In this document: piece after piece, positions 1 to 64,000 of the stretch
Numbering within the stretch: the stretch's first letter is position 1
Layout of the letters: the number at the start of each line of letters is the position of its first letter
Assembly (NCBI GenBank): GCA_017308115.1
Contig: JAFKFS010000016.1
Location: 37 to 64,036 of the forward strand
From: Bordetella sp.
Lineage (GTDB): Bacteria; Pseudomonadota; Alphaproteobacteria; Caulobacterales; Caulobacteraceae
Direction: 5' to 3'
DNA length: 64,000 bases
Notes under the pieces: model-generated
Database searches by the model: none
Told to the model about the DNA's origin: nothing
What the model saw: the letters and a program-made list of their open reading frames with translations, nothing else
Translations under genes and position numbers: made by a program

Positions 1-1043
1 TCGCCGAGGATCAGCCCCATGAACTCGCTCATGACGTTGCGGTGGAACCACGGCGGGCGGAAGGTGTCCTCGGCCACCATCCAGCGCGGCGGGAAGATGA
101 CGAAGTCGCAGTTGGCCGTCCCCGGCGTGTCCGACGGACTGGTCAGGACGGTGAAGATCGACGGATCGGGGTGGTCGAAGCTGACCGTGCCGATGGTGTT
201 GAACCGCGCCGTGTCATAGCGATAGGGGGCGTAGTTGCCGTGCCAGGCGACCACGTCCAGCGGACTGTGGTCGAAGGTGGTGGCCCACAGCTTGCCGCCG
301 TATTTCTGAACGCACTGGGTCGGACGATCCACGTCCTCATACCAGGCGACGGGCGTCTCGAAATCGCGCGGATTGGCCAGGCCGTTGGCGCCGATCGGCC
401 CCAGGTCCGGCAGGCGGAAGGGCGCGCCGTAGTTCTCGCAGACATAGCCCCTGACCTCGCCGTCCACCTCGACGCGGAAGCGCACGCCGCGCGGGATGAC
501 GACCACATGGCCCGGCGCCGCCTCGATCACGCCCATCTCGGTGACGAAGCGCTGCGTCCCCTGCTGCGGCACGATCAGCAGCTCGCCGTCGGCGTCGTAG
601 AAGACGCGATCGACCATGGAGCGGTTGGCGACATAGAGGTGGACGCCCACCCCCGTCCCGGAATCGGCGTCGCCGTTGCCGCCGTAGGTGGTCAGCCCCT
701 CGACCCAGTCGGTCGGCTGGTCCGGCATGGGCAGGGGATCCCAGCGCATGCGGTTGGGATTGGGCGGGGTCTCGGCGAAGGGGCCCGAGCGCACCCGGCC
801 CTGCGCGAACGGCCGATAGGGCCCGTGCTGGGCCGAGGGCCGCAGGCGATAGAGCCAGCTGCGCAGGTTGTGGGCGCGCGGGGCGGTGAAGGCCGCGCCC
901 GACAGCTGTTCGGCGTAGAGGCCCAGCGCCGGACGCTGCGGCGAGTTGCGCCCCACCGGCAGGGCGCCCGGCGCCGCCTCGGTGGCGAAGTGGTTGGCGA
1001 AGCCGCTCTGATAGGCGGGCGCTTTGGATCGAGCAGACGACAT
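1..1043 (-). CDS. hmgA: Homogentisate 1,2-dioxygenase (partial; runs off the left edge)
   Basis: Manual translation from ATG 1043: [72 protein letters not shown]; absent from the ORF track because there is no stop in the window; directly downstream of hppD. Confidence 0.96.
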
Positions 1044-1126
1044 GGCGAGGTCCTGCGAGAGAAGCTGAGGATTTGGAGAGCGTGGTCGGGGACGAGATAG
1101 GCAGGACCCGTCCCCGACCGCCGACA

Positions 1127-2197
1127 TCAGGCGTCGACCGTGATGACGCCGCGACGGATCTGGTCCAGCTCGATGGACTCGAACAGGGCCTGGAAGTTGC
1201 CGTTGCCGAAGCCTTCGTTGCCCTTGCGCTGGATGATCTCGAAGAAGATCGGACCGAACAGGTTGTCGGTGAAGATCTGCAGCAGCAGGCCTTCCTCGCC
1301 CACGGCGCCGTCGATCAGGATGCGGTTCTTCTTCAGCCGCTCCAGGTCCTCGTCGTGGCCGGGCACGCGCTTGTCGACCAACTCGTAATAGGTCTCGATG
1401 GTGTCCTGCAGCTTGACGCCCCGGGCGCGCAGCTTCTCGACCGTCTCGTAGATGTTGTCGGTCGTCATCGCCAGGTGCTGGATGCCCTCGCCGTTGTACT
1501 GGCGGATGAACTCCTCGATCTGGGACTTGTCGTCCTGGCTCTCGTTCAGCGGGATGCGGATCGCCTTGTCAGGGGCGATCATGGCCTGGGAGAAGAGGCC
1601 CGTGGCCTGACCCTTGATGTCGAAATACTTCTGCTCCTCGAAGCCGAAGATCTGGTTGTAGAAGCTGGACCATGTGCGCATCTCGCCGCGCCGCACGTTG
1701 TGGGTCAGGTGGTCCAGCAGATCCAGGCCGACGCTGTTGGCCGCCTCGGCCTCGCGCCAGCCGGGAATGGCGTTCCAGTCGTCATAGAGCGAGCCCTTCG
1801 CCCCGTGCCGGTCCACCAGGTAAAGATAGGAGCCGCCGATCCCCTGCAGCACCTTGGCTTCCGCGCCCAGGGCGCCCACCGAGGCGTCCGCCGCCTTGGC
1901 GCCGCGCGACAGGGCCAGCTCATAGGCCTGGGCGGCGTCGGCGACGCGGAAGGCCATGCCGCTGGCCGAGGGGCCGTGGGCGGCGCGGAAATCGGCGGCC
2001 TGGCCGGTCGGCTCGCTGTTGACCAGCAGATTGGTGCGGCCCTGCTTGTAGCGCACGATGTCCTTGGTCGGGTGGGTGTGGGTGGCGACGAAGCCCAGCT
2101 GCTCGATCAGGGCCTTCATCGCCGCCGGATCGGGACTGGTGAACTCGACGAACTCGAAGCCGTCGAGGCCGATGGGGTTTTCAGGGGTGATGGACAT
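1127..2197 (-). CDS. hppD: 4-hydroxyphenylpyruvate dioxygenase
   Basis: [53 protein letters not shown] motifs; start set at MSITPENP. Confidence 0.97.
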
Positions 2198-2225
2198 CGG
2201 AAGCTCTGCTCTCAAATGGAAAGGG

Positions 2226-2414
2226 TCATTGGGACAGGACGGCGTCGAACGCCGGGATGAAACGCGGCCGGACGCGCGACGGCGCCGCGTCGGTCGGGCC
2301 TTTGTTGAGCGGGCGGCGCAAAGCGGGCGGCTCAGGCGTGGAAGCGCACCAGGTCCGCAGGGCAGGCCTGTCCGAGACGGCGTGCGGAGACGGAGTCGTT
2401 GTCTGTGCGGTCAT
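2226..2414 (-). CDS. Small hypothetical ORF (62 aa) upstream of hppD
   Basis: ATG 2414 preceded by GAAGGGAG; same strand as hppD, stop 28 nt before the hppD start; no recognisable motif. Confidence 0.35.
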   Translation of the reverse strand: MTAQTTTPSPHAVSDRPALRTWCASTPEPPALRRPLNKGPTDAAPSRVRPRFIPAFDAVLSQ

Positions 2415-2530
2415 GGCGAAGCTCCCTTCCGCCTCAGCCGCCAGACTGCCCGTCATGCCGTGCGATTTCCTTTCAAAATTTTGCGTCAGGGGGCCTATGA
2501 AGAGCCAGGCGTTTCAGAAGGAGGCGGATT

Positions 2531-2998
2531 TTGAACGATATTACGCTTGATCCGGTGGATCGAAAAATACTGGCCGTGCTGCAGACGGATGCGGCCCTGA
2601 GTCATGCGGCTCTGGCCGAGAAGGTCGGGACCTCGTCCGCGTCCTGCTGGCGGCGGGTGCGGGCCCTGGAGGAAGCGGGCGTCCTCCTGGCCGCCGTCCG
2701 CCTCGTGGACCCCGAGAAGGTCGGGCGTAGCGTCAATGTCATGTGCCAGTTGCGCATGCGTTCCCATGCGCCGGACGACCGCCAGGCCTTCGAGAGTTTC
2801 CTGCAGACCAAGCCGGAGGTGATGGAGGCTCACTCCATGTCCGGAGAGTGGGACTATCTGTTGCGGATCGTGGTCGCCGACGTCGCCGGCTATGAGCGCT
2901 TTCTCATGCGCGAGCTGCTGAACCATCCCAACGTCGCCACGGCGGCGTCCCACTTCGCGCTCAGTCAGGTGAAGTATTCGACGGTCCTGCCTATCTGA
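2531..2998 (+). CDS. Lrp/AsnC family transcriptional regulator, probable regulator of hppD-hmgA
   Basis: LDPVDRKILAVLQ N-terminal HTH, SGEWDYLLRIVV; divergent from hppD. Confidence 0.93.
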   Translation: MNDITLDPVDRKILAVLQTDAALSHAALAEKVGTSSASCWRRVRALEEAGVLLAAVRLVDPEKVGRSVNVMCQLRMRSHAPDDRQAFESFLQTKPEVMEAHSMSGEWDYLLRIVVADVAGYERFLMRELLNHPNVATAASHFALSQVKYSTVLPI

Positions 2999-3049
2999 GG
3001 TTCGGGCTGGCGCTTGGCTTTGATGCGCGGGGCGTGATTTAACAGGGGC

Positions 3050-3598
3050 ATGCGCCAGATGTCCTTGCCCGCCGTCGCCGTCTCCCTGCTGCTGGTCGGC
3101 TGTAACGCCGGAGCCTCCGCGCGCGAGGGGGTGGATCAGGTCGGCGCGGGTCTGGGCGACGCGGTCGCCGCCCCGCTGGAGGATCTGAATCTCCGGCGTC
3201 AGGAGATTCCGACGGTTCTTCTGCAGGCGGAATCCAATCCCTATGACCTGCGCAACATGACGCGATGTTCGGTGATCGCCGCTGAAATTCGCCGCCTGGA
3301 CGAGGCCTTGGGGCCGGATACGGACGCCGCGCCGACGGACGACGGCACGCTGATGAGCGAGCGGGCCGCCGACGCCGCCGCCGGGGCCACGCTGGACGCC
3401 GTGCGGGGCACGGTGACCGACTTCATTCCGGCACGCAGTTGGGTGCGTCGCCTGACCGGCGCCGACGCGCACAGCAAGCGTGTCCAATCGGCGATTCAGG
3501 CGGGCTTGCGCCGTCGCTCATTCCTGAAGGGCGTGGGCATGCAGCGCAACTGCGCTCCGCCGGCGGCTCCGGCCGGTTTCACGCCCCGCCGACGCTAG
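3050..3598 (+). CDS. Hypothetical lipoprotein
   Basis: Signal peptide ending LLVGC (lipobox); high-GC3 codon usage. Confidence 0.75.
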
Positions 3599-4707
3599 GT
3601 CTTCAGGTGCCGGGCGCGGAAGTCGCGTCGGAACGTCTCGAACCGGCCCTCGGCGATGGCCGCGCGCATGGCCGCCGTCAGCGCCTGGAAGAAGGCGATG
3701 TTGTGCCAGCTCAGCAGCATCTTGCCGAGAATCTCGTCGGCGCGGATCAGATGATGCAGATAAGCCTTTGAATAGGCGTTGGAGGCCGGGCAGGGCACGC
3801 CCATGTCCAGCGGGTCCTGATCCTCGGCGAAGCGGGCGTTCTTGATGTTGATCGGCCCGTCCCAGGTCCAGGCCTGGCCGTGGCGCCCGGCGCGGGTCGG
3901 CAGGACGCAGTCGAACATGTCCACGCCGCGATACACCGCCTCGACCAGGTCGATCGGCTTGCCCACCCCCATCAGATAGCGGGGCCGGTCCCGGGGCAGG
4001 AACTCGGGCGCATAGTCCAGCACCTCGCACATGGCCTCATGGCCTTCGCCGACCGCCAGGCCGCCGATGGCGTAGCCGTCGAAGCCGATCTCCTGCAGCC
4101 GTTCCGAGGATTCGCGGCGCAGGGTCTCATAGGTCGAGCCCTGCTGGATGCCGAACAGGGCCTGCGCCTCCCGCGTTCCGAAAGCGTTCTTCGACCGCTG
4201 CGCCCAGCGGGCCGACAGCTCCATGCCCTCGCGGGCGCGCCTTTCCTCGGCGGGCCAGGCGACGCATTCGTCCAGTTGCATGACGATGTCGGAACCCAGC
4301 CGGTCGGCCTGGATCTGGATCGAGCGTTCGGGCGTCAGCACGTGCTTGGACCCGTCGATGTGGCTGGAGAAGGTGACGGCCTCCTCGGTCAGCTTGGAGA
4401 TTCCCGACAGGCTCATGACCTGGAAGCCGCCGGAGTCGGTCAGGATCGGCTTGTCCCAGCGCATGAACTCGTGCAGGCCGCCCAGCCGCTCCATCCGCTC
4501 CGGCCCCGGTCGCAGCATCAGGTGGTAGGTGTTGCCCAGGATGATGTCCGCGCCGGTCTGCTTGACCTGATCCACGGTCATGGCCTTGACCGTGGCGGCG
4601 GTGCCGACGGGCATGAAGGCCGGGGTTCGGATGTCGCCGCGCGGGGTCTTGAGCACGCCCGTGCGGGCGCGGCCTTCAGTGGCGGAAATTTCAAACGGGA
4701 AGGGCAA
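3595..4707 (-). CDS. tgt: Queuine tRNA-ribosyltransferase (tRNA-guanine transglycosylase)
   Basis: [57 protein letters not shown]; TTG start at 4707 with GGAG 6 nt upstream. Confidence 0.97.
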
Positions 4708-4730
4708 GAAAAACTCCGGGGAGAGGCAGG

Positions 4731-5198
4731 CTAGAGCAGGCTTTCCAGCATTTCGGCCCGCTGCAGGTCCTTGGGACGGCCGAACAGGCGGCAGGTCTCG
4801 ATCTGCTCGGCGATCGAGGGGGTGAAGACGGTGAAGTCCTCCAGGGCGATCGGCACGCGGGTCGAGAAGGCGACGGGAACCCAGTCGCCGCCCGCGCGCA
4901 CGTCCATCCCCGCCATGACGTCCAGCGGAACCGGCGTGGTCAGGATCTGGCCGAAGACCTGCGACCGGAACAGGCCCTCGCCGGGGTCTTCGACCACCTG
5001 GCCGTGCAGGCCCTCGATCAGGCGACGGGCGTCGCGCGGGCTGCACATGACGTCGATGTCGGGCGCGCGCCAGTCGCGCAGGCCCCACAGCACCATGGCC
5101 GCCCCGCCGAACACCCACCACGGGTCCTGAAGCTCGCGCGCCGCCGAGACGAGGATGTCCACAGAGGCGGTGAAGTCTTCGGGCAGGTCGTCGGTCAT
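4731..5198 (-). CDS. Nucleotidyltransferase-fold hypothetical protein (155 aa)
   Basis: [12 protein letters not shown]...PDIDV resembles the Pol-beta-like NTase GG/DxD signature; C-terminal GRPKD; ATG overlaps the queA stop (ATGA). Confidence 0.7.
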
Positions 5199-6286
5199 GC
5201 GTCCTTCCTGAACAGCAGGCTTCCGTCGCCATAGGAATAGAAGCGATAGCCGTTGTCGATGGCGTGGGCGTAGGCGGCCCTCATCGTCTCCATCCCGGCG
5301 AAGGCGCTGACCAGCATGAACAGCGTGGACTTCGGCAGGTGGAAGTTGGTCATCAGCACGTCGCAGGCGCGGAAGCGATAGCCCGGCGTGATGAAGATGG
5401 CCGTGTCGCCGTGGAAGGGCCGGATCAGGCCGTCCTCGTCGGCGGCGCTCTCCAGCAGGCGAAGCGAGGTGGTGCCGACGCAGACGATGCGTCCGCCCGA
5501 CGCGCGCACGGCGTTCAGGGCGGCGGCGGTCTCGGCCGAGACCTCGCCCCACTCGGCGTGCATCCTGTGGTCGACGACATCGTCCGCCTTGACCGGCAGG
5601 AAGGTGCCCGCCCCGACATGCAGGGTCACGGCGTGGGTCGTCACGCCGCGCGCCCGGACGGCGTCCAGCAGGGCGGGGGTGAAGTGCAGGCCCGCCGTCG
5701 GCGCGGCGACCGAACCGTCATGCTCGGCGAAGACGGTCTGATAGTCGGATCGGTCCTGGTCGTCCTCGGCCCGCTTGGCCGCGATATAGGGGGGCAGGGG
5801 CATGACCCCGACCTCGCGGATGGCGTCGTCCAGCGCCGGGCCCGTCAGATCGAAGCGCAGGGTGACGAGGCCGTCCTCGCCCTTGGCTGTAATTTCAGCG
5901 TCGACCTGCCCCAGGAAGCAGGCGTTGTCTTCCTCGCGCCCGAAGCGCACCCGGTCGCCGACCTTCAGCCGCTTGCCCGGCTTCATGAAGGCGCTCCAGA
6001 CGTGGGGCGCGTCGCGGTGGTGCAGGGTCGCCTCGACCGGGACCGACAGAAGCTCGCCTTCCGGCCCGGTGCGGTGACGCACGCCCGACAGGCGGGCGGG
6101 GATCACCCGCGTGTCGTTGAAGACCAGGGCGTCGCCGGGCTGGAGGAAGTCCGGCAACTCGCGGACGGTCCGGTCCTGCAGGTCCCCTTCCTTCACGACC
6201 AGCAGGCGCGCCGAGTCGCGCGGATCGGCGGGACGCAGGGCGATGCACGCCTCGGGCAGGTCGAAGTCGAAATCGGATGTCCGCAT
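5195..6286 (-). CDS. queA: S-adenosylmethionine:tRNA ribosyltransferase-isomerase
   Basis: [71 protein letters not shown]. Confidence 0.97.
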
Positions 6287-6398
6287 CGCGCGGGAATGCT
6301 CACGGCCCGCCTTTGCGGTCAAGCGAAGCCCGAGGAAAGTCGACTGGCGAAAACCGTTCCAGCCGCTATGTCAGACGCGGCTAACGGAGTTTGAGCGC

Positions 6399-6857
6399 AT
6401 GACCGACCGCTATCTGGACGACCTGACCGTGGGTGAAAGCTGGACCAGCGAACCCTTCGTCCTCACCGAAGAGGAGATCGTCGCCTTCGCGACCGAGTTC
6501 GATCCCCAGCCGATGCACATCGACAAGGCGGCGGCCGAGGCGGGGCGGTTCGGCGGCCTGATCGCCAGCGGCTGGCACGTCTGCTCGCGCGTCATGCGCC
6601 AGTTCGTGGACGAGGCCCATTTCGGCAGGACGCCGCTGCTGGGCATGAACGTCGACGCCCTGTGGTGGGTGCGGCCGGTGCGCCCCGGCGACATCCTGAC
6701 CGTCCGCCGTGAAATCCTGGACATCCGCCCGTCCAAGAGCCAGCCCGATCGCGGCGTCATCCGCACCAAGACCACCGTCACCAATCAGGACGGCGACCTG
6801 GCGATGAGCTTCGAGAACCAGATGCAGTTGCCGAGGAACGCCGAAGCGCGGCTGTAG
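6399..6857 (+). CDS. MaoC family dehydratase
   Basis: [34 protein letters not shown] hot-dog fold motifs. Confidence 0.9.
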
Positions 6858-6906
6858 AACGCCGCCGCTGTTGACCCGGCGCCTTCAAGGCGTCAAAGCC
6901 CGGTGC

Positions 6907-8580
6907 ATGCTTCAGAACCTTGAAACCCTGTCCCGTGAGGCCCGTTCGTGGCCGTTTGAGCAAGCGCGCAACCTGCTGGCCCACGTGCTCAAGAAACGGC
7001 TGTCGGACGCGGAGCGCGACGCGGCGAAACTGCTGATCGACGCGGGCAAGGCGGACGAGGCTCTGGCGACCTTCGAGGCGCTGAACAAGCCGGTGATCCT
7101 GGAGACGGGCTATGGCCCGTCGGGCCTGCCGCACATGGGCACCTTCGGCGAGGTGGCGCGCACGACCATGGTGCGCAACGCCTTTCGCGCCCTGACCGGC
7201 GATCACTGGGCCACGCGCCTGATCGCCTTCAGCGACGACATGGACGGTCTGCGCAAGGTGCCGGAGGGCATCCCCAATCCGGAGATGCTGCGCGAGGACC
7301 TGCATCTGCCGCTGACCAGGGTGCGCGACCCGTTCGGCACGCACGACAGCTTCGGCGCGCACAACAACGCCCGCCTGCGCGCCTTCCTCGACAGCTTCGG
7401 CTTCGACTATGAGTTCATGTCCTCGACCGAGACCTATCGGTCGGGTCGGTTCGACGCGGCCCTGCTGACCCTGCTGGAGCGCTTCGACAAGGTCATGGCC
7501 ATCATGCTGCCGACCCTGGGCGAGGAGCGCCGCGCGACCTATTCGCCCTTCCTGCCGATCAGCCCGATCACCGGCCATGTGCTGCAGGTCCCGACGCTGG
7601 AGCGCAACGTCGAGCGCGGGACCATCGTCTTCGACGACCCTGCGGGCGGCCGCACCGAGGTCCCTGTCACCGGCGGCCATGTGAAGCTGCAGTGGAAGCC
7701 CGACTGGGCCATGCGCTGGACGGCGCTGGACGTCGATTATGAGATGTCGGGCAAGGATCTGATCGAGAGCGTGCGCGAGTCGTCCAAGCTGTGCCGCGCC
7801 ATCGGCGGCGTCCCGCCCGAAGGGTTCAACTACGAGCTCTTCCTCGACATCGAGGGCAAGAAAATCTCCAAGTCCAAGGGCAACGGCCTGACCATGGAGG
7901 AGTGGCTGCGCTACGGCACGCCCGAGAGCCTGTCCTGGTACATGTTCCAGTCGCCGAAGTCGGCCAAGAGCCTGCACTTCAACGTCATTCCGCGCGCGAC
8001 GGACGACTATCTGTCCTTCATCGAGCAGTACAAGGCACAGGAACCGGCCAAGCGGATGGACAACGCCGTGTGGCACATCCACTCGGGCCGGCCGCCGCAA
8101 AGCGCCTCGCCCGTGTCCTTCGCCCTGCTGCTGAATCTGGTCGGCGTGGCCAACGCCTCGACCAAGGACCAGCTGTGGGCCTATTTCGCCAAATACCTGC
8201 CGGACGCCACGCCGACGAGCGAGCCTGTGCTGGACCGGCTGATGGGCTATGCGCTGAACTATTACGAGGACTTCGTGAAGCCCTCGAAGACCTATCGCCT
8301 GCCCGACGACCGGGAAAAGGCGGCGCTGCGGGACCTGGCGACGCGCCTGAAGGCCCTGCCGGCCGACACGACCGACGGTGAAGTCATCCAGTCCGAGGTC
8401 TATGCGGTGGGCAAGGAACACGCCTTCGAGCCGCTGCGGGGCTGGTTCCAGGCGCTGTATGAAGTGCTGCTGGGCGCCTCCCAGGGGCCGCGCTTCGGGT
8501 CGTTCGCGGCCATCTACGGCCTGCCTCAGACGATCGAACTGATCGAAAAGGGCGCCGCCGGCGACCTCGTCCAGGGGTAG
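6907..8580 (+). CDS. lysS: Class I lysyl-tRNA synthetase
   Basis: [15 protein letters not shown] (HIGH-like), [20 protein letters not shown] (KMSKS-like), QGPRFG. Confidence 0.96.
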
Positions 8581-8649
8581 GGCGACGGGTTCGGGCCGCT
8601 GACCACCTCGGCGGCCCGTCTTCGTCGCTGGGCCAAGTTGTTGGGCCGA

Positions 8650-8769
8650 TCAGGCCACCAGGAGGGCCCCGGCCAGGGATGCGGCCGCCAGCATCAGGAG
8701 CAGACTTTCAAACGGGGACGGCAGCCAGATTGACCGTCGATGACGTCGGGCGCGGGGGCTGGGGACCAT
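8650..8769 (-). CDS. Possible 39-aa membrane micro-protein
   Basis: MVPSPRARRHRRSIWLPSPFESLLLMLAAASLAGALLVA: basic N-terminus plus hydrophobic C-terminal helix; high-GC3 codons in the 3' half. Confidence 0.35.
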   Translation of the reverse strand: MVPSPRARRHRRSIWLPSPFESLLLMLAAASLAGALLVA

Positions 8770-8897
8770 GATTTTCGCTCGCATTCCAGAATGACCTGCA
8801 GGGCGAGTTCGGCGGAGCCGGAAATCGGCAGCGGCTGCCCGTAAAGGCTGCGCCACAGCACATCCAGCGCCACGTCTGCTTTTCCAAGAGCGCCCAT
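8694..8897 (-). CDS. Small hypothetical protein (67 aa)
   Basis: MGALGKADVALDVLWRSLYGQPLPISGSAELALQVILECERK reads as an ordered protein; overlaps the next small ORF. Confidence 0.4.
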   Translation of the reverse strand: MGALGKADVALDVLWRSLYGQPLPISGSAELALQVILECERKSWSPAPAPDVIDGQSGCRPRLKVCS

Positions 8898-9098
8898 GGC
8901 GACATAGCGCACCACAAAGCGGCTTCTGCCCATCCCCCGGATGGGGGAGGAAATGAACAATATCTGTTTTTGGACGCCTCGCGGAGGCCGTGGACGCGCC
9001 AGCGAAGATGAACGGCGCATGACCGCCGCGCCGGGGGGAGCCTTCAGCCGGCGTCAGGCATTCTCGTTTCATCGACAACTCGATGACAGGAGAGATTC

Positions 9099-9578
9099 AT
9101 GTCGAAGACCTTCAAGGCGGGTCTGACCGCCGCCGCCCTTTTCGCCGCCCTGGGCGCCTCCGCCGTTCCCATGACCGCCAGCGCCCTGCCTCAGGCTAAT
9201 GGAATCACCAACTGCGACGCTCCGGGCGGGCGTCAGCAGGCCGGGGCCGCCATCGGCGCCGTCCTGGGCGGTCTGGCGGGCAGCCAGGTGTCCAAGAACG
9301 AGCGCGCCCTGGGCGCCGTCGTCGGCGCGGGCGCGGGCGCCGCCGCAGGGTCCTATATCGGCTGCAACCAGCAACGCACCCGCGCTGCGTCTGAGGCGAA
9401 CGCCAACATGTACCGCGCCACCTCGAATCTTCGCATCCGCACGGGGCCGGGGACCCAGTATCGCCAGACCGGCAGCCTGTCGGCGGGCCAGCCCTTCACC
9501 GCCGTGGGGTCGCAGGGCGAATGGGTGCAGATCGCCGGCGGCGGCTGGGTCAACGCCCGCCACGTCGCGCCGAACTGA
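9099..9578 (+). CDS. Exported glycine-zipper + SH3-like domain protein
   Basis: Signal peptide, GAAIGAVLGGLAG...GAVVGAGAGAAAG zipper flanked by Cys, C-terminal NLRIRTGPGT...GEWVQI...GWV SH3b pattern; AGGAG RBS. Confidence 0.85.
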   Translation: MSKTFKAGLTAAALFAALGASAVPMTASALPQANGITNCDAPGGRQQAGAAIGAVLGGLAGSQVSKNERALGAVVGAGAGAAAGSYIGCNQQRTRAASEANANMYRATSNLRIRTGPGTQYRQTGSLSAGQPFTAVGSQGEWVQIAGGGWVNARHVAPN

Positions 9579-9631
9579 TCGACCTGATCCATTCAGTCAG
9601 GCTGGAGCCGTCCCGAAGGGGGCGGCTTCAG

Positions 9632-10267
9632 CTATTGGCTGACCCACAGGATGCGGGCCATCCACAGAACCTCGCGCCGAGGCAGCGCCCGGGGCTCGTA
9701 GTGGGGGTTGAGCGAAGCCAGCACCACTTCCTGACGGCTCAGCGCGGCGATCTCCTTGGCCAGGGTTTCGCCGTCCGTCGTGCGGACGACCACCCGATCG
9801 CCGCGTCGGACCTCCGTGGCGTCAAGATCGACGATCACACGGTCGCCGGGGCGATAGACCGGCTCCATGGAGTCGCCGTCGATGGTCAGGCTGAACAGGC
9901 TTTCCTTGTGGGTCGGCAGTTCGGTCTGATCCCATCCCTCGGCCATGGGCAGCCCCGCGTCGTCGAAGAAGCCCTCGTCCCCCGCGCGCGCGAGGCCCAG
10001 AAGCGGAATCGCGCGAGGCGGGGTCGCCCCGTCCTCGGCGAGGGCGGCGAACGCGCCGAGACTGAGCCCGCTCGCCTCCAGCACCCGCATCAGGCTTTCC
10101 GTCGAAGGCCAGCGGGGACGGGGCGGTTGGCCGGGGCTCAGGCGTTTGGAGGGATTGAAGCTGGTCGCATCCAGTCCCGCGCGCCGCGCCAGTCCGGACG
10201 CGGAAAGACCCTCGCGCCGCGCCAGGGCGTCGATCGCTTTCCAGAGCTGGGTATGGGATAGGGGCAA
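9632..10267 (-). CDS. HTH + peptidase S24 (LexA/CI-like) transcriptional regulator
   Basis: LWKAIDALARREGLSASGLARRAGLDATSFNPSKR HTH; ARAG putative cleavage site; GDSMEP Ser and LAKE Lys dyad. Confidence 0.9.
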   Translation of the reverse strand: MPLSHTQLWKAIDALARREGLSASGLARRAGLDATSFNPSKRLSPGQPPRPRWPSTESLMRVLEASGLSLGAFAALAEDGATPPRAIPLLGLARAGDEGFFDDAGLPMAEGWDQTELPTHKESLFSLTIDGDSMEPVYRPGDRVIVDLDATEVRRGDRVVVRTTDGETLAKEIAALSRQEVVLASLNPHYEPRALPRREVLWMARILWVSQ

Positions 10268-10326
10268 GGGCGCGGGTTCCGACGGATCACCGCGCAAGCA
10301 TAGTGGGATGGTCTAGGAATATCTAC

Positions 10327-10764
10327 CTATTCCGGGTCTTCAATTCCGACCGCACGCCGCTCCTGCCAGGCGAAGAAGGCGCCCACGGCGATCGCGATCA
10401 TGATGCCGTAGGCCGTCATGTTGAGAACCGTGTAGAAGGAAGAGATTTCCGGCTTGAGTTTCATCATCACCATGACGTGGCTCGCGACGGTGAGAAGTTG
10501 AAACGCCGCCGCCCAGACGGGCCAGGTGCGGGGAGACTTCCAGACGAGGGCGATGAAGACGCCCAGAACGCCAAGGTCGATGAGAAACATCGGCCATTGG
10601 ATTTGAGCATATCCCAGATAGGTTTGAGTAAGGATCGACAGGAACCAGGCCGATAACATCGTGCCTGCGCCGATGCGTTCTGGGCGTCCGCCCTTGGCGA
10701 GGGCGAATAGTCCTATGGCGACCATCACGCCCGCGCCGATCAGCGCTGCGATAGTTTCCAGCAT
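10327..10764 (-). CDS. Hypothetical integral membrane protein (145 aa, ~5 TM, GGRPERIGA motif)
   Basis: Alternating hydrophobic helices; lower GC3 than neighbours. Confidence 0.8.
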   Translation of the reverse strand: MLETIAALIGAGVMVAIGLFALAKGGRPERIGAGTMLSAWFLSILTQTYLGYAQIQWPMFLIDLGVLGVFIALVWKSPRTWPVWAAAFQLLTVASHVMVMMKLKPEISSFYTVLNMTAYGIMIAIAVGAFFAWQERRAVGIEDPE

Positions 10765-10856
10765 TGGAAGCCCCCATCATCGTGTTCGACAATGGGGGCG
10801 ATCCTACATGAGGACTTGCAGGAAAAGGAGCGCTGTTTCCAAAGGTTACAGCGATT

Positions 10857-11204
10857 TTAGGCGATGCGCAGGTGGCGTTCCTGGCTGCCCATGGGACGGC
10901 TGTCCCATTCGTCCGGCTTGTTGACCGGGCCGGCGGCGTAGACGCCGTAGCCCAGGCGACGGTGATCCTTCTGCAGCTCGGCGTGGCAGGCGACCACGGC
11001 CTCGCGGGCGGCGCCGAGGGCGGCGATGGCCTCCATGGCCTTGGCCTGGGAGGTCGCGCCGGCCACGGCGGAGACCGACAGGGCCGAGCGGGCGCTGATC
11101 ATCGTCTGAACCAGCGCGGCGGCTTGGGTGATGGCGTCATCCAACGCCTTTTCGGTGGCGTACAGTTCGCCGGCGACACCGGCGATGACTTCGTTGCGAT
11201 CCAT
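10857..11204 (-). CDS. Hypothetical Ala-rich helical protein (115 aa)
   Basis: GAGGGG RBS; amphipathic helical core then GYGVYAAGPVNKP and a polar tail. Confidence 0.8.
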   Translation of the reverse strand: MDRNEVIAGVAGELYATEKALDDAITQAAALVQTMISARSALSVSAVAGATSQAKAMEAIAALGAAREAVVACHAELQKDHRRLGYGVYAAGPVNKPDEWDSRPMGSQERHLRIA

Positions 11205-11251
11205 GGCTTACCCCTCGTTGAAGAAGAAGAACGAGAAAAAGCTAATGCGCA

Positions 11252-11259
11252 TTAACCAT
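11252..11259. promoter_or_regulatory. TTAACCAT CtrA-type half-site in the AT-rich region upstream of the 115-aa gene
   Basis: Exact TTAACCAT ~48 nt upstream of ATG 11204; no perfect TTAA-N7-TTAA partner. Confidence 0.3.
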
Positions 11260-11303
11260 TTTGGGTAGTGGATTTTTTACAAATCTTACAGTTCGCGCCG
11301 ATG

Positions 11304-11711
11304 TCAGGTTTCCTCTGTCTCCGGGTCCAGCAGGAAGTGGGCGGTGAGGGAGGCGATGGGTTCACCCCGGGCTTCCTGCCAGGCTTCGGCTTCCACATGG
11401 GCGACGCGGCGTCCGGCCTTGGCGATTCTCGCGCGCGCATAGACGTTGATCGGCCGGCCCGAGCGGAGATAGGCCACGGTGACGTTGATCGGCCGGGGAA
11501 GGCGCAGCCTCGGGTAGAGGAGAGAGACCTGGGCGATGGCCGTCATCTCCAGCAGCGCCGCCGTCGCGCCCCCATGCAGGGCGGGCAGCATGGGATTGCC
11601 GACCAATCGGTCGGCGAAGGGCATGACGGTCGTGATCTCATCCCCGTTCACCTGGGTCTGGAGATTCAGGAAGCGGGCGTACGGCAGCGTGTCGAGCAGG
11701 GCGGCGGTCAT
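11304..11711 (-). CDS. PaaI family thioesterase
   Basis: NPMLPALHGGATAALLE, PINVTVAYLRSG. Confidence 0.9.
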   Translation of the reverse strand: MTAALLDTLPYARFLNLQTQVNGDEITTVMPFADRLVGNPMLPALHGGATAALLEMTAIAQVSLLYPRLRLPRPINVTVAYLRSGRPINVYARARIAKAGRRVAHVEAEAWQEARGEPIASLTAHFLLDPETEET

Positions 11712-12196
11712 GCGGCGCTCCTGGGTTTCAGATTGGCGCCGGCGCGATGCTCGCCTTCCCCACTGACCATATAGGCGGACTGGGCGGCGGCCACGGGGTC
11801 GGAGGGGTCGTCCTCGAAAGCCCAGGCGCGGACGAAGGCGATGTTGCGCGTCAGGCGATAGCATCGGGCCTCGGCCAGCAGGTCTCGTCCCGGCGTCGCC
11901 GCCCGCATATAGTCGACGCGAAGATCGAGGGTCGCCAGGGGGCGGAACGCGTCGAGCCCCATCCAGACGGCCAGGCCGCCGACGTGATCCAGCAGGGTCG
12001 TGACCAGCCCGCCGGCCAGCACGCCGGTTTCGGGATCGCCGATCAGGTCCTCGCGGTAGGGAACGCGGATGCGCACACGGTCGCCCTCCCGGCCCTCGAA
12101 GGCGAAGCCCAGGGCGTGCGTATGGGCCGCTCCGGATGCGAGTTGGGGCAATAGGCTGTCTAGGAACGAATCCGTCATCGAGGCGTCCTGTGTCAT
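11708..12196 (-). CDS. PaaI family thioesterase
   Basis: GDPETGVLAGGLVTTLLD, ATLDLRVDYMRAA; overlaps the next thioesterase by 4 nt. Confidence 0.88.
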   Translation of the reverse strand: MTQDASMTDSFLDSLLPQLASGAAHTHALGFAFEGREGDRVRIRVPYREDLIGDPETGVLAGGLVTTLLDHVGGLAVWMGLDAFRPLATLDLRVDYMRAATPGRDLLAEARCYRLTRNIAFVRAWAFEDDPSDPVAAAQSAYMVSGEGEHRAGANLKPRSAA

Positions 12197-12250
12197 GTCT
12201 CGCCTTGGTCGCCCGTCGGGGGCGGTCTTGTCCAGCGGGCGGATGGTCCG

Positions 12251-13285
12251 ATGATCCGACCTCAAGATCTTCTAAGGCCCGCGCCGGCCGGTCTCTATTG
12301 TCCGATCGGCGACTTCTATGTCGATCCGGTGCGACCCGTGGACCGGGCGGTGATCACGCACGGCCATTCGGACCACGCGCGGCCGGGACACGGGGCGGTG
12401 CTGGCGACCGCTCAGACCCTCGCCGTCATGGCCGAGCGCTACGGCCCCGGCTTCGCAGGCCGCACCCAGTCCGCAGCCTACGGAGAAACGACTCTGATCG
12501 GCGGCGTGGCGGTGCGGTTCGCCCCCGCAGGACACGTGCTCGGCTCGGCCCAGGCGGTGGTCGAGCGCAACGGCCTGACCATGGTGGTGTCAGGCGATTA
12601 CAAGCGGCGCCGGGATCCGACCTGCCTGCCGTTCGAGCCGGTTCCCTGCCATGTCTTCATCTCCGAGGCGACGTTCGGCCTGCCGGTCTTCGTCCATCCG
12701 CCGGACGAGGAGGAGGTGGCGCGGCTGATCCACTCCCTGGCCCAATTCCCCGAACGCGCCCACCTGGTCGGCGCCTACGCCCTGGGCAAGGCGCAGCGGG
12801 TGATTCGTCTGCTTCGTGAAGCGGGATGGGACCGAACGATCCATGTGCACGGGGCGCTGGATCGCCTGAACCGTCTCTATCAGCGGGAGGGGATCGATCT
12901 GGGGCCGCTGGCGCCCGCCACGGGGCTGAAGGCGGGAGCCTTGGGCGGGGAGGTGGTGATCGCGCCGCCTTCCGCCGTTCAGGACCGCTGGGCGCGGCGG
13001 TTCGCCGATCCGGTCGCCGCCTTCGCGTCCGGCTGGATGGGCGTGAGGGCGCGGGCCCGCCAGCGCGGCGTGGAGCTGCCGCTGGTCATCTCGGACCATG
13101 CGGACTGGCCTGAACTGATCCAGACCTTCGAGGAACTGGCGCCGGAGGAGATATGGATCACCCACGGCCGTGAGGAAGGCCTGCTGCGATGGGCGGAGCT
13201 GAAGGGCGTGAAGGCGCGGGCCCTGCGTCTCGTCGGCTATGACGAGGAAGATGAGGAGGCGCCCGGGGACAGGGGCGTCAGCTGA
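12251..13285 (+). CDS. Ligase-associated DNA damage response exonuclease (MBL/beta-CASP fold)
   Basis: GDFYVDPVRPVDRAVITHGHSDHARPG, AGHVLGSAQ, SEATFGLP, FASGWM, SDHADW, THG. Confidence 0.9.
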   Translation: MIRPQDLLRPAPAGLYCPIGDFYVDPVRPVDRAVITHGHSDHARPGHGAVLATAQTLAVMAERYGPGFAGRTQSAAYGETTLIGGVAVRFAPAGHVLGSAQAVVERNGLTMVVSGDYKRRRDPTCLPFEPVPCHVFISEATFGLPVFVHPPDEEEVARLIHSLAQFPERAHLVGAYALGKAQRVIRLLREAGWDRTIHVHGALDRLNRLYQREGIDLGPLAPATGLKAGALGGEVVIAPPSAVQDRWARRFADPVAAFASGWMGVRARARQRGVELPLVISDHADWPELIQTFEELAPEEIWITHGREEGLLRWAELKGVKARALRLVGYDEEDEEAPGDRGVS

Positions 13286-13301
13286 GCGGCCGACCGCCTT
13301 T

Positions 13302-14894
13302 TCAGGCGACGTCCCGCGCGCGGGCGGGGGCGGCGCTCGCAGGCTCCAGCGCGGTGTTCATGGCCAGGCGCAGGCGCTCGGGCTTGATGGGTTTCTCCAC
13401 CACGGCGGCCATGCCCGCCTTCAAATAGGCCTTGGCGTCGTCCGGGTCGGCGTTGGCGGTCAGGGCGATGATCGGAATGTCGCCCTGGGGACCGTCCATG
13501 GCGCGGATGGCGCGGGTGGCGCCGACGCCGTCGAGGCGCGGCATCTTGATGTCCATCAGGATGAGGTCGAAGGGGCGCGACTGGACCGCTTCGACGGCTT
13601 CCTGGCCGTCCTCGACGGTTTCCGAGGTGCAGCCGAACATCTCGCACAGGGCCTGGGCCACCACGCGGTTGGTGGCGTTGTCGTCGGCGATCAGCACGTG
13701 CGGGCGGGCCAGGAGGTGGAACTGGTCCAGATCGGAGATGTTGTTCGGTTCCTCGCGCTCGACGAAGGCGATCGGCGCCAGCAGATCGAAGGCGAAGGTG
13801 GCGCCGCGGCCGGTGTTGTTTTCCGCCCAGATGCGGCCGTCCATGCATTCGATCAGGCGGCGGCTTATGGCCAGCCCCAGTCCGGCGTCATCGGCTTCCG
13901 GGTCAAGCAGGTCGGCCTTGCGGCGGTCGTCGACCGGACCGTCGTCGCGAACACGGGCCTCGATAAGGACCTGATCGCCCCGGGTCTGCGCCTTCAGACT
14001 GGCCTCGACCATGCCGTGCCGGGCGAACCGCAGCGCATTGCCGATCAGATTGTTGAAGACCTGCCGCAGGCGATCCGCATCGACCATGGCCGCCAGTTCC
14101 GTGTCGCCCTCATAGCCGACCATCAGGGTGACGCCGTCCTGGGCCGCCCGAGGAGACCAGTGGCTCTGCAACTCGTCCATCAGGGTGCGCAGGGTGGTCG
14201 CGCTCGCGCCGATCTTCAGCTCTCCCGCCTCGGCGCGGGCCAGGTCGAGGGCGTCGCGCAGGTTGCCCAGCATGTCTTCCGCCGAATCCATGATGGTGCG
14301 GGCGTGGGACTTGGCGGCGTCGTTCAGCGGTTGCCGGTGCAGAAGTTCGGCCACGGCCAGCACCCCGTTCATGGAGGTGCTGAGTTCGCGGTTGAGCAGG
14401 CCCATGAAGCGGCTTTTCTCGCGCGCGGCGGTGCGGACGGCCTGTTCGGCGGCGTCGGAGGCGCGAAGCTGCTCGATCAGGCGCTGGTTCTCGTGGCGCT
14501 GATCCTCATTGATGGCGCGGAGCAGGGCGGCCGCCGTGCCCACTCCGCGATAGGCGCCCCCGCGGGTGACGATGAAGCCGCGCATCAGGGCGCCGGGGCC
14601 GCTTTTGAGGATGATGGATGAGAAGGCGTCCACCCGCACGCCGGCCTCGATGACGGCGGGCTCCGGGTCCATCACATGGGCGACGTCCCGGGCCCCGTAG
14701 AGACTCTGCCCCAGCGGCCCGGCCAGTTTCAGCAGGAAGTCTCCGCGCTCAATCAGGCCGATGGGACGATCGCCATCGACCACCGGTATCACCAGCGTGT
14801 CCGGCTCCCGCTGGAACCGCGCGAGAATTTCGCCGGTCATGGCGGTTTTCGCCACCGGCTCCACGCGGTCGGTCAGCACTTCGATAGTCGGCAT
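13302..14894 (-). CDS. CBS-pair / HisKA-HATPase-like / receiver hybrid signalling protein with degenerate kinase motifs
   Basis: Two CBS-like repeats; H-box reads NRELSTSMNG; N-box RLRQVFNNLIGNA; G2 AGLGLAIS; intact REC (ADD, LMDIKMP, ALTA, EKP). Confidence 0.88.
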   Translation of the reverse strand: MPTIEVLTDRVEPVAKTAMTGEILARFQREPDTLVIPVVDGDRPIGLIERGDFLLKLAGPLGQSLYGARDVAHVMDPEPAVIEAGVRVDAFSSIILKSGPGALMRGFIVTRGGAYRGVGTAAALLRAINEDQRHENQRLIEQLRASDAAEQAVRTAAREKSRFMGLLNRELSTSMNGVLAVAELLHRQPLNDAAKSHARTIMDSAEDMLGNLRDALDLARAEAGELKIGASATTLRTLMDELQSHWSPRAAQDGVTLMVGYEGDTELAAMVDADRLRQVFNNLIGNALRFARHGMVEASLKAQTRGDQVLIEARVRDDGPVDDRRKADLLDPEADDAGLGLAISRRLIECMDGRIWAENNTGRGATFAFDLLAPIAFVEREEPNNISDLDQFHLLARPHVLIADDNATNRVVAQALCEMFGCTSETVEDGQEAVEAVQSRPFDLILMDIKMPRLDGVGATRAIRAMDGPQGDIPIIALTANADPDDAKAYLKAGMAAVVEKPIKPERLRLAMNTALEPASAAPARARDVA

Positions 14895-15088
14895 TCGGCC
14901 GGCTCCCAATGAGATGTTTTTACATTCCGCAGGAAACGCTTGCCGAACGGTTAAACCGCCCTGTCTATTTTCCTCGTGGACGACTTCCTTTTCGGCGGCC
15001 CGCCTCTGGCGTATAGGAGGGTTCGTCCCATCTTCCGGCACTGGACTTTTGCAGATGCGCGCGGCCTCCGGCCGACCGCAGGTTTGTC

Positions 15089-15808
15089 ATGAGCGTCGCC
15101 TTGCAATACTCAGAAAAAACGGCCCTCGTCCTCTTTTCCGGAGGGCAGGACAGCGCCACCTGCCTGGCCTGGGCGCTGCAGCGCTTCGATCGCGTCGAGA
15201 CGGTGGGCTTCGACTATGGCCAGCGTCACGCGGTGGAGATGCAGGCGCGTCAGGTCGTGCGCCGGGAAACGGCGAAGGTTCTACCGCAATGGGCCGGGCG
15301 TCTGGGGCGGGATCACGTCGTCGACCTGACCGGTTTCGGCGCCATCGGCGAGACGGCGATGACGACCGATCGGGCCATCGAGGCGGATGCGCGCGGCCTG
15401 CCCAACACCTTCGTGCCGGGCCGCAACCTGATCTTCCTGGTCGCGGCCGCGGCCCTCGCCGACCGTCGGGGGCTGGAGGTCCTGGTGGGCGGCATGTGCG
15501 AGACGGATTATTCCGGCTACCCCGACTGCCGGAATGAGACGATCCAGGCCACGGCGCGCGCCCTCTCCCTGGGGCTGGACAAGTCCGTGCCCGTCGAGAC
15601 GCCGCTGATGTTCCTGACCAAGGCCCAGACTTGGGCGCTGGCCGAGCGGATCGGCGGCCGTCCCCTGGTCGAGGCGATCGTCGAGTTCAGCCACACCTGC
15701 TACCTGGGCGACCGGACGCAGCGCCATGCGTGGGGCTATGGCTGCGGGACGTGTCCGGCCTGCGAACTGCGGGCTGCGGGCCACGCGGAATGGGTCTCGG
15801 GCGCATGA
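15089..15808 (+). CDS. queC: 7-cyano-7-deazaguanine synthase
   Basis: [41 protein letters not shown]. Confidence 0.96.
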
Positions 15809-16440
15809 CCTATTCGGCCAAGGAGGTGTTCCTGACGGTGCAGGGCGAGGGCGGGCAGGCGGGCCGTCCCGCCGTTTTCCTGCGCTTCGCCGGCTGCAAC
15901 CTGTGGAGCGGGCTGGAGCGGGATCGCGCCACGGCCGTCTGCACCTTCTGCGACACGGATTTCGTCGGGGTGAACGGCGACGGGGGCGGCAAGTTCAGGA
16001 CCGCCGACCTGATGGCCGATCATGTCGCGCGGATGTGGCGCGGCCGCGAGGGCGACCCGAAGCTGGTGGTCTGCACCGGCGGCGAGCCGCTGATGCAGTT
16101 GGACGCGGCGCTGATCGACGCCCTGCACGCGCGCGGGTTCGAGATCGCCATCGAGAGCAACGGCACCCTGGCCGCGCCCGACGGCGTCGACTGGATCTGC
16201 ATCAGCCCCAAGGCCGATGCGCCCGTCGTCCAGACCTCGGGCCAGGAGTTGAAGCTGGTCTTCCCCCAGCCGCTGGCCATGCCGGACCGATTCGAGCATC
16301 TCGACTTCGAGCGTTTCTGGCTTCAGCCCATGGACGGCCCGGACCAGGCGGCCAACACGGCCGCCGCCATCGAATACTGCCTGACCCGCCCGCAATGGCG
16401 GCTCAGCGTCCAGACGCACAAATACATCGGGGTGCGATAG
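15805..16440 (+). CDS. queE: 7-carboxy-7-deazaguanine synthase (radical SAM)
   Basis: [10 protein letters not shown]14CX2C cluster motif (Burkholderia-type QueE), [14 protein letters not shown]; coupled to queC. Confidence 0.95.
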
Positions 16441-16465
16441 GCGAGCGCCCGCCTGGCCACGTCCA

Positions 16466-16502
16466 CTCCGTCATCCTCGGGTCAAGCCGGAGGATGACGG
16501 AG
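16466..16502. repeat. REP-like palindrome (CGTC-tagged type)
   Basis: CTCCGTCATCCTC / GAGGATGACGGAG 13-bp stem with GGGTCAAGCCG loop, between convergent genes. Confidence 0.65.
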
Positions 16503-16528
16503 GATGGGGCGTGGACGAGTCCGCCAGC

Positions 16529-16801
16529 CTAGCAGCTTTTTCCTTGCCGCTGCCTCTGTTCGCAGCGGCGTTGCTCGCGTTCGTGCTCGCGCTGTTCGCG
16601 CTCGCGCTTGGCCCGGGTTTCCTCGTCCGAGGTGGTGACGGCGTCGAAGCCGGCGCCCACGGCGGCGCCCGTCATCTTGGCCGCGCCGCCGACCACGGCG
16701 GCGCCGGCGCCGACGACCGCGCCCGCGACGCAGCCCTGAAGCATCAGCGAACCACCGATGGCGGCCGCAAGGACGGTCGCCCGCGCGAAGGATGAGGTCA
16801 T
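16529..16801 (-). CDS. Small hypothetical lipoprotein
   Basis: Signal peptide with LQGC lipobox, Gly/Ala-rich helix, charged C-terminus; GGAG RBS. Confidence 0.7.
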   Translation of the reverse strand: MTSSFARATVLAAAIGGSLMLQGCVAGAVVGAGAAVVGGAAKMTGAAVGAGFDAVTTSDEETRAKREREQREHEREQRRCEQRQRQGKSC

Positions 16802-16850
16802 GAAAAAGCTCCTGACCTCACTCTGACAGCCAGAGGTGAACAGAGGCTGA

Positions 16851-16884
16851 CGAATCCTTCTCCCCCACAGGGGAGAAGGATTCG
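16851..16884. repeat. 15-bp perfect-stem inverted repeat downstream of the pirin gene
   Basis: CGAATCCTTCTCCCC-caca-GGGGAGAAGGATTCG; no U-tract on either strand. Confidence 0.6.
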
Positions 16885-16885
16885 C

Positions 16886-17581
16886 TTACAGGCTGTCGAC
16901 CATGACCAGTTCCGCGTCTTCATCGGCGGTGATGGTGAGGGTCGGCTCGTCGATGACCCCGGCGCCGTCGCGGGCGTTCAGGACCACGCCGTTGACGTCC
17001 ACCCGGCCCACGGCGGGCACCAGATAGGCGCGGCGACCGGGGGCAAGATCATAGGACAGGCTTTCGCCGGCCTTCAGCGTGGCGGCCAGCACCCGGGCGT
17101 CAGCGTTGATCGTCAGCGCTTCATCCGCCGGATCGCCTGAGGCGACCACGGTGAAGCGGCCTGAACGGTCGCTCTTGGGGAACTCGCGCTGGCCCCAGGA
17201 CGGCTGGGCGCCCGGCCGATCCGTCTCGATCCAGATCTGGAACAGGGTCGTGCGTTCGTTCTCCATATTGTACTCGGCGTGGCGCACGCCGGTCCCCGCG
17301 CTCATCACCTGAACGTCTCCCGCCGCCGTGCGGCCGGTGTTGCCCATGGAGTCCTGGTGGGTGATGGCCCCGGTGCGGACATAGGTGATGATCTCCATGT
17401 CCGCGTGCGGGTGGGGCGGAAAGCCCGACTGGGCGGCGATCTCGTCATCGTTCCAGACGCGCAGCCGGCCCCAGCCCATGCGCTTGGGATCGTAATAGTT
17501 GGCGAACGAGAAGTGGTGACGGGCGTGCAGCCAGCCGTGGTTGGCTCCGCCCAGGGTTTCGAAACGACGAACGTCGATCAT
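16886..17581 (-). CDS. Pirin family protein (YhhW-like)
   Basis: HHFSFANYYDP, LRVWNDD, GFPPHPHADMEIITYV, MSAGTGVRHAE. Confidence 0.93.
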   Translation of the reverse strand: MIDVRRFETLGGANHGWLHARHHFSFANYYDPKRMGWGRLRVWNDDEIAAQSGFPPHPHADMEIITYVRTGAITHQDSMGNTGRTAAGDVQVMSAGTGVRHAEYNMENERTTLFQIWIETDRPGAQPSWGQREFPKSDRSGRFTVVASGDPADEALTINADARVLAATLKAGESLSYDLAPGRRAYLVPAVGRVDVNGVVLNARDGAGVIDEPTLTITADEDAELVMVDSL

Positions 17582-17668
17582 GTGGCAGTCTCCCTTGCTG
17601 CGCAGCCTGGGCCGCGCGGTTGGAGTCTATATAGGTAACCATATCTGTTACGAAAAGGGGGCTGTGTC

Positions 17669-18754
17669 CTATCCGACCTGGGCCCGGTGCCGCAGCTTGG
17701 CGTCGGCCAGGACGAGGGCGGCCATGGCCTCCACGACCGGCACGCCGCGCAGCGCCACGCAGGGGTCGTGACGGCCCTTGGTCCGCAGATCGACCTCATC
17801 GCCGTCGCGGTTGATGGTCTGGCGCAGAGTGAGGATGGAGGACGTGGGCTTGAACGCCGCCCGCGCCGTCAACGGCTGGCCGGTGGAGACGCCGCCCAGC
17901 ACCCCGCCCGCCTTGTTGGACAGGAAGACCGGCCGGCCGTCGTCGCCCAGACGCATCTGGTCGGCGTTGTCCTCGCCCGACAGTTCGGCGGCGCCGAAGC
18001 CCGCGCCGATCTCGACGCCCTTCACGGCGTTGATGGACATCAGGCCCGACGCCAGTTCGGCGTCCAGCTTGGCGTAGAGCGGCGCGCCCCAGCCTGCGGG
18101 AAGACCCGTGACCTCCAGCGCCACCACGGCGCCGATCGAAGAGCCCGCCTTGCGCACGCCGTCCAGATACGCCTCCCACGCGGGCGCGACCTCGGCCGAG
18201 GCGGCGAACAGGGCGTTGTCATGCACGGCGTCGAAATCGATCGCTTCGTCAGGAATACGGTGCGGACCGAGTTGGACCACGCCTGCGCGGATGCGGACGC
18301 CGTCGCCCAGCACCTTGCGCGCCACCGCGCCCGCCGCCACGCGGCTGGCCGTCTCGCGCGCCGAGGAACGCCCGCCGCCGCGATGGTCGCGCACCCCGTA
18401 CTTGGCCTGATAGACGTAGTCCGCGTGGCCGGGGCGGAAGGCGCGGGCGATCTCGCCGTAGTCCTTGGAGCGCTGGTCGGTGTTCTCGATCATCAGGCTG
18501 ATCGGCGCGCCGGTCGTGACCGGGCCGTTTCCGTCGTCGAAGACGCCGGACAGGATGCGGACCCGGTCGGCCTCCTGCCGCTGGGTGACGAAGCGGCTGC
18601 CGCCGGGCTTGCGCTGGTCCAGCCAGGGCTGGATGTCGGCCTCGGTCAGCGGGATCAGCGGCGGACAGCCGTCGACGACGCAGCCGATGGCCGGGCCGTG
18701 GCTTTCGCCCCAGGTGGTGATGCGGAACAGGTGGCCGAAGGTGTTGTGCGACAT
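17669..18754 (-). CDS. aroC: Chorismate synthase
   Basis: [46 protein letters not shown]. Confidence 0.97.
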
Positions 18755-18764
18755 GGCCTCTCGC

Positions 18765-19508
18765 TTAGGCCGCCATGCGCTCCGGCGTCCAGACCCGAGT
18801 GAAGCGAAGCAGCATGTCTTCCGCCGCCGAGGGCAGATCGTCGGACGGCGTCAGCTTGACGAACAGGTCGCCCGCGGCGCGCCTGCCGCGGGCGGGCAGG
18901 CCGAGGCCGGGAAGGCGCAGCCGCACCGGTTCGACCATGTCCGGCACCAGCCAGGCGCTCTGAGGTCCGGCGTGGGTGTCGATCTCTATGCGCCCGCCGT
19001 CGCGCATCAGGCGCGGCGCGATGGCCCAGTCCATGAAGAGGTCCGCCCCCAGGACCGACAGGCCGTCGGCGGGCCGGATCAGCACGGGCAGCAAGGGGCG
19101 GCGGTCCTTCAGCCGAATCCGGTCGGCGGTGCGCACGCCGGGGGGGACATGGACGAGCAGGGTCCGGCCCCAGGCCTTGACGATCACGCTGCCTCCGGTC
19201 AGGGCCTGCATGGGCGTGATCACCACCAGCGGCGGCGGGCAGGCGGGCGCGCGGGACGCGGCCGGGGCCCTGGCGGGCGCGGGAGCCTCGGCGGCCTGGC
19301 GCGGCGCGGGCAGGGCGCGCGTCTCGCCCTGCAACAGGCGGTAGGCGGCGATCACGCGCCGAAAGCGCTCCGGGTCTCCGCCCGGGTGGTCCGGGCGGCA
19401 GGCCTTCACGGCCTTGCGGAAGGCGGCGGCCAGGGTCTGAGGCCCCACGGGACCGTCCAGGTCCAGCAGGCGACGGGCGTCCGTGAAGTTGAGGCTGTCC
19501 GCGCGCAT
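18765..19508 (-). CDS. J-domain-like + DnaJ C-terminal domain protein (CbpA-like architecture)
   Basis: [29 protein letters not shown]-like helices; C-terminal LRLPGLGLP...GDLFVKL. Confidence 0.8.
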
Positions 19509-19538
19509 GGCGCCCACTGTGCAGATCACATCCTCAAG

Positions 19539-19554
19539 ACAGGGTTAACCCTGT
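19539..19554. promoter_or_regulatory. Perfect 16-bp palindrome, probable operator
   Basis: ACAGGGTTAACCCTGT equals its own reverse complement; lies in the divergent DnaJ-like/pdxH intergenic region. Confidence 0.5.
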
Positions 19555-19625
19555 TTGCAGGGGCTGACGCAGGTTTGAACGACGGCCGTGTGACGCGGAC
19601 CCGTAAGCGGGACTATAGGGTCGGC

Positions 19626-20294
19626 ATGACCCAGTCCGTGATCCCGCCCAGCCCCTCTCGTGAAGACTACGCCGCCCAGCTTGAGGCGAACGCGGACGAA
19701 ACCCTCTTCGAGCGGGACGATCCCATCGCCCTGTTCGTGGAGTGGCTGGAGGCGGCGCGAACCTCGGAGCCCAATGATCCGAACGCCATGGCCCTGGCCA
19801 CGGTCGACGCCGAGGGCCAGCCCGACGTGCGCATGGTCCTGCTGAAGGACGTCGATGCGCGCGGCTTCACCTTCTTCTCCAATCAGGAAAGCGCCAAGGG
19901 CGGCCAGTTGTGGGCCAATCCCTGCGCCGCCCTGCTGTTCCACTGGAAGAGCCTGCGCCGTCAGGTGCGGGTGCGCGGCCCTGTCGAGCCGGTCAGCGTC
20001 GCGGAGGCTGACGCCTATTTCGCCAGCCGCGCGCGTGAAAGCCGCATCGGCGCCTGGGTCTCGGATCAGTCGCGCCCCCTGGCGGACCGCGCGACACTGG
20101 AAGCGCGGGTGGCAGAACAGACGGCGCGCTTCGAGGGGAGGGATGTGCCCCGGCCGGATCGCTGGACCGGCTGGCGGATCAAGCCGGCGCAGATCGAGTT
20201 CTGGCGTGATCGTCCCTTCCGCCTGCACGATCGCCTGCGCTTCGATCGGACGGCGCCGGACGAAGCCTGGACCCCCGTCCGCCTGTGGCCATAG
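19626..20294 (+). CDS. pdxH: Pyridoxamine 5'-phosphate oxidase
   Basis: [46 protein letters not shown]. Confidence 0.96.
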
Positions 20295-20310
20295 GCGGTT
20301 TCGACGTCGC

Positions 20311-20925
20311 TCAGACGGCGTAACGCGCCAGGAAGGTGTCCACCGCGTCCTCCGCAATGGCCGCGGGCGAACGCGCCGGCAGGACCTGATCGCCGGTCAC
20401 CGTCGGCACGAAGAACAGCGGGTGCTCCACCATGCCCATCAACTGGCTGGCGGCCCAGGACGGCTTGCCGAGCTTCAGTTCGCCCTTGGCCTCCATTTCG
20501 GCGAGGGCCGACACCAGCACCGTGCCGAAATCCTGCTTGGCGCGCTCATAGAAGGTCATGGCCAGGCTTTCGAAGCGGCGGCGTTCGGTCATCACCAGGC
20601 GAAGGATGGCCCTGACGAAGGGATCGCCGATGAATTCGGCATAGGCGGTCAGGAAGCTGTTCAATCGCGGGCGCGTAGGACCGGCGACGCTCTTCACCCT
20701 GGCCATTCGCTCGGCGAAGTCGGCGGAGGCTTCCTCGATCACGGCCGCGAAGAGCGCCGCCTTGTTCTCGAACATGGCGTAGAGGGTGGCGGTCGATACG
20801 CCGGCTTCCCTGGCGATCGGCTCCATCTTGGCGCCGGCGTAGCCGTCCTCGACGAAGTGCCGTCGGGCCTGGCGCACAAGGGCGTCACGTCGAGGATCGT
20901 CGAAGGCTTGGACCGAGACGGACAT
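20311..20925 (-). CDS. TetR/AcrR family regulator
   Basis: FVEDGYAGAKMEPIAREAGVSTATLYAMFENK HTH. Confidence 0.9.
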   Translation of the reverse strand: MSVSVQAFDDPRRDALVRQARRHFVEDGYAGAKMEPIAREAGVSTATLYAMFENKAALFAAVIEEASADFAERMARVKSVAGPTRPRLNSFLTAYAEFIGDPFVRAILRLVMTERRRFESLAMTFYERAKQDFGTVLVSALAEMEAKGELKLGKPSWAASQLMGMVEHPLFFVPTVTGDQVLPARSPAAIAEDAVDTFLARYAV

Positions 20926-21013
20926 CGGATTGTCACCAATCGTTAGCGGATGATCCTGCCTTTAATTCGCCACGATTGCAACGCGACGCGGTTCGATGTC
21001 GTCGGCGAGCGCC

Positions 21014-21673
21014 CTAGCTCAGCCAGGGCGCGAGCAGCGGATGAGCCAGCACCGGGGCCGCCAGGCGAACCACGGCCTGGGGGTCTTCCAGACGCACGGC
21101 GGCGGTGGCGTCGGCGACGATGAAGTCCGCGTGGACCCGCGACGGCTCCGTCAGGCGTTCGTGGCCGGGGCGGACCGTGGCGAGATACTGATGGATGACG
21201 GATTCCGCCGTGCGCCCCCGCTCCGTCTGGTCGCGCAGCAGGCGCCGGATGAAGCGGATGTCCGCGGGGGTGTCGACGAAGACCCGGATGTCGAACAGGG
21301 CCGCCAGGGCGGGCGTGCACAGCAGGTGCGTGCCTTCGACCACGACGACCGAGGCGGCGGGCACGGGTTCTCCGCCCGGTTCGCGCCCATGGTGGATGAA
21401 GGAGTAGAGGGGGGCGGTCACGCTGCGCCCGGCCTTCAGGGCGGTCAGATCGGAAATCAGCAGATCGTGATCGCGCGCGGCGACATCGTCGAAATCGTGC
21501 GTCGCGGCGTCGAATCCGGGCACGGAAGCGGCGTCGAGATAATAGGAATCCTCGCGCAGCAGGGTGGCGACGCCCTCGGGCAGGGAGGAAATCAGGGCCT
21601 CGGCCAATGTGCTCTTGCCGGAGCCCGAGCCGCCGGTGATGGCGATCAGAATGGTCATGGGCGGCTCATTCAC
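21014..21673 (-). CDS. udk: Uridine kinase
   Basis: IAITGGSGSGKST Walker A, EDSYY, VVVVEG, DIRFIRRLLRDQTERGR. Confidence 0.88.
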   Translation of the reverse strand: MNEPPMTILIAITGGSGSGKSTLAEALISSLPEGVATLLREDSYYLDAASVPGFDAATHDFDDVAARDHDLLISDLTALKAGRSVTAPLYSFIHHGREPGGEPVPAASVVVVEGTHLLCTPALAALFDIRVFVDTPADIRFIRRLLRDQTERGRTAESVIHQYLATVRPGHERLTEPSRVHADFIVADATAAVRLEDPQAVVRLAAPVLAHPLLAPWLS

Positions 21674-21833
21674 CGGGATGAAACGGGATGCAAGCCTTGA
21701 TCGCGCGTGGAAACGGCGATCTGTCGCGGGCTTCCTTCCCTTGCGTCACGTTGCCTGTCGCCGCCCACCTGTCTTAGCGTGGGGGGAGCAAGCGCCCGTT
21801 CAACCGAGGCGCATGGACGAGGGAAGACGCCGA

Positions 21834-23465
<1,632 letters not shown>

Positions 23466-23482
23466 TTCCACGGGAGGACGCG

Positions 23483-24163
23483 GTGTCGACCACACGCCCC
23501 AAGGGCCAGACTCTGGCCCTGCTGTTGCTTCTCATCGCCCTTCTGGCGCCGGCCGTGCTGCTGGTCGCGGTCTGCGGCGCCCGGCTGGACGTGTGGAGCG
23601 CCGAATTCAGTCTGGGCGTGCTGGCCATGAAGGTCGGGCGGGCGCTGGCCTTCGCCGGACTGGCGGCCGCCCTGGCCGCCTGCCTCCTGGCGTTTCGGGA
23701 GCGGCGGCTGCTCGGGATCGCCGCCGCGGCCCTGGCGATCTCGGGCGCGACGGTCGCCGGCTATCTGGTGCAGGAGCGTCGCTTCACCGCCGCGCCGCGC
23801 GACGTGGCGACCGATCCGTCCGATCCGCCCGCCTTCGCCCGCATTCTGGCGGCGGAGCGGCGCCTGGCCGGCGTTTCGGAAAGCCGGCCCCAGGCCTGCG
23901 AGGGGCTGACCCCGGCGTCGACCCAGGTTGCGCCGGAGACGGCGGCCTGGGCGCTGGAGAAGGCGGGCTTCACCGTCCTGGGCACGGCGCCGTTCCGGGT
24001 CGACGGGCGCAAGGAAGGCGCCTGGTTCGGCCTGACCTATGACGTCGCCGTTCGTATTCGCCCCGGCCGCACCGATGTCCGCGTCGCCGGGCGCGACGAC
24101 CTGCGGGCGGGGGATGAAGCCTGTCGCCTGGCCAAGGCCGTCGTCGCCGGATTGACGCCCTGA
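23483..24163 (+). CDS. Membrane protein, DUF1499-like
   Basis: GGAGG RBS plus GTG; three N-terminal TM helices, DVATDPSDPPAF, FGLTYDVAVRI. Confidence 0.65.
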   Translation: MSTTRPKGQTLALLLLLIALLAPAVLLVAVCGARLDVWSAEFSLGVLAMKVGRALAFAGLAAALAACLLAFRERRLLGIAAAALAISGATVAGYLVQERRFTAAPRDVATDPSDPPAFARILAAERRLAGVSESRPQACEGLTPASTQVAPETAAWALEKAGFTVLGTAPFRVDGRKEGAWFGLTYDVAVRIRPGRTDVRVAGRDDLRAGDEACRLAKAVVAGLTP

Positions 24164-24166
24164 GAG

Positions 24167-25084
24167 TCAGAACGCCGGATCGCTCAGCCGCCAGGTCGCG
24201 CCCAGTTCGGGCTTGGGCGACGCTTGGACCCTGCCTTCCTTCTCCAGCTTGATCAGGTGCGCTAGCACTGAAAGGCTGGCGGCCGGCCACAGGCGCTCAT
24301 CCACCCCGGCGTAGAGGGCGGGGACCATCTCCTCGATCCTGCGATCGCCCGAGGCCAGCCGAGCCATGATCTGGGCCTCGCGCTCCAGGCGATGGGCGCG
24401 GTAGGCCTTCACAAAGGGCGCGACCTGGGTGATCGCCGGGCCGTGCGTCGGCCAGATCGTCGAGAAGCCGCGCGACAAAACGGCGTCCAGGCTTTTCATG
24501 TAATCGGCCATGTCGCCGTCCGGCGGCGCCACGACGGTGGTCGACCAGCCCATGATGTGATCGCCGCTGAACAGGGCGTTTTCTTCCCGCAGGACGAAGG
24601 CCATGTGGTTGGAGGCGTGTCCCGGCGTGGCCAGGGCCTCCAGCGTCCAGCCGTCGCCTTCGATCCGCTCGCCGCCCCTCAGCGTCACGTCGCAATGGAA
24701 GTCGGCGTCGTCGTCTTCATCCAGGGGGCCTGAGGCGTGAACGGCCCGTTCCGGGGGGCGGGCGGCCAGGATCGGCGCGCCCCCGACCGCCTCCGCCAGC
24801 GGGCGGGCGAGGGGGGCGTGATCCCTATGGGTGTGCGTCACCAGGATGCAGCTGACGGTGCGGCCTTCGATCGCGCGAAGCAGGGCCGCCAGATGAGCCT
24901 CGTCCATAGGGCCGGGATCGATCACCGCGATCTCCGCCCCCGGCCGATCGCGCCCGACGATGTAGGTTCCCGTTCCCGTGAAGGTGAACGGCCCGGGATT
25001 GTCGGCGATCACCCGCTGGATCAGCGGCGAAACCTGATCGCGGCGCCCATAGGCGAAGTCGAACTGTCGAACGTAGGGGATCAT
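24167..25084 (-). CDS. MBL-fold metallo-hydrolase
   Basis: NPGPFTFTGTGTY, VIDPGP, THTHRDH, TPGHASNH, FSGDH, PTHG. Confidence 0.93.
   Translation of the reverse strand: MIPYVRQFDFAYGRRDQVSPLIQRVIADNPGPFTFTGTGTYIVGRDRPGAEIAVIDPGPMDEAHLAALLRAIEGRTVSCILVTHTHRDHAPLARPLAEAVGGAPILAARPPERAVHASGPLDEDDDADFHCDVTLRGGERIEGDGWTLEALATPGHASNHMAFVLREENALFSGDHIMGWSTTVVAPPDGDMADYMKSLDAVLSRGFSTIWPTHGPAITQVAPFVKAYRAHRLEREAQIMARLASGDRRIEEMVPALYAGVDERLWPAASLSVLAHLIKLEKEGRVQASPKPELGATWRLSDPAF
24868..25082 (-). repeat. Left arm of the ~213-bp inverted repeat (5' end of the MBL gene)
   Basis: Reverse complement aligns to 33111-33321 with about 12 mismatches and 2 small deletions (manual count). Confidence 0.92.
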
Positions 25085-25202
25085 CGATCTCGCACCCTCC
25101 AGAGGCTTCTGGTCTCCGACATATGAGCACGTCCGTCGGCAGGAAAGGCCAGTCCTGCCGAACTCATGCCGATGTGGCCGCGAGGAGGCGCGTTGGGAAA
25201 AT

Positions 25203-25778
25203 CTATTGTCGTTTCACGCGCACGGCGCGGCTGCGGCCTATGGTCAGAAGGTAGCTGCCTAGCGTGGCCCGACGTACTCGAACCTCCGCTCCTGGCTGGT
25301 TGCGGAAACGGACCGGCGCTGAATCGATCTGACGCCATTCGGCTCCGTCGGCCAGGTGAAAGGTCCATTTTCCTTCGGAGTTTTGGGAGGCTGTTGTCAG
25401 TGTGGTTTCCACAGCCTCCGCCTCGACATCATCTTCGCGTCCTTTTCCGAGAATGGAAGACAGATCTGGCGAGTTGAAACCAAAAAGTTGACGGCGTGCT
25501 TCGCGTATCTGCCCGCGTTCCACCACGACCAGGTCTCCTGCTTGCTCCGCCGCGTCTAACGCTTGGGTCGCGCGATCATAGCAGGCGAGGCGATCCGTAT
25601 CTGAACCTATCGCCCGACACGCTGTCAGGGATGCGAGGCCGGGCGTCTGCGGTGTGGCTGAAGTTTGGGCCATAGCGGCGGATGGAGAGGAAAATTGGGT
25701 CGCGGCTAGGGCTAGTATGACAATCCTAGTGCGCAACTTGCATAATTTTCCAAAATTATGGCGAGAGGCAGTGTTCAT
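25203..25778 (-). CDS. Secreted hypothetical protein A (TBDR-associated; paralog of 32570-33097)
   Basis: Signal-peptide-like N-terminus (alternative TTG start at 25736), CR-I...RLACYD Cys pair, ARRQLFGF, WTFHLADGAEWRQID, LGSY...SRAVRV. Confidence 0.85.
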   Translation of the reverse strand: MNTASRHNFGKLCKLRTRIVILALAATQFSSPSAAMAQTSATPQTPGLASLTACRAIGSDTDRLACYDRATQALDAAEQAGDLVVVERGQIREARRQLFGFNSPDLSSILGKGREDDVEAEAVETTLTTASQNSEGKWTFHLADGAEWRQIDSAPVRFRNQPGAEVRVRRATLGSYLLTIGRSRAVRVKRQ

Positions 25779-25989
25779 GATCGGGCTTGGCTCAAGAGTG
25801 TCTAATTTGCGACATGACGACGGCGAGCGTGTTACGGTTCGGATTTTCGCGTAGCCTTTGTCTCATATAGCGATCTAAGCTTTCCGTCAGCTAGTATCCG
25901 AGTGTCTTTGTGGTGCTCTGGTTCGAGACTGGCCGCGCCGAACGATGAAGTGAAGACTTCGTGATGTTTGGCGCTTCTCAGGAGGATGA

Positions 25990-28900
25990 ATGTTGAAATT
26001 ACATATGAAACGTGAGCGGTTGCTGGCGTCGACGATGATCGCTGGCTTCGCGCTCGTTGGGCTTTCGACGCCTGCCGCGGCGCAGACGGCGGACGAACAG
26101 GTCAGTCAGGTCAGCGACATCGTCGTGACCGGTTCGCGCCTGCGTCAGCCCAACCTGACCACCACCAGCCCCGTGACCCAGGTGACGGGCGAGGACATCG
26201 ACGTTCAGGGCGTGACCCGCGTCGAGGACCTGGTGTCGCAGTTGCCGCAAGCTTTCGCCGCCCAGAACTCGACTGTCGCCAACGGCGCTTCGGGCACGGC
26301 GACCGTGTCGCTGCGCAACCTCGGTTCGTCGCGCACCCTGGTGCTGATCGACGGCAAGCGCATGGGCTACGGCTCGCCCGAGGACGACGCCGCCGACCTG
26401 AACCAGATTCCGGGTCAGATGGTCGAGCGCGTCGAAGTCCTGACCGGCGGCGCCTCGGCTGTCTACGGTTCGGACGCCATCGCCGGTGTCGTGAACTTCA
26501 TCATGCGTCGTAACTTCGAAGGCGTCGAAATCGACGCTTCGTACGGCTTCTATCAGCACAACAACGACTATGACGGCGTGGGCGATCTGCGCAGCGTCAT
26601 CGCCGGCCGGGCCCAAACCAACCCGTCGCAGTTCCAACTGCCCGACGACAACGTTCAGACCGGCTTCAGCCGCGAAGTGAACATCCTGATGGGCGTCAAC
26701 GCTCCCGATGATCGCGGCAACATCACTCTGTACGCCGGTTATCGTAAGAACAACAAGGTTCTGGGCCGCGACTACGACTATTCGTCCTGTTCGCTGGGCG
26801 GCCAATCCGGCAACGCCTTTACCTGCGGCGGTTCCGGCACCTCCTTCCCGGGTCAGTTCACCGACTTCGCCACCTATGCCTATACGGTCGACGCGAGCGG
26901 CAACTTCATTCCCTATACCGCGGGCCTTCACGCCTATAACTTCGGTCCGCTGAACTATTTCCAGCGTCCGGACGAGCGTTACACCCTGGGCGCCTTCGGT
27001 CACTATGACGTGACTGATAAGGTCGAACTCTACACCCAGCTGATGTTCAGCGATTATTCGACCGTCGCGCAGATCGCGCCGTCGGGTAACTTCTTCGGCG
27101 AATTCGCCAACGGCTTCCGCACGACCGACGGCAGCTCGCTCATCAGCTGCGACAATCCCCTGCTGAGCGATCAGCAAAGGAATGCGGTGGGCTGCGCGCC
27201 CGGCCAGCAGGTGGACATGTACATCGGTCGCCGCAACGTCGAAGGCGGCGGTCGTCAATCCGACCTGCGTTATCAGGCCTATCGCGGCGTCCTCGGCGCA
27301 CGCGGCGATCTGAACGACGCCTGGAGCTACGACCTGGCGATTCAGTATTCGCGCTCGCAATACACCCAAGTCTATCGCAACGAGTTCTCCAACACCCGCC
27401 TGGCGCGCGCGCTCGACGTGGTGACGGACCCCAGCACCGGCAACCCGGTCTGCTCGTCGGTGCTGGCGGGAATCGATGCCGATTGCGTGCCCTACAACAT
27501 CTTCCGTTCCGGCGGGGTGACGCAGCAGGCGCTCGACTATCTGCAGGTGCCGCTGATCGCGACCGGCTGGACCACCCAGCAGGTCGTCACCGGCTCGCTG
27601 ACGGCCGACCTGGGTTCCTATGGGTTGAAGTCGCCGTGGGCGACGCGCGGCGTGCAGGCGGCGTTCGGCGCCGAGTATCGCCGTGACGCCCTGGACCTGA
27701 CGCCCGACGTCTCCTTCACCAGCGGCGACGGCGCGGGTCAAGGCGGCGCAAAGATGGGCCTGAACGGCGCCAACCAAGTCTATGACCTCTTCCTGGAAGC
27801 CCAGGTTCCGATCGCCGAAGGCATGGCGTTCGCTGATCAACTGTCGGTCGACCTGGCCTATCGTCATTCGGAGTATGAACTGGGCGGCGGCACGGATTCG
27901 TGGAAGATCGGCGGCGATTGGGCTCCGGTTCCGTCGGTTCGTTTCCGCGCAAGCGCCCAGCGCGCCGTCCGCGCCCCGAACGTGATCGAGTTGTTCACGG
28001 CTCAAGGCTTCAACCTGTTCGACATGGACGCCGACCCCTGCGACAAGAACGCTGCGGGCACCTATGCGGGCGACGCCGCCTGTATCGGCACCAACCCGTG
28101 GCAGGTGAGGCCGGACCAGGCCGTCAGCATGGGCATCTCCAGCCCGTCAGGGCAGTACAACTTCCTGCAAGGCGGCAGTACGTCGCTGACGCCTGAAGAA
28201 TCCGACACCCTGACGCTGGGCGTCGTCTTCACGCCGGAGTTCCTCCCAGGCTTCAATCTGACGTTGGACTATTTCAACATCGAGATTGACAACCTGATCT
28301 CGTCGATCGGCGCTCAGAACTCCCTGGACGCCTGCTATACGGCAGGTCTCGCGGCGGCTTGCGCCAACATCGAGCGTAACGCTAACGGCCAGCTGTGGGT
28401 CGGCATCGGCAATGTCGTTGACCTGAACACCAACATCGGGGGCCTCAAGACCTCGGGTCTGGATATCGCGGCCAACTACAGCATCGATCTGGCCGATTTC
28501 GGCTGGGATCGCGCCGGTCGCCTGGGCTTCGCCATGGTCGGCACCCTGCTGAACTCGCTGGAGACCGATACCGGGCTGGGCTTCGCCAACTCCAAGTACG
28601 ACTGCGCCGGCTTCTACGCCAACCAGTGCGGTGTGCCGAACCCGGAATGGCGTCACCGCTTCCGCGTTGACTGGCAGACCCCGATCGAGGGCCTGAATAT
28701 GAACGGCACCTGGCGCTACTACGGTGAAGCCGAAATCGCCGTTCTGGGGGCCGACGGCAGCCTGAACAACGCACCGGCCAACCGTCTGGATCGAGTTCTG
28801 GACTCCCAGAACTACTTCGACCTGGCCGGCACCTGGCAGATGCGGGACAATGTCTCGCTGCGCGCCGGCGTGAACAACGTCTTCGATTCCGATCCGCCGC

Positions 28901-29001
28901 TGTCCTACTCGGTCGGCACGACGGGTAACAACAACACCTACCCGCAACTGTACAACGCTATGGGCCGCTACTTCTTCTTCGGCGTCACGGCGAACTTCTA
29001 A
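25990..29001 (+). CDS. TonB-dependent receptor 1 (1003 aa)
   Basis: AGGAGG RBS, signal peptide, DIVVTGSR TonB-box region, plug RTLVLIDGKR and VYGSDAIAGVVNFI, C-terminal GVTANF; several Cys-pair loops. Confidence 0.95.
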   Translation: MLKLHMKRERLLASTMIAGFALVGLSTPAAAQTADEQVSQVSDIVVTGSRLRQPNLTTTSPVTQVTGEDIDVQGVTRVEDLVSQLPQAFAAQNSTVANGASGTATVSLRNLGSSRTLVLIDGKRMGYGSPEDDAADLNQIPGQMVERVEVLTGGASAVYGSDAIAGVVNFIMRRNFEGVEIDASYGFYQHNNDYDGVGDLRSVIAGRAQTNPSQFQLPDDNVQTGFSREVNILMGVNAPDDRGNITLYAGYRKNNKVLGRDYDYSSCSLGGQSGNAFTCGGSGTSFPGQFTDFATYAYTVDASGNFIPYTAGLHAYNFGPLNYFQRPDERYTLGAFGHYDVTDKVELYTQLMFSDYSTVAQIAPSGNFFGEFANGFRTTDGSSLISCDNPLLSDQQRNAVGCAPGQQVDMYIGRRNVEGGGRQSDLRYQAYRGVLGARGDLNDAWSYDLAIQYSRSQYTQVYRNEFSNTRLARALDVVTDPSTGNPVCSSVLAGIDADCVPYNIFRSGGVTQQALDYLQVPLIATGWTTQQVVTGSLTADLGSYGLKSPWATRGVQAAFGAEYRRDALDLTPDVSFTSGDGAGQGGAKMGLNGANQVYDLFLEAQVPIAEGMAFADQLSVDLAYRHSEYELGGGTDSWKIGGDWAPVPSVRFRASAQRAVRAPNVIELFTAQGFNLFDMDADPCDKNAAGTYAGDAACIGTNPWQVRPDQAVSMGISSPSGQYNFLQGGSTSLTPEESDTLTLGVVFTPEFLPGFNLTLDYFNIEIDNLISSIGAQNSLDACYTAGLAAACANIERNANGQLWVGIGNVVDLNTNIGGLKTSGLDIAANYSIDLADFGWDRAGRLGFAMVGTLLNSLETDTGLGFANSKYDCAGFYANQCGVPNPEWRHRFRVDWQTPIEGLNMNGTWRYYGEAEIAVLGADGSLNNAPANRLDRVLDSQNYFDLAGTWQMRDNVSLRAGVNNVFDSDPPLSYSVGTTGNNNTYPQLYNAMGRYFFFGVTANF

Positions 29002-29024
29002 ACCTTCGCAGAGGGTTGAAATCG

Positions 29025-29056
29025 GGCGGCGAGCTTTCGGGCTCGCCGCCTTTTTT
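29025..29056 (+). terminator. Rho-independent terminator of TBDR1
   Basis: GGCGGCGAGC/GCTCGCCGCC stem followed by T6. Confidence 0.88.
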
Positions 29057-29230
29057 GCGGCCTCACATCTGCTGTTGGTGAACCGGCGCCTCAGGCGCAT
29101 AGCATCCTTGGTTAGCCATCCTGGCCCAAGTGGCGGGATGACTGACGCGTCGCCGAACCCAAATTGAGCGATCCGTGCAACCAGGCGCAACTTGTCGTTC
29201 CGGCGACCTCTCAATGTGAAGGCGGCATAG

Positions 29231-29261
29231 AAAAAGGCGGCGGACCCGAGGATCCGCCGCC
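29231..29261 (-). terminator. Rho-independent terminator of TBDR2
   Basis: GGCGGCGGA/TCCGCCGCC stem followed by T5 on the minus strand. Confidence 0.85.
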
Positions 29262-29285
29262 CAGTCTTGAAGTCCGATCTACGGC

Positions 29286-32200
29286 TTAGAAGCGCGCCGT
29301 CAGACCCACGAAGTAACGACGACCGAGCACGTCATAGGTCGACGGGTCGGTGTTCGACTGGATGTTGGGCGAATACAGCTGCGGCTGCTCATCCAGAACG
29401 TTGTTCACGCCGGCGCGCAGCGAGACGGTGTCGTTGACATCCCACGAACCGCGCAGGTCGAAGTACCACACGGAGTCCGTGCCGGTGCCGGCGCCGCCGG
29501 TCACAGTGTTCGAGTGACGCATTTCGTCAATGTAACGAGCCGTAGCCGTCAGCGAGAACGGATCCAGCGACCAGCTACCTTGAACGGTGTGGCGCCATTC
29601 CGGCGTAGCCGAACCGGTGCCCGTACCGATGGTGCCGACGTAGTCGTAAACAGGATCAACGGTCGACAGTTGGCTGGTGTACTTCTCAACCCAGGTCGAC
29701 AGGACGTTCACGCCGAACGAACCCACCGATTCCGTGTCGAAGCGAACGTTGAAGGCAACGTCCACGCCCGAAGTTTCGGTGAAGGCCTGGTTACGAGACA
29801 GCAGCTTGAGCTTCTCGATGCCGCCGGTGGCCTGGTTGCGTTGGAACAGCCGGCACCACTCGTTGTTCGGATCGAAGGTCGGGTTCGCGTTGTCGCGGTT
29901 GAAGCAACGCTGAACCACGGTGCCCGCGCTCGGAGCCGAGATCACGTCTTCCAACGAGATCGACCAGTAGTCGACAGACAGGTAGAGCGAGTCAGCCCAA
30001 CCACCGGTGTTGAACGGCGATTGAGAAACGAAGCCCAAGGTCCACGATTCCGAGGTTTCCGGCATCAGATCCGGGTTACCGCCGGTGATGGTGTTCGCTT
30101 GGCTCTCCCAAGCGAAGGTCGGGTCGCCCGCGACGATCGCTTGCTTGGCGCAGAGTTCAGCAACCTTGGCGCCGTTCGCACCGTTACGGCCGAAGATGGC
30201 GGTCGTCGGTTGCCGGACATCGCACGGGTCCTGACGGTCGAACGACGGGAAGTTGTTCGTCTGCGGCGAGAACAGTTCCGAGATGGAGGGCGAACGGACA
30301 GCCGTTTGCATGCCGCCGCGGATGCGGAACCAGTCGTTGACGGCCCATTCCAGGTTAGCCTTCCACGATTCCGACGACCCCGAGTTCGAGTTGTCCGAAA
30401 CGCGGTAGCCCAGCGACAGCGACATGTCCTTGGCGAAGGCCACGTCCTTGACGATCGGCACCAGAAGTTCGGCGAACAGGTCCGTCCAGTTCAGGAAGCC
30501 CGAAACCGGCGATTGTTCGTTGAAGCCCGCCACGATGCCCGGCTGCAGGCCGCTGTCCGGACGGAAGTTGAAGTCCAGTTCGCGGTAGCTCATGCCGAAC
30601 GCGCCCTGCAGGGGGCCAGCCGGCAGTTCGAACAGGTCGCCGTTGACGGTCGCTTCAACGATTGACTGCTCGATCACGGTCAGGTTCTTGGCTTCGAGGC
30701 TGATGTAAGCCGCGCAGGTCGGATCGATCGGAGCCGAACCAAACAGGTTCAGACCGTTCGGGCACTTGCCGCCCGACAAAGCCGCCTGTTCGGCGATGGT
30801 CGGAGCGCGGAACGCGGCAACGCGAGCTGCGTATTGAGCATCGGTTTCGGTATCGCGCTTGGCGTCAACATGACCCAACAGCAGGCCAACGCGGTCACGA
30901 CGAACGTTGCCGCCTTGAATTTCGTTCAGGACCGAACGACCAAACGACGCATAGACGTCATACTGCCAGGTGTTGGTGCGCGCCAGACGGCCCTTGGTGC
31001 CGAGCGTAGCTTGCCAGACGTCGTGGGTGTTGTAGCCGGTACGGCCGCCCAGGTCGTTAAAGCGCTTCGAGAAGGCGAAAGGAGCGGTCGGGTCCGGACG
31101 CAGAGCCAGAAGACCAGCCAACTGCGAGCCGATGAAGGGGTTGCTAGCCGCAACGTTCCAGCCGGTCGAACCGCCAGCCGGCGTCGGAGCCAGTTCCTGC
31201 AGGGCGTTGTAGTTCGTGTACATCGCCTGGACATACGGCTTGAACTGCTCGTTGACCTCGTAGTTCATGCGGGTGAACAGGTTCCACCGCTCCATCGGCA
31301 GGACGAGGATGTTGTCCGGCTCGAAGTTGTACGAGAAGACGTTCGGAGCAAAATTCGTTGCGATAGCCGATTCAGGACCGGTATAGCCGTACATGTTGTA
31401 GACGGAGCTGGCGGTCAGACCGCTACAGAACAGGCTGCCGTCCGGGTTGAAGCCAAAGCCCGCGTGACCGCCGGTGTTGGCGCAACGATTGGCGCCGCCG
31501 AAGTAGGCGTCAACCGCAGCTTGGGTCGGACGGTTTGCGGCGATCATACCGGCAGTACCGCCCGGGAAGATCGTCGTGGTCGACGAGGCTTGACCTGAGA
31601 ACTCGCGGGCGTCCTTGTACATGGCTTCACGGTTGAAGTAGCCGGCGTTGAAGACCGCGTTACCCTTACCGTCAGCGAAGTTGCCGCCGAAGGTGATGTC
31701 GGTCGACCACTCTTGGCCGTCGCCTTGTTCGGTCAGACGGTACTGCGAGTCGAGCTGGATGCCTTCAAAGCTGTCACGCAGGATGAAGTTCACAACACCC
31801 GACACGGCGTCAGCGCCGTAGGTCGAGGCGGCGCCGCCCGAGATGATTTCGACGCGCTGGATCAGCGACGCCGGAATAGTGTTGGTGTCGACGGTGCCAC
31901 CAGCCGTGGAACCCATCGGGCGACGACCATCGATCAGGACCAGGTTACGACCCGAACCCAGACCGCGCAGATCGATGAAGGCGCGGCCGTTCGAGGACGG
32001 GTTGTTCGACTGCGAGGACAGACCGGCCGTGATTTGCGGCAGGGTGTTCAGATAGTGCTCGACGGTCGTCGCGCCGGAGTGGGTGATGTCTTCCTGCTGA
32101 ACGGTCAGGATCGGGCTTTCAGCAACCGCGTCCCGGCGCGCGATGCGCGAGCCGGTCACCACGATCTCATCGACGCGCGTAGCGTCGTCCTGCGAAGCGC

Positions 32201-32294
32201 TTTGGGCGAGAGCAGGAACTGCGAAGCCTGCAGATGCGACCCCAATGATCATCGACGTAGCAAGAAGCCGCTTCCGATGTTTCCTATAGGCCAA
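29286..32294 (-). CDS. TonB-dependent receptor 2 (~1002 aa)
   Basis: TTG start with GGAGGG RBS; EIVVTGSR, RNLVLIDGRR, TYGADAVSGVVNFI, C-terminal VGLTARF. Confidence 0.95.
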   Translation of the reverse strand: MAYRKHRKRLLATSMIIGVASAGFAVPALAQSASQDDATRVDEIVVTGSRIARRDAVAESPILTVQQEDITHSGATTVEHYLNTLPQITAGLSSQSNNPSSNGRAFIDLRGLGSGRNLVLIDGRRPMGSTAGGTVDTNTIPASLIQRVEIISGGAASTYGADAVSGVVNFILRDSFEGIQLDSQYRLTEQGDGQEWSTDITFGGNFADGKGNAVFNAGYFNREAMYKDAREFSGQASSTTTIFPGGTAGMIAANRPTQAAVDAYFGGANRCANTGGHAGFGFNPDGSLFCSGLTASSVYNMYGYTGPESAIATNFAPNVFSYNFEPDNILVLPMERWNLFTRMNYEVNEQFKPYVQAMYTNYNALQELAPTPAGGSTGWNVAASNPFIGSQLAGLLALRPDPTAPFAFSKRFNDLGGRTGYNTHDVWQATLGTKGRLARTNTWQYDVYASFGRSVLNEIQGGNVRRDRVGLLLGHVDAKRDTETDAQYAARVAAFRAPTIAEQAALSGGKCPNGLNLFGSAPIDPTCAAYISLEAKNLTVIEQSIVEATVNGDLFELPAGPLQGAFGMSYRELDFNFRPDSGLQPGIVAGFNEQSPVSGFLNWTDLFAELLVPIVKDVAFAKDMSLSLGYRVSDNSNSGSSESWKANLEWAVNDWFRIRGGMQTAVRSPSISELFSPQTNNFPSFDRQDPCDVRQPTTAIFGRNGANGAKVAELCAKQAIVAGDPTFAWESQANTITGGNPDLMPETSESWTLGFVSQSPFNTGGWADSLYLSVDYWSISLEDVISAPSAGTVVQRCFNRDNANPTFDPNNEWCRLFQRNQATGGIEKLKLLSRNQAFTETSGVDVAFNVRFDTESVGSFGVNVLSTWVEKYTSQLSTVDPVYDYVGTIGTGTGSATPEWRHTVQGSWSLDPFSLTATARYIDEMRHSNTVTGGAGTGTDSVWYFDLRGSWDVNDTVSLRAGVNNVLDEQPQLYSPNIQSNTDPSTYDVLGRRYFVGLTARF

Positions 32295-32569
32295 TTTTTT
32301 CCCTCCAGGATGGAAAAGGTTTGATTTCAATCACACGTAAAAATCGACACCGACGCCTGTCAGACATGCCTGGCGATACAGGAATCGATTTCAGCGTCGG
32401 GAACCTCTACTGGTTAAGGGACGAAATGTGGAACGCCATAATAATTCAGGCACGAATTAGCCTTCAGCATGTCTCATAATCACCACATATTGACGCAATA
32501 CGGCCACAAAATAATCGCCCTCTAATTCAGACAAAATTGCTAAAAAACGCCAAAAGAAAGCAACGGACG

Positions 32570-33097
32570 ATGACAGAGAAACATTTTTTTGCCTGCAAAT
32601 TGGCTATTTTGGCCGCATTTTTGTCCGTCCCGGCAAACGACGCCAGGGCTCAGGCCGCGCGCCCTGTCGCTGCGCTAGAACGTCTGAAAGAATGCCGTCT
32701 GATCGTCGAGGCGGACGCGCGGGCGCGTTGTTTCGAAGCCGGCGCCGCATCCCTGATTTCCACCTACGACAACGGCGACCTGATCATTATCGAGCGCGCC
32801 CAGGCGGACGCCGCCCGACGGGCGATGTTCGGTTTCTCGGCGCCGAGCCTGCCTGCTGTGTTCGGCGGCGACGCCATAGACGCGCTGGAAACCTCGTTGG
32901 TGCGGACCGCGGGCGCCGCGAACGGCGCCTGGATATTCCACCTTGCAGACGGCTCCGTATGGCGGCAGATCGACAACACGCGCGTAGCCAACCCCCGCAA
33001 TCGTCAAGGAGAACCCGTCATCGTCCGAAAGGCGGCGTTGGGCAGCTACTTCCTCAAAATCGGGGACAGCCGAGCGATACGCGTTCGGCGAGAGTAA
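32570..33097 (+). CDS. Secreted hypothetical protein B (TBDR-associated; paralog of 25203-25778)
   Basis: Signal-peptide-like N-terminus, CRLI...RARCFE, ARRAMFGF, WIFHLADGSVWRQID, LGSY...SRAIRV. Confidence 0.85.
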   Translation: MTEKHFFACKLAILAAFLSVPANDARAQAARPVAALERLKECRLIVEADARARCFEAGAASLISTYDNGDLIIIERAQADAARRAMFGFSAPSLPAVFGGDAIDALETSLVRTAGAANGAWIFHLADGSVWRQIDNTRVANPRNRQGEPVIVRKAALGSYFLKIGDSRAIRVRRE

Positions 33098-33110
33098 AGG
33101 CGTGACTGGC

Positions 33111-33321
33111 GATCCCCTGGGTTCGACAGTTCGACTTCGCCTATGGGCGCCGCGATCAGGTTTCGCCGCTGATCTAGTAGGTGATCGCCGACAACCCCGG
33201 GCCGTTCACCTTCACGGGAACGGGAAGCTACATCGTCGGGCGCGATCGGCCGAGGCGGAGATCGCGATGATCGATCCTGGCCCGGACGAGGCTCGTCTGT
33301 CGGCCCTGCTTCGCGCGATCG
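33111..33321 (+). pseudogene. Degenerate copy of the 5' 215 nt of the MBL hydrolase gene (right arm of the inverted repeat)
   Basis: ~92% identical by manual alignment; ATG lost, CAG CGG changed to TAG TAG in frame, 1-nt and 3-nt deletions. Confidence 0.9.
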
Positions 33322-33487
33322 GTCGAAGCGCGACTTCCGTTCGCGGGCTTCCAGGCGTCGGTTCGGCGGGCCGCGCGCGACGTTTCATCGGACGCGCAGA
33401 AGCACGCTCGCAAGAAGGGCGGATTGTTTCGGATCGGGTTTTGCGAGGGGAGGGGGGGGCGCGCCACTCCCTCATGTCTGAGAGGAG

Positions 33488-33564
33488 TGGCGCGAGTGAC
33501 GGGGCTCGAACCCGCGACCTCCGGCGTGACAGGCCGGCACTCTAACCAACTGAGCTACACCCGC
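33488..33564 (-). tRNA. tRNA-Asp (GTC)
   Basis: GCGGGTGTAGCTCAGTTGGTTAGAGTGCCGGCCTGTCACGCCGGAGGTCGCGGGTTCGAGCCCCGTCACTCGCGCCA; anticodon arm CCGGC-CTGTCAC-GCCGG; encoded CCA. Confidence 0.97.
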
Positions 33565-33665
33565 GTTTCTTCCCGCAAGGAGAAGAGGAGGGGCGAATAC
33601 GGTTCGCGGCGCTTGCGGTCAAGCGCATTGTGGCGTTTCCGCTGAAAAATCTGCGAATTCAGGCG

Positions 33666-34208
33666 CTAGCGGCCGCAATCGAGGCCTTGGGCGTCGGGCG
33701 GGGCGTCGCCGCCGGGGCCGAGCGCCTTCTGCATGAAGACGACGTCGCGCCAGCCGTCGAACTTCCATCCGGCGTCGCGGAAGGCGCCCGCGTGGACGAA
33801 GCCCGCCGCCGCGTGCAGGGCGATGGAGCCGGTGTTGGCGCTGTCGCCGATCACCGCCACCATCTGGCGCATCCCCAGGGCCGCGCAGGCGTCGAGCAGG
33901 GCGTCCAACAGAGCCTTGCCCACGCCCCGGCCCCGATGGGTTTCGGCGACATAGATCGAATCCTCGACCATGAAGCGATAGGCGGCGCGCAGGCGATAGG
34001 GCGCGGCGTAGGCGTAGCCGGCGATCGCCCCGTCGATCTCGGCGACCAGGACAGGCAGGCCCAGGGCGGCGGGCGCGGCCAGGCGCGCCGCCATGTCTTC
34101 CGGCGAGGGGACGTCCAATTCGAACGTCCCCGTGCCCTGCAGCACGCTGTCGGCGTAGATGGCCGTCACGGCCGCCAGATCGGCCCCGGCGAACGGCCGG
34201 ACGATCAT
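33666..34208 (-). CDS. GNAT acetyltransferase (phosphinothricin/methionine-sulfoximine acetyltransferase family)
   Basis: GTFELDVP, GYAYA, VEDSIYV, RGRGVGKALL, SIALHAAAGF, KFDGWRDV. Confidence 0.88.
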   Translation of the reverse strand: MIVRPFAGADLAAVTAIYADSVLQGTGTFELDVPSPEDMAARLAAPAALGLPVLVAEIDGAIAGYAYAAPYRLRAAYRFMVEDSIYVAETHRGRGVGKALLDALLDACAALGMRQMVAVIGDSANTGSIALHAAAGFVHAGAFRDAGWKFDGWRDVVFMQKALGPGGDAPPDAQGLDCGR

Positions 34209-36382
34209 GCCTTTTCCCAGCCTTTTTCGACGGCCCAGACGGCGAAGGCGTAGTCGTGGGCGATGTCCTTGAGATAGTCGAAGCGCCCGGATGAGGCGAA
34301 ATGCCCGGCCTCCATATTGATCTTCAGCAGGACCGGCTTGCCCGAGGTCGAGGCCGGCCGCAGCCTGGCCACCCACTTCTGGGGCTCCCAATAGGTGACG
34401 CGCGGGTCGGACAGGCCCCCGGTCGCCAGCACCGCCGGATAGGGCTTGCTCTCGATCTGGTCGTAGGGGCTGTAGCTCAGCATGTAGTCATAGGCCGCCG
34501 CATCCTCGAGCGGGTTGCCCCACTCGGGCCATTCCGGCGGCGTCAGCGGCAGGCTGGTGTCGCTCATGGTGTTGATGACATCGACGAAGGGCACGCCCCC
34601 GATCACCCCCGCCCACAGTTCGGGGCGCATATTGGTCACGGCCCCCATCAGCAGGCCGCCCGCCGAGCGCCCCTCGGCCACGATGTTGCCGGCCCTGGCG
34701 TAGTTCCGGGCGATCAGGTGGTCGGCGGCGGCGATGAAGTCGGTGAAGGTGTTCTTCTTGGTGAAGCGTCGGGCGGTCAGGAACCAGTTCCAGCCCTTGT
34801 CCGAGCCGCCGCGGATATGGGCGATGGCGTAGATGAAGCCCCGGTCGACCAGCGACAGCCGGTTGGTCGAGAAACTGGCCGCCATCGGGATGCCGTAGGA
34901 GCCGTAGCCGTAGAGCAGCAGGGGCGCCGAGCCGTCGACCGGCGTGTCGTTGCGCCGCAGCACCGTCACCGGCACCAGCTCGCCATCGGAAGCCGGCGCG
35001 TTCAGACGCTCGACCACATAGTCCGCCGGATCATGGCCCGAGGGGATTTCCTGCACCTTGCGCAGGGTCCGCTCTCGGGTCTTCAGATCATAGTCATAGG
35101 TCGAGGTCGGCGTGGACGGCGAATTATAGCCGTAGCGCATGACCGTGGTGTCGAACTCCGACGCCCCGCCCAGCGACAGGGCGTAGGCGGGCTCGTCCAC
35201 GGCGATCTCGTGTTCGGCACCGGCGCGGTCGCGGATGACGATCCTGGTGTTGGCGTCGGCGCGTTCCTGGCGGCCCAGATAGCCCTTCACCAGGGCCACG
35301 CCCTCGATGAAGCGCCCGGGCGTGTGGGGGATCAGGTCCTTCCAGTTGGCCTTGGCCGGGGCGTCGGTCGGCGCCTCGACCACCTTGAAGTCGACGGCGT
35401 CGTCGGCGTTGGTGCGGATCACCCAGCGGTCGCCCCAGTGGTCCAGGTCGTACAGGCGCCCGACGTGGCGCGGCTCGACCACCACGGGCGTCGCCGTCGG
35501 GGTCGCGCCGGGAATGATGCGGCCCTCGGAGGTTTCCTGATTGCCGATGCCGATGACGATGAAGGCGTCGTCGGCGGTGCGGCCGACGCTCTGGAACATG
35601 CCGTCGTCGGCTTCCTCATAGACCAGGGCCGTCTCGCCGCCGCGCGCGGGGCGGCGGAAGATCTTGTCGGGGCGGCCGTTGTCGTCGCGGTTGGTCCAGA
35701 AGATCCACCGGCTGTCGGGCGAGAAGGTGAAGTTCTCGGTCGCTGATTCGATGGGGTCTGGCAGGATTTCGCCGGTGGCCAGGTCCTTGACGTAGATCTT
35801 GTAGACTTCGGACCCCTGGGCGTCCTCGGCATAGGCGAACAGGGCGTGGTCGGGGCTGTGTTCGGTGGCGGACACCTCGGAATAGGCCTTGCCCTCGGCC
35901 AGTCTGTTGCAGTCCAGCAGGATGATCTCGCCGTCCGTTTCGCCGCGCGGGCGGCGGCAATAGAGGGGGTGCTGGTCGCCGGTGTTGTAGCGGACGTAAT
36001 ATTCCCACGGGCCGTCGGCGGCGGGGACGGAACTGTCGTCTTCCTTGATGCGGCCCTTCATCTCCTCGAACATCGCGGCCTGCAGGGGCAGGGTCGAGGC
36101 CATCATCGCTTCCCGATAGGCGTTCTCGGCGGTCAGGTGTTCCTTGACGTCGGCCTTGATCAGCGAGGGATCGCGCAGCACCGCCTGCCAGTTGTCGTCC
36201 TTCATCCACTGATAGTCGTCGATCCGCACGCGGCCCAGTTGCTCGATGCGGACAGGGACCTTCTTGGCGACGGGCGGGGCAGGCTGGGACATCGGAACTC
36301 CGGTCGTGGGGCGGGCGAGGGCGGGGGAGGCGGCCGCCACGCCGACGGCGGCGGTCGAGGCGATCAGTTCGCGACGGTTCAT
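34205..36382 (-). CDS. ptrB: Oligopeptidase B (S9A) with a twin-arginine signal
   Basis: MNRRELI Tat motif; RIDDYQWM, LLYGYGSYG, GRSAGG (Ser), DPRV (Asp), AGH (His). Confidence 0.92.
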   Translation of the reverse strand: MNRRELIASTAAVGVAAASPALARPTTGVPMSQPAPPVAKKVPVRIEQLGRVRIDDYQWMKDDNWQAVLRDPSLIKADVKEHLTAENAYREAMMASTLPLQAAMFEEMKGRIKEDDSSVPAADGPWEYYVRYNTGDQHPLYCRRPRGETDGEIILLDCNRLAEGKAYSEVSATEHSPDHALFAYAEDAQGSEVYKIYVKDLATGEILPDPIESATENFTFSPDSRWIFWTNRDDNGRPDKIFRRPARGGETALVYEEADDGMFQSVGRTADDAFIVIGIGNQETSEGRIIPGATPTATPVVVEPRHVGRLYDLDHWGDRWVIRTNADDAVDFKVVEAPTDAPAKANWKDLIPHTPGRFIEGVALVKGYLGRQERADANTRIVIRDRAGAEHEIAVDEPAYALSLGGASEFDTTVMRYGYNSPSTPTSTYDYDLKTRERTLRKVQEIPSGHDPADYVVERLNAPASDGELVPVTVLRRNDTPVDGSAPLLLYGYGSYGIPMAASFSTNRLSLVDRGFIYAIAHIRGGSDKGWNWFLTARRFTKKNTFTDFIAAADHLIARNYARAGNIVAEGRSAGGLLMGAVTNMRPELWAGVIGGVPFVDVINTMSDTSLPLTPPEWPEWGNPLEDAAAYDYMLSYSPYDQIESKPYPAVLATGGLSDPRVTYWEPQKWVARLRPASTSGKPVLLKINMEAGHFASSGRFDYLKDIAHDYAFAVWAVEKGWEKA

Positions 36383-36454
36383 GGCAGGGCGATCCCGTGG
36401 ACTATGATTTGAGCCGGACCTTGTGCGTGTCGCCGCCCGGCGTCAAATGGCGTC

Positions 36455-37270
36455 ATGATCATTCAGGATCTTCCGCCCGAGCAACCCGCCGTCGTCGCCG
36501 CCCCGCCGCCCGAATGGGACCTGACGGTCGGAGTCATTAACGCCACCGTCCAACTGGATCAGGCGATCAACGGCAGCCAGAGGAAGGTCGGGACGGGCTT
36601 CCTGATCGCTGCGCCCCGACCTGACGGCGCGCCGCGCGTGGTGCTGGTGACGGCGCGGCACGTGCTGGACGTCATGCCCGGAAACCAGGCGCGCATCGGC
36701 TGGCGCACGGCCGAGGCGGACGGCGCCTGGAGGTTCACGCCCGGAACCCTGGACATCCGCGACGCCGGCGGCGCGCCGCTGTGGACCGCGCATCCGGAAC
36801 GCGACGTGGCGGTGATGGAGATCACCGCTCCGCCCGCCTTCGCCCAGGCGGCGATCCCCGTCGGCTGGCTGGCCGAGGCCGACGCCTTCGACCGTTGGCG
36901 CATGGGGCCGGGCGATGAACTGATGGCCCTGGGCTATCCGCACGGCCTGTCGGCCAACCGGGCGGGGTTCCCGATCCTGCGCCTGGGCCGGATCGCCTCC
37001 TGGCCGCTGACGCCGATCCGGCATTTCCCGATCTTCCTGCTCGACTTCGTGGTGGCCCAGGGCAATTCCGGCGGGCCGGTCTTCTGGACGCCCGCCGCGC
37101 GTCGCGTGCCCGGCGGGCCGGTTCCGGATCATCCCTTCATCGCCGGGGTTCTGGTGCAGGAGGTCCAGGGCGGCGGCGAAGGCCTGGACCTGGGCGTCGT
37201 GGCCCATGCCGAATATGTGCGCGAGACGATCGCCTTGCTGGATCAGTCCGTCGCCGGGCCGCAGTCGTAG
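36455..37270 (+). CDS. Trypsin-like serine protease
   Basis: GTGFLI, VTARHV (His), RDVAV (Asp), GNSGGP (Ser). Confidence 0.85.
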   Translation: MIIQDLPPEQPAVVAAPPPEWDLTVGVINATVQLDQAINGSQRKVGTGFLIAAPRPDGAPRVVLVTARHVLDVMPGNQARIGWRTAEADGAWRFTPGTLDIRDAGGAPLWTAHPERDVAVMEITAPPAFAQAAIPVGWLAEADAFDRWRMGPGDELMALGYPHGLSANRAGFPILRLGRIASWPLTPIRHFPIFLLDFVVAQGNSGGPVFWTPAARRVPGGPVPDHPFIAGVLVQEVQGGGEGLDLGVVAHAEYVRETIALLDQSVAGPQS

Positions 37271-38031
37271 GCTGCGCAGTAACGACGTCTCATCTCGGCG
37301 TCGATGGCGGCGGAATCCAGCTTCGGAAAGGCGGAAACGGTGTCCTGAGGCGTGATGGACGGCGCGTTTTCGCCCAGAATGAAGCGATCGGTCGTCTCCT
37401 TCGCCCACAGGCGCGCCATGCCCAGGGCTATGGTTTCGGCCAGGGCTTCATCTGAGGGAAACAGCTCTTCAGCCCAGGACAGGACGGCTGCGCGTCGGTC
37501 CTGCGACAACTCCTCGAGGCCCAGCCGTTCCGTCAAGGAGGGAATGCCCACCGCCGCGACGACTCGGCGAGCGTTCTCGACAAGGGCGGGCGAGGGCTCG
37601 GGGCCGGACCAGGCTGGAACCTCGTCCGTCTCGCCCTCGTCCTGATCTTCGGCGATGAATGGTAGGCTGACGACAAATTTGGACGGCGTGGCCACGCCGT
37701 TCACGCGGCGCGGCGTAAGGCGATGGCGAAGGATGATGCGCTTGGCGGCGTCGCCGAAGCCGAGGCCTGTCGGCCGCTCCGCCTTGATCAGGCAGTTCTC
37801 GGGACTTCCCTGCGGAGTGGCCACGCATTCCAGACTGACGGAGCCGCTGACGCCCAGATAGGCGGCGAAGGCGGGGTAGTCGCCCTCGTCGACCTGGGGC
37901 GGGACGACCCAGGCCGGACCTTCGATCACGACCGGATTTTGTCTACGTCCGGGCTGGTCTTCCGCAAGGGCGTCTGCGCCCGACCCGATGACGACCATGG
38001 CCAGGATCGCGGCACCGCCTGCTCGATTCAT
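37243..38031 (-). CDS. TonB C-terminal domain protein with an extra helical C-terminal region
   Basis: Signal/anchor, YPAFAAYLGVSGSVSLEC...C...ERPTGLGFGDAA...PRRVNGVA TonB_C pattern. Confidence 0.75.
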   Translation of the reverse strand: MNRAGGAAILAMVVIGSGADALAEDQPGRRQNPVVIEGPAWVVPPQVDEGDYPAFAAYLGVSGSVSLECVATPQGSPENCLIKAERPTGLGFGDAAKRIILRHRLTPRRVNGVATPSKFVVSLPFIAEDQDEGETDEVPAWSGPEPSPALVENARRVVAAVGIPSLTERLGLEELSQDRRAAVLSWAEELFPSDEALAETIALGMARLWAKETTDRFILGENAPSITPQDTVSAFPKLDSAAIDAEMRRRYCAAYDCGPATD

Positions 38032-38094
38032 ACGAAATCGCCTCCCGCGCCTAGGTGACACGGGAGGCGCTCGATGCTCAAGCATTGAAGGCGA

Positions 38095-39879
38095 TCAGCC
38101 CGCCAGCGCCTCGACAGTCAGGCGCTGCAGCAGGTCGCCGCCCTGGCCGACGGCGGCCAGGCGGCTGGAGACGTGGCCCAGGACGTTGGCGGCGTAGACT
38201 TCATACAGGTCCAGCTTGCCCTGCAGCCAGGCGGCGTCGCCGTCGCCGGCGTCCAGTTTCGCCTTGGCGGCAAGAGCGCCCTTGGCCAGCATCCAGCCGC
38301 CGACCACGTCGCCCATCAGCTTCAGATAGGCGTCGGCGCCCGCCAGCACGTCGGCGGCGCGGGCCGCGTCCGACTTGGCGTCCAGCAGCCACAGGGTGGC
38401 GTCCTCGACCGCCTCGATGGCGGTGGCGAAACGCTCGACCGGCTTGCCGACATAGAGGCGGTCGATCTGGGCCAGGGTCGCCTTCATCTCGGCGATCAGG
38501 GCCTTGGCCGACTCGCCGCCGTCCATCGACAGCTTGCGGCCCACCAGATCCATGGCCTGGATGCCGTTGGTGCCTTCGTAGATGGGGGTGATGCGGGCGT
38601 CGCGGTAGTATTGGGCCGCGCCGGTCTCCTCGATGAAGCCCATCCCGCCGTGGACCTGAACGCCCAGGGAGGCGACCTCGCAGCCGACGTCGGTGGACCA
38701 GGCCTTGGCGATGGGGGTGAACAGGTCCTCGCGGCCCTTCCAGGCCGTGCGCTCTTCCTCGGTAGAGGCGTGGCGGGCCAGGTCGGCGGCGACGCCGGTC
38801 CACAGGCAGATGGCGCGGGCGGCGGCGACCTTGGCCTTCATCACCGCCAGCATGCGGCGCACGTCGGGGTGGTCGAAGATCGGGGCGTCCTTCTCGCCGG
38901 TCCAGGCGCTGCGGCCCTGGCGACGCTCCAGCGCATAGGCCAGGGCGTGCTGATAGGCCCGCTCGGCGATGCCGACGCCCTCGACGCCGACGGCGAGGCG
39001 GGCGGCGTTCATCATGACGAACATATGGGCCAGGCCCTGGTTCGGCTGGCCGACCAGTTCGGCGCGGGCGCCCTCATAGCTCATGACGCAGGTGGGCGAG
39101 GCGTGGATGCCCAGCTTGTGCTCGACGCCGACCGGGCGGAAGGCGTTGCGCTCGCCCAGCGAGCCGTCGGCGTTGACTGCGAACTTGGGCGTCAGGAACA
39201 GGCTGATGCCCTTCGGCCCTGCGGGCGCGTCGGGCAGGCGAGCCAGCACCAGGTGGACGATATTGTCCGCCGCGTCGTGGTCGCCCCAGGTGATGAAGAT
39301 CTTCTGCCCGGTCAGGGCGTAGGTCCCGTCGCCGTTGGGAACGGCCGTGGCCGTCAGGGCGCCCAGGTCCGAACCTGCGTGCGGCTCGGTCAGCACCATG
39401 GCGCCGGTCCATTCGCCCGAGACCAGCTTGGGCAGATAGGTCGTCTTCTGATGCTCGTTTCCGACCTGCTCCAGCGCCTCGATGGCGGCGAGCGACAGCA
39501 TGGGGCACAGGCCGAAGGCCATGTTGGCGGCGTGGACGGTCTCATAGGCCGCCAGCTCCAGCGCCTTGGGCAGGGCCTGGCCGCCGGCCTCGACCGAGGC
39601 GGTCAGGCTGGTCCAGCCGCCCGCCGCGAACTGCTGATAGGCGTCGGCGAATCCGGGGGCCGCCGTCACGGCGCCGTTGGCGTATTTCGCGCCCGCCAGG
39701 TCGCCGGGGCGGTTCAGCGGAGCCAGCACCTCTTCCGAAAACTGTCCGGCGGCGTCCAGCACGGCCGAGGCGACGTCGGCGTCATAGTCGGGAAAGGCGC
39801 CGGTCGCCGCGACCTGGCCGACGCCGGCCACGGCGTCGAGGGCGAAGGCGATGTCACGGAGGGGGGCGCGGTAGCTCAT
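38095..39879 (-). CDS. Acyl-CoA dehydrogenase
   Basis: GAMVLTEPHAGSDLG, GQKIFITWG, EHKLGIHASPT, MNAARL, QVHGGMGF, IYEGTNGIQ. Confidence 0.95.
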   Translation of the reverse strand: MSYRAPLRDIAFALDAVAGVGQVAATGAFPDYDADVASAVLDAAGQFSEEVLAPLNRPGDLAGAKYANGAVTAAPGFADAYQQFAAGGWTSLTASVEAGGQALPKALELAAYETVHAANMAFGLCPMLSLAAIEALEQVGNEHQKTTYLPKLVSGEWTGAMVLTEPHAGSDLGALTATAVPNGDGTYALTGQKIFITWGDHDAADNIVHLVLARLPDAPAGPKGISLFLTPKFAVNADGSLGERNAFRPVGVEHKLGIHASPTCVMSYEGARAELVGQPNQGLAHMFVMMNAARLAVGVEGVGIAERAYQHALAYALERRQGRSAWTGEKDAPIFDHPDVRRMLAVMKAKVAAARAICLWTGVAADLARHASTEEERTAWKGREDLFTPIAKAWSTDVGCEVASLGVQVHGGMGFIEETGAAQYYRDARITPIYEGTNGIQAMDLVGRKLSMDGGESAKALIAEMKATLAQIDRLYVGKPVERFATAIEAVEDATLWLLDAKSDAARAADVLAGADAYLKLMGDVVGGWMLAKGALAAKAKLDAGDGDAAWLQGKLDLYEVYAANVLGHVSSRLAAVGQGGDLLQRLTVEALAG

Positions 39880-40016
39880 CGGTTATCCTCAGAAAGACGT
39901 TGCGCCTCTGTCGGCCGCTGCGCCGTCGGGCGCAAGCCCGCTTGGACTTTGGTCGAGTTTCCGCGCACTGTGGTCCCCTGTTTGAACGGCTGACGCCGCG
40001 TAAGGAAAGACCGTCC

Positions 40017-40955
40017 GTGCCCGCCGACCGACCCGCCAGGGGCGACAGCCCCGAAATCGCCGCCGAGGCGCTGAAGACAGGGCGCCTGGTCATCCTGCCG
40101 ACCGAGACGGTCTATGGGCTGGCGGCCGACGCCTCCAATCCGCAGGCCGTGGCCCGGATATTCGAGGCCAAGGGGCGGCCGCGTTTCAATCCCCTGATCG
40201 CCCACGTCGCCAATGCTCTGGACGCCGAGGCGGTCGCCGTGTTCGACGCCAAGGCGCGGGCTTTGGGCGAGACCTTCTGGCCGGGACCGCTGACCCTGGT
40301 GGCGCCGGTGCGTGATCGCGATCGGGTGTGCGACCTGGCGCGGGCGGGGCTGGACAGCGTCGCCGTGCGCGTGCCGGGGCACCCGCGCGCGCGGGCCGTC
40401 ATCGGCGCCTTCGGCGGGCCGGTCGTGGCGCCCTCGGCCAACCGTTCGGGACGGCCCAGCCCGACGACCTTCGCCGACGCCCTGGAGGAGACAGGCCATG
40501 CCGTCGGCGCGGCCGTGGACGGCGGCCCTTGCGCCGTGGGGGTGGAAAGCACGGTCGTCTCGGTGCTGGACGGGCGGGTCGCCCTGCTGCGCCCCGGCTC
40601 CATCACCCGCGAAGAGATCGAGGCCGTCGCCGGGCCGTTGGCCGAGAGCGGGCAGGGGCATCGCTCGCCCGGCCGTCTGGCGCTGCACTATGCGCCCGAT
40701 GCGCCCGTGCGGATCGAGGCGGACGGCGCCGGGGACGGCGAAATCCTGCTGGGCTTCGGCCCGGGCGTCGGCGATCCGCGCTGGAGCCTCAGCCCGAGCG
40801 GCGACCTGCGCGAGGCGGCGGCCAACCTGTTCCGCCTGCTGCGCGAAGCGGATCGCGCCCACCCCGCCGGGATCGCCGTGTCGCCGGTTCCGGCCAAGGG
40901 GCTGGGCGAGGCGATCAACGACCGTCTGCGCCGCGCGGCGGGCTTCGTGGGCTAG
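40017..40955 (+). CDS. tsaC: L-threonylcarbamoyladenylate synthase (Sua5 type)
   Basis: LPTETVYGLAADA, KGRPRFNPLIAH, FWPGPLT, APSANRSG, GVESTV, SPGRLALHYAP, AINDRLRRAA. Confidence 0.93.
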   Translation: MPADRPARGDSPEIAAEALKTGRLVILPTETVYGLAADASNPQAVARIFEAKGRPRFNPLIAHVANALDAEAVAVFDAKARALGETFWPGPLTLVAPVRDRDRVCDLARAGLDSVAVRVPGHPRARAVIGAFGGPVVAPSANRSGRPSPTTFADALEETGHAVGAAVDGGPCAVGVESTVVSVLDGRVALLRPGSITREEIEAVAGPLAESGQGHRSPGRLALHYAPDAPVRIEADGAGDGEILLGFGPGVGDPRWSLSPSGDLREAAANLFRLLREADRAHPAGIAVSPVPAKGLGEAINDRLRRAAGFVG

Positions 40956-41977
40956 AGAAAACGCGCCTTCACATCCACGCTGGACGCCTTGCCGACCTGG
41001 GGCAGGCAGGTCTCAAGCCAGGCCTCGGCCGCCGTCCGGCCGTGCTGCTTCAGCTTGTTCAGATAGGTCCACTCGGTGTCGAATTTGGAGTGCAGCGACT
41101 GGCCGCCCAGCCACTCGTCGGCCTCGACGACGTGGATGCGGATGCCGCGCCGACGGTCTTCGCCGGGCTTCAGCTTGCCCTCGGCGATCAGGTCCTGAAC
41201 GAAGGCGACGGCCCTCAGTTCGGCGACCAGCGGGGCGTTGCAGACGATCTCGTTCAGCCGGTCGTTGATCTCGCCCGCCTCACGCGGAGTCTCGCCGCGC
41301 TGGAACGGGTTGAGCGGCAATAGCAGCACGTCGTCCGGCGTGTCGGCGTAGAACAGCGGCCATAGCGCCGGGTTGGCCAGATAGCCTCCGTCCCAATAGG
41401 GCTCGCCCTCGATCTCGACCGCCTGGAACAACTGGGGCAGACAGGCCGAGGCGAGCAGCACCTCGGGGGCCATTTCCTCGGACCTGAAGATGCGCGAGCG
41501 GCCCGCGCGCACCGCCGTCGTCGAGACGAACAGGCGGATGTCGGAGGCGCGCAGGGCCTCGAAATCCACCGCGGTCTCCAGCACCCGGCGCAGCGGGTTC
41601 AGGTTGAAGGGGTTGAAGGCGTAGGGGCTCATCGACAGGGCCAGGGTTTGCCCCGTCTGCCACAGGGGCGTGTCCTTCAGCCAATCGGGCGTCATGGCCT
41701 TGGACCAGACGGAGCTGTCGCCGAAGACATTTCGCCCGCCGGACTGGTTCACCTCGCGCCACAGCTTGTCCAAAGCCTCGCGCGCCCCTTCGGCGCCGCC
41801 GCGTTCCAGGCCGGTGATCAGGGCGGCGGCGTTCATCGCCCCGGCCGAGGCGGCGGTGACGGCGCGCACGTCCAGCACGTCGGCCTCCAGCAGGCGGTCC
41901 AGCACGCCCCACTGAAAGGCGCCGTGCGCGCCGCCGCCCTGCAGGGCCAGACAGATGGGCTTGCGTTTCGTCGCCAT
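40952..41977 (-). CDS. Patatin-like phospholipase/esterase
   Basis: LQGGGAHGA, AASAG nucleophile elbow, YWDGG. Confidence 0.9.
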   Translation of the reverse strand: MATKRKPICLALQGGGAHGAFQWGVLDRLLEADVLDVRAVTAASAGAMNAAALITGLERGGAEGAREALDKLWREVNQSGGRNVFGDSSVWSKAMTPDWLKDTPLWQTGQTLALSMSPYAFNPFNLNPLRRVLETAVDFEALRASDIRLFVSTTAVRAGRSRIFRSEEMAPEVLLASACLPQLFQAVEIEGEPYWDGGYLANPALWPLFYADTPDDVLLLPLNPFQRGETPREAGEINDRLNEIVCNAPLVAELRAVAFVQDLIAEGKLKPGEDRRRGIRIHVVEADEWLGGQSLHSKFDTEWTYLNKLKQHGRTAAEAWLETCLPQVGKASSVDVKARFL

Positions 41978-42006
41978 GCGCCCCCCGTGAACGGTCGCCG
42001 TGAAGC

Positions 42007-42795
42007 CTATTGGGCCGTCCAGCCCCCATCGACGGAGAAGTGGGCGCCGTTGGCCGAGGCGCCGAGGTCCGACGCCAGATAGAGGAAGAGGCCCGCCAGT
42101 TCGTCGGTCGTGACGAAGCGCTTGGTCGGCTGCGAGCCCAGGATGACGGTCTTCATCACCTCGTCCTCGCTCATGCCGCGGGTGCGGGCCTGATCCTCGA
42201 TCTGCTTGGCGACGATCGGCGTCTCGACGAAGCCGGGGCAGATGGCGTTGCAGGTGATGTTGTCCTGCGCCAGTTCCAGGGCCGCCGTCTTGGTGAAGCC
42301 GATCACCCCGTGCTTGGCGGCGACATAGGCCGACTTGAACGGGCTGGCGACCAGTCCGTGGGCCGAGGCGATGTTGATGATCCGGCCGCGTCCCTGCGCC
42401 TTCATGATCGGGATCGCCGCCTTGGCGGCGTAGAAGGTCGAGGACAGGTTGATGGCGATGATCTTCTCCCACGCGTCGGCGGGGAAGTTCTCGACGGCCT
42501 CGACGTGCTGGATGCCGGCGTTGTTGACCAGGATGTCGAGGCGGCCCAGCTCACGCTGCGCCGTGGCGATCATGTCCTCGATCTGATCCGGTCGGGTCAT
42601 GTCGGCCGGGTGATAGAGGACGCGCACGCCCGTCTCGGCGGCCAGGTCCGCGCGGGTCTTCTCGATGGCGTCCGGATCGCCCAGGCCGTTCAGCATCACG
42701 TCGCCGCCGCACTGGGCCACAGCCCGGGCCAGGGCCAGTCCGATGCCGGAAGTCGAGCCGGTGACGACCGCGACCCGGCCCTTGAGATCGTTCAT
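42007..42795 (-). CDS. bdhA: 3-hydroxybutyrate dehydrogenase
   Basis: TGSTSGIG, NNAGIQH, SAHGLVASPFKSAYVAAKHG, ICPGFVETP. Confidence 0.92.
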   Translation of the reverse strand: MNDLKGRVAVVTGSTSGIGLALARAVAQCGGDVMLNGLGDPDAIEKTRADLAAETGVRVLYHPADMTRPDQIEDMIATAQRELGRLDILVNNAGIQHVEAVENFPADAWEKIIAINLSSTFYAAKAAIPIMKAQGRGRIINIASAHGLVASPFKSAYVAAKHGVIGFTKTAALELAQDNITCNAICPGFVETPIVAKQIEDQARTRGMSEDEVMKTVILGSQPTKRFVTTDELAGLFLYLASDLGASANGAHFSVDGGWTAQ

Positions 42796-42870
42796 CGCGA
42801 ACATTGTAGAGGGGACCCGTTGGCTGGTGATGCTGCAGCGCAGCCTAACCGCAGACGCTCAATCTGGCGA

Positions 42871-43644
42871 TCAGGAATTTCCTTCTCTGATGAATATCCA
42901 GTCCGTGTCGTTCGACAGGCTCTTGTCGAAGCGGTAGCCGTCGCGATCGAAGGCCTTCAGGTCCTCGACCTTCTCCAGGCGGTTCTCGATGGCGAAGCGG
43001 GCCATGCCGCCGCGCGCCTTCTTGGCGTAGAAGGAGATGATGCGGGCCTCGCCGTCCTTCTTCTCCTTGAAGTGGGGCGTCACGACCGGCAGCTTCAGCG
43101 CCCGCGCGTCGACCGCGCCGAAATACTCCTGGCTGGCCAGGTTCACCAGGGTGCGTTCGGGCAGTTTCTCCGCATCCTCGTTGAGCCGCAGCGAGATACG
43201 CTCGCCCCAGAAGTCATAGAGGGTCGAGCCGCGTTTGGTCTTGAGGCGGACGCCCATCTCCAGCCGATAGGGATGGATCGCGTCCAGCGGCCGCAGCAGG
43301 CCGTAGAAGCCGGACAGGATGCGCAGGTGATCCTGGGCCCAGTTCAGATCGTCGACCGACAGGGTGCGGGCGGACAACCCCTCATAGACATCGCCCGCGA
43401 AGGCGAAGACGGCCTGGAGCGCGCCTTCGGAGGCGTCGTTGTCGAAGGCCTGGAAGCGCTGATAGTTGAGTTCGGCCAGGGCGTCGGAGATCGACATCAG
43501 GCGACGCAGGTCCGCGCGGCTCAGTTGGCGCGTCACCTTGGCCAGTTCGGCGGTCTCGTCGGCGCATCGCCTCGGCGTCGCGGGGGCGTCGAGGGCGGGC
43601 GGATTGAAGTCCAGCTTTTTGGCCGGGGACAGGACGATCAGCAA
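42871..43644 (-). CDS. yaaA: Peroxide stress protein YaaA
   Basis: LSPAKKL, FAGDVYEGL, LRILSGFYGLLRPLD, YRLEMG, NLASQEY, AKKARG. Confidence 0.93.
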   Translation of the reverse strand: MLIVLSPAKKLDFNPPALDAPATPRRCADETAELAKVTRQLSRADLRRLMSISDALAELNYQRFQAFDNDASEGALQAVFAFAGDVYEGLSARTLSVDDLNWAQDHLRILSGFYGLLRPLDAIHPYRLEMGVRLKTKRGSTLYDFWGERISLRLNEDAEKLPERTLVNLASQEYFGAVDARALKLPVVTPHFKEKKDGEARIISFYAKKARGGMARFAIENRLEKVEDLKAFDRDGYRFDKSLSNDTDWIFIREGNS

Positions 43645-43739
43645 GACGATCGACTCCCTATGCGTCTCAAGAGCGGGCCTCATAGGCCGCTTCCATGACG
43701 TTTTGAACCGTCTGAAACGTCACAGACGGTCGCAAGACC

Positions 43740-45143
43740 TCAGAAGAGGACCGCCGGATTCATGATGCGCTTCGGGTCTATGGCCTGGCGGATCGCCTGC
43801 ATGGTCGCGATCTCCAGCGGCGATTTATAGCGCCGGGCCTCGTCGGTTTTCAGCCGTCCCAGACCGTGTTCCGCCGAAATCGACCCGTCGTAGCGGGCGA
43901 CGACGTCGTGAACGACTTCAGATCCCTCCATCCACCGGGCGATGAAGGCGGAGACGTCTTCGTCCACGCCGGGGATCACGTCATAGTGAAGATTGCCGTC
44001 GCCCACGTGGCCGAAGACCGAGATGCGGCAGCCGGAATGGAAGGTCTCGACCGCCGCGCTCGCCTCCTCGATGAAGTCGGCGATACGCGAGACGGGAACG
44101 GAGACGTCGTGTTTCCACCCGCCGCCTTCCGGCTTGAGGGCGGCCGAGTGTTCTTCGCGCAGACGCCAGAATGCGGCCTTCTGCGCGTCGTTCTGGGCGA
44201 TGGCGGCGTCGACGATCAGGCCTTCGTCGAAGGCGGCGGTCAGCAAGCGCTCCATCGCCGCCTCGGCGCCGTTCGGATCGCCCGAGGCCAGTTCGATCAG
44301 CACATACCAGGGGGGCGTCGTCTCCAGCGGCTCGCGCGTGTCGGGGATGTTCTTGAGCACCAGGGCCATGCCCAGCCGCTTCATCAGCTCGAACGCCTCG
44401 ACGCCGCCGCCGGTCTCGGCCTTGGCGCGGGCCAGAAGGACGACCGCGTCGTCGGGGCTTTCCACGCCGACGACGGCCGTGGCGCGGCTGCGCATGACGG
44501 GAAACAGCTTCAGCGTCGCCGCCGTCACCACGCCCAGGGTGCCCTCGGCCCCGATGAAGAGCTGCTTCAGGTCGTAGCCGGTGTTGTCCTTGCGCAGACG
44601 CTTGAGGCCGTTGAACACCTGACCGTCGGGCATCACCGCCTCTATGCCCAGCACCAGGTCGCGCATCATGCCGTAGCGCAGGACGGCGGTGCCGCCGGCG
44701 TTGGTCGAGATCACGCCGCCGATGGTGGCCGAGCCTTCGGCCGCGAGGCTGAGCGGGAAGAAGCGATCCTTCGCCTTCGCCAGTTCCTGAGCCTCCAGCA
44801 GGGTGACGCCGGCCTCGAGCGTCATGGCGTCGTCCAGCGGCGTCACGTCGCGCACGGTCCGCAGCCTGCGCGTGGACAGCAGGACCTCGCCGTAGGGAAT
44901 CTGGCCCCCGACCAGGCCGGTGCCGCCGCCCTGCGTCACCATGGCTGTGCCGTGACGAGCGCAGATCTCGACGGCGCGGGCGACCTCCTCGGTCGTGCGC
45001 GGCAGCAGAAGCAGCGGCGTCGCGCCCGTCCATCGGCCGCGCCATTCGGTCAGCCACGGCGCCATTTCATCGGCGTCCTGGGTCCAGGCGCCGGGCAGGG
45101 CGGCTTTGAGTTCGGCGAGCGATTCTGGCGTCGGGAGGGTCAT
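43740..45143 (-). CDS. FAD-binding oxidoreductase (D-2-hydroxyacid dehydrogenase/GlcD-like)
   Basis: [59 protein letters not shown]. Confidence 0.92.
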
Positions 45144-45220
45144 ATCGGCCTTGTGGCAAAAGGCACGCCGTGGTGGAAGCGCAAAACCTTGCCTTCTGGC
45201 GGTCAATTCAAGGGCGAAAC

Positions 45221-45673
45221 ATGACTCCGACACCCGCCGTGGGCGTCGTCTGCCTGAGAGGCGACGAGGTGCTGCTGATCCGCCGAGGCAAGCCGCCGCG
45301 CCAGGGCGAATGGAGCCTGCCCGGGGGCCGCATCGAGCCGGGCGAGCGGCTGGCCGACGCGGCGCTGCGCGAACTGCGCGAGGAGACGGGCGTCGAGGCG
45401 GAGCTGATCGGGCTGATCGACGTGGTGGACGGACTGTTTCCCGAGGCCGGCCGGCACTATGTGCTGATCGACTACGCCGCGCGCTGGCGGTCCGGCGAGC
45501 CGGTCGCCGGCGACGACGCGGCCGAGGCGGCCTTCCTTCCCTTCCAGAGGGCGCTGAGCCTGGTCGACTGGGAGGAGACGCGGCGCGTCATCCGCCTGGC
45601 GCGGCGCATGGCTGACGCGGATGTCATGCTGACGGAACCGGATTCTGTGGCGCGATCCTTCCGGGGCGGCTAG
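45221..45673 (+). CDS. NUDIX hydrolase
   Basis: [23 protein letters not shown] Nudix box. Confidence 0.92.
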
Positions 45674-45698
45674 GCTCGTCTTCCAACTGGAGGGCTTT

Positions 45699-46697
45699 AT
45701 GAATTTTTCGCTGATATTCTTCGTGATGTTCGCGGTCTTCGCGCTGATCTTCCTGTTCAGCGTCATCAAGATCGTGCCGCAAGGGCGTGAATTCACGGTG
45801 GAACGCTTCGGCAAATACACCAAGACCCTGACGCCGGGCATCCACATCCTGACCCCGTTCGTCGAGCGCATCGGCCGCCGCATGAACATGATGGAGCAGG
45901 TGCTGGACGTGCCGACCCAGGAGGTCATCACCCGCGACAACGCCATGGTGAAGGTCGACGGCATCGTCTTCATCCAGGTGATGGACGCGGCCAAGGCGGC
46001 CTATCGCGTCGACGACCTGACCTACGCCATCGCCCAGCTGTGCATGACCAATCTGCGGACCGTGGTCGGCTCGATGGAGCTGGACGAGGTGCTGAGCCAG
46101 CGCGACAGCATCAACACCCGCCTGCTGCATGTCATCGACGCCGCGACCGAGCCGTGGGGCATCAAGGCCAACCGCATCGAGATCAAGGACCTGACGCCGC
46201 CGGTGGACATTACCAACGCCATGGCCCGCCAGATGAAGGCCGAACGCGAGCGCCGGGCCGTCATCACCGAGGCGGACGGCGAGAAGCAGGCCGCCATCGC
46301 CCGCGCCGAGGGCGCCAAGCAGGCGGCGATCCTGGAGGCCGAGGGGCGCAAGGAAGCCGCCTTCCGCGACGCCGAGGCCCGTGAGCGCGAGGCCGAGGCC
46401 GAGGCCAAGGCCACCGCCATGGTGTCCGAGGCGATCGCCCGCGGCGACGTCAACGCCATCAACTACTTCGTGGCCCAGAAGTATGTAGAAGCCTTCGCCG
46501 AACTGGCCCGCAGCCCGCAGCAGAAGACGGTCATCGTGCCCTCCGAGATGGGCGCCCTGGTCGGGACCATCGCGGGGGTCGGCGAACTGGTCGGCCTGGC
46601 CAAGGAGCAGCAGCAGGTCCGCACCGAGGCCCGCCAGGCCGCGCCGCGCGCCGCTGCGTCGCGTCGGGCAGGCGGCGCCGTGCCCACGACGGAGTAG
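45699..46697 (+). CDS. SPFH/band-7 (stomatin-like) protein
   Basis: VERFGKY, QEVITRDNA, TNLRTVVGSMELD, PWGIK, QMKAERERRA. Confidence 0.93.
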   Translation: MNFSLIFFVMFAVFALIFLFSVIKIVPQGREFTVERFGKYTKTLTPGIHILTPFVERIGRRMNMMEQVLDVPTQEVITRDNAMVKVDGIVFIQVMDAAKAAYRVDDLTYAIAQLCMTNLRTVVGSMELDEVLSQRDSINTRLLHVIDAATEPWGIKANRIEIKDLTPPVDITNAMARQMKAERERRAVITEADGEKQAAIARAEGAKQAAILEAEGRKEAAFRDAEAREREAEAEAKATAMVSEAIARGDVNAINYFVAQKYVEAFAELARSPQQKTVIVPSEMGALVGTIAGVGELVGLAKEQQQVRTEARQAAPRAAASRRAGGAVPTTE

Positions 46698-46700
46698 GCC

Positions 46701-47159
46701 ATGGACTGGTTCATCTCCCTTTACGCCTCTCAGCCGTTCTGGCTGTGGCTGGCGGTCGGCGTCGTCCTGCTGGGGATAGAGGCGGCGGCGTCGACCGAAT
46801 GGCTGCTGTGGCCGGCGGTGTCGGCGGGGCTGACGGCCCTGCTGTCCGCCCTGGCGCCGCAGCTGGGCCTGCCGGTCGAGATCGGGGTCTTCGCGGCGCT
46901 GACCGTGGCCTCCACCGTCCTGTCGCGACGTCTGATCAAGCGGGTGAACCCCGAGGATCAGCCCGACATCAATGACCGCGACGTCCGCCTGGTGGGCGCG
47001 CGCGCTCGCGTGGTCGAGGCCTTTGTCGGCGGGCGCGGCCGGGTCTTCGTGTCGGGCTCGGAATGGCCGGCCGAGATCGAGGGCGTCTCGCCCCTGGCGG
47101 GCGAGAGCGTGATCATCGAATCCGTGTCCGGTTCCCTGTTGAAGGTGCGGGCAGCCTAG
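46701..47159 (+). CDS. NfeD family membrane protein
   Basis: TM N-terminus, [18 protein letters not shown]; canonical partner of SPFH genes. Confidence 0.88.
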
Positions 47160-47608
47160 CGACCGCGCGTCTCCGCCACGCCGCGATTGGCCAGGCCGTC
47201 GGCGCGTTCGTTCAGGGCGTGGCCGGCGTGTCCCTTGACCCAATGCCATTTGACCTCGTGGCGGCTGCGGGCCTCGTCCAGGCGCCGCCACAGGTCCTCG
47301 TTCTTGACCGGCTTCTTGTCGGCCGTCTTCCAGCCGCGCGCCTTCCAGCCGCGAATCCATTCGGTCACGCCCTGCATGACGTATTTGCTGTCGGTGTGCA
47401 GATCGACGCGGCAGGGGCGTTTCAGCGCCTCAAGCGCCATGATGGCCGCCATCAGCTCCATGCGGTTGTTGGTCGTCAGGGGCTCGCCGCCCCACAGTTC
47501 CTTCTCGTGGCCGCCGCCGGTTTGCAGGATCGCGCCCCAGCCGCCGGGGCCGGGATTGCCCTTGCAGGCGCCGTCGGTGTGGATGATGACGTGATCGTTG
47601 AGACTCAT
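47156..47608 (-). CDS. rnhA: Ribonuclease HI
   Basis: [49 protein letters not shown]. Confidence 0.97.
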
Positions 47609-47723
47609 GGCCGCGATGCGTACAGCGTCCCTTGGCGCGTCGCCATCACTCAGCCTATATGACGCACAACAATCAGTCGGTGGGGCCGCGTCTCGGCGAG
47701 CCCGCCCTTGAGGAGGTATCGCC

Positions 47724-47939
47724 ATGGGCTCCATGAGCATCTGGCACTGGGCCATCGTCGTCGTCGTCGTGCTGGTCCTTTTCGGCGGCCGGGGCAAGCT
47801 GTCGGGCATCATGGGCGACGCGGCCAAGGGCATCCGCGCCTTCAAGGACGGCCTGAAGGACGATGCGGAGACCAAGGGCAAGGACGCTCCGGGCGCCTTG
47901 CCGCGCACCGAGGCCGAAAAAGAAGAACTGAACCGCTGA
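47724..47939 (+). CDS. tatA: Twin-arginine translocase TatA
   Basis: [12 protein letters not shown]...LFGGRGKLS...GIRAFKDG; GAGGAGG RBS. Confidence 0.95.
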
Positions 47940-47962
47940 CCCTGGCCGAAAGACGCTGAACC

Positions 47963-48499
47963 ATGGGTGGTCTTGGCCCCGGAATCGGCGGGTTCGAAAT
48001 CCTTGTCATCGGTATTGTGGCCCTGCTGGTGGTGGGACCCAAGGACCTGCCTGTGCTGATGCGCAAGGTCGGCCAGTTCGTCGGCAAGGCGCGCAGCATG
48101 GCCAATGAGTTCCGCGCCAGCTTCGACGAAATGGCGCGGCAGTCTGAACTGGACGAACTGCGCAAGGAGGTCGAGGCGCTGCGGTCGGGGCAGGGGATGT
48201 ACGCCCTGGGCGCCGAGGCGGACGAGGCCTTCAAGGACATCCGCAAGGAGCTTGAGGCGCCGCTTGAACCGTCTGCGGAGACGGGCGTCGCGCCTGAGAC
48301 GCCGGCGGAGCCCGCGCCCGTCGCGACCGGCGTGGACGAGTGGCCGGACGCCGTCGCCAAGGCCGAAGCGCCCGCGACTGAAACGCCCAAGCCCGCCGCC
48401 AAGCCTCGGACGAAGAAGGCCGCCGCCGCGACCTCATCCTCGTTGAAGCCGCCGGCCTCGCGTCCCAAGGTCAAGCGCGCCAAGAAGGTTGATCTATGA
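47963..48499 (+). CDS. tatB: Twin-arginine translocase TatB
   Basis: [28 protein letters not shown]. Confidence 0.93.
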
Positions 48500-49383
48500 G
48501 CCGCCTCGATCGCGACGAAGCCGAGATCGAGGCGTCGCGCGCGCCCCTGATGGATCACCTGATCGAGTTGCGCTCGCGGCTGATGATCTGCGTGGTCGCC
48601 TTCGTGGTCGCCTTCATCGGCTGTTTCGCCTTTTCCGAGACCCTCTATCTGTTCCTGGTGAAGCCCTATGTGGTCTCGGCCGCCTTCCACCAGACCGTGG
48701 GGGCGCACGGCCATGTGTCGCCGTTCAGCCTGATCCTGGGCACGGCGGGGCTGATCCCCGTGCCCGACGTCGATCACAACAGCGTGCGCCTGATCTACAC
48801 CGCGCCGCTGGAGATTCTGTTCACCAAGATGAAGCTGGCGGCCCTGGGCGCCGTGATCGTGGCCTTCCCGGTCCTGGCCTGGCAGCTGTATCGCTTCGTC
48901 GCGCCGGGCCTGTATCGCAATGAGAAGGGCGCCTTCCTGCCCTTCCTGATCGCGGCGCCGGTGCTGTTCCTGCTGGGCGCGGCGCTGGTCTATTACGTCA
49001 TGCTGCCCTTCGTGATGTGGTTCTCGCTGAGCCAGCAGATCATCGGCGAGGGGGTGGCGGCCGAGCTGCTGCCCAAGGTGTCGGATTACCTGAACCTGGT
49101 GACGGCCCTGATCCTGGCCTTCGGCCTTTGCTTCCAGCTTCCGGTCGTCATGACCCTTCTGGGGCTGGCGGGTCTGATCAACAGCCAGATGATGGCCAAG
49201 GGGCGCCGCTACGCCATCGTCGCCGTGGTCGTGGTCGCCGCCGTGGTGACGCCGCCTGATCCGATCAGCCAGCTCATGCTGGCCGTGCCGATGGTCCTGC
49301 TCTACGAGGTCTCCATCTGGTGCGTCCGCATCATCGAACTGCGCCGCAGGAAAGCCGACAGGGCCGAGGGGCTGTCGGCCTGA
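48496..49383 (+). CDS. tatC: Twin-arginine translocase TatC
   Basis: PLMDHLIELRSRL, FVAPGLY, FGLCFQLP, TPPDPISQ, LYE. Confidence 0.95.
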   Translation: MSRLDRDEAEIEASRAPLMDHLIELRSRLMICVVAFVVAFIGCFAFSETLYLFLVKPYVVSAAFHQTVGAHGHVSPFSLILGTAGLIPVPDVDHNSVRLIYTAPLEILFTKMKLAALGAVIVAFPVLAWQLYRFVAPGLYRNEKGAFLPFLIAAPVLFLLGAALVYYVMLPFVMWFSLSQQIIGEGVAAELLPKVSDYLNLVTALILAFGLCFQLPVVMTLLGLAGLINSQMMAKGRRYAIVAVVVVAAVVTPPDPISQLMLAVPMVLLYEVSIWCVRIIELRRRKADRAEGLSA

Positions 49384-49436
49384 CGGCGCTTCAGAAGCCC
49401 TGGCGTGCGTGTCCTGCTGACTGCAAAGATTCCATG

Positions 49437-49470
49437 AAAAAGCCCCGGACGGCGGACCGTCCGGGGCTTT
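49437..49470. terminator. Bidirectional terminator between tatC and glnA
   Basis: A5-GCCCCGGACGG-cgga-CCGTCCGGGGC-TTT. Confidence 0.85.
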
Positions 49471-49492
49471 CTGCATCAGGCCGATCCGGGGA

Positions 49493-50902
49493 TCAGCAGC
49501 TGTAGTACATGTCGAACTCGACCGGGTGCGGATGCAGTTGAAGCCGGGCGACCTCTTCCTGCTTCAGGGTGATGTAGGCGTCGATGAAGTCGTCATCCAT
49601 GACGCCGCCCTTCTTGAGGAAGGCGCGGTCGGCGTCGAGCGCCTCAAGGGCTTCCTTCAGCGAACCGGCGACTTCCGGGATCGAGTGACGCTCTTCCGGC
49701 GGCAGGTCGTACAGGTTCTTGTCGGCGGCCGCGCCCGGATCGATGCGGTTCTCGATGCCGTCCAGGCCCGCCATCAGCAGGGCGACGAACGTCAGATAGG
49801 GGTTGCCCATCGGATCGGGGAAGCGCGCCTCGATACGCTTGGCCTTGGGCGAAGAAACGTGCGGGATGCGGATCGAGGCCGAGCGGTTGCGCGCCGAATA
49901 GGCCAGCTTCACCGGCGCCTCATAGCCCGGCACCAGACGCTTGTAGCTGTTGGTGGTCGAGTTGGCGAAGGCGTTGATGGCCTTGGCGTGCTTGATGATG
50001 CCGCCGATGTACCACAGGCATTCCTGCGACAGGCCCGCATACTTGTCGCCGGCGAACTGGGGCTTGCCGTCCTTCCAGATCGACATGTGGACGTGCATGC
50101 CCGAGCCGTTGTCGCCGAACATGGGCTTGGCCATGAAGGTCGCCGACTTGCCGTAGGCGTGGGCCACGTTGTGGATCACATATTTGTACAGCTGCATCCG
50201 GTCGGCCATGGTCAGCAGGTCGCTGAACTTCAGGCCCAGTTCGTGCTGCGCCGGGGCGACCTCGTGGTGATGCTTCTCCGGGTCCAGACCCAGGTCCCGC
50301 ATGACGGCCAGCATCTCGCCGCGCAGGTCCTGGCCCGAGTCGACCGGATTGACCGGGAAATAGCCGCCCTTGGGACCGGGGCGATGGCCCAGGTTGCCCT
50401 CGGCGTACTCGGCGCCGGTGTTGGCGGGCAGTTCGGTGGAGTCGAAGCTGTAGCGGGTGTCGTGCGGCGCGGTGCTCCAGCGCACGTCGTCGAATACGAA
50501 GAACTCGGCTTCCGGACCGAAGAAGACGGTGTCGCCCACGCCCGACGACTGGACATAGGCCAGCGCCTTCTTGGCCATGGAGCGGCTGTCGCGGTTGTAG
50601 GGCTCGGCCGTGTCCGGGCTCAGCACGTCGCAGAACATGAACAGCGTCGTCTGCTGGTAGAAGGGATCGACATAGGCCGTCGCCAGGTCCGGCTTCAGCA
50701 GCATGTCGGACTCATTGATCGTCTTCCAGCCGGCGATCGACGAGCCGTCGAACATGGTGCCTTCTTCGAGGAATTCTTCATCGACCATGCCGATGTCGAA
50801 GGTCACGTGATGGACCCGCCCGCGCGTGTCGGTGAAGCGGAGATCGACGTACTGGACGTCCTTGTCCTTGATCTCTTGCAGGATCTTGTGGGCGGCGCTC
50901 AT
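49493..50902 (-). CDS. glnA: Glutamine synthetase type I
   Basis: [62 protein letters not shown]. Confidence 0.97.
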
Positions 50903-50934
50903 GGGGGGAGGTCCTGTAGCTGGGGAATTGAAAT

Positions 50935-50956
50935 CGGCCGCCCCGGGAGGCGGCCG
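50935..50956 (-). terminator. glnB-glnA intergenic hairpin (partial terminator or processing/stability stem)
   Basis: CGGCCGCC/GGCGGCCG 8-bp stem just after the glnB stop. Confidence 0.45.
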
Positions 50957-50960
50957 TTGA

Positions 50961-52245
<1,285 letters not shown>

Positions 52246-52251
52246 AAAGCC

Positions 52252-52336
52252 TGGTGCGGATGAGAGGACTCGAACCTCCACGCCTCGCGGCGCTGGAACC
52301 TAAATCCAGTGCGTCTACCAGTTCCGCCACATCCGC
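52252..52336 (-). tRNA. tRNA-Leu (TAG)
   Basis: GCGGATGTGGCGGAACTGGTAGACGCACTGGATTTAGGTTCCAGCGCCGCGAGGCGTGGAGGTTCGAGTCCTCTCATCCGCACCA; long variable arm; anticodon TAG. Confidence 0.97.
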
Positions 52337-52395
52337 ATAGGTTCGTCGGAGCCTGTAGGGGAGGGCGGCGGTTTCGGCAATCCCGCGCGGATATG

Positions 52396-52425
52396 AAAAA
52401 GGCCCCGGATCGCTCCGGGGCCTTT
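52396..52425 (-). terminator. Terminator of the amino-acid permease gene
   Basis: GGCCCCGGA/TCCGGGGCC stem with T5 on the minus strand. Confidence 0.8.
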
Positions 52426-52481
52426 CTGTTTTCGGCCTGTCGCGCTTCGCGCGGCTTGAGGCCGATCAGGACTGACCGGGA

Positions 52482-54140
52482 TCAGTCCTTCTTGTTGTCG
52501 ACGCCGTGGCCGAGCGCCTCGACCGCCGATTCCAGGGTCGTGTCCTCGGTGATGTCGATGCCCTTGGCCAGCTTCGAGTGGGCGAAGCCGTACAGGCCGT
52601 AGATCAGCGCCCCGACCAGGGCGTAAACGCCCAGGATGGTCAGCGGCAGCGGGTTGTCGTTCAGGGCGTGCGTCACCATCGGGATGAAGTTGAACGACGC
52701 CAGCGTCAGACAGGCCAGGATGCCCAGCACGGCCGTGACCATGCCGCCCGGCACCTTGAACGGGCGCTCCATCTCCGGGTGCTTGATGCGCAGGACGATG
52801 ACCGACAGGCAGACGATGGCGAAGGCCGTCGCCGTGCCCAGCGACACCAGGTCGCCCAGGATCGAGATCGGCAGGAAGGACGCCGCGATGGCGATGACGA
52901 TGCCCAGCAGGATGGTGCCGACCCACGGGGTGCGGAACTTCGGGTGCACCAGGGCGAAGGCCTTGGGCAGCAGGCCGTCGCGCGCCATGGTGTAGAAGAT
53001 GCGCGTCTGGCCGTAGCACAGCACCAGCATGACCGAGGACAGGCCGGTGATGGCGCCGATCTTGATCAGGAAGGCGATCAGGTTCAGCTGTCCGCTCGGC
53101 GCGGCGGCCAGCGGCACATTGGCCCATTCCAGACCCATGCGGTCGATGGCGACGGCGATCGGGGCGGGCGAGGCCAGCTCCAGATAGGGCACCACCCCGG
53201 TCATGACGGCGGCCACGACCATGTAGATCAGGGTGCAGACGAACAGGGCGCCCAGGATGCCGATCGGCACGTCCTTGGACGGGTTCTTGGCCTCGGCGGC
53301 GGCGGTCGAAACCGCTTCGAAGCCGACGTAGGCGAAGAAGATGATCGAGGCGCCGCGGAAGATGCCGCCCACGCCGAACTGGTCCCAGCTGTCGCCCTGC
53401 GGCGGAATGAAGGGGTCCCAGTTGGCCGGGTTGATGTACTGCAGGCCCACGGCGATGAAGGTCAGCAGGACGATGATCTTGATGACGACGATGGCGTTGT
53501 TGATGTTCGCCGATTCCGACACGCCCAGCACCAGCAGGCCGCACACGGCGGCGATGCCGACGGCCGCCACCAGGTTGAAGGTGCCGGTCAGCGGGAAGCC
53601 CGCGTCGGCGCCCGAGGCGACGTACTGGATCAGCGGCGTGGCCCACTGGGGTCCTTCGCCGCCGGGATAACTTATGGTCGGGAACAGACTGGCGCTCAGG
53701 CCGAAGTCGTTCAGGATCGACACGACGTAGCCGGACCAGCCGACCGCCACGGTCGAGGCGGCGACGCCGTACTCCAGCACCAGCAGCCAGCCCATGATCC
53801 AGGCGAAGATTTCGCCCAGGGTGCCGTAGGCGTAGGTATAGGCCGAACCCGACACCGGCATGGTCGAGGCCAGTTCGGCGTAGCACAGGCCCGCCAGGGC
53901 GCAGGCGATGCCCGCGATGACGAAGGAGAACATGATGGCGGGGCCGGCGTGGGCCGAGGCCACCTGTCCCGTCAGCACGAAGATGCCGGCGCCGATGATG
54001 GCGCCGATGCCCAGGCTCATCAGATTCATCGGACCGAGGGTCCGCTTCAGCTCGCTCTTGGCGGCCTCCTTCTGAATCTGGGCGATGGACTTCTTAAGAA
54101 ATAGCCGGTTACCGGCTGGCTTTACGCCATCTGCAGACAT
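52482..54140 (-). CDS. APC-family amino acid permease
   Basis: GIGAIIGAGIF, CYAELASTMPVSGSAY, FAYVGFE, QTRIFYTMARDGLLP. Confidence 0.93.
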   Translation of the reverse strand: MSADGVKPAGNRLFLKKSIAQIQKEAAKSELKRTLGPMNLMSLGIGAIIGAGIFVLTGQVASAHAGPAIMFSFVIAGIACALAGLCYAELASTMPVSGSAYTYAYGTLGEIFAWIMGWLLVLEYGVAASTVAVGWSGYVVSILNDFGLSASLFPTISYPGGEGPQWATPLIQYVASGADAGFPLTGTFNLVAAVGIAAVCGLLVLGVSESANINNAIVVIKIIVLLTFIAVGLQYINPANWDPFIPPQGDSWDQFGVGGIFRGASIIFFAYVGFEAVSTAAAEAKNPSKDVPIGILGALFVCTLIYMVVAAVMTGVVPYLELASPAPIAVAIDRMGLEWANVPLAAAPSGQLNLIAFLIKIGAITGLSSVMLVLCYGQTRIFYTMARDGLLPKAFALVHPKFRTPWVGTILLGIVIAIAASFLPISILGDLVSLGTATAFAIVCLSVIVLRIKHPEMERPFKVPGGMVTAVLGILACLTLASFNFIPMVTHALNDNPLPLTILGVYALVGALIYGLYGFAHSKLAKGIDITEDTTLESAVEALGHGVDNKKD

Positions 54141-54297
54141 GCAGGTGCGCCCCCAAACGTTTGCGACGACCCCTCCCGGGTCGCCTTCTTGGGCGGGGAC
54201 GCTAGCCATCTGAGGCCGTCGGCGCAACGCGGTTTACGACGGATGACGCGCCGACGACGCTTTCGTGACCCCGGCCGAAGGCGCTACAGCCCGTTTC

Positions 54298-56733
54298 ATG
54301 TTGCCGATTCACGCCGTTCTGGAGCCTCTGAAGGCCGCCCTGGCCCGGACCCCTGCGGTCGTGCTGGCCGCCCCGCCGGGCGCGGGCAAGACGACCGTCG
54401 TGCCTCTGGCCCTGCTGGATCAGCCCTGGCTCGGCCAGGGCAGGATTCTGGTGCTGGAGCCGCGACGCCTGGCCGCGCGCGCCGCCGCCGACCGCATGGC
54501 CGCGACCCTGGGCCAGCAGGCGGGCGGAACCGTCGGCTATCGCACGCGCCTGCAGAGCCGGATCGGCCCCGACACCCGAATCGAGGTGGTCACGGAGGGC
54601 GTCTTCACCCGGATGATCCTGGACGACCCGGCGCTGGACGGCGTCGGCGCCGTCTTGTTCGACGAATTCCACGAGCGCAGTCTGGACGCCGACCTGGGCC
54701 TGGCCCTGGCGCGCGAGAGCCAGTCGATCCTGCGCGACGACCTGCGTCTGCTGGTCATGTCGGCGACGCTCGACATCGCGGGGGTGTCGCGCCTGCTTGG
54801 GGACGCGCCCGTCATCGAGGCCGAGGGGCGGATGTTCCCGGTCGAGACCCTCTATCTTGGCCGCAACCCGGTGGAGCGGTTCGAGGACGCCATGGCCAAG
54901 GCCGTGGTTCAGGCCCTGCACGACCAGACCGGTTCGATTCTGGCCTTCCTGCCGGGGCAGGGCGAAATTCACCGTACCGTCCAACGCCTGAATGAGCGGT
55001 TGCGTGACCCGTCGGTCGATGTCGTCGCCCTGTACGGCGCGCTGGACAAGGGCGAGCAGGACCGCGCCATCGAACCGGCCGCGCCCGGTCGCCGCAAGGT
55101 GGTGCTGGCGACCTCGGTGGCCGAGACCAGCCTGACCATCGAGGGGGTGCGCGTGGTGATCGACGGGGGCCTGTCGCGCGTGCCGCGTTTCGAGCCGTCC
55201 AGCGGCCTGACCCGGCTGGCGACGGTCAGGGTCAGCCGGTCCTCGGCCGAGCAGAGGCGCGGCCGGGCGGGGCGGATCGAGCCCGGCGTCTGCTATCGCC
55301 TGTGGGACGCGGAACAGACGCGCGGCCTGGTCGCCCATCAGCGGCCCGAGATTCAGGAGGCGGACCTGACCGGCTTCGCCCTCGATCTGGCGCGCTGGGG
55401 GGCCAGGTCGGTCGAGGGGCTGGCCCTGCTGGACCCGCCGCCCGCCGGGGCCATGGCCGAGGCGCGCAAGGTCTTGACCCGGCTGGGCGCTCTGGACGCC
55501 AAGGGCGATCTGACGCCGCACGGTCGGCGGCTGGGCCGCATCCCCCTGGCGCCCCGTCTGGCGCACATGGTCGCGGCGGCATCGGATCAGGGCGACGCCC
55601 TGGGCGGGGCGAGGATCGCCGCGGTGCTCAGCGAACCGGGACTGGGCGGAAACGGCGTCGATCTGCACGACAGGCTGAAGGGGCTGGAGCGGGATCGCTC
55701 GCCGCGCGGCCGCGATGCGATGAAGCTGGCCGAACGCTGGGCGCGGGCGGCGGGCGGGGGCAGGGACGCAGAGGCCGACGCGGGCCTGCTGCTGGCCGAG
55801 GCCTTCCCTGAACGCATCGCGCGCGCCAAGGGCAGGCCGGGCGAGGTGCTGCTGGCCTCGGGCCGGGGCGCCTTCGTCGAGCCGACCGATCCCCTGGCGC
55901 GCGAGCCCTGGCTGGCCGTGGCGGAACTGGGCGGCGGCGACGCGCGCGACCGCATCCGGTTGGCGGCGGCGCTGGACGCGACGACTCTGGAAGCCGATCT
56001 GGCGCATCTGATCGAGGTGGAGGACCGCTTGGCGCGCGAGCCTTCCGGCAAGCCGATGATTCGTCGCATCCGACGAATCGGCGCCCTGGTGCTTGATGAA
56101 AAGGCGGTGGGCGCGCCGGATCGGGCGACCGTGACGGCGGCGCTGAAGTCGGAGATCGAGGCGGGCGGCCTCGGCGCCCTGAAGTGGGGGGAACAGGCGG
56201 GGGCGCTGCGGGCGCGCCTGGCCTTCCTGCGGGGCCTGGACGCGGCCTGGCCGGACATGTCGGACGAAGGCCTGCTGGCGGCGCGCGAGGACTGGCTCTG
56301 GCCGTTGCTGGACGGAGCGTCGTCGCCGGCCGACATCGGCGACGGCAGGCTGGCCGAGGCCCTGCGCGGCCTGATCCCCTGGGATCTGCAGCGCAGGCTG
56401 GACGAGCTGGCGCCGACGCGGCTGACCACGCCGCTGGGCAGCGCGGGCATCGACTACGCCGCCGAGGGCGGGCCGCGCGTCGAGATCCGGGTGCAGGAGT
56501 TGTTCGGGGTGAAGATCCATCCGAGCGTCGGCGGCGGCCGCGTCCCTCTGACGCTCAGCCTGCTGTCGCCCGCGCGGCGGCCGGTGCAGGTGACCAAGGA
56601 CCTGCCGGGCTTTTGGGCCGGGTCCTGGGCGGCGGTGCGCAGCGAGATGCGCGGCCGCTATCCGCGTCATCCCTGGCCCGAAGACCCGGCCAATGCGACT
56701 GCGACCAACCGGGCCAAGCCGCGCGGAACCTGA
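54298..56733 (+). CDS. hrpB: ATP-dependent helicase HrpB
   Basis: APPGAGKTT, EPRRLAAR, DEFHERS, MSAT, ATSVAETSLTI, QRRGRAGR, YPRHPWP. Confidence 0.95.
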   Translation: MLPIHAVLEPLKAALARTPAVVLAAPPGAGKTTVVPLALLDQPWLGQGRILVLEPRRLAARAAADRMAATLGQQAGGTVGYRTRLQSRIGPDTRIEVVTEGVFTRMILDDPALDGVGAVLFDEFHERSLDADLGLALARESQSILRDDLRLLVMSATLDIAGVSRLLGDAPVIEAEGRMFPVETLYLGRNPVERFEDAMAKAVVQALHDQTGSILAFLPGQGEIHRTVQRLNERLRDPSVDVVALYGALDKGEQDRAIEPAAPGRRKVVLATSVAETSLTIEGVRVVIDGGLSRVPRFEPSSGLTRLATVRVSRSSAEQRRGRAGRIEPGVCYRLWDAEQTRGLVAHQRPEIQEADLTGFALDLARWGARSVEGLALLDPPPAGAMAEARKVLTRLGALDAKGDLTPHGRRLGRIPLAPRLAHMVAAASDQGDALGGARIAAVLSEPGLGGNGVDLHDRLKGLERDRSPRGRDAMKLAERWARAAGGGRDAEADAGLLLAEAFPERIARAKGRPGEVLLASGRGAFVEPTDPLAREPWLAVAELGGGDARDRIRLAAALDATTLEADLAHLIEVEDRLAREPSGKPMIRRIRRIGALVLDEKAVGAPDRATVTAALKSEIEAGGLGALKWGEQAGALRARLAFLRGLDAAWPDMSDEGLLAAREDWLWPLLDGASSPADIGDGRLAEALRGLIPWDLQRRLDELAPTRLTTPLGSAGIDYAAEGGPRVEIRVQELFGVKIHPSVGGGRVPLTLSLLSPARRPVQVTKDLPGFWAGSWAAVRSEMRGRYPRHPWPEDPANATATNRAKPRGT

Positions 56734-56799
56734 TCGCGTCCGCTTGACGCCTGACGGCGGCGCGACGCAAAGATCGTGCGTCAACCCTAAGGATTTCGC

Positions 56800-58086
56800 G
56801 TGACCGACGCCGCCTTTTCGCCGCCGCCCGCCTCCAAGCGGCGCGTTCTGTTCGCCAGCCTGATCGGCACGACGATCGAGTTCTACGACTTCTACATCTA
56901 CGCCACCGCGGCGGTGCTGGTGTTTCCGGACCTGTTCTTCCCCGGGGGCGACCGGATGACGGCCATGCTGGCCTCGTTCGCCACCTTCTCCATCGCCTTC
57001 TTCGCCCGACCGGTCGGGGCCGTGGTCTTCGGCCACTTCGGGGACCGGGTGGGCCGCAAGGCGACCCTGGTGGCGGCCCTGATGACCATGGGGCTGTCGA
57101 CCATCGCCATCGGCCTGTTGCCGACCTGGCATTCGGTCGGGGTGATCGCCCCCCTGCTGCTGGCCCTGTGCCGGTTCGGCCAGGGGCTGGGCCTGGGCGG
57201 CGAGTGGGGCGGGGCGGTGCTGCTGGCGACCGAGAACGCTCCGCCGGGCAGGAAGGCCTGGTTCGGCATGTTCCCGCAGCTGGGCGCGCCGATCGGCTTC
57301 ATCCTGTCGACCCTGAGCTTCATCATCCTGGGTCAGCTGATGAGCGAGGGCCAGTTCATGGCCTGGGGTTGGCGCATCCCCTTCATCGCCAGCGCCCTGC
57401 TGGTCATCGTCGGCCTGTGGATGCGGCTGAAGATCACCGAGACGCCCGAGTTCAAGCGCGCCATCGACCGCGCCGAGCGGGTCCAGGCGCCCGCCCTGAC
57501 CCTGATCGCGCACCACAAGTTCGCCCTGCTGACGGGGACGCTGGCGGGGCTGGCGACCTTCGTCCTGTTCTACCTGATGACCGTCTTCGCCCTGGGCTGG
57601 GGCACGACGGCGATGGGCTACACGCGCGAGCAGTTCCTGCCGATCCAGTTGCTGGGCGTCTGCTTCTTCGGCCTGTTCATCCCGCTGGCGGCCCTGGCGG
57701 CGGATCGCTGGGGGCAGGGGCGGACCTTGCTGGCGACCTCTGTCGCCATCGCCCTGTTCGGCCTGGGGCTGCCGGCCCTGTTCGGCGGCGGCATGGCGGG
57801 GGTCGTCGCCTTCTTCATAATCGGCTTCAGCCTTATGGGCTGCACCTACGGCCCGCTGGGCGCGGCGCTGGCGCGGCCCTTCCCGACGACGGTGCGCTAT
57901 ACCGGCGCGTCGATGACCTTCAACCTGGCGGGCATCCTCGGCGCGTCGCTGGCGCCCTATGCCGCGACCTGGCTGGCGGGCCGTTACGGGCTTCAGGCGG
58001 TCGGCGCCTATCTGACGGTGGCGGCCCTGCTGACGGTCTTGGCCCTGATCGGCATGGGCCGCATCCGGACCGAGGGCGAGGCCTAG
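56800..58086 (+). CDS. MFS transporter (metabolite:H+ symporter family)
   Basis: GTTIEFYDF, FGHFGDRVGRK, GLGGEWGG, GWRIPF. Confidence 0.93.
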   Translation: MTDAAFSPPPASKRRVLFASLIGTTIEFYDFYIYATAAVLVFPDLFFPGGDRMTAMLASFATFSIAFFARPVGAVVFGHFGDRVGRKATLVAALMTMGLSTIAIGLLPTWHSVGVIAPLLLALCRFGQGLGLGGEWGGAVLLATENAPPGRKAWFGMFPQLGAPIGFILSTLSFIILGQLMSEGQFMAWGWRIPFIASALLVIVGLWMRLKITETPEFKRAIDRAERVQAPALTLIAHHKFALLTGTLAGLATFVLFYLMTVFALGWGTTAMGYTREQFLPIQLLGVCFFGLFIPLAALAADRWGQGRTLLATSVAIALFGLGLPALFGGGMAGVVAFFIIGFSLMGCTYGPLGAALARPFPTTVRYTGASMTFNLAGILGASLAPYAATWLAGRYGLQAVGAYLTVAALLTVLALIGMGRIRTEGEA

Positions 58087-58895
58087 AGGCTGGAGCCGTA
58101 GGCGGCGTCCGTCACGGCGTAGACCATGATCCCCGTGGCGACGGCCAGGTTGAGGCTGTCGGCCCGGCCGCGCATCGGAATCTTGACGTTCAGGTCGCAG
58201 GCGGCGGCCAGGTCGTCGGTCAGGCCCGCCTGTTCATTGCCCATCAGGATCAGGGCCGGATGACGCACGGGGCTGTCGCGATAGCCGTGCGTCGCGTCCA
58301 GGCGGGTGCCGATCACGCTGCCCGGCCATGAGGCGCGCCAGGCCAGGAATTCCTCGCGCGTCGCCTTGCTGATGGTCACGGCGAAGACCGAACCCATGGT
58401 CGCCCGCACCGCCTCGACCGAAAAGGGATCGACGCAGTCGCCGATCAGGACGACCCCGCCGCAACCGGCCGAGTCCGCCGTGCGGATGATGGTGCCCAGA
58501 TTGCCCGGATCGCGCACCTGCTCCAGCGCCACCCAGCAGGCGCCGGCGTCGGGCTTGATGGCGTCCAGCGGCGTGTAGACCTGTTCAAACACGCCCAGCA
58601 CCGTCTGCGGATTGTCGCGGCGGCTGATCTTTTCGAGGATGGCGTGGGTGACGACGATGATCTGGCCGCCGGCCTTCTTCGTCTCGGCCTTGGCGCGATC
58701 CAGCAGCGGATGCGGCCGGGCGTCCTGACCCACCAGCAGCATGACCGGGGCGCGCCCCTGGTCCAGCGCTTCGCCGATGAATTTCAGCCCCTCGGCCAGG
58801 AAGCGGCCCGTCGCTTCCCGCTCCTTTCGCATGTGCAGGGCGCGCACGGCCTTGATGGTGTCGTTCGTCAGGGAGGTGATGAGGCGTTCGGACAT
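58083..58895 (-). CDS. TrmH/SpoU family RNA methyltransferase
   Basis: DPGNLGTIIRTA, VRATMGS, MGNEQAGL, IPMRGRADSLNLA. Confidence 0.93.
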   Translation of the reverse strand: MSERLITSLTNDTIKAVRALHMRKEREATGRFLAEGLKFIGEALDQGRAPVMLLVGQDARPHPLLDRAKAETKKAGGQIIVVTHAILEKISRRDNPQTVLGVFEQVYTPLDAIKPDAGACWVALEQVRDPGNLGTIIRTADSAGCGGVVLIGDCVDPFSVEAVRATMGSVFAVTISKATREEFLAWRASWPGSVIGTRLDATHGYRDSPVRHPALILMGNEQAGLTDDLAAACDLNVKIPMRGRADSLNLAVATGIMVYAVTDAAYGSSL

Positions 58896-59806
58896 CAGGC
58901 GCGCCCCCCGTCGCTGCTCCAGCGCGCGAAGAAGCTGAGGCCGATGGCGCGGGCGTCCGGCCCGTCCTCCGACAGGGCCAGTTCGCCCCAGTCGATGCGC
59001 CCGCCGCGATCGTGCGTCGCCTCGGCCATCATGTGCGCCAGCGACAGGCCGGAAATCCGCGCCGCATAGGCGTTCAGCAGCAGGAAGGAGGCGTTGTCGG
59101 ACAGAAGGGCGGCGCAGTCCTTCAGCAGGCCCGGCATGTCCTCGAACAGGCGCCAGACCTCGCCGTTGGCGCCGCGTCCGTATTTCGGCGGGTCCAGGAT
59201 GACGCCGTCGTATTTCGAGCCCCGCCGCACCTCGCGCGCCACGAATTTGCGGGCGTCCTCGACGATCCACCGGATCGGGCGGTCGGCCAGACCCGACAGT
59301 TCGGCGTTCTCGCGCGCATAGGTCACGGACTTCTTGGAGGCGTCGACGTGGGTGACCTGGGCGCCCGCCGCCGAGCAGGCCAGGCTGGCGACGCCGGTGT
59401 AGCCGAACAGGTTGAGGATTTTCGGCTGCTTCAGGGTGCGGACGCGCGCGTCCAGCCATTCCCAGTTGGCGGCTTGTTCGGGGAAGAAGGCCAGGTGGCG
59501 GAACGGGGTGAAGCGCCCCATGAACCGCACCTCGCGCCACTTCAGCGGAAAGGCGTCGATCGGCCCGTGCTGGTCGAAACGCCAGCGGCCGGAATCCTCT
59601 TCCTCCTGCTGCGGGTCGAACATGGCGTTGGCGCGCTGGAAGGCGGCTTCATCGCGGGCCTTCCAGAAGCACTGGGGCTCGGGCCTTACGACGGTGTAGC
59701 GACCGTAACGCTCCAGCTTGCGGCCGTCGCCGCTGTCCAGAAGAGCGTAATCCGACCACCCGCGCGTGACGAGGGTTTCGGGCGTGGGAGAGAGAACCGG
59801 GGCCAT
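58895..59806 (-). CDS. Class I SAM-dependent methyltransferase (RlmI/RlmK-like)
   Basis: DYALLDSG, FPEQAANW, LNLFGYTG, HVDAS, VILDPP. Confidence 0.88.
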   Translation of the reverse strand: MAPVLSPTPETLVTRGWSDYALLDSGDGRKLERYGRYTVVRPEPQCFWKARDEAAFQRANAMFDPQQEEEDSGRWRFDQHGPIDAFPLKWREVRFMGRFTPFRHLAFFPEQAANWEWLDARVRTLKQPKILNLFGYTGVASLACSAAGAQVTHVDASKKSVTYARENAELSGLADRPIRWIVEDARKFVAREVRRGSKYDGVILDPPKYGRGANGEVWRLFEDMPGLLKDCAALLSDNASFLLLNAYAARISGLSLAHMMAEATHDRGGRIDWGELALSEDGPDARAIGLSFFARWSSDGGRA

Positions 59807-59823
59807 GGGCGCTGATTAGGCGC

Positions 59824-61245
59824 TCAGGCGGTCGCTCGTCCAGCGTCGGCGCCGACCAGCGTCTTTATCTCCACATCGGGCTCGGCCTCATGAGGGGTCT
59901 TGTCCCAATGATGCGGCTCGAAGACCAGGCGGATGGCGGCATGGACGAAGGCCAGGCTGAGCAGGCACCAGTAGACGAGGGAGGCCAGCATGTCGCCCAG
60001 ACCGTAGGCGCCGCCCGCCCGCCGCGTTCCACGATGCTTCAGAAGCCAGGCCGCGATTACGCCTGCGACCAGCACGGCCGTGCCCTGCGGCGAGAAGGCC
60101 GGGAGGCGGCCTGCGACGACGGACGTCAGGGCCAGGCAGAAGATCCAGGCGACGCAGACGGCGTGAATGGCGGCGGAGGTCACCCCGACGCCCACGGTGG
60201 CGGCCAGGGCCGTCCAACCGCGCCAGCCCATTCCGCCGGCATAGCGCGTATGGACGGCCAGGGTCTGGAGATAGCCTTTCAGCCAGCGGGTGCGCTGGGG
60301 CAGCCACAGGTGAAGAGGGCCGGGCGGCGGCTCATAGGTCGGCCTGTCGATGACGCCCAGCCGATAGCCCGCGCGCCAGACCCGGAAGCCCAGATCCGCG
60401 TCCTCGGTGACGTTCCAGGCGTCCCACCCGCCCAGCGCCCGCAGGGCCGGTACGCGGAAATGATTGCTGGTTCCGCCCAGGGGGAAGGGCAGGCCCAGGC
60501 GGCTCATGGCGGGCAGGGTGACTTCGAACAGGGCGGCGTATTCGGCGGCGAACTGCCGGTCGAGAAAAGGGCTGGGGCTGGCCTTGCCCCGCCGTCGGAT
60601 GCGCAGCGGGGCCTGGAGGCAGGCCAGGCTTTCGCCTTCCCGGATGAAGCGCGCCGCCGCCTCCTGCAATTGCAGCGGGTCGGGGTCGTCTTCGGCATCA
60701 TAGATGGTGATGAAGTCGCCGGAGCAGCGCGACAAGGCGTGATTCAACGCCCGAGGCTTGGTCTTCGGGGCGCCGGGCGGCACGATCAGCACCTCAAGCC
60801 AGGACGGCCGCGCCAGGTTCTGCGCCGCTTCGATGGTTGCGACGTCGTGCGCCTCAAGCGCCAGAAAACCTTCGAGCCGGTCGTGGGGATAGTCGATCTC
60901 GGACAGCCGCTGGATCAACTGGGGCAGGATGGCCGTCTCCTGGTACAGCGCCGCCACCACCGTGTAACGGGGCCATGAGTCCGAAGGCGTCGAGCGCATC
61001 GGCGACAGGTCGGGCGAGGGTCGCCTCCGGCTGCTCCAGAGCAGGTACAGCCTCCAGACGGCCAGGCTCAGGAAGCCGATCTGCAGGCCCAGCAACACGG
61101 CCGAGCCCGATATGGGCGCGACATGGGCCGCGGCCACGATCACGATGGACAGAATGGCGAGACTCATCCCCTGACCGAGCGTCAGCGTTATGCGCGCGGA
61201 CCTCAAGGCGTCGGCTCCCGCCAGGGCGACCCTTCCCCTTCGCAT
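59824..61245 (-). CDS. Processive family-2 glycosyltransferase, membrane-embedded (start uncertain; alternative 61167)
   Basis: KPRALN, IYDAED, TEDADLG, QRTRW (D,D,D,QxxRW); TM helices at both ends. Confidence 0.88.
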   Translation of the reverse strand: MRRGRVALAGADALRSARITLTLGQGMSLAILSIVIVAAAHVAPISGSAVLLGLQIGFLSLAVWRLYLLWSSRRRPSPDLSPMRSTPSDSWPRYTVVAALYQETAILPQLIQRLSEIDYPHDRLEGFLALEAHDVATIEAAQNLARPSWLEVLIVPPGAPKTKPRALNHALSRCSGDFITIYDAEDDPDPLQLQEAAARFIREGESLACLQAPLRIRRRGKASPSPFLDRQFAAEYAALFEVTLPAMSRLGLPFPLGGTSNHFRVPALRALGGWDAWNVTEDADLGFRVWRAGYRLGVIDRPTYEPPPGPLHLWLPQRTRWLKGYLQTLAVHTRYAGGMGWRGWTALAATVGVGVTSAAIHAVCVAWIFCLALTSVVAGRLPAFSPQGTAVLVAGVIAAWLLKHRGTRRAGGAYGLGDMLASLVYWCLLSLAFVHAAIRLVFEPHHWDKTPHEAEPDVEIKTLVGADAGRATA

Positions 61246-61368
61246 CGCCGTCCTCCCGTACGAAGATCAACGTTATATTTGCGGGTCTGTAAAGCGAAGT
61301 ATTTGGCCTGGGAGGCCTTTTGCGGCTATCACGGCGTTCACACGGAAGTTCATGCTGGGAGCACTCGA

Positions 61369-62001
61369 GTGTCGACCGCATCTGCCGCATCGTCGCGTTC
61401 GACACGAAAACCCAAGGGCGAGGGACACGAACGTCGCGCGGAAATCCTGGCCGCGGCGGAGCGCATTTTCGTCGAGCGGGGCTATGAGGGCGCCACCATA
61501 CGCAAGATCGCGGATGAGGTGGGGCTGTCGTCGACCGCCCTCTACATGCATTTCGCGGACAAGGGCGAGATCCTCAATGAGATCTGCCGCAACGCCTTCG
61601 ACACCCTGGCGGAGGAGCATCGCCGGATTCTGGCGCAGGATGCGCCGCCCCTGACGCGGTTGCGGCGTATCGTCGAGAACTACGTCGCCTTCGGATTCGC
61701 CAATCCCAACGCCTACCGGCTGGCCTATCTGACGCCGCCCGTGCAGACCGGTCCCGGCGCCGAAAGCCTGGCCCAGCAGAGCGGGGCCGAACTGTTCCGC
61801 GCCTTCGTCAGCGTGGTCGAAGAGGCGGTGCGCCAGGGCGAACTGAAGGGCGATCCCCGCACCCTGGCGCAGGTCATCTGGGCCAGCGCCCACGGACTGG
61901 TCGCCATCATGACGACCAAGCCCTATTTCGAGTGGGCGGACCGGGATACCCTGGTGCGCGCCCAGCTGGACGCCCTGTTCGCGGGCTTGACCGCTTCGTG
62001 A
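61369..62001 (+). CDS. TetR/AcrR family regulator
   Basis: IFVERGYEGATIRKIADEVGLSSTALYMHFADK; HG in the C-terminal helix. Confidence 0.9.
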   Translation: MSTASAASSRSTRKPKGEGHERRAEILAAAERIFVERGYEGATIRKIADEVGLSSTALYMHFADKGEILNEICRNAFDTLAEEHRRILAQDAPPLTRLRRIVENYVAFGFANPNAYRLAYLTPPVQTGPGAESLAQQSGAELFRAFVSVVEEAVRQGELKGDPRTLAQVIWASAHGLVAIMTTKPYFEWADRDTLVRAQLDALFAGLTAS

Positions 62002-62798
62002 AGCCCTGGATCGGCGCGATCATCGCGGCGCTCTCGCTCGCCGGGCTCGGCGGCGGCGCGGCTGCGGAGCCCTTGCGGGTCATGGCCCTGGATCAGTGCG
62101 CCGATCAGTTCGTTCTGGCGCTGGTCCCCGACGCCGAACTGGGCCTGTCGCCCAGGGCGGACGATCCGGATTCGCGTCTGCGCGGACAGGCCGAAGGCCG
62201 TCGCCGGGTCCGCCCGACCCTGGAGAGCGCCGTCGGCTTCCGACCGGACGTCGTCGTGCGCTACTGGGGCGGCGACGCCCGCCTGCTGGCCGCACTGGAG
62301 CGGGACGGCGTACGCACGGCGACCATCGCCGACGCCGCCGACATGGACGGCGTGCGCGCCAATGTCCGCGCTGTGGCCAAGGCGCTGAATCAGCCCGAAC
62401 GGGGCGAGGCGCTGGTGCGGCGCATGGAGGCGCGGCTGGTCGAGGCGGCCGGGGCGGGGCGAGGGCGAGAGGCGGTCTATGTCACCGCCGCCGGATTCAC
62501 GACCGGACCGGGCTCCCTGATGGACGCCGTGCTGCGCGCGGCCGGGTTTCGGAACGGGATCGAGCGGCCGGGTTATCAGCCCCTGGGGCTGGAGAGCGTG
62601 GTGTTGAGCCCTCCCGCCCTGTTCGTGAGAGGATTCTTCGACCTGGCGCGCGCGGACTGGCGGGGCGCGGGCCGCCACCCGGCGATGCGGCGCGCGATGA
62701 GAGGACGAACGGCGGCGGACCTGCCCGGCGCCGTCCTGACCTGTCCCGCCTGGTTCGCGGCGGACGCCGCCGCAGAGCTGGCGGAGCAAGCGTCATGA
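61998..62798 (+). CDS. ABC transporter substrate-binding protein (BtuF/FecB-type)
   Basis: Signal peptide, RVMALDQCADQ, ESAVGFRPD, LESVVLSPP, LTCP; GTGA overlap with the TetR gene. Confidence 0.82.
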   Translation: MKPWIGAIIAALSLAGLGGGAAAEPLRVMALDQCADQFVLALVPDAELGLSPRADDPDSRLRGQAEGRRRVRPTLESAVGFRPDVVVRYWGGDARLLAALERDGVRTATIADAADMDGVRANVRAVAKALNQPERGEALVRRMEARLVEAAGAGRGREAVYVTAAGFTTGPGSLMDAVLRAAGFRNGIERPGYQPLGLESVVLSPPALFVRGFFDLARADWRGAGRHPAMRRAMRGRTAADLPGAVLTCPAWFAADAAAELAEQAS

Positions 62799-63796
62799 GC
62801 AGGCCCTTGAACAGGCCCCGGGCGCTGAACCTGGGACTGGCGGCGGCGGTCCTCTTGGCGGTAGCGGCGGCGGTGACGCTGGGCGAGACCCGCCTTGGCG
62901 CGGCCGACTACCTCCTGGCCTTGAACAGGCCCGACTCCGGCGTCGGCGAAGTCCTTTGGCTGGTGCGCGCCCCCCGCGCCTTCAGCGCCCTGTTCGTCGG
63001 GGCGGCCCTGGGGCTGGCGGGGGCGGTGATGCAGGGGCTGTTGCGCAATCCTCTGGCCGAGCCGGGCGTGCTGGGGGTCTCCGCGACCTCGGCCCTGGCC
63101 GCCGCGACGGCCATCGTGCTGGGTCTGGCCGCGATCCCCGGCGCGGTCGAGGTTTCGGCCCTGTTCGGCGCGGCGATCGGGGGCGGGCTGCTGATCGCCC
63201 TGGCGGCGCGGGTGCGGGCGCCCGAAGCCCTGATCCTGTTCGGCGTGGCCCTGTCCAGTTTCGCAGGCGCGCTGACGGCCCTGATCTTCAACCTGTCGCC
63301 GTCGCCCATCGCCTCGGCCGAGGTGATGAACTGGCTGCTGGGCTCGGTCGAGAACCGCAGCTGGATCGACGTCGCCTGGGTCGCGCCCGCGGTCCTGATC
63401 GCCGCCCTGCTGGCGCGGGGCGCGGCGCCGGGCTTGCGGATGCTGACCCTGGGCGAGGAGGCGGCGCGGGCGTCGGGCCTGTCCATGGGGCGGATGCGGG
63501 GGCTCGCCCTGGCCGCGGCGGCCGTGGCGGCGGGGGCCGCCGTGGCCGTGGCGGGCGTCATCGGCTTCGTCGGCCTGGCGGCGCCGCACCTGGTGCGGGC
63601 GGCGGTGCGCGGCGATCCGGGGCGGCTTCTGCTGCCCTCGGCCCTGGCGGGCGGGCTGATGCTGGTCGTCGCCGATCTGGGCGCGCGGATGCTGCCGACC
63701 GATCAGGAGTTGAAGCTGGGCGTCTTCACCGCCCTGGTCGGGGCGCCGCTGTTCGCCCTGATCGCCTGGCGCGCGGCGCGGGAGTGGCGGCTGTGA
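62795..63796 (+). CDS. ABC transporter permease (FecCD/BtuC family)
   Basis: VRAPRA, QGLLRNPLAEPGVLG, GVIGFVGLAAPH, ELKLGVFTALVGAP. Confidence 0.93.
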   Translation: MSRPLNRPRALNLGLAAAVLLAVAAAVTLGETRLGAADYLLALNRPDSGVGEVLWLVRAPRAFSALFVGAALGLAGAVMQGLLRNPLAEPGVLGVSATSALAAATAIVLGLAAIPGAVEVSALFGAAIGGGLLIALAARVRAPEALILFGVALSSFAGALTALIFNLSPSPIASAEVMNWLLGSVENRSWIDVAWVAPAVLIAALLARGAAPGLRMLTLGEEAARASGLSMGRMRGLALAAAAVAAGAAVAVAGVIGFVGLAAPHLVRAAVRGDPGRLLLPSALAGGLMLVVADLGARMLPTDQELKLGVFTALVGAPLFALIAWRAAREWRL

Positions 63797-64000
63797 CGGC
63801 GATGCTGCTGGAGCTTGAGGACGCGCACGCCCGCGTCGGCGGCGTTGAGGTGCTGAGCGGCGCCTCCCTGTCGGTGCGGCCGGGCGAGGTCGTCGCCCTG
63901 TGCGGGCCGAACGGCGCGGGCAAGTCGACGGCGGTGCGCGCCGCCCTGGGCCTGACCCCGCTGACCCGAGGCGCCGCGCGCCTGGGCGGCGACGAGGCGC
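63793..64000 (+). CDS. ABC transporter ATP-binding subunit (partial; runs off the right edge)
   Basis: GEVVALCGPNGAGKST Walker A; overlaps the permease stop. Confidence 0.88.
   Translation, partial: MTAMLLELEDAHARVGGVEVLSGASLSVRPGEVVALCGPNGAGKSTAVRAALGLTPLTRGAARLGGDEA

What the first reader, a model, noticed from the sequence alone, without database searches (positions are those of the whole stretch)
24868..33321. Mirror-symmetric ~8-kb double-TBDR cassette bracketed by a 213-bp inverted repeat next to tRNA-Asp
Seen: order MBL(-) hypA(-) TBDR1(+) | TBDR2(-) hypB(+) MBL-fragment(+), a full palindrome at gene level. The cassette is less GC-rich than its flanks and lies 3' of tRNA-Asp, with no integrase, transposase or tRNA direct repeat. 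The symmetry has two ages: hypA/hypB are only ~40% identical by eye and the TBDRs are clearly divergent, while the flanking repeat is ~92% identical. Inference: two old paralogous uptake modules were joined tail-to-tail by a recent event that duplicated the MBL 5' end in inverted orientation (template switch or recombinational capture), a non-canonical way of acquiring or exchanging TBDR modules at a tRNA hotspot.
Basis: partly seen in the sequence, partly recalled or inferred. Interest (0 to 1): 0.8.

Follow-up and report, generated by a model that had tools for sequence, protein, structure and literature searches.

The report
Inverted receptor module with gene-fragment scar
In this Brevundimonas lineage, one of two long-resident outer-membrane receptor gene modules has been flipped, leaving a decaying 222-base copy of a neighbouring gene's start at the junction; this is an ordinary rearrangement scar, not a new way of acquiring genes.

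Summary
An inverted repeat of about 222 nt (91-93% identical) brackets MBL(-) hypA(-) TBDR1(+) | TBDR2(-) hypB(+) MBL'(+), next to tRNA-Asp. No tyrosine or serine recombinase lies on the contig.

The right arm is a dead copy of the MBL 5' end. Its ATG is lost, and it carries TAG TAG, a 1-nt frameshift and a 3-nt deletion.

B. olei, B. diminuta and metagenome relatives carry the same two modules in the same slot, but in tandem and without the fragment. The two-module cassette and its low GC are therefore ancestral, not acquired at a tRNA hotspot.

What is specific to this lineage is the inversion of the distal TBDR2-hypB module, plus a copy of the MBL 5' end at the new hypB/tRNA junction. That copy came from this lineage's own MBL, and 12 of about 15 substitutions are derived in the copy.

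No second copy was found in 150 Brevundimonas species genomes, and no inverted module in 49 related loci. The arrangement recurs in several independent metagenomes and in strains 1-4% diverged, so it is real and not recent.

The most likely origin is a replication or repair template-switch event. This is inferred, not shown. Interest is low to moderate.

The parts
24167..25084 (-). Intact MBL-fold hydrolase gene (305 aa; Lactamase_B + BLACT_WH winged helix). It is the conserved anchor of the slot.
   Evidence: Pfam hits. Orthologues 65-92% identical in 49 Brevundimonas loci.
24868..25093 (.). Left arm of the inverted repeat. It covers the first ~73 codons of MBL plus up to ~9 nt upstream.
25085..25202 (.). 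118-nt hypA-MBL spacer. It cannot be aligned between species and is a mosaic patch between strains.
   Evidence: Homology to B. olei stops at 25084. 14 differences in 146 nt in X6/X7/X14.
25203..25778 (-). hypA: secreted 2-Cys protein of an unnamed family, co-oriented with MBL.
25990..29001 (+). TBDR1 (1003 aa; Plug + beta-barrel), the proximal module. Its orientation is the same as in all relatives.
   Evidence: 83% nt identity to B. olei, collinear.
29024..29055 (+). Intrinsic terminator of TBDR1.
   Evidence: 100% match to the L009 terminator.
29056..29225 (.). Left inversion junction: about 170 nt with no detectable homologue.
29226..33097 (.). The segment inverted relative to all relatives. 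It holds the TBDR2 terminator (29231-29262), TBDR2 (29286-32330, -), the divergent promoter region, and hypB (32537/32570-33097, +).
   Evidence: blastn to B. olei, B. diminuta and L095-L097 runs in reverse orientation relative to both flanks.
33109..33321 (+). MBL' pseudogene, the right arm of the repeat. Defects: ATG>GCG (33109-33111), TAG TAG (33175-33180), 1-nt deletion near 33254/33255, 3-nt deletion near 33284.
33322..33447 (.). 126-nt spacer, probably the original intergenic DNA next to the tRNA.
   Evidence: Weak alignment to the L097 spacer in the same orientation relative to the tRNA (z 3.2; 2 of 300 shuffles reach the score). No other homologue.
33488..33564 (-). tRNA-Asp (GTC), the right boundary of the slot in the B. 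diminuta/olei group.
   Evidence: Flank homology to relatives resumes at 33448-33459.
34205..36382 (-). Prolyl oligopeptidase (S9), the conserved right flank.

Best explanation
The ancestor of this lineage carried two TBDR+hyp uptake modules in tandem, as B. olei and B. diminuta still do. The order was MBL(-) hypA(-) TBDR1(+) hypB(-) TBDR2(+) tRNA-Asp. One rearrangement then inverted the complete distal module, from just past the hypB stop codon to just past the TBDR2 terminator. The same event placed a 222-nt copy of the lineage's own MBL 5' end, also inverted, between hypB and the original spacer next to the tRNA.

The most economical mechanism is a replication or repair template-switch event of the MMBIR/FoSTeS type. 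In this model the nascent strand left its template after the TBDR1 terminator. It copied the opposite strand backwards through TBDR2 and hypB, skipped about 4.1 kb on that same strand, and copied the first 222 nt of MBL. It then returned to the original template beside the tRNA.

Both modules stayed complete, each with its own promoter region, so the inversion was probably close to neutral. The MBL fragment has no function and has been decaying since. The 8-kb 'palindrome' is therefore a by-product, not a device.

Shown: the ancestral tandem state, the inverted segment and its limits, the origin and decay of the fragment, and its presence across strains. Inferred: that it was a single event, and the template-switch mechanism.
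For: - Tandem state in relatives: L001, L002, L008, L013, L003 and L004, and L095-L099.
- Orientation census: every module in 49 loci is TBDR(-)/hyp(+) relative to MBL(+).
- Limits of the inversion: both flanks are collinear with B. olei up to 25084 and from 33448 onward. TBDR1 is collinear. Only 29224-33097 is reversed.
- Uniqueness of the fragment: none of 150 Brevundimonas species genomes has a second MBL 5' copy.
- Source of the fragment: the best foreign match to MBL' is 82%, against 93% to the resident gene. Resident and copy share derived states relative to 13 outgroups.
- Decay of the fragment: 12 substitutions and 2 indels are derived in MBL', against about 3 derived or ambiguous in the resident.
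- Relaxed constraint: in a strain about 1% diverged, MBL' plus spacer differs by 4%, against 0.7-1% in the TBDRs and MBL.
- No recombinase on the contig.
- All new junctions lie within one 4.3-kb stretch, and both inverted pieces come from the same strand and direction. That fits one event.
Against: - The mechanism leaves no diagnostic trace that I could find. The junction DNA at 29056-29225 has no homologue, and no microhomology could be assessed.
- The fragment starts within about 15 nt of the MBL start codon and directly after the hypB stop. A random template switch hits such a spot only about 1 time in 20. It would instead be expected if hypB once sat natively beside MBL.
- TBDR2 and hypB are more diverged from B. 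olei than the flanks are (4-fold-site K 0.73 and about 1.6, against 0.38-0.55). Allele replacement has therefore also occurred in this slot, and the history may have more steps.
- Template-switch rearrangements of this complexity are documented mainly in eukaryotes (PMC3907307, PMC7584159).
Confidence: 0.55

Rival explanations
1. Fold-back inverted duplication followed by reciprocal loss. A hairpin-primed fold-back near the TBDR2 terminator made a large palindrome: MBL-hypA-TBDR1-hypB-TBDR2 | TBDR2'-hypB'-TBDR1'-hypA'-MBL5''. Two deletions then removed the left copy of module 2 and the right copy of module 1, leaving each module once plus the MBL 5' end.
For: - Strong terminator hairpins sit at the tail-to-tail junction (29024-29055 and 29231-29262).
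- Fold-back is an established route to inverted duplications (PMC3907307).
- It explains why the fragment is the MBL 5' end and why it lies on the same side as hypB's 3' end.
Against: - It needs three events, and two deletions must end neatly at gene borders.
- No remnant of a second TBDR1, hypA or spacer copy lies between hypB and MBL' (12 nt only).
- No inverted similarity exists between 29056-29225 and 33322-33447.
Confidence: 0.15
2. Recombinational capture. A DNA fragment TBDR2-hypB-MBL(5' 222 nt) came from a conspecific or closely related chromosome in which module 2 abutted MBL. It was inserted in reverse between TBDR1 and tRNA-Asp, replacing or following loss of the resident distal module.
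For: - hypB stop, then 12 nt, then the MBL' start looks like a native compact operon junction. The 15 nt upstream of MBL' resemble the RBS region upstream of MBL in B. diminuta.
- Module order does vary: in L042 a TBDR2 orthologue (80% aa) lies next to MBL.
- TBDR alleles cross species: L096 has TBDR2 at 91% with MBL at only 87%.
- Strains show mosaic patches.
Against: - All hypB-type homologues whose context was examined sit in the distal tandem position, never beside MBL. These are the 53-61% orthologues in L001, L002, L008 and L013, and the three database hits of 61-71% identity that I looked up (L095-L099).
- MBL' derives from this lineage's own MBL, so any donor had to be conspecific.
- Reverse insertion exactly beside the homologous locus has no homology-based rationale.
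Confidence: 0.15
3. A functional invertible switch. RecA-mediated recombination between the two arms flips the 8-kb segment. That would put the defective 5' end on the MBL body, switching MBL off, and would swap which module lies upstream of it.
For: Perfect blocks of 54, 31 and 25 nt are long enough for occasional homologous recombination, by established knowledge of minimal processing segments.
Against: - The fragment evolves as neutral DNA (12 derived substitutions, indels, 4% between strains). A maintained switch would conserve its arms.
- In X6 and X7, unitigs that cross the block show only the assembled phase on both arms. No opposite-strand joint between the blocks was reported in 8 runs.
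- There is no dedicated recombinase.
- No other Brevundimonas has this arrangement.
Confidence: 0.06
4. Assembly artefact of a metagenome-assembled genome: a misjoin at a repeat.
For: The genome is a 204-contig assembly. k=31 unitigs break inside the 54-nt perfect block, so some data sets cannot phase the arms.
Against: - Independent studies and diverged strains give unitigs that cross every junction: X1 26552-33150, X8 33005-33517, X6 24968-25636 and 32479-33225, X14 28626-32680.
- The arms differ at about 8% of sites, so reads of 100 nt or more phase them.
Confidence: 0.02

Closest known systems
Complex rearrangements made by replication or repair template switching (FoSTeS/MMBIR), with templated insertions at inversion junctions
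   Same: An inverted segment and a short copy of nearby sequence in the same inverted orientation at the junction. There is no repeat or mobile element at the breakpoints, and all junctions are clustered.
   Different: These are described mainly in human and tumour genomes (PMC3907307; discussion in PMC7584159). Here it is a fixed, old event in a bacterial chromosome.
[quoted passage not shown]
   Same: An inverted duplication of a few hundred bases associated with an inversion, without transposons.
   Different: In that model the two copies flank the inverted segment. Here the parent copy lies 4.1 kb outside the inverted module. The 8 kb between the copies is not inverted as a whole, because TBDR1-hypA keep the ancestral orientation.
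tRNA-linked genomic islands
   Same: Lower GC than the flanks, position next to a tRNA gene, and variable occupancy among species (0, 1 or 2 modules).
   Different: There is no integrase, no direct repeat of the tRNA end, and no mobility genes. The content is orthologous and syntenic in related species. The modules follow the MBL gene even where no tRNA is near.
Invertible DNA switches (invertons, shufflons, Hin/Gin-type systems)
   Same: A DNA segment bracketed by inverted repeats.
   Different: There is no site-specific recombinase. The arms are a decaying gene fragment rather than conserved crossover sites. Only one orientation was seen, and only one lineage has it.
TonB-dependent receptor loci of Caulobacterales and Xanthomonas (carbohydrate-scavenging TBDR loci, PMC1790865)
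   Same: Receptors of about 1000 aa with Plug and barrel domains, in an aquatic alphaproteobacterium rich in TBDRs. TBDR2 weakly matches the TonB-Xanth-Caul subfamily.
   Different: The partner is an uncharacterised secreted 2-Cys protein, not a degradative enzyme, inner-membrane transporter or regulator. The substrate is unknown.

Membership tests
tRNA-linked genomic island | Integrase or recombinase gene at the island border | tested here: not met
   PF00589 and PF00239 searches of the whole genome give 8 and 4 hits, none on contig C144.
tRNA-linked genomic island | Direct repeat of the tRNA 3' end at the far border | tested here: not met
   No direct repeat in 22000-36000. The only other match to the tRNA segment is a second tRNA-Asp gene on C168.
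tRNA-linked genomic island | Sporadic presence with foreign composition, and absence of orthologous content in close relatives | tested here: not met
   Both modules are orthologous and syntenic in B. olei and B. diminuta. Their modules show the same GC dip.
Site-specific invertible switch | Dedicated recombinase next to the invertible segment | tested here: not met
   The ORFs in and around the cassette are MBL, hyp, TBDR, DUF1499 and a peptidase.
Site-specific invertible switch | Both orientations present in a population | tested here: inconclusive
   Only the assembled phase is seen in unitigs that cross the repeat block (X6, X7, X8). k=31 contigs cannot exclude a rare flipped form, and no raw or long reads were available.
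Staggered-break inversion with terminal inverted duplications | The two copies of the duplicated sequence flank the inverted segment | tested here: not met
   The inverted segment is 29226-33097. The parent copy is at 24868-25093, separated from it by the uninverted hypA-TBDR1 module.
Composite transposon or IS-mediated rearrangement | The terminal inverted repeats are IS elements or encode a transposase | tested here: not met
   The arms are the MBL 5' coding sequence. They contain no ORF other than MBL, and the sequence occurs only twice in the genome.
TonB-dependent receptor | N-terminal Plug domain plus C-terminal 22-strand barrel domain, full length | tested here: met
   PF07715 and PF00593 are above their cut-offs in both proteins. 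Both align end to end with orthologues.
MBL-fold metallo-hydrolase (resident gene) | Lactamase_B domain; here also the BLACT_WH winged helix | tested here: met
   PF00753 at 59.5 bits and PF17778 at 57 bits. The substrate is unknown, and no NCBIfam equivalog reaches its cut-off.
Pseudogene (MBL') | Homology to a functional gene together with disabling lesions and relaxed constraint | tested here: met
   Start codon lost, two in-frame stops, a frameshift, and truncation after codon ~73. There are 12 derived substitutions in the copy against about 3 in the parent. Divergence between strains is 4%, against about 1% in the neighbouring TBDR and MBL genes.

The most novel reading that the evidence does not exclude
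The decayed MBL 5' copy still shares 54-, 31- and 25-nt perfect blocks with the live gene. It could therefore act as a recombinase-free flip-flop. Rare RecA-mediated inversion of the 8-kb segment would graft the start-less, stop-containing 5' end onto MBL, silencing it, and would exchange which TBDR-hyp module sits upstream. That would give the population a heritable, reversible off state.

A weaker variant concerns the conserved MBL 5' end itself. It could be the homology anchor by which whole TBDR-hyp modules are swapped between Brevundimonas species in this slot.
Probability: 0.07. Interest if true: 0.55.

Novelty: new member of a known kind. Interest (0 to 1): 0.25.

Why it matters
The direct value is corrective. 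What looks like a mirror-symmetric cassette captured at a tRNA hotspot is an old, resident pair of receptor modules, one of which was flipped in a single lineage.

It is a clean bacterial example of an inversion with a templated gene-fragment insertion, made without IS elements, rRNA repeats or recombinases. The ancestral state is preserved in sister species, and the scar can be dated roughly by its decay. Such cases are rarely documented in bacteria.

The wider context may be of more interest than the palindrome. The slot between MBL and tRNA-Asp/POP holds 0, 1 or 2 TBDR+hyp modules across the genus. Receptor alleles cross species boundaries. The partner is a fast-evolving, uncharacterised secreted protein. 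This pattern is typical of surface receptors under diversifying selection, for example from phages or bacteriocins, although that selection was not tested here.

Tried and rejected
1. Homologues of the junction DNA (29056-29225, 33322-33447, spacer 25085-25202). I searched the own genome and 99 loci with blastn at word size 7, and ran Smith-Waterman alignments with shuffles. Nothing was found except a weak match of 33322-33447 to the spacer next to the tRNA in L097.

2. MBL remnants beyond 33321, or TBDR/hyp remnants at the junctions, by tblastn at E up to 10. There were none beyond MBL residue ~80.

3. Staggered-break model. Rejected because the parent copy does not flank the inverted segment.

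4. Two-step routes through a whole-cassette inversion or a swapped module order (L042-like). Each needs at least two further inversions, so I judged them less parsimonious.

5. Dating by 4-fold-site divergence. K4 is compressed by GC3 bias (0.4-0.75 across the whole genus), so I use it only qualitatively.

6. Function of hyp. Pfam and NCBIfam gave only a sub-threshold VasI N-terminal motif. The AF2 model (pLDDT 78) has no PDB fold match better than E = 0.035.

7. Long-read runs to test for flipping. None could be listed.

8. A lone 'opposite strands' joint 24566/33239 in X14, and several 'skips' near 24540-24909. Their short sides are only 20-38 nt. I treated them as other organisms' MBL genes, not as evidence of rearrangement.
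Full report
**What is there**

The window is almost the whole of one 64-kb contig of a 204-contig Brevundimonas genome. ORF listing and Pfam give the following order:
- acyl-CoA ligase (+)
- DUF1499-like gene (+)
- MBL-fold hydrolase, 24167-25084 (-)
- hypA, 25203-25778 (-)
- TBDR1, 25990-29001 (+)
- TBDR2, 29286-32330 (-)
- hypB, 32537/32570-33097 (+)
- a 222-nt MBL 5' fragment, 33100-33321 (+)
- tRNA-Asp, 33488-33564 (-)
- an S9 prolyl oligopeptidase (-)

The inverted repeat is real. It consists of three colinear blocks of 156, 38 and 30 nt at 92-95% identity, split by two small indels. Identity is 93% by BLAST, and the sequence occurs only twice in the genome. hypA and hypB are 40% identical, and the two receptors 29%. 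The cassette has GC 0.61 against 0.69 in both flanks. No tyrosine or serine recombinase gene lies on the contig.

**The right arm is a pseudogene**

Read in the MBL frame, the right arm has the following lesions:
- GCG in place of ATG.
- CAG CGG turned into TAG TAG at 33175-33180.
- A 1-nt deletion near 33254/33255.
- A 3-nt deletion near 33284.
- An end after about codon 73, with nothing MBL-like beyond.

I polarised the differences with 13 outgroup MBL genes. Twelve substitutions and both indels are derived in the fragment, and about three sites are derived or ambiguous in the live gene. The two copies share derived states that B. olei and B. diminuta lack.

Among 150 Brevundimonas species genomes, the best foreign match to the fragment is 82%, against 93% to the resident gene. 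No other genome has a second copy. The fragment was therefore copied from this lineage's own MBL after the split from B. olei, and has decayed since.

**What the relatives show**

I fetched 80 loci around MBL orthologues and mapped the window's proteins onto them.

- In the B. diminuta/olei group, the interval between MBL and tRNA-Asp/POP holds no module (L005, L012), a hyp gene alone (L007), one module (L006, L009) or two (L001-L004, L008, L013).
- B. olei, three B. diminuta-group genomes (L002, L008, L013) and five metagenome contigs (L095-L099) carry orthologues of both of the window's modules. TBDR1 is 78-88% identical and TBDR2 74-91%.
- In all of them the order is POP, tRNA-Asp, TBDR2(-), hypB(+), TBDR1(-), hypA(+), MBL(+). 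That is a tandem arrangement with no MBL fragment.
- In all 49 Brevundimonas loci, every module has the same orientation relative to MBL.

Nucleotide comparison with B. olei, B. diminuta and the closest module-2 relative, L097 (88% nt), gives these results:
- Both flanks are collinear with the relatives, up to the MBL start codon (25084) on the left and from 33448 onward on the right.
- TBDR1 is collinear.
- Only 29224/29226-33097 is reversed. This segment runs from the TBDR2 terminator to the hypB stop.

The relatives' modules show the same GC dip. In species outside this group, modules sit next to MBL with no tRNA-Asp within 10 kb.

The cassette is therefore ancestral. The event in this lineage was an inversion of the complete distal module plus the insertion of the MBL fragment at the new hypB/tRNA junction.

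**Reality and age**

Logan contigs from several independent studies hold the junction region at 70-95% of its sampled words.

- A 6.6-kb unitig in X1 (26552-33150, no differences) crosses the tail-to-tail junction and runs into MBL'.
- X8 has a unitig covering hypB, MBL' and the tRNA (33005-33517).
- In the diverged strains X6 and X7, unitigs cross the 54-nt perfect block on each arm in the assembled phase.
- X14, a strain about 1% diverged, has the same order throughout.

In X14 the fragment plus spacer differs by 4%, against 0.7-1% in the receptors and MBL. That is the behaviour of unconstrained DNA.

The arrangement therefore predates the diversification of the sampled strains and is not an artefact. 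'Recent' holds only relative to the age of the paralogous modules. Four-fold-site distances proved too compressed by GC3 bias to give a proper date.

**How it arose**

No model is proven. The junction DNA at 29056-29225 has no homologue anywhere I could search. The spacer 33322-33447 aligns weakly to the spacer next to the tRNA in L097, in the original orientation. It is therefore probably original intergenic DNA.

- **Staggered-break model** (summarised in PMC7584159). It does not fit. The parent copy of the duplication lies 4.1 kb outside the inverted segment, and hypA-TBDR1 between them are not inverted.
- **Template switch, which I favour (about 0.55).** This would be one replication or repair event. 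After the TBDR1 terminator the nascent strand copied the opposite strand back through TBDR2 and hypB. It skipped about 4.1 kb on that strand, copied 222 nt of MBL, and returned beside the tRNA. This accounts for all new junctions, for the shared orientation of the two inverted pieces, and for the lack of any other duplication.
- **Weakness of that model.** The fragment begins within about 15 nt of the MBL start and directly after the hypB stop. This looks like a native operon junction, and the 15 nt upstream of MBL' resemble the ribosome-binding region of B. diminuta MBL.
- **Fold-back rival (about 0.15).** A fold-back palindrome (PMC3907307) followed by two deletions.
- **Capture rival (about 0.15).** Capture of a conspecific fragment in which hypB abutted MBL. 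Against this, every hypB-type homologue whose context I examined lies in the distal tandem position. That covers the 53-61% orthologues in L001, L002, L008 and L013, and the three database hits of 61-71% identity that I looked up in L095-L099. In its favour, L042 has a TBDR2 orthologue next to MBL. In addition, TBDR alleles clearly cross species, as L096 shows (TBDR2 91%, MBL 87%).

**Does it do anything?**

Each module moved with its own divergent promoter region, and TBDR2 moved with its terminator. Both receptors and both hyp genes are full length. The inversion should therefore be nearly neutral.

The arms keep perfect blocks of 54, 31 and 25 nt, so occasional RecA-mediated flipping is possible. 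A flip would graft a start-less, stop-containing 5' end onto MBL.

I found no sign of a flipped form, and the fragment is not conserved. I therefore rate a maintained switch at about 6%. k=31 contigs cannot exclude a rare flipped form, and no long reads were available.

**The modules**

Both receptors have Plug and barrel domains. They match only generic TBDR models, and none reaches an equivalog cut-off.

The hyp proteins belong to an unnamed family. Its features are:
- a signal peptide;
- an invariant C...RLxC(F/Y)D pair;
- a helical stretch;
- a six-strand C-terminal domain ending in SRAVRVRRQ.

The AlphaFold model has pLDDT 78, and no PDB fold matches better than E = 0.035. The substrate and the role of hyp remain unknown. 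TBDR-rich loci of this size in Caulobacterales and Xanthomonas are often carbohydrate scavengers (PMC1790865), but that is only an analogy.

**Verdict**

This is a lineage-specific inversion of a resident module with a decaying gene-fragment scar. It is a new member of a known kind of rearrangement, and its interest is low to moderate.

Noticed in passing
window 25203-25778 (-) and 32570-33097 (+); alignment A2: The hyp proteins form an unnamed family of secreted proteins. No Pfam or NCBIfam model matches, and every source calls them 'hypothetical'. They share an invariant C...RLxC(F/Y)D pair and a beta-rich C-terminus ending SRAVRVRRQ. In almost every module seen, the hyp gene is divergent from a ~1000-aa TBDR, and it is always co-oriented with MBL. 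The AF2 model (pLDDT 78) has no PDB fold match.
   Followed up: partly
window 25096-25241 and 26474-27011: Strain-level mosaic patches in public metagenome contigs. There are 14 differences in 146 nt across the hypA-MBL spacer and the hypA 3' end (X6, X7, X14), and 34 differences in a 538-nt piece of TBDR1 (X7). Most of the rest of the cassette differs by about 1% or less. This suggests recombination tracts.
   Followed up: partly
L001-L049 (MBL-tRNA-Asp/POP slot): Slot occupancy varies across the genus: 0, 1 or 2 TBDR+hyp modules, a hyp gene alone (L007, L010, L022), or swapped module order (L042). hyp genes are only 53-61% identical between species whose MBL is 81-92% identical.
   Followed up: partly
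L096:233-3229, L097:289-3285: The closest TBDR2 allele (91% aa, 88% nt) lies on metagenome contigs whose MBL and acyl-CoA ligase are only as close as those of B. diminuta (87%, 93%). Receptor alleles appear to move between species.
   Followed up: partly
L095:13490-13894, L096:8145-8549: Some relatives carry a 134-aa BLH_phosphatase (PF04273) gene between hyp and MBL. The window has only a 118-nt spacer there.
   Followed up: no
window 33449-33458; L097:80-97: A homopolymer tract lies beside tRNA-Asp. It is a G run of 8-10 here and a C17 run on the other strand in L097. Small indels at 33451 and 33473 distinguish strains.
   Followed up: no
window 33102-33545 (+): The 147-aa ORF listed over the MBL fragment is spurious. 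It starts out of frame with MBL, joins the MBL frame only after the frameshift, and runs antisense through tRNA-Asp.
   Followed up: yes
window 29024-29055 and 29231-29262: The two receptor terminators are near-identical in design: 12-bp GC-rich stems (GGGCGGCG...) with a 4-nt loop. They now face each other 175 nt apart, forming a 78% inverted repeat at the centre of the cassette.
   Followed up: no

What the first reader, a model, noticed from the sequence alone, without database searches (positions are those of the whole stretch)
25203..33097. Repeated unit: TonB-dependent receptor plus a divergently transcribed secreted 2-Cys partner protein
Seen twice independently in the window: a ~1000-aa Cys-loop-rich TBDR (signal peptides share R-x-RLLA-[ST][ST]-MI) shares an AT-rich promoter region with a ~175-190-aa exported protein. 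Both partners have a helical CR-x-I...R-x-x-C N-domain, an ARR-x-x-FGF linker and a beta-rich W-x-FHLADG-x-x-WRQID...LGSY...SRA-x-RV domain, and neither has a well-placed lipobox. Established: some TBDRs need dedicated partners (SusD lids, surface or periplasmic binding proteins); I recognise no named family here. Inference: an undescribed TBDR accessory family (substrate capture, assembly chaperone or periplasmic acceptor), with cognate pairing A-TBDR1 and B-TBDR2. No catabolic enzymes are present, so the substrate is unknown.
Basis: partly seen in the sequence, partly recalled or inferred. Interest (0 to 1): 0.72.

Follow-up and report, generated by a model that had tools for sequence, protein, structure and literature searches.

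The report
Exported partner protein of peptide-import receptors
Two copies of a gene pair (a large outer-membrane TonB-dependent receptor and a small exported protein of an undescribed family) are real and strongly conserved; in related bacteria the same small protein sits inside oligopeptide (Opp) import loci, so it is most likely a periplasmic helper of a peptide-uptake route, though its action is untested.

Summary
In this Brevundimonas window, hypA (25203-25778, -) faces TBDR1 (25990-29001, +), and TBDR2 (29286-32330, -) faces hypB (32537-33097, +). hypA and hypB are 40% identical; the two receptors are 29% identical.

The small proteins form a large family that no database describes: 5,783 clusters at 50% identity. 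Only the N-terminal 2-Cys domain weakly matches VasI/TagO, a protein of unknown function. The C-terminal six-stranded beta domain has no significant PDB neighbour.

All 79 Caulobacterales loci have a receptor of the same ~1000-aa kind upstream of the small gene, about 72 of them directly divergent. The pair was duplicated and moved as a unit. Both copies keep a shared ~19-bp element between the genes.

The family is not specific to TonB-dependent receptors. Elsewhere in Alphaproteobacteria the homolog lies on the opposite strand inside Opp-type loci, divergent from an OppA-like binding protein. In non-Brevundimonas Caulobacterales the order is receptor, hyp, then oppC-oppB.

Best reading (about 0.5): a periplasmic accessory co-expressed with the substrate-receptor component of an oligopeptide import route. 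Brevundimonas kept only the receptor-hyp core. Physical interaction, substrate and mechanism are inferred, not shown.

The parts
25203..25778 (-). hypA: exported 2-Cys helical domain plus small beta-domain protein. The longest ORF is 191 aa; the likely true start is TTG at 25736, giving 177 aa.
   Evidence: Translation. Family alignment. AF2 model: signal helix, helical hairpin carrying C54 and C66, helix 88-99, flexible linker, six strands at 122-190.
25779..25989 (.). Divergent control region of hypA and TBDR1 (52% GC). It contains the conserved element GTGTCTAATTTGCGACATG at 25798-25816, which reads CATGTCGCAAATTAGACAC towards hypA.
   Evidence: Sequence. The element sits at a fixed position in nearly all Caulobacterales modules. 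GC content.
25990..29001 (+). TBDR1: 1003-aa TonB-dependent receptor with a signal peptide, the TonB box DIVVTGSR, 12 Cys in 6 pairs and a C-terminal Phe.
   Evidence: Orthologs are 63-89% identical across Brevundimonas.
29024..29262 (.). Two facing intrinsic terminators (29024-29051 on + and 29262-29235 on -) that end the convergent receptor genes.
29286..32330 (-). TBDR2: 1014-aa paralogous TonB-dependent receptor with 8 Cys in 4 pairs.
32331..32569 (.). Divergent control region of TBDR2 and hypB (45% GC). It carries the same element, CATGTCTCATAATCACCAC, at 32468-32486, reading towards hypB.
32537..33097 (+). hypB: paralog of hypA. The ORF is 186 aa; the likely start is ATG at 32570, giving 175 aa.

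Best explanation
hypA and hypB encode Sec-exported, soluble periplasmic proteins of a large undescribed family. Each has an N-terminal disulfide-type 2-Cys helical domain related to the N-domain of VasI/TagO, then a conserved FG motif, a flexible linker and a small, very basic six-stranded beta domain.

The gene is an ancient, co-regulated divergent partner of the substrate-receptor gene of an Opp-type oligopeptide import locus. In most Alphaproteobacteria that receptor is an OppA-like binding protein. In Caulobacterales it is a ~1000-aa Cys-loop TonB-dependent receptor, sometimes together with OppA. Brevundimonas lost the adjacent oppBC genes and kept the receptor-hyp core. In this genome the core is present as two old paralogous modules.

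Shown here: the family, its domain layout, the conserved linkage, and the shared cis element.

Inferred: the protein acts in the periplasm as an accessory of the receptor step. It may bind the incoming peptide-like cargo, or dock on the receptor or binding protein, to hand cargo onward or to tune uptake. It is also inferred that TBDR1 and TBDR2 carry oligopeptide-like substrates across the outer membrane.
For: (1) Family. A profile search gives 5,783 clusters at E<=1e-3 and 430 at E<=1e-30. Invariant residues are C54, R63, C66, F99, G100, W148 and R190. There is no curated family.

(2) Fold. AF2 gives pLDDT 79.6 for the whole protein and 90.6 for the C-domain. Foldseek finds no significant PDB neighbour.

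(3) Linkage to the receptor. All 79 Caulobacterales loci have a receptor upstream, with a median gap of 334 bp. In the B. diminuta group the two modules lie in tandem; here they are inverted relative to each other, so the pair moves as a unit. Distant lineages link hyp to receptors of the same kind in other orientations (L083, L088, L089, L091, L099).

(4) Linkage to Opp. hyp is divergent from OppA-like SBP_bac_5 genes and convergent with oppDF-oppC-oppB in L084, L090, L092, L095, L096, L101, L103, L105, L106, L107 and L108. The adjacent binding protein matches solved OppA and MppA over its full length (E 1e-109).

(5) Bridge between the two contexts. L078, L080 and L082 have receptor - OppA - hyp - oppC - oppB. 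L075-L077 have receptor - hyp - oppC - oppB. The same MBL gene that follows hypA in this window follows the opp genes in L076 and L078, and lies just downstream of hyp in L073.

(6) Co-regulation. A ~19-bp element, plus an AATTAC-N7-GTAAC inverted repeat in most orthologs, is conserved at a fixed place in the divergent promoter, in both paralogous modules.
Against: - There is no direct evidence of binding, localisation or phenotype.
- The structure tool folds only single chains, so no complex could be modelled.
- Much of the 79 of 79 figure is shared synteny within one order, not 79 independent events.
- About a third of distant homologs have neither a receptor nor an Opp gene beside them. Some sit next to glutathione S-transferases, so the family's role may be more general.
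- The window has no opp genes, so the peptide link rests on relatives.
- No conserved pocket or catalytic residues suggest a ligand.
Confidence: 0.5

Rival explanations
1. Periplasmic sensor or regulator. The protein reports cargo or envelope state to an unlinked signalling system and so controls expression of the receptor genes. It does not take part in transport.
For: Its placement is divergent and promoter-sharing, as is typical of regulators. Conserved operator-like elements lie between the genes. The N-domain is shared with VasI/TagO, which a 2026 review lists as an 'unknown regulator' of T6SS (PMC13584744).
Against: No partner kinase, anti-sigma factor or transducer domain is conserved next to it. 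The receptors lack an N-terminal signalling extension. The protein has no membrane anchor beyond a cleavable signal peptide.
Confidence: 0.15
2. Passenger gene. The pair is kept together only by a shared bidirectional promoter and inherited gene order, and the small protein has an unrelated periplasmic role.
For: Most of the 79 loci come from one order with conserved flanks (MBL, DUF1499-like and AMP-binding genes). The wider family has several contexts.
Against: The module was duplicated and inverted as a unit. The same divergent pairing with a receptor-type gene, either OppA or a TBDR, recurs across distant alphaproteobacterial families and in different orientations. That is not expected for a passenger.
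Confidence: 0.15
3. Protective binder. TonB-dependent receptors and Opp systems are entry gates for toxic peptides. The basic small-barrel protein would sequester or block harmful cargo in the periplasm, acting as a gate-keeper or immunity-like factor.
For: It is linked to both kinds of peptide gate. The fold is small, stable and disulfide-bonded.
Against: No toxin or bacteriocin genes are nearby. The family is conserved as a single-copy core gene rather than varying as immunity genes do. The protein is strongly basic, which does not suit binding of cationic peptides.
Confidence: 0.08
4. A VasI/TagO-type accessory of a type VI secretion system.
For: Weak Pfam and NCBIfam hits to the first ~24 positions of VasI. 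A few relatives reach the Pfam threshold over positions 1-77 of 184.
Against: hypA scores 17.3 bits against a cut-off of 26.5. The C-terminal 60% of VasI is not matched. No T6SS gene was found among the neighbours scanned here or in more than 100 related loci.
Confidence: 0.02

Closest known systems
VasI / TagO (Pfam PF11319, TIGR03360), T6SS-associated protein of unknown function
   Same: Similar size (~180-200 aa), a signal peptide, and the N-terminal C-x11-C helical motif (C..I.D...RLxCYD). Some family members match profile positions 1-77 at or near the Pfam threshold.
   Different: The C-terminal beta domain is not matched. hypA and hypB fall below the threshold. The gene context is receptor or Opp import, not T6SS. 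VasI has no known function (PMC13584744), so the relation explains nothing mechanistically.
Opp oligopeptide ABC importer (OppA-OppBCDF; MppA)
   Same: In relatives, hyp lies inside such loci. The adjacent binding protein is a full-length OppA/MppA homolog.
   Different: No accessory periplasmic protein of this kind is part of the described Opp systems (my own knowledge). The window itself has no opp genes.
Receptor-partner pairs: HasR-HasA hemophore, TbpA-TbpB, SusC-SusD and RagA-RagB (peptide import in Porphyromonas)
   Same: A TonB-dependent transporter encoded beside a dedicated extracytoplasmic partner. RagAB sets the precedent that such transporters import oligopeptides (from memory, not checked here).
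   Different: There is no sequence or fold similarity. hyp has no lipobox and no T1SS signal, is much smaller than SusD or TbpB, and is probably periplasmic rather than on the surface.
E. coli yncD-yncE (TonB-dependent receptor with a divergently transcribed secreted periplasmic protein)
   Same: The same gene geometry: a receptor and a Sec-exported soluble protein share a bidirectional promoter. The role is also unresolved (from memory).
   Different: YncE is a ~350-aa beta-propeller, an unrelated fold and family.

Membership tests
TonB-dependent receptor (TBDR1, TBDR2) | Plug domain plus 22-strand barrel domain above the Pfam thresholds | tested here: met
   PF07715 scores 83 and 73 bits; PF00593 scores 119 and 94 bits.
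TonB-dependent receptor (TBDR1, TBDR2) | Signal peptide, N-terminal TonB box and C-terminal aromatic residue | tested here: met
   DIVVTGSR and EIVVTGSR follow AxA-Q sites. The proteins end in ...TANF and ...TARF.
TonB-dependent transducer (FecA type) | N-terminal signalling (STN) extension before the plug | tested here: not met
   The plug starts about 25 residues after the signal peptide, and there is no STN hit.
VasI/TagO (PF11319) | Score above the Pfam gathering cut-off over the length of the profile | tested here: not met
   hypA scores 17.3 bits against 26.5, covering positions 2-24 of 184. hypB has no hit. 29 of 56 relatives hit only weakly. The best relative scores 28.9 bits but covers only positions 1-77.
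VasI/TagO (PF11319) | Encoded within a type VI secretion gene cluster | tested here: not met
   No T6SS families were found among the neighbours scanned in the window or in related loci.
Surface-lipoprotein partners of TBDRs (SusD, TbpB, HmuY types) | Lipobox cysteine at the end of the signal peptide, and family domains | tested here: not met
   There is no L-x-[GA]-C after the hydrophobic core, the cleavage sites are AxA-Q, and there is no Pfam hit.
Opp-type oligopeptide import locus (as context of the family) | OppA-like SBP_bac_5 plus OppB/OppC permeases and OppD/F ATPase beside the gene | tested here: inconclusive
   Met in 11 or more related loci. Partly met in L075-L082 (oppBC, with or without OppA). 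Not met in this window: tblastn finds no opp genes in 64 kb.

The most novel reading that the evidence does not exclude
Alphaproteobacteria have a previously unrecognised trans-envelope oligopeptide route. A ~1000-aa Cys-loop TonB-dependent receptor brings peptides across the outer membrane. A new periplasmic adaptor family, with a VasI-N domain and a basic small barrel, couples the receptor step to OppA/OppBCDF. In Brevundimonas the adaptor works with the receptor alone. This would be the first dedicated periplasmic accessory shared by a TonB-dependent receptor and an ABC binding protein, and it would give a first functional handle on the VasI/TagO N-domain.
Probability: 0.3. Interest if true: 0.75.

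Novelty: new variant of a known kind. Interest (0 to 1): 0.6.

Why it matters
TonB-dependent receptors of this large clade, which is not known to carry siderophores, are abundant in Caulobacterales and Sphingomonadales, and almost none has a known cargo or partner. Here a big protein family with no description (thousands of sequence clusters) is tied by gene order to both such receptors and Opp oligopeptide importers. That gives a concrete, testable idea for the cargo (peptides) and for a new periplasmic component of uptake systems. It also links the orphan VasI/TagO N-domain to a second cellular context.

Tried and rejected
- Pfam and NCBIfam scans of hypA, hypB and 56 relatives found only the VasI N-motif.
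- A profile search against PDB sequences found nothing.
- Foldseek against PDB was run with the full model and with the C-domain model. The best E-value was 0.04-0.09, with only loose OB-like and IF1-like resemblance and TM <= 0.5, so no fold assignment was made.
- Rfam found no riboswitch or leader in the control regions, only the tRNA.
- The third weak own-genome hit (L003) is an M14-like peptidase that matches only in its signal-peptide region, and was rejected.
- ORF 33102-33545 downstream of hypB is spurious. It overlaps the MBL 5' copy and tRNA-Asp.
- Pho-box, Fur, Zur and sigma-70 readings of the conserved element, made from memory, fitted nothing convincingly. The promoter scan was at chance level.
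- Co-divergence of hyp and receptor trees gave Pearson r = 0.68. This is only weak support, because adjacent genes co-diverge anyway and my ORF starts were noisy.
- Literature searches for the motif, for TBDR with sulfotransferase, and for TBDR with oligopeptides found nothing relevant.
For that reason the receptor count, the location of opp genes elsewhere in this genome, VasI profile-profile comparison, and RNA evidence are all missing.
Full report
**What is in the window**

The window is about 68% GC. The best homologs of its proteins are from Brevundimonas. Between an MBL-fold hydrolase gene (24167-25084, -) and tRNA-Asp (33488-33564, -) lie four genes:
- hypA, 25203-25778 (-)
- TBDR1, 25990-29001 (+)
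- TBDR2, 29286-32330 (-)
- hypB, 32537-33097 (+)

The two receptors converge on a pair of strong intrinsic terminators. Each receptor shares an AT-rich region (45-52% GC) with a small gene. hypA and hypB are 40% identical. The receptors are 29% identical over their full length. The receptors carry 12 and 8 cysteines in closely spaced pairs.

Alignment with homologs of 176-180 aa places the true starts at TTG 25736 for hypA and ATG 32570 for hypB. With those starts each precursor has a short basic N-region, a hydrophobic core and an AxA-Q cleavage site. There is no lipobox, and the mature proteins contain exactly two cysteines.

**The small protein**

Neither Pfam nor NCBIfam places hypA or hypB. 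The only signal is a sub-threshold match of about 24 residues to the start of VasI (PF11319, TIGR03360). A profile of 18 sequences found 5,783 clusters (50% identity representatives) at E<=1e-3 and 430 at E<=1e-30, so this is a large family.

Of 56 diverse members, 29 show the weak VasI N-motif and nothing else. A few more distant relatives reach the VasI gathering score, but only over profile positions 1-77 of 184. The N-domain is therefore homologous to the VasI/TagO N-domain, while the C-terminal domain is not covered by any model. VasI/TagO itself is listed as of unknown function in a 2026 review (PMC13584744).

AlphaFold2 predicts the following layout:
- a signal helix
- a helical hairpin carrying the invariant C54 and C66
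- a helix ending in the invariant F-G motif
- a flexible linker
- a six-stranded beta domain

The C-domain modelled alone reaches pLDDT 90.6 and pTM 0.78. Foldseek against PDB gives no hit better than E = 0.04. The resemblances are loose and OB-like, and a profile search of PDB sequences finds nothing.

Distant members show that the architecture is modular. They have one or two N-motifs, Pro/Ala-rich linkers of variable length, and one or two 'FG + beta domain' units. Conserved residues are dominated by arginines (R55, R63, R95/96, R149, R169, R184, R187, R190), two Trp and Gly. No catalytic-looking set is present.

**Linkage to the receptor**

A scan of one genome per species returned 79 loci, nearly all Caulobacterales. 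In all 79 a receptor homologous over its full length to TBDR1 or TBDR2 lies upstream of the small gene. In about 72 it is the directly divergent neighbour, with a median gap of 334 bp.

Much of this is inherited synteny. The flanking MBL, DUF1499-like and AMP-binding genes are conserved too. Several facts go beyond synteny:
1. Two old paralogous modules exist.
2. In the B. diminuta group the two modules lie in tandem ([TBDR2<][>hypB][TBDR1<][>hypA][>MBL]). In this window the TBDR2-hypB module is inverted. The pair is therefore the unit that moves.
3. In a class-wide even sample (21 of 301 genomes carry the family), distant homologs are again next to receptors of the same ~1000-aa kind (27-31% identical over the full length). 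The geometries differ: divergent in L083 and L089, receptor-then-hyp in L088 and L091, and hyp-then-receptor in L099.
4. A ~19-bp element (consensus CATGTCGCAAAATCGCCACG) lies at a fixed position between the genes in almost all modules. It is present in both paralogous modules of this window, at 25798-25816 and 32468-32486, in the same orientation relative to hyp. Most orthologs also carry an AATTAC-N7-GTAAC inverted repeat nearby.

I could not match these elements to a known regulator.

**The unexpected part: Opp**

Where something is inserted between the receptor and hyp, the insert is one of three things: an OppA-like SBP_bac_5 gene (L078, L080, L082), a 2OG-Fe(II) oxygenase (three Caulobacter loci), or a TPR-sulfotransferase (L071).

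The same OppA-like gene is the divergent neighbour of hyp in many distant loci that have no receptor: L084, L090, L092, L095, L096 and L101. There hyp sits on the opposite strand, between oppB-oppC-oppDF and the binding-protein gene or genes. Six further look-ups of a Rhizomicrobium-type subfamily showed the same layout in five cases (L103, L105, L106, L107, L108). L107 also has a receptor. The binding protein aligns over its full length with solved OppA and MppA structures (E about 1e-109).

The non-Brevundimonas Caulobacterales bridge the two contexts:
- L075-L077 read receptor <-> hyp, then convergent oppC-oppB.
- L078, L080 and L082 read receptor - OppA <-> hyp - oppC - oppB.
- Beyond the opp genes in L076 and L078 lies the same MBL/BLACT_WH gene that directly follows hypA in this window; L073 has it about 600 bp downstream of hyp.

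The simplest history is an ancestral locus of oppBC(DF) - hyp - receptor gene. The receptor role was filled by OppA, by a TonB-dependent receptor, or by both. Brevundimonas then lost oppBC from the site. The window itself has no opp genes.

**Interpretation**

What is shown:
- hyp is a real, widespread, exported two-domain protein family.
- Its gene has been kept head-to-head with the gene of the substrate-receptor component of an Opp-type import locus across Alphaproteobacteria.
- In Caulobacterales that component is a large Cys-loop TonB-dependent receptor.

What is inferred:
- The protein works in the periplasm as an accessory of the receptor step.
- The receptors carry oligopeptide-like cargo.

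I put about 0.5 on this. The family and the pairing hold, but the family is not TBDR-specific. Its broader partner is OppA, and the cargo can be narrowed to peptides.

The rivals are a sensing or regulatory role, a passenger gene, a protective binder, and a T6SS role. The last is contradicted by context and by the failed VasI membership test.

Caveats:
- A Cys-rich subfamily lies in tandem arrays next to glutathione S-transferase genes (L087, L098, L100).
- About a quarter to a third of distant loci show no transporter neighbour.
- No interaction, localisation or expression data could be obtained.

As a result I could not:
- count receptors or locate opp genes elsewhere in this genome
- run the reverse census (what share of receptors in the TBDR1 and TBDR2 clade have hyp beside them)
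- build a VasI alignment for a profile-profile comparison
- check transcription

The structure tool folds only single chains, so no complex was modelled.

Noticed in passing
window 24868-25093 and 33100-33321: An inverted repeat of ~225 nt (92-95% identical) brackets the whole 8-kb cassette. The second arm is a copy of the 5' end of the MBL gene and sits 3 nt after the hypB stop. It could mediate inversion. It may also record how the TBDR2-hypB module came to be flipped relative to the tandem layout in B. diminuta.
   Followed up: partly
window 33488-33564 (-); ORF 33102-33545: tRNA-Asp lies directly beside the cassette. The cassette is 62-64% GC against about 68% in the flanks. The 147-aa ORF after hypB is spurious, because it overlaps the repeat and the tRNA.
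   Followed up: partly
window 25203-25736: hypA has GC3 of only 0.57. TBDR2 and hypB are at 0.77 and 0.72, TBDR1 at 0.83, and the neighbouring housekeeping genes at 0.86-0.90. This odd codon usage is unexplained.
   Followed up: no
L004-L082 intergenic regions; window 25798-25816 and 32468-32486: The divergent promoter contains operator-like conserved elements: CATGTCGCAAAATCGCCACG, and in most orthologs AATTAC-N7-GTAAC and a downstream GGTTGAC. The regulator is unknown.
   Followed up: partly
L068, L069, L072 (Caulobacter); L071, L077, L081; L078, L083: 2OG-Fe(II) oxygenase genes or TPR-sulfotransferase-family genes lie inside or beside the receptor-hyp module in several non-Brevundimonas loci. 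This hints at a modified (hydroxylated or sulfated) cargo or product.
   Followed up: partly
L098 6198-8624; L100 4321-6271; L087: A Cys-rich subfamily of the same protein family occurs as three tandem genes next to a glutathione S-transferase gene and an FAD-linked oxidase gene. This context differs from the import loci.
   Followed up: partly
window 34205-36382 (-) and 37243-38085 (-): An S9 prolyl oligopeptidase gene and a gene with a TonB C-terminal domain lie just beyond the tRNA. They fit a peptide-uptake theme but are not conserved next to the module in relatives.
   Followed up: partly
L092 1937-2938; L099 7033-8100 and 13910-15067: Some relatives carry two copies of the 'FG motif + beta domain' unit in one protein, and L101 carries two copies of the N-terminal 2-Cys motif. 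The two domains therefore behave as independent modules.
   Followed up: partly
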